Of a stretch of DNA of 64,000 nt, positions 1 to 64,000 are shown piece after piece; within the stretch, counting starts at the first letter, position 1; every line of letters starts with the position of its first letter. Made by a program: the position numbers and the translations under genes. The stretch is from Paraspadella gotoi (taxonomy: Eukaryota > Animalia > Chaetognatha): the NCBI GenBank assembly GCA_051294375.1, contig CM119270.1:5681452-5745451 (forward strand). Reading direction: 5' to 3'. The notes below the pieces were generated by a model. The model was not told the DNA's origin. It saw nothing but the letters and a program-made list of their open reading frames with translations, and did no database searches.

Positions 1-12
1 AAGTAACCTAAC

Positions 13-135
13 CTAAGTGCTTTTTTCCAGTAGATCTTGCTTCGTCGTCGTATCCGTGCTTGCCCTCATGCTTGTTGATGTGCTTGTCGTCGTCATAAAC
101 GATAAAAGTGAAGGATTTTCTTGCGTTGCATTCTT
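13..135 (-). CDS. Probable isolated internal exon of an unidentified gene running off the window edge
   Basis: On the minus strand a 123-nt open segment (ECNARKSFTFIVYDDDKHINKHEGKHGYDDEARSTGKKHL) lies between a tgcag acceptor and a gttagg donor, phase 1-1. No family recognised. Confidence 0.35.
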   Translation of the reverse strand, partial: KNATQENPSLLSFMTTTSTSTSMRASTDTTTKQDLLEKST

Positions 136-217
136 CTGCAATAAGAAAGCATCATTATATATAAATGTATTTTAAAGAAATACTCTTTTCGTGCTTGAAA
201 TTCTTTTTAAAGAGAGA

Positions 218-2971
218 GATTTTGCAAGAGAAAATCCCACATTATTTGAATGTGGCAATACTCGTTCGCCATTGAATTACAATCAGATAACAATCTTAAT
301 CCGGAGAGAAAGTCGTAGCACTTCCACCAAACTCGCATTATGGTTCCACTGTAACCTAAAGATTAAACAAATAATTGCAAGAAATATTTTTCAAAAGATT
401 TTTTAATTTGGTGAAGACTATACCATTTGCATTGGCAAGACGAAACGCCATTGTTATAGCACAATAGTTGGTTTCAAGCAGTGGTTGCAAATCAGTGCAT
501 TTTTAATTCCTGAGGACCCTCCTCCAAAATTGACACTTTTTCCCCGCTGTAGCCCTATAAAGTTGTTTAAAAAAAATTATATTCTGACATTCATAAATAT
601 ATTATAAAAATTCTTTCCTTTTTTTAAATACCTGTTTTACAACTTTGCAAAGCAAAGCCATTATTACGATTGCAATAATCAGTACATTGAGGTTACAATC
701 ATACAACCTTAAACCAGGTGAAGATGTAGTCATTCCCTCTCCAAACTGACATTTATCCTCCACTGTAAACCTAAATATTTTACAATAATCGATATTAAGG
801 TAAAAGGTAAGCAGATAAAATAATAATATATAATTAACCCGATTGCATTTGCACCATAAACATTCCATTGTTAGATGTGCAAGTATTCTGTTCCAATTGT
901 ATTACAATCTGTACATTTTAAGGCCAGGGGAACATTGTTGTTACCTCCTCCAAAATTGCATTTTCGCCAACTATAACCTTGTAATTAAAAAAAACCATTT
1001 AGAAACAAGAAAATGATAAATATATCTGTGTAAAAATGTACCTTATGACCTGTTTTAACATTTGCAAGTAAATCGCCCATTATTAGATGTACAATATTCT
1101 GTCCCATTGAATTACAAATCAGTACATCTTAATCCCGGTGAACGGCTGTTTGATGCTCCTCCAACCAAACTGGCATTTTCTTCCTCCACTGAAACCTAAA
1201 GAATCTGAATTATGTCCCGCAACAAAAATGTAAGAAAAAAATATCCAAAAAATAGGTTGATACCAAATTTGCATTTGCTGAAAAAATCCATCATTTGATG
1301 TTGCAATATTCTGTCCAAAAGAGTTTAAATCTGTAAACATTTTAAACCGGGAGATGGAGTCGTGAACCGGCCCCCAACCATATTGGCATCTATCCCCCGC
1401 TGTAACCTAATATGTATTTGAAAGTTATCTTGAAAAAAAGGAAAACTTTATAATCCAACTATGTCCATAAAAAAATTACCAATTTGCAATTTGCATGAAA
1501 AATTCATTATTAGAGGCACAATATTCCTGTTCCAAAGGCTGTGCAGATCAGTACATTTTCAAACGAGGTGACATTGTGGTAGCACCACCGCCAAATTGGA
1601 CATTTATCCCCACTGTATCCTATCATTTGAAAAATAAATTAATCGAAATTTTTATTCTGATCATAAAATTTTTTTTATAGAAATAACCATTCTGCATTTG
1701 CAAGGAGAAGAGCCCATTGTTTGAAGGTAAAGCATATACTCCGTTCCCATGCTGTTACAATCTGTACACTTTAAACACCGGAGATGAAGTTGTTAACTTC
1801 GCCACCAAACTGACATCTATCGGCCGCTGAAACCTGTAAAGCAGATGCACATCATTATTCCGCGACAATGATTGGCCGATTTACCTAACGGCGCCGCTTT
1901 TTGAAAGAGACTCACCCGCTTTGCAATTGCAGACAAATCCGTTGCCGGCGCGGAGCAAGAAGACAAACGCGAGAGAATTACAGTCGCTGCATGCTGAATT
2001 CTAGGTGTCGCCGTCGTCGTCCGTAAGAATTGGCACTTGTTTCACGCTGAAACCTTTTTTTTTAAAATAACAACGTCAAATTAGGTTTGTTTCACATTGA
2101 ATATTTTTTAAAATTCTTACCTTCCTTCCTTCCTACTTTCCTTCCTTCCTTCCTTCCTTCCTTCCTTCCTTCCTTCTCCTTCTTCCTTCCTTCCTTCCCT
2201 TTCCTTCTTCCTTCCTGTCCTTCCTTCCTTTATTTTCCTTCTCTTCCATTTACTCACCAGCATGTGCAATGCAGACGAACCGCCGTTGACTGTGGAGCAG
2301 TAGTTGGTTCCGCCATCGTTGCAATCGTTGCAAGACGTCGGCGCCAAGCGTCGTCCATCGGCGTCGTTCCTGCACGCCATATTCTGGCAAAAACCTTCCG
2401 CTCCATCCGGGGGCGCAGACGCATCTGGCAGTTCGATTGGTTGATTGATTGATTAGTTTTAAATTATTGGTTAGTTTAGGGTATTTAAACATTAGTTGGT
2501 AAACTAGCCTTATTGCCGATTGGCTGGATAGTTTGCTCTGGGAAGATGATTGGTCCGCTTTCACCGTCAATACATCAACTGTGTATTTTTAAACCGTATG
2601 CCGTTTTTTTTGATATTGTTAGTCTTAAACAATTTGAAGCCGTCAGGGTTGGACAAAATAGAAAAAACGTCGTCTTACCGATAGAAGTATTGTCGCGACG
2701 GCCTTGCAGAAGGCTCCGTTCTTGCAATAATTATCGTCGCAAGGATTCATTGACTTGCGGGAGGGCGCGAATTAGTCCGGAGACACATGCGCGCTGAACA
2801 AGGCAAAAGGGGAGAAGACAAAGTCAAGCGGGGAAGGCAAATATGGAAAGAGAAGGAAAAAAATCTTAAAAGCATAAGATCAAGCCAATGATGATAGTCA
2901 TATCATTGATGCGATGATATCATTCATTTTCCAATCGTAAATAAAACAAACAAAATGCGTGTATGAGTGAA

Positions 2972-3015
<44 letters not shown>

Positions 3016-3151
3016 GCTGGACAGTTTTCCGCCAAAGAAACGCAATCAGAATTTTTTAGGAAAAAATCCAACGAAAATCTCGATCGTAAATTTGGGATTT
3101 TGTATTGAGAAAGCGCGGAATAAATGGCGATAATAAAAGTTTTTAGAATGA

Positions 3152-3195
<44 letters not shown>

Positions 3196-6100
3196 AAGAG
3201 AGAGAGAGAAGCCTGGGACAGCCGCTGGAATCCGCCGCTGGACCGCTGCTGCATGAGCTGAACTCATTGCGCGACGAATATGAAAGTAGGGACGAACTTT
3301 TTTCCCTTTCTATAAAAAAATATTAGCAAAAATAAATATTTGGGTATAGAGGCATAATAAGAATTTTTTGTACATTGAAAGTAAACTAAAAATGCATAAA
3401 TTTTTGTTTGAGGCATGTCCCATACTAATTTTTGATTGCACCCCATTGAGAGGGGCTACCCCTATTCAGAAAGAAAAAAAACTTGATAAAGCTAAACTCT
3501 TTTCAATAATAATGATCCAAAATTATAATCCCTATTAACAAAATATATAGTTGAAAAATACTCAGTTAACGACTATCATATTTATTTTGACTTCCAAATA
3601 TTTTTTTTCCCTCATTTTAAAAAATTTTAATTTGAATGAAATTTTTATTGTTCTTTTTTTAGGTAAGAACCAGACCGAGGTCAAACTTTATATTTGCAAT
3701 ATTTAATTAATTTATAAATAGTTATCACAACTCAAATAATTATTAATTTAAAAAAAAGATAAAAAATGATTAAAATATATACACTAAAAATATTTATACA
3801 TTTAATAATAGTATAAAATTATCAGAATACAAAAAAAGTAATGTTAATTTGACTATATCTCTCTTATCAACTCCTATTTTAGATAATAAATTTGGCCAAT
3901 AGTGGGCCACCGGTTCAAAGTTACAATTAATAAAAAATACAAATTTAATTTTTTTTCAATAAATGCATATTGTCGCCGAAGTGCTGCATATATAATAACG
4001 TCACATTAGCTTTTTTGATTTTTACATGCTGACAATGCATGTCAAATATAAGTTATTCTTCACTTTTTTTAAAATGTATCCACGAAAATCTCGGATGTAA
4101 ATTTTGGTTATTTAAGTAATTGAGACAAAGCCCTCGAAATAAAAGTTTTTAAGAAAAAAAAACATAATATAAATTTTTCAAAAAAAGAAACGATCACGCA
4201 AGAGATCGTAAAGAGGAGAAAGAACGAAAGAGAAAGAGAGAGAAAGAGAGACAAAGCTGAACAAGCTGCTTGAAGGGCTGTACAGTCCAGTGCAGAAACT
4301 GAATCGTTTTTTTCTGAAATAAAAGAATAAGAAGAAATAAAAGAAAAAAAGAAAGGCAAAAATGTTAACAATGGTTTTACCAATTGGAAATCTTTCCAAT
4401 TTTTTCCAATCGCAGCTTGTAAAAAGATTTTTATTTTTATTTGATTAAAATTAAGATATAGCCATATCTAAATTTTTAAACTTACTATGAATGCACACTT
4501 TTAAAAAACTTATCATAATTCATAATAATTTTTATTTAAAAAAAACGGTAAGTCACAGCAAACTATAAAAGCGTAGCTAGTTTTTTATTTAAAACAGGCG
4601 GACGGCGACGACGACGACGACGGACGCGACGACGACGACGACGACAACGAGACGACGACTACGTCACAAAGAAGCTCACCCGAATCAATATCAAGCCTGA
4701 ACCGGCTTCGCCGGTCATGCTTGATAATGAGTAGTTTGGATAAAAAGGGAGAAAAAAGTGTATTATTGATACTAAAATTAAACCAATCGTTGAAAAACAC
4801 TGAACATTGCAGGGAGGATATAAGATATCATCAATATTTTAGTTGAACAAACATCTGCTGAAATCCATAAAAACCGCCTTTTAATTAATACTAGTTAATA
4901 ATAGATTAAAATATTATAAAGTTTATTGTCTCACCTGGTGCTTCACGTTCTTCCGGGATCTTCTTCTCTGTTTCCTCTTTTCCTTCGTCCTTTTCCTCTT
5001 CGTTCTCCACTTTTTTCAATTTCTTTGGTCTCCTTCTTTCCTCTCTCGTTCTTTTTCATCTTTCCTTGTTCACGCTGCGCTGAGAGCAACGAGGCCAGAA
5101 GAGAATCCCGAAATCTTAACGGGAAAACAAAATTACGGATTTTTTTATGTCATTTTTTATCCTTTCTCTCAGGGGGCAAAAACGTATTTGCCTCTTTATA
5201 AATTTACATTTTACTTTAAAATTTAAAATTTGTTTTGTATATAGAAAAAAAGAGTGGATTATAGAAAGATCGTTGGCACGATGCCAACTAGACAAGAAGT
5301 CTTAGTAAATTTTTATTTCTCTCCTTCTCTCTCTCTCTTTCTCTAAAAAAAAATTGGAAAAAATGAAAAAAGTTGCAAGCTTTACATTGTGATCCGTTTT
5401 CTCCCGGGTTTCAATTCCCGTTCCCCCCCTACACCGGACGATACAGGGTGGCGAAAAAAACGAACATCGCAACAAAAAAAAGTAAAAGAAAAAATGGGTG
5501 GTTCGGAAAAAAAAAGAACATCTCAGACAGAAAAAATAAAAAAATGAAATATGTAGGTGTTCAGAAAAAAAAAAGATCATTTCAGAATGAAAAAAAAAAA
5601 TTAAAGAAACTGGGTGGTTCGAAAAAAAAAGAACATTTGAGAATAAAAGGGTGAGTCAAAAAAAAGGGAAAAAGCGGCGGGAAAAAGACAGACGAGGGAG
5701 ATCGCAAGCTTTTATGTACTATTGAGATGTGAGGTGTCAGGAGAATATAAAAAACAGAAGAAGAAAAAAAAGAATAAAAGAAAGAAAAAAAGAATAAAGA
5801 AAGAAAAGAAGAAAAAAGAAAAAACAGAAAAAGAGAAAGAAAGAAAGAAAAAAGAAGAAAGGAAGAAAAAAGAAATAAAAAAGAAGAAAGATGAGAAAAA
5901 AAAGAAAAAAGAGAGATTACAAAGAAAAAAAAGAAAGAAAGAAAGAAAGAAAAACCAACATGAAGGTAAAAAATAACTAAAAAAGAAAAATAAATAAAGA
6001 AAGAGGAGATTAAAAAGAAAGAAAGAAAAGAAGAAAGGCATAAAATAGGATGGAAAGAAAATTAAAAAGGAAAGGTCGCTGAAAGAAAAAAAATAAACAA

Positions 6101-8890
6101 AAAATTAGCAAAGAACAAGAAAAAAGAAAAGTTTTTATGGGCGAATCGCGGCCGTAAGATGTGAGTTGTGTGTGAGGTAGAAGCAAACAAAGAATCAAAA
6201 ACGTGTGACGACATGTGAGTGGGGAAACAAATAATCTGAGTGGCTGAGAGTGGCTGGGATTTGAGTATGAAAAGGAAAGTGATGGAGGGAAAATGTGAAA
6301 TGAGTAGTAAAAGATTTAAATTTGACATTTTATAATTTATTAATATGCCAATAATGAAAATTTTAATAAATCTCGCCCGAGAATGATTGAGATATATTGA
6401 TAAAGAGAGGAGAGAGGAGAGAGAGAAGGGCGGAGAGAGAGAGAGAGAGAGAGAGACGAAGAAGAGTTTAGACTGCCCACAACTGATTTTTTGCGCGAAA
6501 AAGAGGCGTGCAGTCTTTCGCCATTGCAGTCATTAGATCTTTTTTTACTACTGAATCTCTCACGCCAAAATCGATAAGCCAAAACAATATGATCTTTTTA
6601 GTAGAAACTTGTTTTTTATAGTTCCTGTAGTCCCTAGTTCTATGTATAGTTTCTCATAATTAGTTTATCTTCGTACTGGAATGAAAAAAAAAATTTAACG
6701 CGAAATCAAATCAACGTATTGAATTTTATTTTAATTTCACTTGTCTATGTGTTTTTTATTTTTAAGGCCTTTTTCAAATACGCTTAACAATTTTTATTAT
6801 TATTTTTCAATAACTTTTACATATTAATCACCGAACTCTACTTGGTAGAAAGGTATATACAATGAGATGATTTATTGTGGATACAGATACAAGATTGAAA
6901 AATTAACACGCTTAACGTTAAATAGCTGATACTACTCACAAGAAGTGGTACCATAAAATGTTTATGGTGCAGATGTTTCCATAGTTGTTGTTAATAGAAT
7001 GTTGTGAAAATAATAAAATTTATAAAATTAAAATTTAGCATAAAAACATTAAAAATAAAACTCTTAAAGTAATGCATAAAATTATTTTTAAATTTGTATA
7101 CATTATAATAGGCTAAAGTTTAAAAATGTAAATTTTAAATTCTAAGGACTGGGATTTGGATTTTCTTTAAAAAGTTAGATAAAAAAAAGTATAATTCTTT
7201 TTTAAAAAAACTTTAATTAAGTTGGTCAAAAATATAATAAACTATACTTAAATATTAATGTTTTAATTTTCATTTTAGTCGTACTTATGTCATAAATTTT
7301 AAAAGATATATTTTTCTTCGATCAAACTTTTTATGAGGAATCTAAATCGTTCTAAGAATTAAAAAAAAAATTAAATTTTTGATAGTTATACAGGTACATA
7401 ATAAGCTGACTGAGCCACTTTATTATTAAAAAATTAAAAATAACTCCAGATTAATATTCACTAATAAGATGTTTGTTGAGATTAAAACTTCTAATAAATT
7501 GTGATTCCAAAACGTTTCACTTCACCCATATTGTACAGTCATATGACCATGGTGGTTCACTATGTTAATTATAGCAGAGATGACGATTCTCAGAATTTTA
7601 TCAGTAACCCTCAGCCTACCTGAGAGACCATTACGAGGATAAAAACCGACAAAAAGATGAAAAGATTGCCGTCGCCCGAGAAGGAGATGAAAAAAAATAA
7701 AAAGAAGCCGGAGAAAAAATAAAAAAAGAAAGAGGGTGAGTTCGAGGAAAAAAGGTGAGTGAATCGGGCAAGAGGGAGAAACTTACCCGACGGAGAAGAT
7801 CGCGACCGAGAGGAGAAAAGGGTGAGGAAGAATGAAAGCGAGGCGGAGAGAGGGGGGAGGGTAAGTTAACGGGGCGTTTGAAAGAAAGAAGAAAGGTGAG
7901 TCGAGTAGATGGAGGGAGAAAGAGAGAAGATGAAGATGAGAGTCGCGGAAGAGGAAAGAAATGATGGTGAAGGAGGAGATTGGTAATAGTGAATGGAAGT
8001 GAGAAAGAAATAAAAATAATTGATAATTAGATGAATGAATGAATTAATGATAAAAATGAAAAAAATTAGAAAGAGTAGAGAGAGAGAGAGAGAGAGAAGA
8101 GAGAGAAGAGAAAGAGAAGAGAGAGAAGAGAGAGAAATGAGAGAGGAGAGACAGAGAAAAATACAAAGATAACAAGAAATAAGCAAAAAAAAAAAAAAAA
8201 AGAGAGACAAGAAAGAGAAAGAGAAAAAAGAAAGAGAGAGAATGCTAGGATTTCCGCAACCCAGGGAGTGAAATACTTTCCGTGCCATTATCCACTTCTG
8301 TTCAAGGAAGAAGGTAAGTTTCGTAACCATTACCCATTTTTTTTCTTTCATCCCTCTATGCACTCTTCCTTCAGTCTTTACCTTTTTTTTATTAACCCTA
8401 CATTTTGTTTTTTTTTTTTTAGTTTTTTTAGTGTTTTATTGTTATATTTGTTATTTTTTGCTATCAGTATCGATACTATTTTTAGATTCATATTCTATTT
8501 GCTTTCATCCCTCTTCTTCGTATCAAACAAACAAACAAAAAAACAAAACAACAAACAAACAAAACTATCGGTGATTCCCTCCTCTAATATCTACACCTTT
8601 TTAACAATAATAAAAATTAATTATAAAAAAACGAAGAACGTAAACGAAAAGAGAGGGGGGGAAGTAAGAGGAGGAAAGAGAAAGATGAGGATGAGGAGTA
8701 GAAAATGAAAGAACCGAGTTGGACTTGAGAATGAAAAAGTAAGTTTAAACATCTCACCTTTTTTATTGAATTTAAATACGCAAAGTAAATTTTAAGCCGG
8801 TTTCGTCAGCAGCTTCGGTGATGGAAGCGAATCTACTTTTTTTTCTCAAACGAATCAGAAATCTACAGGGGAATCCTCTATTTTTTTTTT
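218..8890 (-). repeat. Inverted, indel-rich duplicate of 16454-~23120 (5' part of the EGF gene), with an extra ~1.87-kb segment (~2860-4726)
   Basis: 8856-8890 is the reverse complement of 16454 onward. EGF exons at 218-2790 mirror 20661-23120 but are frameshifted by scattered 1-nt indels. Confidence 0.9.
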
Positions 8891-9435
8891 TTAGAAAGGG
8901 AAGGCTGAAAACTACAGTGAGAGTATCTCGGTTCGTGATAATTTACACAAAAAAATTTTTTTAAAGCCTGTTTTAGTGTTAGAGAAAAGTTGTAGATTGT
9001 CGTGTATGATATTTATTACTTAGCAAATTTGAATATTTTTAAACATTTTCATATTCTTTCAATATTTTCTAAAAACTTATTAATAGTTGTAACCTTGAGT
9101 CATTGGTCCTTGTATCATACTACCATTAAGTCAATGATCGACTAAGATCCCAAGTATTAAAAATCAAATGTGACACCTAAAATGATAAATATCCGAAAAA
9201 TCTTAATCCTTTAACAATTTTTTTCTTTTTTTTTTTTTTGTACCAGAATCAAAATTCGCGTCTCGATCTTAATTTCTTCTTGATGAAAAAATCAAAAGCC
9301 GACTTAAAAATCACTTTGATTGTTGACTCTCTCAAAGGTCACCGTAAAAACGGAATGAATAAGCCCTTGCTTGCTAGCTTGCTTGCTTGCTTGCTTGTTT
9401 CTTTCTTATCTTTCTTTCTTTCTTTTCTTTCTTTC

Positions 9436-9466
<31 letters not shown>

Positions 9467-9685
9467 TTCTTTTCTTTCTTCTTCTCAGGATTAGAGAGAG
9501 AGAGACATTCTAGAACAGAAACAGACAGAGGAAATAATCGAGGGATTTCATTCCGTCTATTTCTTAGTTTGGGTTAAATATTGAGGTCAGATTTTAACCT
9601 GACATTGCAATAAACTTTTAAACGGGACGAAAAAAAACGGAAAAAAAGAGAATTAAATGAAAAAAAATAAGGTGATGAATAATTA

Positions 9686-10268
9686 CTATCTAGGAAAAAG
9701 TTAGAAACATTTTTAATTGAGGATATCTACTGAAAACTTGCTCGATTTTTAAAAATCAGGATGTTCAGATTCTACACTAAATTTTCTTTCAGTGCTTCCT
9801 TCCATTTTTTCGTAGATCCAACCGTATAGAAGTTAAAGCAAAATAAGATTGCTACCTCAGTGAAAAATGGCGGAAAAAATGCCTTTAGTTTTCAATTCTT
9901 GGTATTGAGTTATTTGTTTCTATTTCAAATTGAGTTGTTATTTTTTTCATTTTTAAAATTTGTATGCGAATAGACAGCCCTCTCTTTGGTCATAAAGGTG
10001 CAATTGTAGCTCTGAGAAAAGAGGAAAGACGCAACAATTCATCAGCAATAGACTTGGAATCCCTCGTTCCACCATTACAAATTTTTACGGCGATACAACA
10101 AATCAAAAACATTTGGTGTGTCAGCTTATGAGAGAGAGAGACGAATGCAGGCAGTGGTCGATGCCAAGGAGGGCATACCAATATTGAGAATGTTTACCCA
10201 TGTTTTGTATATTTTTTATTGAATAATGAACTTTAAAAAAAATGTTTTCTAACTTTTTTCCTAGATAG
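9686..10268. mobile_element. MITE-like non-autonomous DNA transposon (~583 bp, ~30-bp TIRs)
   Basis: Starts CTATCTAGGAAAAAGTTAGAAACATTTTT and ends AAAAATGTTTTCTAACTTTTTTCCTAGATAG. It is absent from the two other copies of this locus (empty sites near 13900 and 15293). A TA target is plausible but the TSD is imperfect. Confidence 0.8.
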
Positions 10269-10643
10269 ATATAGACATATATAGATACTCGAACTACGCT
10301 TTCCCCAGAAAAAAATAAAAGACGCAATAAAGTAAAGTGGTTTTCCATTTTTAACGTCCCTCGCTTGGAGGTCAAGAAAAAAAGCTTCGAAATTGCGTGA
10401 AAAAACCAGCAACGCTTAAAATATATTCTATTTCCATAACATTCTATTCCCTTTGTCTAAATCTATTCTATACTATTCTCTGTTTGATTAAATTCAAAGC
10501 ATGTTATGCTTTTTATTATAAGTAAACGTTTTATGTCAAAGCAAAAGACCCAGAACGATCACTGAAGCGTGGTTTGTCAGTTCAGATGTTCAACGTACAG
10601 ACGTACAATAACGACTCCAATCTCGACGCGTTCGGCGCGCAAA

Positions 10644-10692
10644 TCTCGCGAACTCACGTGACGTCGCCGGTGAAGTCACGTGATCCGGAAGT
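10644..10692 (+). promoter_or_regulatory. Cluster of housekeeping-promoter-like motifs
   Basis: Within 50 bp: TCTCGCGA, two TCACGTGA E-boxes (the first overlapping TGACGTC) and CCGGAAGT (ETS). It is a CpG-rich island ~480 bp upstream of the putative ATG exon at ~11166, and recurs near 13470-13520 (-) and 15684-15735 (+). Confidence 0.45.
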
Positions 10693-11805
10693 AGTGCGTC
10701 GCGACGACGACGACGACGACGACAAAGAAAAATCTTCAAGAAAAAAAATCGTAAGAGAAAAAGTGTTCACGACGACTCGAGTCGAAAAGGCTTAATTTCA
10801 ATTTTTTATGACATGAAAAATATTTTTATATATTGTTGATGTAAATATTCTATCTATTTTTACCTTTCCATGATTTTCAATGTTTTTTCCCAGACTTAGA
10901 AGTGTCTGGCTGTGTTCTCTCTTTTTTTTGGGTACTGAATAAAAAACGCTCATATTATTGAATTTTTTTCTGGATTTAATTACACGATTTACCATTTACT
11001 TCGGACTCTTTTGAGTTTCATTATCTCACATTATTTGAAACCTCACACCACACCAAATTCGCTTCAAATTCAAAGTTACTTTTTACCCTCAAATCGATTC
11101 CTCGTTTCCGTTTTGTTTTTAATTAGTTTTTATATTTTCGGCCAATCACGACGACCGATTCGACAATGAAGGCGCTTGCCGACGAACAACGACTACGAAC
11201 TCGAATGCCCCCAGGCGCTTTCGAAGAAAGTTATCGTAAATTTCGTCGAATGAAAGAGAATGGAAAGTAAAGAAACGAAGAGAAATCTCAACTCGGGTAG
11301 AAGTTTTCATCTTAGAGACAATAGCTTCGTTTCACGCCTTTGTCGAAAACCAAGCAACGAGACCGGTTTAACGGGCGAAGACAAATGGACGACATCGCAG
11401 TCAGTTCATTGGAAACGAAGAATGAAAAAATCACTGACAAGGATGTGCGGAAGAGGTCCAGAGACTCGGGCGTCAAAACGACGCCAAGTTCGGGCCAAGA
11501 GATCAACGACGACGACGAAAGATCTCGAAGAAAAACGCCCACGATCCCAACTCGTGAAAAACCATCATCAGAACCAACTCTTGCGAAGAGTTGATCAATG
11601 TCGACGTCACCGTAAACAGCGTCGATGTTGGATTGCTCAGTTGTGTTGCGTTAGTCCACCGTCGTCGTCGTCGTCTTCCCGGTTTTGGCTGAAGGAAAGC
11701 AAGCAGTCGGATAGAAAGAAGTGAGTGAAGGAGCAAGCTGATGGGTAAGTGTGAGCAAAGAGGGAAGCGGATGGAAAGGCGGATTGGTGGAAGAGGTTAG
11801 CATTG

Positions 11806-11900
<95 letters not shown>

Positions 11901-12381
11901 AAAAAGTAGCAAGATGAGAGGGAGTTTGAGCAGAGAGACACATAGAAACCGACGTTGAAAAGAAAAAAGTNNNNNNNNNNNNNNNNNNNNNNNNNAGGAG
12001 CCCAAGTGCTGATTAGGCCCTTGTAAGTGTGAGCAAGAGGGAAGCGCGATGGAAAGTGCGGATTGCGTGGAAGAGAGCTTAGCACTTGTGCAGAGAGCGA
12101 GAAGAGAAGAGAGACGAGAGAAGAGAGAAGAGAGAGAAAGAGACAGAGAGAGACGAGAGAACGAGTACGAGAGAGAGAGAGAGAGAGAGAGAGCAAAAAA
12201 GTAGCAAGATGAGAGGGAGTTTGAGCAGAGAGACACATAGAAACGCACGTTGAAAGAAAAACGTAAAAAGAATTCAAGCACGAAAGAGTATTTCTTTAAA
12301 AATCAGAGAACCGCAAGTGAACCTACTCCACTGTTCGTATCATACTACTCATATATTATTCTAGCTTGCTCCTTCACTCAC

Positions 12382-12937
12382 CTTTCTTTCTACCGACTGC
12401 TTGCTTTCCTTCAGCCAAAACCGGGAAGACGACGACGACGACGGTGACTAACGCAACCAACTGAGCAATCCAACATCGACGCTGTTTACGGTGACGTCGA
12501 CATTGATCAACTCTTCGCAAGAGTTGGTTCTGATGATGGTTTTTCACGAGTTGGGATCGTGGGCGTTTTCTTCGAGGTCTTTCGTCGTCGTCGTCGTTGA
12601 TCTCTTGGCCCGAACTTGGCGTCGTTTTGACGCCCGAGTCTCTGGACCTCTTCCGCACATCCTTGTCAGTGAATTTTTCATTCTTCGTTTCCAATGAACT
12701 GACTGCGATGTCGTCCATTTGTCTTCGCCCGTTAAACCGGCTCGTTGCTTGGTTTTCGACAAAGGCGTGAAACGAAGCTATTGTCTCTAAGATGAAAACT
12801 TCTTCCTCCAAGTTGAGATTTCTCTTCGTTTCTTTACTTTCCAAGTCTCTTTCATTCGACGAAATTTCCGATAACTTTTTCGAAGCCGCCTGGGGGCATT
12901 CGAGTTCGTAGTCGTTGTTCGTCGGCAGCGCCTTCAT
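12382..12937 (-). CDS. Putative first coding exon of an unidentified protein (best of three copies; others at ~11166-11720 + and ~16224-16410 +)
   Basis: Open frame MKALPTNNDYELECPQ...RRCWIAQLVALVTVVVVVFPVLAEGKQAVGRKK, ending at a strong AAG|GTGAGT donor, with a hydrophobic stretch near the end. The other copies are frameshifted. Confidence 0.45.
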
Positions 12938-14160
12938 TGTCGAATCGGTCGTCGGTGATTGGCCGAAAATATAAAAACTAATTAAAAACAAAACGGAAAC
13001 GAGGAATCGATTGAGGGTAAAAAAGTAACTTTGAATTTGAATCGAATTTGGTGTGGTGTGAGGNNNNNNNNNNTGAAGGTAAAAAAGTAAATTTGAATCG
13101 AATTTGGTGTGGTGTGAGGTTTCAAATAATGTGAGATAATGAAACTCAAAAAGAGTCCGAAGTAAATGGTAAATCGTGTAATTAAAATCCAGGAAAAAAA
13201 TTCAATAATATGAGCGTTTTTATTCAGTACCCCAAAAAAAAGAGAGAACACAGCCAGACACTTCTAAGTCTGGAAAAAACATTGAAAATCATGGAAAGGT
13301 AAAAATAATAGAATATTTACATCAAACAATATATAAAAATTTTTTTCATGTCATAAAAAATTGAAATTAAGCCTTTTCGACTCGGTCGTCGTGAAACAAC
13401 TTTTTCTCTTCCGAGTTTTTTTCTTGAAGATTTTTCTTTGTCGTCGTCGTCGTCGTCGGTCGCGACCACTACTTCCGGATCACGTGACTTCACCGGCGAC
13501 GTCACGTGAGTTCGCGAGATTTGCGCGCCGAACGCGTCGAGATTGGAGTCGTTATTGTACGTCTGTACGTCTGAACATCTGAACTGACAAACCACGCTCT
13601 CAGTGATCGTTCTGGGTCTTTTGCTTTGACATAAAACGTTACTTATAATAAAAAGCATAACATGCTTTGAATTTAATCAAACAGAGCATAGTATAGAATA
13701 GATTTAGACAAAGGGAATAGAATGTTATGGAAATAGAATATATGTTTAAGCGTTGCTGGTTTTTTCACGCAATTTCCGAATCTTTTTTTTCTTGACCTCC
13801 AAGCGAGGGACGTTAAAAATGGAAAACCACTTTACTTTATTGCGTCTTTCTTATTTTTTTCTGGGGAAAGCGTAGTTCGAGTATCTATATATGTCTATAT
13901 AATTATTCATCAACCTTATTTTTTTTAATTTCATTCTCTTTTTTTCCATTTTTTTTCGTCCCGTTTTAAAAGTTTATTGCAATGTCAGGTTAAAATCTGA
14001 CCTCAATATTTAACCCAAACTAAGAAATAGACGGAATGAAATCCCTCGATTATTTCCTCTGTCTGTTTCTGTTCTAGAATGTCTCTTTCTTCGCTCTAAT
14101 CCTGAGAAGAAAGAAAAGAAAGGAAAGAAAGAAAAAGAATAGAAAGAAAAGAAAGAAAGA

Positions 14161-14191
<31 letters not shown>

Positions 14192-14922
14192 AGAAAAAAG
14201 AGAAGAAAGAAAGAAAAAACCAAAGACAGCAGCAAGCTATGCAAGCAAGCAAGCAAGGGCTTATTCATTCCGTTTTTACGGTGACCTTTGAGAGAGTCAA
14301 CAATCAAAGGTGATTTTTTAGGTCGGCTTTTGATTTTTCATCAAAGGAGAATTAAGATCGAGACGCGAATTTTGATTCTGGGTACAAAAAAAAAAAAATT
14401 GGAAAAGGGAAGGGTGAAAACTACAGTGAGAGTATCTTGGTTCGTGATATTTACACAAAAAATCTTTTTTAAAGCCTGTTTTTAGTGTAGAGAAAGTTGT
14501 AGATGTTGCGTGTATGATATTTATTACTGGCAAATTTGAAATATTTTTTATAACATTTTATCTATTCTTTCAATATTTTCTAAAACTTATTACTAGTTGT
14601 AACTTTGAGTCGTTGGTCCTTGTATCATACTGACCATTAAGGTCAATTGATCGACTAAATCCCAATATTAAAAATCAAATGTGACACCTAAAATGATAAT
14701 ATCCGAAAAATCTTAATCCTTTAACAATTTTTTTTCTTTTTTTTTTTTTTTGTACCCAGAATCAAAATTCGCGTCTCGATCTTAATTCTCCTTTGATGAA
14801 AAATCAAAAGCCGACCTAAAAAATCACCTTTGATTGTTGACTCTCTCTCAAAGGTCACCGTAAAAAAACGGAATGAATAAGCCCTTGCTTGCTTGCTTTG
14901 CTTGCTCGCTGCTTGCTTCTTT

Positions 14923-14970
<48 letters not shown>

Positions 14971-14990
14971 TTTTCTTTCTTTTTTCTTCT

Positions 14991-15031
<41 letters not shown>

Positions 15032-15043
15032 TTTTTTTCTTTC

Positions 15044-15085
<42 letters not shown>

Positions 15086-17686
15086 CAGGATGAGAGAGAG
15101 AGAGAGACATTCTAGGAACAGAAACAGACAGAGGAAATAATCAGGGATTTCATTCCGTCTATTTCTTAGTTTGGGTTAAATATTGAGGTCAGATTTTAAC
15201 CTGACATTGCAATAAACTTTTTAAAACGCGGACGAAAAAATTGGAAAAAAAGAGCATGAAAATTAAAAAAAATTAAGCGTTGATGAATTAATTAAATATA
15301 GACATATATAGATACTCGAACTACGCTTTCCCCAGAAAAAAATAAGAAAGACGCAATAAAAGTAAAGTGGTTTTCCATTTTTAACGTCCCTCGCTTGGAG
15401 GTCAAGAAAAAAAAGGATTCGGAAATTGCGTGAAAAAACCAGCAACGCTTAAACATATTATTCTATTTCCAATAACATTCTATTCCCTTTGTCTAAATCT
15501 ATTTCTATACTATTCTCTGATTTGATTTTAAATTCAAAGCATGTTATTGCTTTTTATTATAAGTAAACGTTTTATGTCAAAGCAAAAGACCAGAACGATC
15601 ACTGAGAGCGTGTGTTGTCAGTTCAGATGTTCAGCGTACAGACGTACAATAACGACTCCAATCTCGACGCGTTCGGCGCGCAAATCTCGCGAACTTCACG
15701 TGACGTCGGCCGGTGAAGTCACGTGATTCCGGACAGTAGTGGTCGCGACCGACGACGACGACCGACGACAAAGAAAAATCTATTCAAACAAAAAACTCGG
15801 AAAGAGAAAAAGGTTGTTTCACGACGACCGATGTCGAAAAGGCTTAATTTCAAATTTTTTTAATGACATGAGAAAAATTTTTAATATATTGTTGATGTAA
15901 ATATTCTATTATTATTACCTTTCATGATTTTTCAATGTTTTTTCCAGACTTAGAAGTGTCTGCGCTGTGTTCTTCTCTTTTTTTCTCTGGGTACTGAATA
16001 AAAAACGCTCATATTATTGAATTTTTTTCCTGGATTTAATTACTACATTTACCATTTACTTCGGACTCCTTTTTGAGTTTCATTATCTCACATTATTGAC
16101 TAACACACCTGCACCAAATGATTCAAAGTTACTTTTTTACCCTCAAACGATTCCTCGTTTCCGTTTTGTTTTTAATTTTAGTTTTTATATTTTCGGCCAA
16201 CTCACCGACGACCCGATTCGACAATGAAGCGCTCTGCCGACGAACAACGACTACGAACTCGAATGCCCCCAGGCGGCGTTCGAAGAAAAGTTATCGGAAA
16301 TTTCGTTCTGAATGAAAGAGAACTTGGAAAGTAAAGAAACGAAGGAAATCTCAACTCGGGGGCTAGAAGTTTTCATCTTAGAGACAATAGCTTCATTTCG
16401 CGCCATTGTTTCAATCTCTCTCTTTTTTNNNNNNNNNNNNNNNNNNNNNNNNNAAAAAAAATAGAGGATTCCCCTGTAGATTTCTGATTCGTTTGAAGAA
16501 AAAAAAGTAGATTCGCTTCCATCGCCGAAGCTGCTGACGAAACCGGCTTAAAATTTACTTTGCGTATTTAAATTCAATAAAAAAGGTGAGATGTTTAAAC
16601 TTACTTTTTCATTCTCAAGTCCAACTCGGTTCTTTCTTTTCTACTCCTCATCCTCATCTTTCTCTTCCTCCTCTTACTTCCCCCCCCCTCTCTTTTCGTT
16701 TACGTTCTTCGTTTTCTTTATAATTTAATTTTTATTATTGTTAAATATATATAGATATTAGAGGGAGGGAATCACCGATAGTTTTGTTTGTTAGACTATA
16801 TTGATACGAAGAAGAGGGAAAAAAAGCAAATAGAATACGAATCTAAAAATAGTATCGATACTGATAGCAAAAAATAACAAATATAACAATAAAACACTAA
16901 AAAAACTAAAAAAAAAAAACAAATGTAGGGTTAATAAAAAAAAAGGTAAAGACTGAAGGAAGAGTCATAGAGAGATGAAAGAAAAAAAATGGGTAATGTT
17001 ACGAAACTTACCTTCTTCCTTGAACAGAAGTGGATAATGGCACGGAAAGTATTTCACTCCCTGGGTTGCGGAAATCCTAGCATTCTCTCTCTTTCTTTTT
17101 TCTCTTTCTCTTTCTTTGTTCTTCTTATTTTTTTTTTTTTTTTTTGCTTGATTTCGTTGTTATCTTTGTATTTTTTCTCTGTCTCTCTCTCTCTCTCTCT
17201 CTTCTCTCTTCTCTTCCTCTCTCTCTCTCTCTCTCTCTCCTACTCTTTCTAATTTTTTTTCATTTTTTATCATTAATTCATTCATTCATCTAATTATCAA
17301 TTATTTTTTATTTCTTTCTCACTTCCATTCACTAATTACCAATCTCCTTCACCATCATTTCTTTCGCTCTTCCGCGTCCTCTTACATCTTCTCTCTTTCC
17401 TCCCTCCATCTACTCGACCTCACCTTTCTTCTTTCTTTCAAACGCCCCGTTAACTTACCCTCCCTCTCATCCCGACCTCGCCTTTCATCTTCCTCACCCT
17501 TTTCTCCTCTCGGTCGCGATTTCTCCGTCGGGTAAGTTTCTCCCTCTTGTCCCGATTCACTCACCTTTTTTTCCTCGAACTCACCCTCTTTCTTTTTTTT
17601 ATTTTTCTCGGCTTCTTATTTTTTTTTCATCTCCTTCTTCGGGCGACGCAATCTTTCATCTTTTTGTCCCGGTTTTTATCCTCGTA

Positions 17687-29355
<11,669 letters not shown>

Positions 29356-31915
29356 CGACAACAACAACCAAGACGCCGATGACGGTTGAAATCGGGTGGT
29401 GCGTTATTACTGCCAGAGTTATGACAATAATTACGACGTCTCTCGTTATTCACTATGGATAATTTCGCGAGGGCGATGTCAGTCATGTCATCACAATCAA
29501 TTACGACCCTACATTTTATTTTTTTTTAAGTTTTGCCGTGGGAAGCTGTAATTATGTAATAGGCAAAAAATACACTGTGAGCTGAAAAAGTAGCTGGAAC
29601 TAAATTGCATTTAATATTAAATATATGTATGGAAAATGCCTTTATTCTGTACAATAATTCATCGAAAACATTTTTATAAGTCGAAATTTACGCAAATGAT
29701 TTTTTTCCTTTTATTTCTTCACTTTTTCTGACTTGTGAATCGTTAAATATCAAACAAGTTTCTTCTTCAAACAAAATTTTGGTGAGAAAGAAACTTTTTT
29801 ACTAATAAAATAATATAAAAATTATCGGAAATTTTTATTTCTTAACTTCTTTTTCATCTTTAATTAAATTAATAACTTGAATTTATAGTAGGTGTAAGCT
29901 TTTATAAAAAAATTATAAAAGTAAAAATTTAATTTGAAAAAATCAATTTTAATTTCATTATGTAAAAATCTTACAAGAATAGTTTTTAAGGTAATATTAT
30001 TTTTTATCTGCATAAAAATAACTTTCAAGTGTAAAAATTATTAATCTGGTGAGAAATTTTACCGTCAAATCCGTTCACACTTGGATTTACTTCTAGCCTC
30101 ACCTCAGAAAGATTTACCATTTTCTAGACCCTTTTAAGTCTTCAAACATTCCGTTTCTTTAAGGGGACCCAGTGATAAAAATGATATCATAAGCTTAAGG
30201 GTCTATCATCAAAGGAATTTGAATGGTGATAGTCATTAATTTTTCTTTGCACGGGAAAGTGTCAAAAAAATTCCTATCTCTTATTCTAGCGGAAACAAAA
30301 ATTAATAATTATGAAAAAAAAATTTAGTTGACCCTACCTAAATATTTATATAATCCATTATTTTATTTTTGCATTAGAAAGTATTTTTTACTAAATTCCA
30401 ATTTTTATTTTTACTATACAAAGCTATAATTTTAGGTTTAAGCCTCATTGAACAAAGGCTTTACAAGACTAATATTTTTTTATTTTTATATTTATTTAAA
30501 AGCAGATAAATCAAACCTAAATTCTATTCTTACAGAAACAAAACTGTAATAATTATTAATTAATATTCATATTCATCCCTTAAATGTATAATTAAACTAT
30601 ATTGATTCCTAATTATAACAATTAAAAATTTAGCAAAAGTACAGAATCTTTTTCTTCTTTTTATATTTATATTACTTCAAAGAGTTTTATTTTCATCCAA
30701 TTAACAGAATCATTTGAAAAGAAAGTTTAAATAAAATCAGTCGATACCTTAAATTTTGATTCATTCCTAGTTTTTTTTCTTATAAATTTTTGTGATAAAA
30801 GCTGAAAATCTTTTTAAAATTAGATCTTACCCTTTTTTGGAAAAAAAAATTTTAAACTTGAAAAAGATTTTCTTCTTACCGATTTTTTAAAGAAAATTAA
30901 GCTCGCTGATTTTATCAAATTTTTTAACTACTTTCCCAAATGATTATAGAAGAAAAAATTATATGATCAGAACCAGCTTAAGTTAAAGGGTCAAACGTTA
31001 TGTTTTCAGCTTTTTACCCCCCCTGTTCACTTGGTCCCCTTAAACATCATCTCATTTAACCGAAAGAAAGCCTTCAGCCATTCTACTTATCTGTATTCTC
31101 AATAAATATTGATACAAAATATATAAGATTTCATAAACATTTAATGGAAATCTTTGAGTGTATTTTGTATGAACATTGACTTTTTTCCCCTCTTAGCTCA
31201 AAATTCGTTTATGTATCAAATGATCCTTTTCTTTTTCTTTTTCTTTTTTTTGCATTATAGACTTGAATAAAATGTCTTTCTCACGGAATCGTCATTAATT
31301 TTTAACTTAGTTATTTTGAGATTTATCTTCCTGATGACAGTTAGTTTTTTTGGAAAATCGAGATTCAAGTTGATCGAATTTATTACTGTTTGAAATATAT
31401 GCAAAATCATTGAAAATTTTAATCACAGTTTATTTTACACTTACAAGTAAAATTGCTATAAATTATTTTATGAAAGTTCTTTTTAAAAATATGAAAACTT
31501 CCTACGTTTAAATGTTTTGTTATGATTCAACTACGAGGGTGCACCCATACCTATTTTAACGCTCATTTTAATATTCGTTTTTCCATTTTTGAAATAGAGT
31601 ATTTCCATCTAAATAAGCCTCGTAAGCACCCCGACAGGCTTCGTAAGCACCCGCGCTGGACTTGTTTGAATTTAGACATGTCTATGTGCAAACTGGAACG
31701 AAATCGACACTGTAGCCGAAATCGATAGAAAAATTTTCAGGAAAAAAAAAGGAAAAATTTAAAATGAGAAAAAAGAAAAGAATCGATTTTCTATTGCGGA
31801 GTTTGTTTACATTAAAAATCGATAAGTAGGGTAAGGTAATTTACGGGTCTGCCTGGTTGGCTTGGGCATGATTAAAAAACGAGTACAGATTATCTCGTAC
31901 AAAAGGAATTAATTA

Positions 31916-31984
<69 letters not shown>

Positions 31985-32265
31985 TATGACAAGATAAGTT
32001 AAAAGATTGAAAAAAATTATAAGGTATACGTTATACAGTACTGACACAAATTACGTATGTAATGTTACCTACGTATTAAGAAATGTTTCCTTTTTTAAGC
32101 ATCTTTTTTTTCAAAACTCGTTCGACTACTACAATTTGCAACTGACGGCAAAAGAACTAAAAAGGAAATGAAACTCGAAATGAAACTCATTAGTTGTAAC
32201 AATGGAAAACGTAATTGAATGTTAATTGCTCGTAATAAGCTTCTTTCATACTTTTTCCTGGAATC

Positions 32266-32310
<45 letters not shown>

Positions 32311-33056
32311 AGAAACTATATAAACTTGCAAAAGCATATTTGCTTTCATCTCGAGGTGATTCTGAAATAATCGATCAGGAAGCTTCTACATTTTTTGAGC
32401 TCTTTTGCTTGCTTTGCCAACCGTAACTTTGCTTGCCTCCTTATTCTTATTTTTTTGGTACAGTTTATTTTTTCTGTCTTTCTCTGCTTTCTATTTTTAA
32501 CGAGAATCATGAAGTTCGATTTGCGCTTAATCGTGCGCGAAATTAATTTTCAATTTTGCTCTCGATTCGAAAATAAGAGTTCAAGAAGGAAATGAGGCTG
32601 GTAGATACAACCGAGACGGCGATGAAAATTTAGACTAAGATATTGTACTCCATATTGTAATTGTAACAGAAGCTTTCGTACACTAACTACAATGCGAGAG
32701 CAATCGTAGCCTGCGTGGCGCATGCGAGCGCCCCTCCCTACCCCAGTGTTACCACGCGCAAACAAAGGGTGCAAATCGCGTGTGGGTGGGATTTTGTTGC
32801 GAGCGTGAAGTTTCCGGCTTTGGAAGGAAGAGAAGGAGGAAGAGAACGTCGACGACGACGACGACGACGACGACGATTGAAATAATAATGATAAGATTGA
32901 TGAAGACGATGCGATGATTAATTAAAATGAAGACGATGACAATTACAATAATTACGTCATGAAGTGTGTAAACGACGATGATGCGGACGATGAGAGTCAC
33001 AATGACAGCGACAATGACATTGATAATCAAAAGAGCTTTTAGTTGTTTCTGGATGA

Positions 33057-33097
<41 letters not shown>

Positions 33098-33706
33098 AAG
33101 CAACGTTGACAACGACGATGCTAACTGGGAGAAAACGCGTTCAGTTTTGGCGGATATATGCGGCGAACCAGAGGCCCGAATTCGCGAGAGCGATCGATTT
33201 CGGGAAACGATTCATTGGTGCTCACATTTATTTTGTATGTTAAAATAGTATTTTAATGCTTATTATTATAAAATAATCGATATGCAGTCACGGTGTGAAT
33301 CTTTTGAGCGATAACTATTTCCTCACCAAGTAAAATTATCGATTCAAGTCCCGCGGGATCTAAAATAACGACCCCCGGAACTATCATCGCTTTGGTGACG
33401 AGAAAAAACAGGGAAAAATAAAAGAAACGAAAAGAAAAATAAATCGATATTCTACGTCGATTTTTTTTCAGAACCGGAAATTCCGTTGGACGTCGATTCG
33501 GATATGTTCGGTTGAATTAAAGGTGGAATAAATGTAGTATAATAATTCGTAGACATAATTCAAGAATTTCATTTCATTTAAATTTAAATTAACTTTTAAA
33601 TTTAAGCTTCGGCTCAACTCGAAATCCCAGTCGCTACTCGAAACCTCTGGATAAACTCAATTAGACTTTCTTCTCTCCTATCTCTTGTTTATTTTTTACA
33701 ATCAAT

Positions 33707-36700
33707 ATGAGGGAAATCGTTCACATTCAAGTTGGTCAATGTGGGAATCAAATCGGCACCAAGGTAAGTAAAAACTCTCTGATTCGATTATTTCTCTTGA
33801 CAAGACAGTGGATCAATTCCACTTACGTAGAAATATAATATTTTTAATGAAGCTAATAATGTAATATATATTCAAAATATATCTAACCTTTTAAAATATT
33901 TCTATTATATTTACCTTCAGCACTTTGACTTTTGTTTTACAAAATTCCTTTCAAAGATTTTTTTTTTGGGGGGGGGGTTTAGTTTTGGGAGGTGATTTCC
34001 GAGGAGCACGGGATCAACGCCGATGGTCAGTACGAAGGATCCAACGACCTTCAGCTGGAGCGGGCCAACGTGTACTACGAGGAGGCTGGGAGTAAGTGAT
34101 CATTGATGATGTTCTTTGTTGTTATCGTTAGGCTGACATTTTTTGGTGGAAAAAAAAGAGTACTTTCATAAATCAGGGTTATGATTCTTAAATATGATTT
34201 TTTTTATTTTCAAGACATCAATACTAACTAAATATTATACAATATACATACTACATAGTTCATAGTACACCGTCACAGATCCTTTAGATCATTCGGTCTC
34301 ATCTCGAAAATAAAATAAAGCAATAAACTCCATTTATTTTTTTCTGATAATTAAATAGACAAGATATTTCAATCCTTCACGTTTCCGTTTCCACTCGGTC
34401 TCTCCATCTTGTTTCCACTCGGTCTCGAGATCTCGTTTCCACTCGGTCTCGCGAGCTCATTCTGTAGCCAGAGCGGTTCTCCGCCGCTCCCAAATAAAAG
34501 ACCCTCGCTCCGTCCCCTCTAATGAATCTTCTAATGAATCTAATGAATCCTCTAATGAATCTAAAGAATCCCTCTAATAAATCCTCTAATGAATGTAATG
34601 AATCCCTCTAATGAATCTTATAATGAATCCAATGAATCACTCTAATGAATCCCAGACGGTTCCTACGTTCCACGCGCCATCCTCGTGGATCTGGAACCCG
34701 GCACAATGGACGCCGTCCGCAACGGACCCCTCGGCCGACTCTTCCGGCCGGACTCGTTCGTCTTCTCTCAATCCGGCGCCGGAAACAACTGGGCCAAAGG
34801 GCATTACACGGAGGGTGAAAGTTGGAGATCGATTGATATATATTAATATATATTTAAAGATTAATTTAAACCAATCAAATCAAATCGATCGATCGATCAA
34901 ACGCCAGGTACCGAACTGGTCGACAACGTCCTAGACGTCGTGAGAAAAGATGCCGAATCTTGCGACTGTCTGCAAGTAAAAAATATCATTATATATTGTA
35001 TAATGTTTGAAACTGAAATTTAATTGACCATATGACGGTTTTCCTTTTTCGCCAAGGGTTTTCAAATGACTCACTCTCTCGGCGGCGGAACCGGGAGCGG
35101 AATGGGGACGCTCATGATTTCCAAGATTCGGGAGGAATACGCGGACAGAATCATGAACACTTTCTCAATCGTACCGTCGCCTAAAGTAAAATCCTTTGGC
35201 CTAAAAAAGTTAGGAAAGATGTTTTCATAATCGTTCAATGTTCATGTAACACGTGCTTTGAAAAAAATAATTATTATTTTATAATTTGATATAGAAAAAC
35301 ATCGATTTGGGATACCGTGCTAATTTTATTTAGACCATGCATTCAACCAATTCTCTGGCCTTGAATATGAACCAGCTAAATGGTTTGAATGCATGGTCTA
35401 AATAAAATTAGCACTGTATCCCAAATCGATGTTTTTCTATATCAAACTACTCGGTGCATGAGATGACACTTAACAATCTATTTTATAATTTACAATTTTT
35501 AACTAAGTTTTTTTTACCAAATAGTGAATTGTATACTAAACAAGACCATTTTTTGGTTACAAAAATTTGTTTACGCATTCTCAAACAGTTTAAAGTAATT
35601 TTGAAAGCTTTTTTTTGGGCCAACAGTTTATATCACATGATATTCATAAAATTCTAATATTTTTTTTTGTTTTTACATGTAATTTTCTTTTTTATTTAAA
35701 AAAACCACGATGACAGTGACAATGAACAGTGATACAATAAAAAGACCTAATAAGACATCAATGCTCTACAGAAATATAAGATATATAAGATATATAAGAA
35801 TATTAGATATAATGATAAGTAAAATTTTTTTAGAAAGCAATATATATATATATTTAAGATATAGATTAAAAGTAAATTTTCATAAAATATAAAATAAGAA
35901 ATAAAAACTAGTGAAAATTTCATAAATAAATTATATAGATATATAATATATATATATATATATAAGTTATTAGAAAATGTTTTCGAAGCAATGACAATTT
36001 GTTGTTGGTATCAATAATCAACTTAATATTAATTTTCTAGCATCTAATAAACGTTCAGTACCGCATCGACCTAGGGAGCACAACCATCTGCACTCAGAAT
36101 ATCATTTCATGAAACTGCGCGGCAAATGTTTTTTTCTTTCATTTTTAACGATAACTTTTGTCTTTACTATCAAAAGATGCAAGCGTTATTCGTTGTAAAA
36201 TTAACTCTCCCTAGTGCCGCAATATGCAAATAAGATGAATTCGCACTTTTTTAAAATATATCACCCTAGGTTTCCGACGTGGTGGTGGAGCCGTACAACG
36301 CGACCCTGACCCTCCATCAGCTCGTCGAGAACACGGACGAGACCTACTGCATCGACAACGAGGCTCTCTACGACATTTGCTTCAAGACGCTCAAGCTGAG
36401 GACGCCGACCTACGGGATCTCAATCACCTCGTCAGCGCGACCATGCGGGTGAGTGAAGACTTCACTGAAGAGGCAGCGTTGGCGCAGGGGTTGGTGTCTT
36501 TAACTGTTTATATCCTTGCATTTTCTTCCCTCTAAGACATCTCGTTTCTATGTCTTTCTTTCTGTCTTTCTGTCTGTCTGTCGGTCTCCCGTGTCAGCTT
36601 TTCACCGCAGCTTCTTGCTCTTCATCTCTAATTCTATAATTTTCTGACGCTAGTTCTACTTAAATGACTGTTTGTCTCTTTCGTCCATCTCTTTCTCCAA

Positions 36701-38753
36701 CTTAATTTTTTCTCCATCGCTGTTTTTCTACTCGCTTCCCGCTTCCTTTCGCGTCCATCTCCCCTTCGCCAGGAGTGACGACCTGCCTCCGCTTCCCCGG
36801 CCAGCTCAACGCCGACCTTCGCAAGTTGGCCGTCAACATGGTGCCCTTCCCGCGGCTGCACTTCTTTATCCCGGGATTCGCGCCCCTCACGGCACGGGGA
36901 TCGCAGAACTACAGATCCCTCAGCGTTCCGGGTAAGACGAGGGTGAGGAAACCTATGCGGGTTAAGTTTTGATTTCGGTGAAGTTATGGGATTTCCTTAC
37001 CATTTCCAGAACTGACCCAACAAATGTTCGACGCGAAAAACATGATGGCGGCAGCGGATCCCAGACACGGAAAGTACCTTACCTGCGCTGCGATTTTTAG
37101 GTGAGTTTTTATGTTTACTTTGTTAAGGTTATTTATTAAAAGAAACTAAATTGAAAAGGTTGGTAACGCAATAAGTTAATTTAGCAAATAACTGCATTGA
37201 CAATTGTTTTGGTTTAACTTTTTCTCGAAAGAGGGCGAATGTCGATGAGAGAAGTCGACGAACAAATGCTCAACGTCCAGAATAAAAATTCGTCGTATTT
37301 CGTCGATTGGATTCCGAGCAACGTGAAGGTTGGGGCTTTGATAAGGAACGACGAAAGAAAAAAAAATCATACTATAAATATAAAATGAAATTGAAAGAAT
37401 TCGTATTTTGCGAGTAGGGGCATAATATAACGGCAGGTTTAGCAGGTACGTATTGTCAAAAAATATAACAAAACTAAACGATCTTTTTTAGATCGCGCAC
37501 TGCGACATTCCGCCCCGCGGGCTGAAAATGTCGGCGACCTTCATCGGCAACACAACCTCGATCCAGGAACTCTTCAAAAGAGTCTCCGAACAGTTCGTCG
37601 CCATGTTTAGAAGGAAGGCTTTCTTGCAATGGTGATTAGGAAAAGGACAAGCTATTCATTTGTTCAACTAAATATAATTATGAAATTTAAAGCGGTGATC
37701 TTTTCGGTGATTGTTAGATCATGGATAAGATTTCTCAATCATAAATTTGAAGCTTTTATTAATTCATTCATTTATTTTTTTTTTTATTGATGTAATTATT
37801 CATTTTTTCGTTCATTTATTGTTTTAATTCATTTATTTATTGATTCCTTTCAATAATTCTCTAATTTATTCATTAATTCCTTCATTCTATCTTTCAAACA
37901 TTCTATGGTGGACTAAAATCCACTAACCGTTCATCAGCGGCCATTGGTGCCGGAGGCAAGTCATTCGCCTCCAACCCAAAGGCCCGGGGTTCTAGCCCGG
38001 TGGCCGCCTAGCAGTTAAGAGGGACGGGGCGCTTAACCCGCTGTAACACGGTGTTACAGCCTGATCCAAAGCTCAGGGACTGCTTATATTGAACAGTTCT
38101 ATCACTAACTCATAACAATTATTACTGCCTCTTCATTGGTGAGCCCGACTTCCGAACACAACAGCAACAACACTTTCAGGCGAACTGCCTCAACCTGGCG
38201 ATGCACTTTCCGCCAACAACACATCAGGCGACATGCCTCAACTTGGTGATTCACTTTTCACCCAACAACAATTCACTGAGAGACGCAACAGACTTCTCCC
38301 TACGGGAGGGGGGATGTATGGTGGACTAAAATCCACTAACCGTTCATCAGCAGCCATTGGTGCCGGAGGCAGGTCATTCGCCTCCAACCCAAAGGTCCGG
38401 GGTTCTAGCCGCGGTGGCCCGCCTAACAGTTAAGAGGGACGGGGCGCTTAACCGCCTGTAACACTTTGTTACTGCCTGATCCGAAGCTCGGGGACTGCTT
38501 ATATTGAACGGTTCTATCACTAACACTTAACAATAATTACTGGCTCTTCAATTCATTCATTCATTCCTTCAGGTACACGGGCGAAGGCATGGACGAGATG
38601 GAATTCACGGAAGCGGAATCCAATCTCGTCGATCTCATTTCCGAGTATCAACAGTATCAAGATGCCAGCGCCGAGGACGACGACGCCGACGACGACGATG
38701 ACTACGACGAAGAGGACGACGACGAAGCGGCCAAGGGCGAAGCCGAGAAGTGA
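33707..38753 (+). CDS. TUBB: Beta-tubulin, divergent isotype, 11 exons
   Basis: [17 protein letters not shown] start, GGGTGSGMG motif, [22 protein letters not shown]. Exons ~33707-33763, 33983-34091, 34656-34814, 34908-34975, 35057-35185, 36270-36448, 36773-36931, 37010-37100, 37233-37328, 37492-37631 and 38573-38753. Two apparent 1-nt deletions near 36415 and 36445. Confidence 0.96.
34518..34652 (+). repeat. Degenerate CTAATGAATC minisatellite abutting a tubulin 3' splice site
   Basis: About a dozen 10-14-nt units immediately before the cccag acceptor (34655). TTTCCACTCGGTCTC also occurs three times at 34388-34450. Confidence 0.85.
35285..35446. repeat. Near-perfect fold-back (~65-bp arms, ~30-nt loop), MITE-like, in tubulin intron 5
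   Basis: TTTGATATAGAAAAACATCGATTTGGGATAC...CATGCATTCAACCA pairs with TGGTTTGAATGCATGG...CCCAAATCGATGTTTTTCTATATCAAA. Confidence 0.9.
37937..38007 (+). ncRNA. tRNA-like domain / internal Pol III promoter in the 5' LTR (second copy ~38350-38422)
   Basis: GCGGCCA...TGGCCGC acceptor-like stem, A-box-like TGGTGCCGGAGG, B-box-like GGTTCTAGCC in the CCGGG/CCCGG T-arm, and CT-CCA-AC at the anticodon-loop position (Trp-like). D and anticodon stems are degenerate, so it is not a functional tRNA. Confidence 0.7.
38010..38084 (+). ncRNA. Candidate twister ribozyme, type-P5 permutation (5' LTR copy)
   Basis: AGCAGT(P5)-TAAGA-GG(P2)-GACGGG-GCGCT-TAA-CC(P2)-C-GC-TGTAACA cgg TGTTACA(P3)-G-CCTGA(P4)-TCCAAAGC-TCAGG(P4)-G-ACTGCT(P5). 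Predicted U^A cut at 38034/38035. P1 is reduced to a 5-nt linker and P2 has only 2 bp. Confidence 0.65.
38427..38497 (+). ncRNA. Candidate twister ribozyme, type-P5 permutation (3' LTR copy)
   Basis: Same layout. The loop TCCGAAGC gives a full UCCG:CGGG pseudoknot, and P4 CCTGA/TCGGG keeps pairing through U-G. Predicted cut at 38449/38450. Confidence 0.65.
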
Positions 38754-38849
38754 AAAGGGCGGAGTGAAAAGGACGAAGTGAAAAGGGCGAAGTGAAAAGG
38801 GCGAAGTGAAGAGGCGAAGTGAAAAGGTTGAAGTAAAAGGGGCGAAGTG
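38747..38849 (+). repeat. 14-bp tandem repeat (GAAGTGAAAAGGGC) starting across the tubulin stop codon
   Basis: About 7 degenerate units; the first contains AAG TGA. Confidence 0.85.
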
Positions 38850-40189
38850 GGGCCATCGAATCGGCGCGTCGGGATGAAAGAGTTTATGAGATCGAGATGA
38901 AGTTTGAACTTAATTGTAATGTAATTTTGTATTATTTTTAATTTTGTATAAAAGTAGAAAAAAAAATGAAGTAAGAACATATGTTCGAGTCCAAAGTTTG
39001 GTCGTTTATTACTCTCCAGAAATTCCAGCTGAGAAAGTAACGAAATTTTATTTTTAGATTTTTACAATTTTCTGAGATGATGATGATGATGAAGATGATG
39101 ATCACACGATCATAACAAATCTGAACGACTTAACGACAATCAGATAATCAGACAAGAGAACTAAAGGTCCTTAACAAAGTGTCCTTACCCAAGTCCTTAC
39201 CCAAGTGTGACTGATTTCGTCAAGCTGCTTTACGGATGTAAATTCTGCTGCTATTAATAAGAATTCTGTTGCCAATGATATTATAATTTCTCGACTAACA
39301 AGGATAAGCAAAAGTGTAAGGATTCAGCCGTGCCCCTCAATAGTAATTAGTGAATAAGTCTGAATTCCAGTGAAAAAACCGGGTGAAAAACCTTTTTAAA
39401 ATTTTTTTTCTTCGTCACGATAATTGTTAATCTTTTTTTAAATTCGTTATCAAACAGGTTGAGTTCGAAAAAGTATCGAACGATCGAGAAAGCTCGAAAA
39501 GATTTCAACCCGGGGATTCATTTGGATTTCGTAACCATTAAATTGTTGACGAGAGCTTCTTTCTTTGCTCTCATTTTCAATAATGAGGGGGAAAAGTGTT
39601 ATTAAATCGTTCAGTAATCTTTTAAATATTTTAACATGCCTAAACAATTTAAATTTATTAAACAATCAATTAACTAAATAAAAAGTCATACTCCTCGGAA
39701 GTTTTCCGACTTCCCGCTTTTATCTCGGGCAAGTCAGTCGCGTAAAAAACCTTCGTGCAGCACGAAAAAGAAGACCCTGAAAATGTAAAACAATATAGTT
39801 TTTTTTTTTAATATTTGTAGAAACGTCGATTTTCATTTCGTCCAGCACGAACGTCGAAAATTTTTTTTCCTTTTAGTCATTTATTTGTTGGTCTTTGCTT
39901 TTTTTTAAAAAACATGGATTTAACGGAAAAGTTTTTATAAATAATTAACATTAAATTGATAAACGGAAAAAAAATTACCGTTTCAACGATTTTACTCTCC
40001 GTCCAAGTTTCCTTGAACAATAAAAATTTGGAAGATTGGACAATTTAAAATAATTATTGATAATAATGAAAACCTATAAATTGTAAAAATACGAAAATCA
40101 ACTATTTTTTTAGGTTAGTTTGTAGAGTCATCACATTCACTGTTTAATTAATGATTAAGAAAACGTCGAACCTGTTCTCTCTCTCTCTT

Positions 40190-40220
<31 letters not shown>

Positions 40221-40563
40221 TCCTTAGCTCTCTTCTTTTAATCATTTCACTCTTACCCTGAACGATGATCTGTCAAATAAGATCGAAATATTGGTTTTCA
40301 ATAAAAGAAAAAAATACTGCACTTGATCCCAAATTCGACGTTTTCTTAATGATTTTTTTAGGTTTTTTTATTTTAATTTCGATCCTTTGACTTCTTAGAT
40401 TGGGATAAAATTTGGCAAACATTATCCCGGAATGTAGGAAAGACATTGCGCAATCCTTGTGCAATCGTCCTGCCATCTGTTCCGGTCAAGCCCACCTTGC
40501 CAAGTGCCAAACCTTGCGAAGACCACCGACTTCCTGCGATTTCTAAAACATTGTCGAGTTTAC

Positions 40564-43043
40564 ATGATCAAAATGGCTGATCTCAACAGCAACATCATTC
40601 AGCGAGATCTCGAATCTAATGAACTTGAGCCTTACTCAAATGGAACTAATCAGAATAATTCCCACAGCCAGAGAGACCAGCGTCCTGATGAATTCGACTC
40701 TTTTTTAAAATCCGACGACAATCCGGCTGATGTAACCTATCCAATGGTTGAACTTGTGGTGCTTTGTTTATCCTTTCTCTACATGTTACACTACTTCTCC
40801 ACGATCCTGTACTTCTTCATTCCGCTCGCCGATGTTGTAACTGACTTCGTAACGGCCGATCACTATCGAGCTCGCTCGAAGCTCATACAGGAGGAAAAGT
40901 AAGTTAAAATACAGTAATATATTCTAATTTAAAGATCTTAAAATGTATGGTCATGTTTGGGAAAGCTTATTGTTACTAAAATATCGTTTTGTCTGCAGTT
41001 GTCTCTTGTATAAAGATGCCAATGGAACCATTAGGGCCGTCAGTCCTGAGGATTTATTAACCTTACCTCGGCCCGTCATTCTAGGTGAGTTGGTGAGATA
41101 CTTCAAAATGGCCTCGTTACATTTACAGAATGTAACTTTTTCAAAATACTTTTCAGTCAACACTCGTTTTCCTCGACCGTCATCAAGGTTGGACGATGAA
41201 TCTGAGGAGCCATTGTTAAATTTCTCAATATTTTACGCTTTGACCCTTCTCTTCATCTTCCTCCCATGGGTTGCAACGGTGCTTTTTACGAGCTGCAAAA
41301 GGTTACTCTGGTTTTATGTTCTGCATAATTTCGATCTCACGGTTGATCTCCACAAACCACTTCCCTCAGAGTGGCTGGAAGAAGTTCTTAAGAGCTACAG
41401 TCTGACGCATTTTCTAGTCGCTGTCATATTAAAACTACTCCTCTTAATATTTATGCCATTGTTGATTTTTGACTCATATTTGAGAGAGTTGTCAATCCGT
41501 CGACGACTTTACAAGATTGAAAAAGAAGATAGAGACAAGGAAAAAGAAGAGATTGGGCTAATGAATGAGAATAGAGTGAAGGGAGAGGAGCAAGTTGCCT
41601 CACAAAACTCACAAGTTGCGGATGGTGAAAGGGAACTTACCGATATTCAGATTGCGCGAAAGGAAGAAACTCAACGACTACGTCGTGAACTTCTTTCTCT
41701 CTCTAAAAACCGATTTTTTGAAGCGTACCTTCGAAGCGCTCCTCAGTTCGTGCTGCAAATGTCGTGGAGAATTTTAGACGGGGTTTCAATAGGCAAACTA
41801 TTTCTCGGTACAATAATAACTTCTCTGCTCACTCTTTTTTTAGTCGCTTGGCATTTTAACATTGATGCCATGAGAAACAATCCCAATAGGAGACATCCTA
41901 CTTGGGGAGCTATGTGGATAATGATTTTAATCATCACTCCAACAATAATATCGAATCTACTCGTCTATTCAGTTCTTTTTGGAAGTACAACATGGATTTG
42001 GAAAGTTTTCGGAGCAGCGATATTTGCGTTTTACTTTGGAGTTGGAGTAATTATCGATGTTTGTCATATATCAAGACAGCCCCACTGTAATGGTGAAGAT
42101 ATGAACGTAAACAAAGTTTCTAAAAATTGTAAGCTCTTTTTCAACCTTGTGTTCAGGGGATACATTTCAAGTATTACTCTGCTCTTTTTTAGAATAAAGC
42201 AATTTGACGAAAAGAATAAAATCTGGAAGGACGAATCTGATACTGAGGAGTTTTTCTTTGAACCGAAGAAAAGATTTTGCCATCAGTTGGTTTATTTTTT
42301 GTCAAGACTCGTTCTTCATGTCCTCGTTGTGTGCTTTTTATTAATATGGAATGACCCTAATAACCTACCGTGTTTACTGAATAGTAATTTCAGCAGCTGG
42401 TATATTCCCATATGTACTGTCATCGTAGCAGGGCCAGTAATTTCTATCATTTTCTTGATTATCGACTGGACGGCAAAAAGTAGACCAGCGCTTTTTACCT
42501 TGGATGGTTCTGCTATCATGGGACTTTACGAGAGTTTCTGTGAGAATTTGAAAAGAGAAGTAGAACAAGAAATGATCGAAACCGTTAAAGAGTTGCAAGA
42601 TAAGGAAAGGAGAAAATTAGCGGCGTTCCGCGGTTCTGGTAACAAATCATTGTTCGATCATCTCAACAATAGTCCAGCTGACGATTCCAAGAGAATCCTC
42701 TTCGCCGCAGAGTTTGTGGACAAAGGTCTTCCCCTCCAAGCGTTCCTCGAGATGTTCGTGGATCTCGCTATTAAAACGGCCAAGGACAAGTGGGTCGTTG
42801 AAGAAACGAGCGAAGTTGTGGAGGCTCTTGCTGAAAGGAGATGTCGGGGAGAAGGGGGCGATGAAACGTTCATATACAGATGTTATACCGAGGCCAATAG
42901 TCACAACTTTTCCGCTGCGGGGTTTTTGTGGCAGAGATTCAGGAACAAACTCTCTTCATCGGAAGAATATCAGGTATAAAAATTAAAATATATATGGTTG
43001 AGTAATTCCAATATTAAATTTTATATATAATTTACAGGTGTGA
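40564..43043 (+). CDS. XK-related (XKR/CED-8 scramblase family) multi-pass membrane protein, paralog 1
   Basis: Exon 1 40564-40898 (ADVVTDFVTADHY), phase-2 intron, then exon from 40999 (CLLYKDANG). Probable 72-nt in-frame intron 41085-41156. Family motif FFEAYLRSAPQFVLQ and many hydrophobic segments. Ends either at the unspliced stop 42979 or via intron 42974-43037 to GTG TGA. Confidence 0.82.
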
Positions 43044-43917
43044 TGGAGAAGCATCCAAATTTTTATTTTATTTCAAAGAAAATCAAAACTGTCTTAGGCT
43101 TACTCGCTCATTAGGCTCTAACTTTTTGATTGCAAGTTTGTTTGTATTATTAACATGTTGAAACATTGACGTTGAATTTTGTTTTTGAATATACAGTCTA
43201 TACTTGAATATATTAATGTCATTGTTAAATTTAAAAATGAGACGTTTATTCTTTAGATACAGTAAGTTAGTTTTTAAAGAGATAAAAATATAATATAAAA
43301 TATAAAAGTTCAGTTTCTTTCCGACCCTTTTCTCTTCGTCTCGCTTCCTCACTGTTCGAAACTCGAATTCAAGAAGAGAAACAATAATGCTTCGTTATCA
43401 TGACGAAATTCAACAGCAGGAGAGTCGATCAATTCAAAACAGGTTTTTCAAACGAATTCGGTCCAGGTGTCCCCCAGATTCCAGATTTATTCTTATCGTC
43501 ACGTTGGGTTAAATCTTTTAAAACTTTGCTCCCGGATAATCAATGATTAATGCGACCTACTTTATTTGTTTAGCAAGAACAACGGAATATAACAAAAAAA
43601 CGATAAATAACGTATTTCTGATAAAAATTTAAAAATTAATAAAATAGTTCCCCTGGAAACTTTTGGCACGATTTACTTCCTTTATATTAAACGACGACTT
43701 TTTTTTAGTAATATCGTAATATCACATAACTAACAAGAAAACCAATCAAAATAAAAAGTACTAAGATTAATAAAGAAAGAACAAAAAAAAAGTGAATATT
43801 TTGTAAAACAATCAAAATCAACATCTAGTAACTTTTTTTTTAAATTTTAAAATATAAATATTTAAGAGGACGAAGAAGTTAATAAAACAAAAGAAAAAAA
43901 AAATAAACTACTACAAA

Positions 43918-46900
43918 ATGGCTATCCCCGCAAACGATTCGCCGGACGATCCGGAGGAAATCGAGGTTCTTTTACCGGAATCCGAATCCGTGCCATCCTC
44001 AATATCCGGCGTCAAATCTTCCGAGAAATTCTTCCCCGTCTCCTCTAGATCTTCGCTCTGCGGCTTCTTGCTGCAAATGACAATTTCCGCATTCGTCTAT
44101 CTCGTTGCAATCGCTGATCTCATCACTGACTGCATCTTGGCCGAACACTACCGTCGCCGCTCGGATTACATTCGTGACGACAGGTCTCGATCCGTCGTTG
44201 TCGTTGTTGTCGTCGTGGTGGTTTTTATTCCTTTTTAAAAGACTAAACGTAAAAAAAGAGAGAAAAAAAAAATCTACTTTGCTGATTGGTTAAATAAAAT
44301 ATCCCCATTTACATTTCTGCCATTTTTGTAAATTTTTAAACGTCAGATTGTATCAAGACTACACGGATTTCAAATGAGAGCGAAATGAAAAGATTAAATA
44401 CTGTGGCTATATTATTTGTTATAGCAACTTTAGATTTTTACGCTGGTAGAAAAATCGCTGTCATTTTTTATTTTTCTTTATTTTATTTTATTGTTTTACT
44501 TTCTTAGTAAGGTGCTCATCAATGGCATTGTTGAATTTCAAAAAAAGAATTTTTTTGGGTTTAAAAAGGACCTTCCTATTATAAAATATATTTTTATAAA
44601 AAAAAATAAAATGTTAAAAAATTTTGGTTCATCTTACAGATATAGACATTGGAGTATGTGTCTGAGCAATCTGAATGTCAAAAGCTTTTTCACAACCATA
44701 ATGACAGCCATTTTAATTTTGTAGTTTTTCTAGTTAAAACTTTAGGAAATTTTTATTTTTTATTTTGAAAAAACAATGATTTTATTATTAATAATCATTG
44801 TTTATCATAATTTTTTTTCCTAATTTAAACTCGCAACGAAAAGAGAGATCAAATACAATGTCAAGTTAAAACTTCTAGAAAATAAAAATTTTAGCATTGA
44901 AAAAAATTTTGAAAACAAACAACACTTCAACGCTTCACTAAACCTTGAAATATATTAATAAGAATTTGGTACATGCTCTGTAGATATTATACTATCTAAT
45001 AAATGTAAAAAAAATTAAAATTTTTGTCTCAATATTTTTTACAATGAGTTTAAAATAGAACTATCAACTAAGATGAGAGAAATGTCGCAAAAAAAGCAGC
45101 TGGAAGGCAATCGCACCAGTAGTTGTATTATCAATTATCAATATAGGAACATAAATGTTAAGGAATTTTTTAACTGATGTAAAGAACAAATATTAATCAC
45201 ATTCAGTCAGTTATGAGTTATAACAACTCTTTTCATTTCACTCCCATTTGAAATCCGTGTAGATGATTTTAGAGACAAAGTTTTTTAAATTATTTTTTTC
45301 ATTTTTCTTTTTCATAGATGCTTGTTATATCTGGATGCCAATCAGACAATTCAAACAATTAGCCCAGAAGATCTTCGTCACAAAAGATCCACAGACGCTG
45401 AAGAATTTAACGAACCGCTCTTGGATTATTCCCTTTTCTTCCATTTAACAGTTTTCTTCATATTCCTTCCCTGGATTTCCAGGATGTTTCAGTATAGCTG
45501 CAAAGAATTGCTCTGGCAGTATGTCCTGCATAATAATGAGCTTATAGTTAATTACGAAGATCCTTTGCAACCAGAATGGGTGGACAAACTGTTGACCGAC
45601 GACACTCTTCTCAGCTTTTTCGTTTGTGGCATAATAAAATTGGTCATGTTACCCTTGTTGCCGGGGTTAATACTTATAGCTCAGCTCAGAGAGTTTAAAA
45701 TCAGATTTAGACTCTATGAAATCGAGACGAAGATGAAACTAAACAATCCCAAAAATTGCGAGCTAAAGTCTTTATCTGATGGAATAAGCAGAAGGTTGTC
45801 AAGTTTCAATACAGCGGAATCTTCGGAAAATGAGAGATACGACGGTAATAAAACAAAAACTGAGACTGAAATTAAAGTCATTTCGGAGAAAATTGAAGTA
45901 AAAGTAGAAAAAAATCATAAAGTTACCTTTAATGATGATGAGGAAAAGCAAATGAAACCTAAAGGGGAAGAAAGTTTTCATCCTCGCTTGAATTGTTGTT
46001 CAAAAGAGAGCATTAAAATTAAGGATCCTATTCAGTTGGCGCTTAAGGAGGTCAGTGAGGACCGAAGTTACAAACCGAGCGAAATCTGTCAGCTCGTCGA
46101 TGAACTTGTCAGACTCTCGGAATACCGATTTCACGAAGCCTTCTTAGAAAGCGCCCCTCAATTTGTGTTGCAAATGGTTTGGAGAATTTTGGATGGAGTC
46201 ATGATGGACGGCTTGTGGGCGACAAGCATGATAACCTCTTTTCTAAATCTTTGTTTCGTTGTGTGGAACTATGTGAATGATGCAATCAAAAACAATCCAA
46301 TCAGGAGAAACCTCACGGGTTGGGCGATGACCCTTTTGTTTTTTGAAAAGGCTCCATCTTTTTTTTCTAGGTTACTTTTTTACTCAATTCTTTTTGGCAG
46401 TACCTCTAAAAAATGGAGGCTCCTTGGCGGGGCATTAGTACTATTCCATACACTATTTGGAGGATTTTTTGAACTGCTATTTGCTAAGTTCAGAACAGAA
46501 AATAGAAAGGCAAAAGTTTCAAAATTTAGTTGTTTTCTTAAATACCTTAAGCTTACACTTAACTGTTTGTTTCGAGGTTTTATTTCCAACATAACTCTAC
46601 TTCTGTTTAGATTGAAACATTATGACAGTAAAAAGAAAACATGGCTGGATGAAGCTGACACCGAAACCTTGGCAACTGATCCACCCATTAGATTTTATCT
46701 TCAAACTGTTTTTTACATACTTGTAATATCAATCCACTCGACAGTCGCTTATTACTGGTATGAAGACGACTCACCATCCTGTTTGCTTGACGATCGCTTC
46801 AGTGAGTTACGATTGCCAATTTTAGGAGTCATTTTAGCTGGACCTTTAATTTCTATTATGTTTTTGTTCTTGTACTGGAAAGTCAAAGACAAGTCAATGT

Positions 46901-48785
46901 TTTCTACTTTAGGCCGAAAGGCTATCAACGGCCTTTACTTTTATTTAGAAAAAAGTTTGAGAAAAAATGATGCAGTGATTGTTGAAAACTGTATTAAAAG
47001 GTTAAAGGATGAAGAAAAAAGATACATTTTGACATTCAGAGACCATAATTCAAGAACTTTGGTAGACAACCTGAATGAAAGTGAGGTTACCAATTTTGAT
47101 AAGATCTCCATTGCTGTAACTTTTCTTAATCATGGTCTCAATTTTATAGATTTTGTGGACTTATTTGTAAATAGTGGCATTAAAAGTGAATCTGATGAAA
47201 GTACTATTTCCAGAGTTGTTTGGATATTAGAAAAATATGGTAATACTATGTATGTTAGAAATGACTGCGAAGAAACTTTTCTCTTTCGCTGTTTTCAAGA
47301 TGCTAAAGACCATAACCAAGCTGCTTTGAAGGTTCTCAAAAAAATTTCAAAGAGCCATATACCTTTAGCTCTCATCCCATTAAAAAATTCCATCAACAAT
47401 GAAAAAGAAGTAAGTACCCAGTAAAAAGTTGAAAAAAAGGTGTAAAAATGAATTTAAAAGAAATTGTTATTTTTTTAGGTATGGAGTGGAACTACGAGTC
47501 CAATCGTATTTTTTCATGGAGATAAAATCAAAATCATAGGCGGATCTATTCAAGTTCAAGATAAAGATAATACAGAAAGAGGGTAAGACAATTGATGATG
47601 TTATATCCAGATTCACATACCAACTATTTAAAACACTTTTACGTATATTTTCGTAGCTTTAACTATCCGGAACCAAACATCCTCTGGTCCTTTTGCCCGA
47701 AAGAGCGAAAATTTTACCGCCAGGAAACCGTTGGGGACGTTCCACAGAAATCGCGGGCCGCTGCCTCGGGAATTATCTCAGAAACCAACGACAATATTAC
47801 CAAGTATTATCTAATAGCGTTTGGAGGGTGGCTAAGTGAAAATAACGTATCAAATGAAGTCTACAGTCTTGATTTGGAAACGTTAGTTTGGAAAAATCTT
47901 AAGGTTGACCCATCAGTGCCGTCCCAAATCAAACCGGCAATGTTAGATCGTCATGCTGGTTGGGTCATTGGGAGTGATTTTTACTCGTTTGGGGGATGGA
48001 GCTACCAAAAACATGAAATTAATCATTCAGAGCCAAGCAGTGAGTTAACAAAAAACATCGACCTATCAAAAATTAAAGAAACTGAAGATAATCTCACTAC
48101 CCAAAATGACGATGCTTCCATGGACAAAAAAAGGAAAAGGAAAAAATCACGGACGTCCAGTAACGGCAATTCCGAGCCAGTTCCAAATTACACTGTTCAT
48201 TCCAAAAATGGAATGAGCAACAACATAATAATCCGCTTCAATCGCCCCCTTTTGGAAAATCGCAACTGGGAACATATCCCCGTAACGGGGAGCGTTCCCT
48301 TACCGCGGCACAGAGTCGCCCATTGTCTCACTAAGAAAGGCGATTTTTACATGTACGGCGGGATGAGAGGCAACGATCGATCGAGCGAACTCTTTCGCTT
48401 TTCACCCACAGTCAGCAAATGGACGAAAGTTAAATTCATTTCACAGGATATTCCTCCTCCTTTGAGTGACGCCACATTGAGCTCATTGACGCCTTATAGA
48501 TTTCTTCTTTGTGGCGGAGGGACTGTTAAACAGACTCTTCAGCGCAGGAGCTGGATCATTGATGTAAAAGAAGGCAGAAGCTCAGACGAACTCTTGGCAA
48601 CGGTAAAACCTTTGCTCACAATGTTGCCCAGCCTTGACGCAGAGAATAAAGGCCAAGGCATTTGGCGCCACAGAGACGTTCTCTGGGTTGAAGGAGAAAA
48701 AGTCTTTCTGATCGGGGGAGATCAGAATGAGAAAAAAGTTTGTGATTTTATAGTTGAAATGGAAGTCTCGCATCTGATGGATTGA
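43918..48785 (+). CDS. XK-related membrane protein fused to a C-terminal Kelch beta-propeller, paralog 2 (~1190 aa)
   Basis: Exons 43918-44183 (ADLITDCILAEHY), 45318-47409 (FHEAFLESAPQFVLQ), 47479-47582 (VWSGTTSPIVFFHGDKIKIIGG) and 47657-48785 (LIAFGG, FYSFGG, FYMYGG, FLLCGG and VFLIGG Kelch motifs with downstream W). All introns are GT-AG with matching phases (2, 0, 2). Confidence 0.82.
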
Positions 48786-48887
48786 AAACAAACAAGTTTG
48801 AGCAAACAATGTCGGATCTGCCTACAATAATTAAGCGGTAATCAGCGAATCAGATGATAAATCACAATATTTTTTTAAAAAATTTTT

Positions 48888-49160
48888 TAACTCGCATCAT
48901 TTTTTCAACTTGCATCATTTTTTAAACTCGCATCATTTTTTCCACGCACATAATTTTTTCAACTCACATCATTTTTACAATTCGCATCGTTTTTTTAAAT
49001 TGCATCATTTTTTAACTTGCATTATTTTTTTGAACTTGCATCATTTTTTTTAACTTTCATATTTTTTTTAACTTGCATCATTTTTTTAACTTGCATCATT
49101 TTTTCAACTTGCATAATTTTTTCAACTTTCATAATTTTTTTAAATTGCATCATTTTTTCA
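48888..49160 (+). repeat. ~20-bp minisatellite (AACTTGCATCATTTTTT)
   Basis: About 13 degenerate units downstream of the Kelch stop. Confidence 0.9.
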
Positions 49161-49229
49161 CATTAATTATTTAATTAATTAATTAATTAAAACATTTATT
49201 AGTAATCATAAATAATAAAGATTCAAGTA

Positions 49230-50355
49230 AATGTGACTTATGTTTTTTCTATTTAAACTAATTTCCACTGGCAAAATTCCGTCAAAACTTTATATCTAGC
49301 TTCTTCACACACTTTCCTACCCGCTCACAAAATTTCATCTCAATCTATCATGGGTTAAAATAAGTAAAAAGATTTTTTTCATTTAAACTCATTTCCACTA
49401 CCGAAACTTTATATCAAGCTTCGTCACACACTTTGCTACCCACACACAAAATTTCAACTCAATCTATCCATCCAATTATGATTAATTAGAGTATTTATTG
49501 GTTAAAATAAGTAAAAAGATTTTAGTAAATGCGACTTATGTTTTTTCCATTTAAACTCATTTTCACTCACACGAATCCATCAAAACTATATATCCAGCTT
49601 CATCACACACTTTCCAACCCACACACAAAATTTCATTCCAATCCAACCAGCCAATCACGAGTTATTGGAGCTTTTTGCTAAGGTGGGACGGATGGACGGA
49701 TTGATTGACTGATTAATTAATTATTAATTAATTAATTAATTGATTAATTAACTGCTTAATTATTTGATTTATTAATATATATGTATATATATATATATGC
49801 ATATACATTTAATATAAAAAGAAAAAGAAGCATAATTAATTAGTGAAACAGTTTTTTTTGTTTTTTTCCATTTAAACTCATTTCCACTCAAACGATTCCA
49901 TCGAAACTTGATTTCCTGTTCAATCACACACTTTCCTACCCACATACAAAATTCCAGGTCAATCACCCCATTCACTCATGAGCATTTGGTGTTCAAATAG
50001 TGAAATATATTTTTTTGTTTTTTCCATTTAAACTCTTTTCCACTCGCACGATTCCATCAAAACTTCATATTCACTTCATATCCCCTACCCACACACAAAA
50101 TTTCATTCCAATCCATCCATCCAATCACGAGTAATTGGTGTTTTTAGATAAGGTAGGACGGACGGACGGACGGACGGACGGACGGACGGACGGACGGACG
50201 GACGGACAGACGGACGGACATCGTTTTTTTTGCATAATTTATCATAATTCGATGTTCTGACATGATATAAGTTAGTGCCCGACAATACTCAGGGGGTGGA
50301 CCGACGGACCGACAAAGTGAATTATAGAGTCGGGATCTGCTCATGAGCTAAAAAA
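49230..50355 (-). mobile_element. DINE-1/HINE-like (Helentron-associated) non-autonomous element with internal core repeats
   Basis: The minus-strand head TTTTTAGCTC...GACTCTATAATTCACTTTGTCGGTCCGTCGG, a (GTCC)n microsatellite at 50156-50220, and ~5 copies of a ~120-150-bp core (atttaaactcatttccac...cacacactttcctacccacacacaaaatttca). Family assignment is by resemblance only. Confidence 0.55.
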
Positions 50356-50775
50356 AAAAAGATTTTAAATAAACCCCTTCGTGATTTCGGACAACGGTGG
50401 GGATCGCCTTAGTGAGGCGTGATTAAGTCTCTGCCCGAGTTTCTATTACGAGTACTTGTCTGTGATACATATGTCATTAATTATTAATCTGGTTATTTTC
50501 GTCATGTCACTTGAAAATGTACCCTGTTGTCTTTTTTGCCCTGTTGCAATGCTGATTTTATAAATGATTAAAAAAAAAAAGCATAAATAGCCCTAATCTA
50601 ATGTAGGATCAAAATTATAGGAATACTTTATTATTACAATAAAATAATTTTTAATCCATAAATGTTTTTGGAGAATATCCGCTCTTCATCGTCGCAAGTG
50701 ATAACAATTTTTAAACTTTCATTTAGCTTTACTAAAGAATCATATTAACTAATAGAGTAAATGTTCTATTCCTAC

Positions 50776-50990
50776 TTTTTAGTTGCGCAGCTCGTACTCG
50801 CGGAGCAACTCTATAAGTCACTTTTCGGTCGGTCTGTCGGTCGGTATATCTGTCCGTCGGTCTATCCCACTTACGTTAAAAATGCACATAATTTGCCTAT
50901 AGTTAGTTGCTCATTGTTAAGGCAAAAAAAAAAAACAACTCAAATCTAAAGGACTGGCTCGCGCCACCTTCAGGAAATCCTAAACTATAA
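50776..50990 (+). mobile_element. Second, short HINE-like element head, oriented away from the first
   Basis: TTTTTAGTTGC...GCAACTCTATAAGTCACTTTTCGGTCGGTCTGTCGGTCGG: subterminal hairpin plus GTCG repeats, similar to the head at 50355. The 3' end is uncertain. Confidence 0.5.
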
Positions 50991-53900
50991 AGTATAAAAG
51001 ACGAATTTCGATGCAGTGCGTGTCATAAATACATAGCCTAAGAAAGTTTATACAGTCATGTAGTCATATCATATCAAGAGAAATACACGTAACAATAAAA
51101 TTACTGCGGCGCAACACATTGGATGAACCGATCTTGTTACTTTACCTCTTTCTGCAACGCTAATTAGAGATTGCCTGTCATTGTAAAACAGTAAAATCAA
51201 AATAATAATGATGCCTCAACTGTAATTTTTATTTATCTCAAAGGGCTTTCGTCCTTAACACGTTTAGACTCCAGTACAAATACAACATCAGGGAAAACCA
51301 AATCATATTTAGGGAAAAAAAATAAACTAAGTTTAAACAAAAGAGAGATTTTTTTTTCCCTTCGTTTGCGCCAAAGCTCTGAGGCCGATAACTGAATGAA
51401 ACAAAAAAGCCTTAATCTGCAGAAATGATGAAGGGAGATGATCATCTGTTAATGGATGATGCAGAGACGAATTTCTGCTAAAGAGATGATGTTTACAAGA
51501 TAGAAAGCACGTTTATTTGGTGGGATTTCTGCAGCGAAAAGGCGAGAGAGAAAATAAATTTTCTGGACACAAAAGAAATTAACTTTTGAAACTGTATCAT
51601 CAAAATGTGTGATTTAATGAGAATTTTCAAATAATGAATGCGTCGTAAAATTTTCAGGAGACAGTTCACATATTTTAATATTTCAGTGCTTCAAGAAATA
51701 GATCATAATAAAATCAAACAAATTCATTAAATTCTCTTTATATCTACGCAATATTTTTTTGTTGAAAACTACATTAGACAACATTATAATATTTCCTCAT
51801 AATATTTGCTATAAAGCTTAATATGTTAAGATATGTGACAAAATCAAAATCGTTTTTCCGAACTAAAAACAATAACACATTTATTTAGTAATAATGAGTA
51901 GAAAATGCCGAATGAAAATTCATTAGTTTCGTTTTCTTCCATTATTCATTATCTGTCATAAGATCTTAATATTTTCAACAATGATTATATTTTTTTAAGG
52001 CGAATCCCTTGTAGTGGGTAAAAAAAAATTGGTTATACGATACAATGTATTATTTTTCTTACAGTAAAAATAGTCTATTATTGGTTAATATTCTCTAGTC
52101 AGGAACTTCCAGAAATCCAAGCTTTATAAATCAAAATACCTCTTCATATTTATGTTTGAGAGAAAAAGGATCCTCTGTTGTCACAATAAAACGGGTCATA
52201 CTCTGAAAATTAAAAAATCCCATTTCACAGAATAATGACTTCAGCGATGTTGTTTTGCTTTTAGAGAACAAAGAATATAAGTCAAACTAATTAACGGAGC
52301 CCTTGAGTAAAAAAAAAAAAAGATAAAAGAACAGTTATTATTGTTCCCCAAAAATGTATGAACAACATTGTAAAAAAAAAAAAATCAAGGAATGTATGAC
52401 TTAAAATAAAAATACAAAAAACGACCGAAATTATATAACGGTGAAAATAGATTGGAAACGAATTTTTCAACAAAAAAAAAAATTACACTTTCGTTTGTGT
52501 TTAATTTGTGATAGAAGCGATTGTAGCGGAATTTTTTTTTTTTTGGGGGGAGGAGGGGAGTGGGGAGTGGGGAGTGGGGAGGGCAGGGATGCGACAAGCG
52601 GCGAACGGAAAGCCTCGGTTTGGTTACAGGGACAAGCTTCATGACACGAAAAAAAAAAAAAGATTTTGTGACAGTCGACAGAGTAGAAGGAATAGGAAGA
52701 ATGAGGCGAGGCGCGTCGGGGATTTGAAGCGGAGAGGGGAAAACTTCTCTAAAGTGGGGGGGGGGACAGGTTAGAACTATCGTAATTTGATGGGCGGGGG
52801 GGGGGGAAATAAGATTTTAGTCTCAGCGTAAAAAGCGAGAGAAGATACCCCTTCTCTTACGGCCACGTTGTCGTTTCATTCAAAAGAGAGAGGGGGGGAG
52901 AAAGAGACGAAAGGCGTTTTGAGGAATAGAAAGAGAAAGACAAAAAAGATAGCAGGCGCCGGAAAGAAAGAAGAAGAAAAAAAAAAAAAAAAGGAACGAT
53001 ATAAACTCGCTCGGTCGTCTTGAACGGTGAATCTAACCGTCAACTTTCGCCAAAATGGGAAAGAGACTAGAAAAGAGAGGAGCGTCACTTTTTTTTTTCG
53101 CAATGACAACTTGACTAGAAATATATATTTATATTCTATTTATATATGTATAGATTTCGGTATTAGACCGAAAAAAAGGGGGGGGAAGTGGATTTTGTTT
53201 GGATGGGGGGGGGAGAAATTGTTGACGACTTTTTCTTTGTTTTTTTTTGTTTTGAAACAACGAAACGGGCGGGAGCTTCAAAAAATCGACCTCGGGCGCA
53301 CATTCGTGAACCCTATGTTACGATTCGAGCCGCACTCACACTCGCACACTCTCAGTCAGTCGAACACACTCACGCTCACACGCTCATGACGAGGCAACGG
53401 AATAAAGTCACGGGTGTGAGAACCGCGTTTGATTTGCGATCACATTGTTTGTGTTTAGGATTTGTTTGTTTGTTTGTGTTTAGGATTTGTTTTTCTTGTT
53501 TGCCAGATTCGTTAAGGAGTAACAAGATGTGTTTTTTTTTCGGGAGGCCAGTGGTAAATGAAACTAAGAAGGGAGGCGGAGTTGATTTTTTTTTTTGGGG
53601 GGGGATCAATATCATTTGCTTTTTTTTTTTTTTTTAATCATCAATTAAAATCTATATCAATTAAAAAGAGTAAATTTAAATTACAAAACGCTCAGCCCGA
53701 TATTATGGTACAAAAATATATATATATATGTATATTGTGTTTCATTTTAAAACTAATAACGATTCAATACGCAAATTTACCATTTTAATTATTAAATGAA
53801 TCAATGTTTATCTTTCAAGGGTATTTTTTTTCCTAGAATAGGCTGGAGCCTAGAAATAAGATAATGGGTCCATGTTGACCGGGCTCACGATAATAACTAA

Positions 53901-56900
53901 AACAAAAATATTCCCATAGTATGGGCCATACAACCCTTTTCACTAACCAATAGAAAACTGACGACATAACCTTTTTTTAGTGGGAGGGCGGACTAAAAAA
54001 AAAAAAAAACAAGAGAAATTTCTAGTTTTGTTAGAAAAAAAAATAATATAATGTGTTTTTTTTTGTTGTTTGCAAAGATGCTTCCTCAAAAATCAGCGAA
54101 TTCCTTGGCGCATTTTTCCGAGGCCGAGATTCTGAGTGGCTCTTCGTCGTAGTCGTCGAAATTCGAGGGATCTCCCGGACCCCACCCCCTTCTCTCTCCC
54201 CCCCCCCACCGATTTTTCCCCATCGACCCTCTTGACCCCCCCACCAGGTCGAAGCCCGTTCATTCCCAAGTGCAAGGGTCCGTGGAGATTCCTCGAATTT
54301 CGACGACTACGACGAAGAGCCACTCAGAATCTCGGCCTCTCGTGAAAAATGCGCCAAGGAATTCGCTGATTTTTTGAGGAAGCATCTTGCAACAACAACA
54401 AAAAAAAACATTATATTATTTTTTTTCTAACAAAACTAGAAATTTCTCTTGTTTTTTTTTTTTTTTTTTTTGCCGCCCTCCCACTAAAAAAAAGGTTATG
54501 TCGTCAGTTTTCTATCTGGTTAGTGAAAAGGGTTGTATGGCCCATACTATGGGAATATTTTTGTTTAGTTATTATCGTGAGCCCGCGTAAACATGGACCC
54601 ATTATCTTATTTCTAGGCTCAGCCTATTCTAGGAAAAAAATACCCTTGAAAGATAAACATTGATTCATTTTAATAATTAAAATGGTAAATTTGCGTATTG
54701 AATCGTTATTAGTTTTAAAATAAACACATATACATATATATATATATTTTTACCATAATATCGGGCTGAGATCGTTTTGTAATTAAATTTACTCTTTTTA
54801 GATATAGATTAATTGATGATTAAAAAAAAAAAAAAAAGCAAATGATATTGATCCCCCCAAAAAAAAAATCAACTCCGCCTCCCTTCTTTAGTTTCATTTC
54901 CACTGGCCTCCCCCAAAAAAAAAAACATCTTGTTATTCCTTAACGAATTGGCAAACAAGAAAAAACAATCCTTAAAACACAAACAAACAAACAAATCCTA
55001 AAACACAAACAATGTCGATTCGCAAATCAAACGCGGTTCTCACACCCGTGACTTTATCCGTTCTTGCCTCGTCATGAGCGTGTGAGCTGGAGTGTGTTCG
55101 ACTGACTGAGAGCGTGTGCGAGTGTGAGTGCGGCTCGATCGTAACATTAGGGTTCACGAATGTGCGCCCAGGGTCGATTTTTTGAAGCTCCCGCCCGTTT
55201 CGTTGTTTCAAAACAAAAAAAAACAAAGAAAAAGTCGTCAACAATTTCTCCCCCCCCCATCCAAACAAAATCCACTTCCCCCCCCCTTTTTTTCGGTCTA
55301 ATACCGGAAATCTATACATTATATAAATAGATATAAAATATATATTTCTAGTCAAGTTGTTCATTGCGAAAAAAAAAAGTGACCTCCTCTCTTTTCTAGT
55401 CTCTTTCCCATTTTGGCGAAAGTTGACGGTTAGATTCACTCGTTCAAGAACGACGCCGAGCGAGTTTATATCGTTCCTTTTTTTTTTTTTTTTCTTCTTC
55501 TTTCTTTCCGGCGCCTGCTATCTTTTTTGTCTTTCTCTTTCTATTCCTGCAAAACGACCTTTCGTCTCTTTCTCCCCCCCTCTCTCTTTGTTGAATGAAA
55601 CGACAACGTGGCCGTAAGAGAAGGGGATCTTCTCTCGCTTTTTACGCTGAGACTAAAATCTTATTTCCCCCCCCCCGCCCATCAAATTACGATAGTTCTA
55701 ACCTGTCCCGCCCCCCCACTTTTAGAGAAGTTTTCCCCTCCCGCTTCAAACCCGACGCGCCTCGCCTCATTCTTCCTATTCTCTTCTACTCTGTCGACTG
55801 TACAACAAAATCTTTTTTTTTTTTTCGTTGTCATGAAGCTTGTCCCTGTAACCAAACCGAGGCTTTCCGTTCGCCGCTCTGTCGCCATCCCACTGCCCTC
55901 CCCACTCCCCACTCCCCACTCCCCATCCCCCCCCAAAATAAAAAGAAAATTCCGTACAATCGCTTCTACCATCACAATTAATAACACAAACGAAAGTGTA
56001 ATTTTTGTTTTTGTTGAAAAATTCGTTTCCAATCTATTTTCACGCGTTATATAATTTCGGTCGTTTTTTGTATATTTTATTTAAGTCATACATTCTCTTG
56101 ATTTTTTTTTTTTACAATGTTGTTCATACATTTTGGGGGGAACAATAATAACTGGTTCTTTTTATCTTTTTTTTTTTTTTTACTCAAGGGCTTCGTTAAT
56201 TAGTTTGACTATAGTTCGTTCTCTAAAAGCAAAACAACATCGCTGAAGTCATTATTCTGTGAAATGGATTTTTTAATTTTCAGAGTATGACCCCGTTTTA
56301 TTGTGACAACAGAGGATCCCTTTTTCTCTCAAACATAAATATGAAGAGGTATTTGATTTATAAAGCTTGGATTTCTGGAAGTTCCGGACTAGAGAATATT
56401 AACCAATAATAGACGTATTTTTACTGTAAGAAAAATAATAACATTGTATCGTACTAACCAATTTTTTTTACCCACTACAAGGATTCGCCTTAAAAAAATT
56501 ATAATCATGTTGAAAATATTAAGATCTATGACAGATAATGAATAATGGAAGGAAACGAAAACTAATGAATTTTCATTCGGCATTTTTGCTACTCATGTAT
56601 TACTAAATAAATGTGTTATTGTTTTTAGGTTCGGAAAAAACACGATTTTTGATTTTGTCACATATCACAATTAAGCTTACTAAGACATATAGCAATAGAT
56701 TATGACAGTGAAAATGTTATAATGTTGTTCAATGTAGTTTCCCAAACAAAACAAACATATTGCTAGCATTAATAAGGAGAATAAATGAATTTGTTTGTAT
56801 CTTATATGATCTATATTCTTGAAGCACTGAAATATTAAAAATATGGAACTGTCTCCTGAAACATTCTAGACGCATTCATTATTTTGGGAAAATCTCTCCA

Positions 56901-59900
56901 TTATAAATCACACATTGTTGATGATACGTTCAAAAGTTAATTTCTTTGTGGGTCCAGCAAACTTTACTTTCTCTCTCGCTTTTCGCGTCAGAATCCCACC
57001 AGACTAAACGCTGCTTTCTCCTCTTGACACATCAATCTCTTTTTAGCAAGAAAATTCGGTCATTCCTGTTCATCCAATACACAGGATTGATCCATCTCCC
57101 CTTCATCATCTGCATCATTCAAGGCTTTTTTGTCTTTCATTCAGTTATCCGGCCTCAGACTGGCGCAAAGGAAGAAAAAAAACTCTCTGTTTAACTTAGT
57201 CTCACTCAAATATGCGATTTGTTTTCCTGATGTTGTATTTTACTGGAGTCTAAGACGTGTTTAAGGACGAAAAGCCCTCTATGATGATAAAATAAAAATT
57301 ACAGTTGAGAATCAATTTTATAGTTCATTTACTGCTTATACAATGACAGGCAATCTCTAATTAGCGTTGCACAGAGAAAGACGGTAAACGTAAAAAATCG
57401 TTCATTTCCAGATGTGTTGCCCGCCGCAGTACATTTTATTGTTACGGTATTTCTCTGATAGTGATATGGACTACATGAACTGTATAAAACTTTTTTAGGC
57501 CTATGCTTTTATGGACAACGCACTGCACTCGAACAATTCGTCTTTTTATCACTTTATAGGTTTAGGATTTCATGAAGGATGGCGCTGAAGCAGTCCTTAG
57601 ATTTGGTGTTTTTTTTGCCTTAACCATAGACGTGAGCAACAACTATAGGCAAAATTATGCTGATATTTAATCGTTAAGATAGCTGCGAGGATACTCAGAC
57701 CGACGGACAGGATATACCGACCGACAGACCCCGAAAAGTGAGACTTATAGAGTTGCTCGCGAGTACGAAGTCTGCCGCAACTAAGAAAGTAGAAATAGAA
57801 ACATTACTCTATTAGTTAATATATTCTTTAAGGTAAGCTAAATTGAAAGTTTTAACAAATTGTTATCACTTGCGGACGATGGAAGGAGCGAGACATTCTC
57901 CAAAACATTTATGGATTAAAAATATTTTTATTGTCATAATAAGTATTTCCTATAATTTTTGATTCCTACATTAGTATAGGGCTATTTATGCTTTTTTTTT
58001 TTGTAATTCATTTATAAAGTCAGCATTGCAACAGGGGCAAAAAAGATCAAAAGGGGTACATTTTCATAGTGGACACCTTGAACCGAAAATAACCAGACCA
58101 TTAATAAATTAATAGACTATGTATCACAGACAATACTCCGTAATAGAACTCGGGACAAGAGAACTTAATCACCGCCTCACTAAGCGATCCCCACGTTGTC
58201 CGAAGATCACGAAGCGGTTTATTTAAAATCTTTTTGTTTTTGCTCGTGAGCAGATCCCGAACTCTATAATTCACTTTGTCGGTTCCGTCAGGTCCACCCC
58301 CTGAGTATGTTTTTTTTTTCGGCACTAACTTATATCATGTAGACAACATCGAATTATGCATAAATTATGCAAAAAAAAACGCATGTCCTGTGCCTGTCCG
58401 TCTCCGTCCGTCCTCGTCCGTTTGTCCGTCATCCGTCTGTCCGTCCTCACGCTTATCTTAAAAACACCCCAATGACTCGTGATTGGATGGATGGATTGGC
58501 GAATGAAATTGTGTGTGGTAGGGGATATGAAGAGTCCGTATATGAAGTTTCTGATGGAATCGTCGCGACGCTTGGGAAAGATTTAAAATGGAAACAAAAA
58601 AACAACCCAAAAATATATTCTATGCTTCGGACACCCAAAGTGCTCATGAGTGAAGCGGAGTGATGACCTGGAATTTTGATAGTGCGGGTAGGAAGGTGTG
58701 ATTGTGACAACAGGAAATCAAGTTTTCGATGGAATCGTCTTGAGTGGAATATGGCAGTGTTAAATGGGAAAAAAACCAAAAAAACTGGTTTCACTAACTA
58801 AATTATGCTTCTTTTTCTTTTATACTTACATGTAATTGCATATGGATACCCTATATATACATATTACTTTAATAAACTCAATAATTACAGCAGTTTAATT
58901 AAATCCATATTAATTAATTAATTAATAATTAATTAATCAGTCAATCAATCCGTCCATCCCGTCCCACCTCTAGCAAAATGCTACGTCAATACTCGTGATT
59001 GGCTGCGTTGGCATTGGAGATCGAAATTTTGTGTGGTGGTTGGAGCAAGTGTGTCATTGAAGGCTGGATTACTTAGTTTTTGATGGATTCGTCATGTGAA
59101 GTGAAGAATTGAGTTTTAAATGGAGAAAAAACATAAGGTCTCGCATTTACTAAAATCTTTACTATTTTAACCAATAATACTCTAATTAATCATAATTTGG
59201 ATGGATAGATTGAGTTGAAATTTTGTGTCTTGTGCAGGTAGCAAAAAGTGCATGTGACGAAGCTCTGATATAAAGTGTTAACTCATGGATATGTAGGAAA
59301 TCGAGTAGATCCATTGCAAAACTAATCTTGTTTATTAATTATTAACCGCATGATAGATTGAATATGAAATTTTGTGAGCGGGTAGGAAAGTGTGTGATAG
59401 AGCTAGTGATTAAGGTTTTAACGGAATTTTCGCCAGTGGAAATTAGTTTAAATAGAGAAAAAACATAAGTCCCCTTTACTTGAATCTTATATTTATGATT
59501 ACTAATAAATGTTAGATTAATTAATTAACTTTTTAATAATTAATGTAAATGATAGTAAAAAAATAATAGATTAAACAATTATTTAAATGACGCAATTAAT
59601 ATTGCAGTTAACAATATGACGAAAAAAAAATTATGCAAGTGGTGAAAAAACAATAGTTAAAAAGACAGTTAAAAAAAGATGCGAAGTTTAGAAAATATGT
59701 ATAGTAAAAAAAATATGTGTGAATTCAATTAAATAAAAGCGATGCTTTAATTAAAAATGATGCAATTAAAAAAACGATGACAATTGTATGCGCATTAAAA
59801 ATGAGCGAGTCTAATAAATACAGTTAAAATTTTCTAAAAAATATTGTATTTATACATCTGAATTCGCTTGTTACCGCTATAATTATTGTAGGCAGATCAA

Positions 59901-59926
59901 CATTGTTTGCTCAAACTTGATGTTGT

Positions 59927-62900
59927 TCAATCCATAGCTAGATGCCGAGACTTCCATTTCAACTATAAAATCCAAAACTTTTTCGTCATCATCTTGATCG
60001 TCCCCGCAATCGAAAGACTTTTTCTCCTTCAACTCCAGAGAACGTCCTCTGTTGGCGCCAAATGCTGGCCTTTATCTCTGCGTCAAGGTCTGGGGCAAAC
60101 ACTGTGAAGCAAAGGTTTACCGTTCCAAGCAGTTGTCTGAGCTTCTGCCCTTCTTTACAAAATCAATTGGATCAGCTTCTGCGCTTGAAGAGTCTGTTTA
60201 ACAGTCCCTGCCGCCACAGAAGAAATCTATTTTAAGCGCGTCAATTGAGCTCATGTGGGCCGTCACCAAAGGAAGGAGGAATATCCTGTGAAATGAATTT
60301 AACTTTGTCCATTTGGCTGACTGTGGGTGAAAAGCGAAAGGAGTTCGCTCATCGACGTTGCTCTTCCCCGCCGTACATCCGCTAAAAATGCTTTCTAGTG
60401 AGACAATGGGGCGACTCTGCGTGCGACGGTTAATGGGATACGCTCCCCGTTTACGGGAAGTTTGCCCAGTGCGATTTCAAAAATGGGGGCGAATATGAGC
60501 GGATATTATGTTTGTGTGCTCATTCCATTTTGGACATTGAGACAGTGTAATACTTTGAAACTGGCGGATATGGCCGTCTGACGATGTAAAGGAATTCTTC
60601 CCATTTTCCTTTTTTGGTCCATGGCAAGCAATCGTCATTTTGGGTAAGTGAGATTATCTTCAGATTTCTTATTTTTTGACTTAGCGTGCGATGTTTTATT
60701 GTTACACCATTGGCTTGACTGATAACTGTGTTATTTATTATGTTTTTGTAGCATTCCATCCCTACAACGAGTAAAAATCACTTCACCAATGACACCACAC
60801 CAGCATTGACGATCAACATTGACCGGTTTGATTTGGGCGGCATATCTGATGGGGTCAACGTCTTAAGATTTTTCCAAACTAATCGCCTCATTTCATATCA
60901 AGACTGTAGACTTCATTTGCATACGTTATTTCTTCACTTAGGCCACCTCCAAACGCTATTAGATAATACTTGGCTAAATTGTCGTTGGTTTCTGGAAGAT
61001 AATTCCCGCATAGGCAGCGGACCCCGCGATTTCTGCTGGAATCGTCTCCCCAACGGTTTCCTGGCGGAAAATTTTGCGCCTCTTTCGGGCAAAAAGACCA
61101 GAGGAATGTTCTGGTCCGGATAGTTAAAGCTACCCCGAAAATATACACGTAAAAGTGTTTGTAAATAGTTGGATTATGTGAATCTGGATATAACACATCA
61201 TTGTCCTTACCCTCTTTCTGTATTATCATCTTTATCTTGAACTTGACATAGATCCGCCCAAATAATAAGATTTTAGTTTTATCTCCATTGAAAAAATACG
61301 ATTGGGACCTCCGTAAGTTTCCCCCCCCCACCTCCATACCTAAAAAAATAAACAATCTTCTTTTAAATTCATTTTTTACACCTTTTTTCAACTTTTTCTG
61401 GGGCTACTTACTTCTTTTTCTATTGTTGATGGAATTTTTTAATGGGATGAGAAGCCTAAAGGTATATGGCTCTTTTGACAATTTTTTTGAACCTCAAAGC
61501 ACGCTTGGTTTATGGTCTTTAGCATCTTGAAAACAGCGGAATAGAGAACAAGTTTCTTCGCAGTTCATTTCTTAACATACCATTAGTATTACCACTATTT
61601 TTTCAAATATCCAAAAACTCTGGAAATAGTACTTTCATCAAGATTCACTTTTTAATGCCACAATTTACAAATACAGTCCACAAAATCTATTAAAATTGAG
61701 ACCATGTTAAGAAAAGTCTACGCAATGGAATCTTATCAAAATTGGTAATACTCACCTTTCATTTCAAGGTTGTCTTCTACCAAAGTTCTGTGAATTATTG
61801 TCTCTGAACTGTCAAAATGTATCTCTTCTTTCTATATCCTTGTACACCCTTTTAATACAGTTTTTCAACAATCACTGCATCATTTTTCTTCCAAACTTTT
61901 TTTCTAATAAAAGGTAACAAGGCCTGTTGCATACGCGCCTTCCGGCCTAAAAGTAGAAACACTTGACCTTGTCTTTGACTTCTTTCCAGTACACAGAACA
62001 AAAACATATAAGAAATTAAAGGTCCAGCTAAAATGACTCCCTAAATTTGGCTAATCGTAACTCAACTTGAAGCGATCGTCAAGCAAACAGTGATGGTCGA
62101 GTCGTCTTCATACCAGTGAATAACGGAACTGCTCGAGTGGATTGATATTTACAAGTATGTAAAAAAACAGTTTGAGCAGTAAAATCTATGGGTGGATCAT
62201 GTTGCAAGGTTCGGCCGTGGGTGCCAGCTTCATCCAGCCATGTTTTCTTTTTACTTGGTTCATTAATGGTTTCAATACTGATCAATTCTCTAACACAAGA
62301 AAGATAAGTAAGAGTTATGTTGGCAAAATACAAACCTCGAAACAAACAGTTAAGTAGTTAAACCCGCAGCCTGTAAGGTATTTTAACGAAACACAACCAA
62401 ACTTTTGGAAACTTTTGCTTTCATTTTCTGTTCTGTAACTTAGCAAATAGACAGTTTCAAAAAATCCTCCAGAATACGTGTATGGAAATAGTACTAATGC
62501 CCGCCAAGGAAGCCATCCATTTTTTAGAGGTTACTGCCAAAAAGAATTGAGTACGCAAAAGAGAACTAGAAAAAGAAAGATGGAGCCTTTTCAAAAACCA
62601 AAAACGGGTCATCGCCCAACCCACGTGAGGCTTCTCTCCTGTTGGATTGTTTTTGATTGCATCATCCAATAGTTCCACACAACGCAAACAAAGATTTAGA
62701 AAAGAGGTATCGATGCTTGTTCGCCCACAAGGCCGTCCATCATGACTCCATCCAAAATTCTCCAAACACCATTTGCAACACAAAGTTGAGGGGGCCGCTA
62801 TATACTAAGAAGCTGTCGTGGAAAATCGATATCAGAGATGTATGACAAGTCTCGACGAGCTGACAGATTCGCTCGGTTTGTAACTTCGGTCTGCACTGGA

Positions 62901-62978
62901 ACCTCCTAAGCGCCCAACTGTAATTAGGATCCTTAACTTTAATGCTCTCTCTTGTTGACACAACAATTCAAGCGGAGG
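59927..62978 (-). pseudogene. Heavily frameshifted inverted copy of the 3' part of the XK-Kelch gene (probably a raw-read artefact)
   Basis: Fragments such as KKTWLDEA, DAIKNNP, LWSFCPKE and KYYLIAFGG in shifting frames; mirrors 45981-48785. Confidence 0.75.
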
Positions 62979-64000
62979 NNNNNNNNNNNNNNNNNNNNNN
63001 NNNAGATTTGATTTTTTTTTAGAACCAGTCTTCGCTGTTATAAAGCGTTTGTCTGATTATAGGAGAGAGAAAGTCTCGTCGATAGAATTTTGTTAATTAT
63101 TGAATTTTTTTTTCTCTAAATTTTTTTTTTAAAAATTAAAATGGGAGGAAAATATATTTTTTTTGCAAGACTTTCTATCTAGTTTTAATTGTTATTAGGA
63201 CCCCGAATATTATCTTTTTTTATTCATTGAAACACTTATGGTTCTGTTTGTTTTTCTTTTTTTTTTATATTTAACAAATTCTTTTTAGTCAAGATCTTAA
63301 AACCATTTCTAAGATATCTTTGCATTTAACTCGCGTGGAATACCAAGGTTTACCAAGGTATTCCAAGGATTATCTGCGACTATGAAACGCCTTGACTTTC
63401 ATTTTTTTTTACATTTATATGTATCTTGGGCTCTGCAAAATTTACCGTCGTAACATTACATCAAATCAATAACAAACTCAAAATATGTATGCAATTTTAT
63501 ATTTGATTGATAGGATTAGAGTAAGAAAATGAAATAATACAAACTGAAAGAAGGCTGAAAAATAATTAAATAAATCAAATACACTGCTTTTATAATTTAT
63601 AAAAGGCAGTCCGATCAATTTAAAACAGTATTAGTTACCAAAGAGATTAAATGTAACTAATCCTGATATAAACTTAGTGGATCTACCTCCAAGTTCTAAA
63701 CGAAATCAAGACGTGCAAAGAAAGACGAGCGTTTACATCGCAGATAAGATCATATCCCATATTCATGTTTAGATATAAAGGATATATATCTTAGCATGAT
63801 GCAAACACATTTCATTGATTCGTGATCAAGCCCAGTGAGGGTTGGATTGCGATAGAAGAGACGAAAGGAAGAGAGAAAACGAGAACAAATACACGCAGCT
63901 CATAATTCGCCACTGCTTTCATCGCATTCTTGGTAATTAAACGAATTTTTAGGCAAATTTAATATATTACGCCTTTCCTAATGGGTTCTTTGCAAAATTA

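Follow-up and report, generated by a model that had tools for sequence, protein, structure and literature searches.

The retrozymes described to date are divided into LTR elements of plants and non-LTR elements of animals, all of which carry hammerheads (PMC7761336, PMC7229834, bioRxiv 10.64898/2026.07.22.740005). In these accounts, animal retrozymes are presented as elements without LTR, PBS and PPT, or LTR retrozymes as primarily those of plants (PMC7761336, PMC7229834, PMC4918200, bioRxiv 10.64898/2026.07.22.740005). A search of the openly accessible literature found neither a miniature LTR element (TRIM) or other LTR element with a twister nor an animal LTR retrozyme. The locus analysed here, positions 37904 to 38550 of a stretch of 64,000 nucleotides (the window), belongs to a highly repeated TRIM family, of which it represents a decayed copy, and a tRNA-like segment and a twister-type motif follow each other in each LTR.

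A repeated miniature LTR element in a beta-tubulin intron

The element is 647 bp long and consists of a 5' LTR of 232 bp (37904..38135, TA...CA), an internal part of 181 bp and a 3' LTR of 234 bp that also ends in CA (38317..38550), all on the forward strand. The two LTRs are 92.3% identical, with 16 mismatches and 2 gaps, and thus correspond to the two direct repeats ending in CA that had been predicted. Their first bases are TA and not TG, as read from the ends of the family contigs. One base past the CA of the 5' LTR lies a 13-base PBS of the tRNA-Trp type (38137..38149, forward strand), which is the sole match in the window at up to 2 mismatches and shares 12 of its 13 letters with the tRNA-Trp PBS of the wasp Gypsy-32_NVi and of Helenus-2_SyJa given in the Helenus supplement. 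The polypurine tract (PPT) comprises 11 purines (38304..38314, forward strand) and is followed by a 2-base spacer and the 3' LTR, so that both signals indeed occupy the canonical positions claimed for them. Between CAA-rich tracts, the internal part contains a non-coding duplication with a 48-bp period (38176..38262, forward strand). No real ORF is present, as had been noted, the longest ATG ORF being of 66 aa. With less than 1000 bp, two LTRs, no coding capacity and a correctly placed PBS and PPT, the element has the defining features of a TRIM. Candidate 4-bp target-site duplications with the same letters, ATTC, flank it on the left (37900..37903) and on the right (38551..38554); this duplication was read at a single copy only and is weak evidence because the right flank is an ATTC microsatellite.

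The element is inserted in sense orientation within the last intron (GT...AG; 37632..38572, forward strand) of a beta-tubulin gene. Compared singly with 29 of the 122 retrieved proteins, picked by name, the five tubulin exons shared 192-197 of 219 residues with full-length tubulins of animals, 178 with those of fungi and 169-182 with those of plants or protists. The beta-tubulin of the host gene is thus closest to animal tubulins and the host probably an animal, in agreement with the prediction of an animal element. Searches with the kelch and XK proteins yielded no relative with a score.

The stretch is present in nine sequencing runs, from three studies and one organism, and in four of these 7317, 13286, 2447 and 921 contigs aligned to it. 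The 921 contigs on the stretch from run X9, which by guess is an RNA run, included an exon-joining tubulin contig, although strand, ends, level and circles cannot be read from contigs. Contigs leaving the reference exactly before 37904 numbered 105, 127, 74 and 23 in the four runs (counting limit 128), and those leaving it exactly behind 38135 numbered 64, 67 and 35. Such breaks cluster at 37904, 38135 and 38550, where the flanks are unlike each other (agreement 0.40-0.46), and the end of the 3' LTR with its flank was read without differences in contigs of runs X3 and X5. These clusters therefore indicate a large, dispersed family, the ends of which are fixed in the manner of insertions made by an integrase. 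The copy in the window departs from most family contigs at many places; it is old, and both of its twister motifs are damaged.

The tRNA-like head and the twister-type motif

A tRNA-like head, which may resemble tRNA-Gly, is located in the 5' LTR (37937..38008, forward strand) and shows an acceptor stem and a T arm, with degenerate D and anticodon arms. It contains a B box, GGTTC, at 37988-37992 and an imperfect A box at 37945-37956, which fits TRG and YGG of TRGCY..YGG but not CY. When the window was searched with a tRNA covariance model made from 27 bacterial tRNAs, this segment was the best of 17 matches (19 bits, rough E 0.0005; second-best match 14.9 bits), and its acceptor stem, T arm and B box were aligned. 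The head of the 3' LTR (38353..38419, forward strand) is more decayed and reached 8.2 bits; ARAGORN and Rfam detected a tRNA at neither LTR, and the fold of 37937-38008 (z -3.1) is a long stem and not a cloverleaf. The tRNA-like head that had been predicted is supported by the covariance model, the score of the 3' copy being lower. The head was also compared with phages by blastn, which gave 2 chance matches only, and a viral-contig pattern search for a tRNA matching it gave 0 matches. The head is compatible with a degraded Pol III promoter of the kind that Helenus carries (PMC10886601). Runs of at least four T are absent from both LTRs, and a Pol III transcript would therefore run through them; one T4 run is found in the internal part of the window's copy (38255).

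Past the tRNA head, the order of the parts is P5, UAA, P2', GA, CGG, a 6-base linker, U^AA, a short P2, GC, P3, P4 round UCCNAAGC, and P5. In the 5' copy of this twister-type motif in P5 order (38010..38084, forward strand, assigned by descriptor and pairings), P5 is formed by 38010-15/38079-84, P2' lies at 38019-22, the catalytic GA at 38023-24, the T1 strand at 38025-27, P2 at 38037-39, T2 at 38040-41, the 8-bp stem P3 at 38042-58, the 5-bp P4 at 38060-64/38073-77 and L4 at 38065-72. The predicted cleavage site, U^A at 38034..38035, was placed by the twister consensus. In the 3' copy (38425..38499, forward strand), T1 is fully paired, the P2 strand has 2 bases and P5 one mismatch; its linker lies at 38443-38448 and its predicted cleavage site at 38449/38450. 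The conserved UAA and GA in L1, the L4 loop, the T1 and T2 pseudoknots and P4 are all present, with a T1 mismatch in the 5' copy only, and the catalytic GA, the UAA, T2 and the linker are identical between the LTRs. The two LTR differences that had been said to fit the fold, namely U-A versus U-G in P4 and a UCCG loop in the 3' copy that completes the pseudoknot with CGGG, are real.

As a yardstick, natural P5-order twisters were gathered from 40 viral loci (Rfam, run on 20 of them, gave 12 matches over threshold on 10 loci), and an alignment of 14 of them confirmed the T1, T2 and P4 pairings. A descriptor was written from these 14, leaving out P5, P3 and the fit of the linker to the P1 register; its P2 was relaxed to 2-4 bases because of the target, after the target had been seen. 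The descriptor recovers 12 of the 14 natural twisters and matches nothing but the two LTRs in the window on both strands. The core order and pairings are as originally described. It was passed by 1 and 2 per 100,000 dinucleotide shuffles of the two LTRs, none of them with the full T1 and a 5-bp P4, and a stricter version by 0 of 150,000. Relative to the T1 of phage and Schistosoma twisters, the T1 pairing found here (CCG with CGG) is changed on both sides, and it equals that of the bacterial twister L248. A comparison by eye with the first Schistosoma twister listed in Table 1 of PMC8501958 showed two identical blocks, of 7 and 9 letters, in P3-P4 of the 3' copy.

Covariance models did not give the support that had been hoped for. 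Rfam returned no twister match up to E 10 with queries of 2501, 191 and 86 bases, and only chance matches of snoRNA type; a control twister was recognised by the same procedure. The Rfam P5 twister model has 58 positions, with a long P1 and no P3. With our own P5 model the two LTRs were the top 2 of 5 matches (E 0.8 and 0.93), their 5' half being in a different register, and our core model R3 did not match the LTR motif. Our models R1 and R3 are biased against this motif because they were mostly built from sequences chosen with fixed P2 letters. An alternative register from R1, with the second UAA within P3, was rejected, as P2, T1 and T2 fail in it. A metagenome scan with an 18-base motif yielded 2 unrelated chance matches, viral-contig patterns for relatives gave 0 matches, and one further such pattern and a scan of genome contigs gave chance matches, none of them a P5 twister.

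P2 has 2 clean pairs and a 5' strand of 3 bases in the 5' copy and 2 bases in the 3' copy, as compared with 4 bases in 13 of the 14 natural twisters and 3 in L245. The P1 hairpin is absent and its position is taken by a self-complementary 6-base linker. In the minimum-energy fold of the 5' copy (z -2.4), P5, P3 and P4 are formed and the UAA lies inside a competing hairpin; for the 3' copy, folding was not better than that of shuffled sequences. The predicted twister pattern is present in its core order, both pseudoknots, P3, P4 and P5, but P2 is 1-2 bases short and a P1 hairpin is lacking. The earlier reading is supported as to the TRIM, the tRNA head, the twister-type motif and the probable animal host; it overlooked that P2 is short, that a hairpin competes with the ribozyme fold and that the P1 linker is self-complementary.

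Most contigs of the family read G at 38068, which makes T1 fully paired (774,260 of a depth of 832,526 in run X1, depth not being copy number). Among the 40 of 112 variants that were listed, the common ones at 38004, 38007, 38010, 38473 and 38490 keep or improve pairing, those of P5, P4 and the tRNA stem keep it, and that at 38049 is at a loop position. None of these 40 changes the catalytic GA, the linker, the UAA or T2, and no two-sided compensatory change was seen among them. Every catalytic and pseudoknot position is preserved in one or both LTRs and in the family variants listed, and loop positions vary. In a test of 1948 natural type-P1 twisters, imperfections of P1, P2 and P4, deletions included, were well tolerated, and changes at pseudoknot or catalytic positions were harmful (PMC11662667). 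The LTR motif is very probably derived from a twister, and young copies probably self-cleave.

Proposed self-cleavage by a shared helix and alternative readings

The linker at the P1 position, GGCGCT (38028..38033 in the 5' copy, forward strand), is self-complementary over all six bases in the RNA and fills precisely the space from the T1 strand to U-1. The helix formed by two such linkers begins with a G-U pair, as in the natural twisters L261 and L245. Self-complementary six-mers number 216 of 4096 overall and 7 of 227 in the LTR, and the self-duplex of this one, at -8.3 kcal/mol, is equalled in stability by 21 of 4096 six-mers. Two LTR copies could therefore share one P1 helix and be cut together. 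In a constrained fold, the nested double twister reached -130.0 kcal/mol as compared with -120.5 kcal/mol for two separate motifs without P1, i.e. 9.5 better; a 6-bp P1 helix between the two LTR linkers is possible. The unconstrained fold of 38010-38499 is at -160.9 kcal/mol, about 31 below the nested double twister, pseudoknots being unscored. Because of the self-complementary linker, a double ribozyme common to both LTRs becomes the likely mechanism. Twisters can do without P1 (PMC5408937), so that dependence on a dimer is not required. The shared helix has a precedent in hammerheads that act as dimers by way of short palindromic stems (PMC7229834, PMC6765202), and these dimers, ligation by RtcB and the circle model together provide precedents for such a cycle (PMC7229834, PMC4918200, PMC6765202).

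The element may well be an LTR retrozyme, the two-LTR transcript of which cuts itself twice and yields a 415-nt piece that is circularised and copied by a Gypsy-type helper. Transcription would start at the tRNA-like Pol III promoter, or be provided by read-through. The linkers of both LTRs would then pair to a shared 6-bp P1, giving two nested twister cores, and efficient cutting would need the whole element because each LTR supplies one half of either core. Cleavage at 38034/35 and at 38449/50 would release a 415-nt monomer with the PBS, the PPT and one LTR equivalent, without terminal redundancy; as argued for plant retrozymes, such a monomer would need circularisation in order to be copied (PMC4918200). 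It would be closed by a host ligase such as RtcB, which closes animal retrozyme RNA in vitro (PMC7229834), and the circle would re-cut slowly because it has no partner linker. tRNA-Trp would prime reverse transcription round the circle, by which two LTRs would be rebuilt, and the integrase of the helper would insert the copy with a 4-bp duplication. Such activity would be expected of younger copies and not of the damaged one in the window. A more specific version, which we put forward tentatively as possible, is that of a Pol III-driven animal TRIM with one double twister formed via the palindromic shared P1, of which only full-length transcripts would be cut, with both ends cleaved simultaneously, and the circle would be shielded from re-cutting; it would be the first animal LTR-type retrozyme and the first with a twister.

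Other readings have to be weighed against this one. The LTR might stem from a captured tRNA-headed SINE in which a twister, taken from a Penelope/Naiad-type tail or an RTE-type head, was present beforehand; this twister would since have become a silent passenger by losing its activity with the shortening of P2, and the element would then move as an ordinary Helenus-type TRIM via a linear RNA with terminal redundancy. Helenus, Ajax and Cassandra have been proposed to originate from SINE capture (PMC10886601), and the likeness to the Schistosoma RTE twister, the P2 that is short in both copies, the competing hairpin and the missing covariance-model support agree with it. A sense insertion in an intron would also be more easily tolerated if the motif did not cut. 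However, the preserved catalytic and pseudoknot positions, next to loops that vary, speak against it, and P2 defects are usually tolerated (PMC11662667); we regard this reading as rather unlikely.

Alternatively, the motif could be active but slow and serve to make 3' ends. Transcription by Pol III would begin at the tRNA head of the 5' LTR; the 5' site would often escape and the 3' site would cut in the terminator's stead, giving a linear RNA of about 37937-38449 with ~97 nt of terminal redundancy, normal strand transfer and no circle. Cutting could be slowed by the shortness of P2 and by the hairpin that competes with the ribozyme fold, and the twister lies where the known Helenus LTRs that were inspected mostly have a T run right past the tRNA part (PMC10886601). 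Since both LTRs carry the same motif, however, escape of the 5' site would require a kinetic bias, and the shared-P1 fold forms both sites together; we regard this role as unlikely. That a GC-rich, structured LTR segment merely happens to be twister-like is very improbable. The lack of a significant covariance-model match and the relaxation of P2 in the descriptor after the target had been seen speak for it, but the relaxed descriptor is passed by hardly any shuffle, the descriptor made no use of P5, of P3 or of the linker's precise match to the register of P1, and whole blocks are identical with Schistosoma twisters.

If the retrozyme reading is true, a circle-based strategy arose independently with a second ribozyme class, and the twister gains a second biological role beside 5' processing in RTE elements, with a natural double twister as its example. 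[quoted passage not shown] Since Rfam misses such motifs, more of them may hide in TRIM libraries.

Comparison with described elements

The element is a Helenus-like, high-copy TRIM. With Helenus (TRIMp3; Kojima 2024, PMC10886601) it has in common a size below 1 kb, a tRNA-like piece in each LTR and a GGTTC B box. A PBS of Trp type occurs in Helenus-2_SyJa and a TA start in three wasp consensus LTRs, as here (PMC10886601), and the 4-bp duplication of animal Helenus families (PMC10886601) has its counterpart in the ATTC candidate beside the microsatellite. Most of the known Helenus LTRs inspected have a T run past the tRNA part, whereas the present element has the twister motif there (PMC10886601). 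The Helenus paper nowhere mentions a twister (PMC10886601), and exact motif searches of its consensus file, in which line breaks can hide matches, showed no twister loop in a twister context at the 9 places displayed (PMC10886601).

With type-P5 twisters (Rfam RF02684), the motif shares the order P2'-GA-NGG-linker-UAA-P2-GC-P4-UCCNAAGC-P4 with T1 and T2, and the UAA before P2' is found in several phage examples as well. It differs from them in having a 6-base palindrome in place of the P1 hairpin, a short P2, a long P3 and a closing P5, and in being below threshold in Rfam. The T-variant twisters of Schistosoma Perere-3, of the RTE clade (Liu et al. 2021, PMC8501958), likewise belong to an animal retrotransposon and have very similar P3, P4 and L4 letters. 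They are, however, of type P1 and occur singly at the 5' end of a non-LTR element, whereas here the motif has the P5 order and occurs twice, inside LTRs (PMC8501958). In animal non-LTR retrozymes and Penelope-like elements, a palindromic helix is also thought to be completed by a second copy, and RtcB makes circles (PMC7229834, PMC6765202, bioRxiv 10.64898/2026.07.22.740005); unlike the present element, they carry hammerheads in tandem repeats, without LTR, PBS and PPT (PMC7229834, PMC6765202, bioRxiv 10.64898/2026.07.22.740005).

The LTR retrozymes of plants (Cervera, Urbina and de la Pena 2016, PMC4918200) share with our element a non-coding LTR layout, a motif of self-cleaving type in each LTR, a PBS and a PPT; their 4-bp duplication has a candidate counterpart in ATTC, and double cutting would give a monomer without the R region (PMC4918200). 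Their ribozyme is a type III hammerhead, in LTRs of 300-400 bp with a tRNA-Met PBS, whereas the present LTRs of 232-234 bp have a twister-type motif and a PBS of the tRNA-Trp type (PMC4918200); the tRNA-like head and the probable animal host are further differences (PMC4918200). Rfam found no hammerhead in the element, which therefore lies outside the LTR retrozymes as they are defined but, as far as its sequence tells, probably works like one.

Insertion sites and possible solo LTRs of the TRIM family

Immediately before the LTR (window 37896-37903 and flanks), the majority bases at the points where contigs of other family copies leave the window sequence end in ATAT in three of the four sequencing runs, which gives a hint that the TRIM family may prefer AT-rich target sites. 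The summed depth over the LTR (37916-38135) exceeds double the summed depth over the internal part (38148-38321) by a factor of several, and this excess hints at many solo LTRs in the family.

Host gene and other features of the window

The host beta-tubulin gene (33700-38753) is divergent and intron-rich, and codes for an acidic C-terminal tail. Near 36417 and 36446 the reading frame seems to be shifted by single bases, through either an assembly error or decay to a pseudogene. A 14-bp tandem repeat (38739-38849) overlaps the tubulin stop codon, and a tubulin intron carries a MITE-like, 168-bp palindromic element (35282-35449) with 88% self-complementarity.

Two long XK-related ORFs and one kelch-repeat ORF are located at 40928-42979, 45289-47424 and 47571-48785, and protein searches with them returned no scored relatives. 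EGF-like cysteine-rich exon repeats are found in tandem from 21191 to 28000 with a period of ~200 bp; a Pfam search of one ORF of this region gave no match.

Two large inverted duplications (45985-54182/54276-62974 and 221-8888/16454-23117) show small indels and identities in the range of 85-92%. Either they are genuine fold-backs or they arose as artefacts of long-read assembly, and the latter possibility calls for caution over single-base differences in the window.

Twister arrangements in phage contigs

Phage contig L291 contains, at 466-557, a tandem pair of type-P1 twisters with a spacing of 50 bases, joined by a 6-base linker, and phage contigs L290, L271, L283 and L285 have this arrangement too. 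Reading across the junction of such pairs yields the P5 order, so that tandem type-P1 twisters would offer a natural route to this permutation. Another phage contig (L262:37-884) carries three type-P5 twisters spaced by ~360-420 bases.
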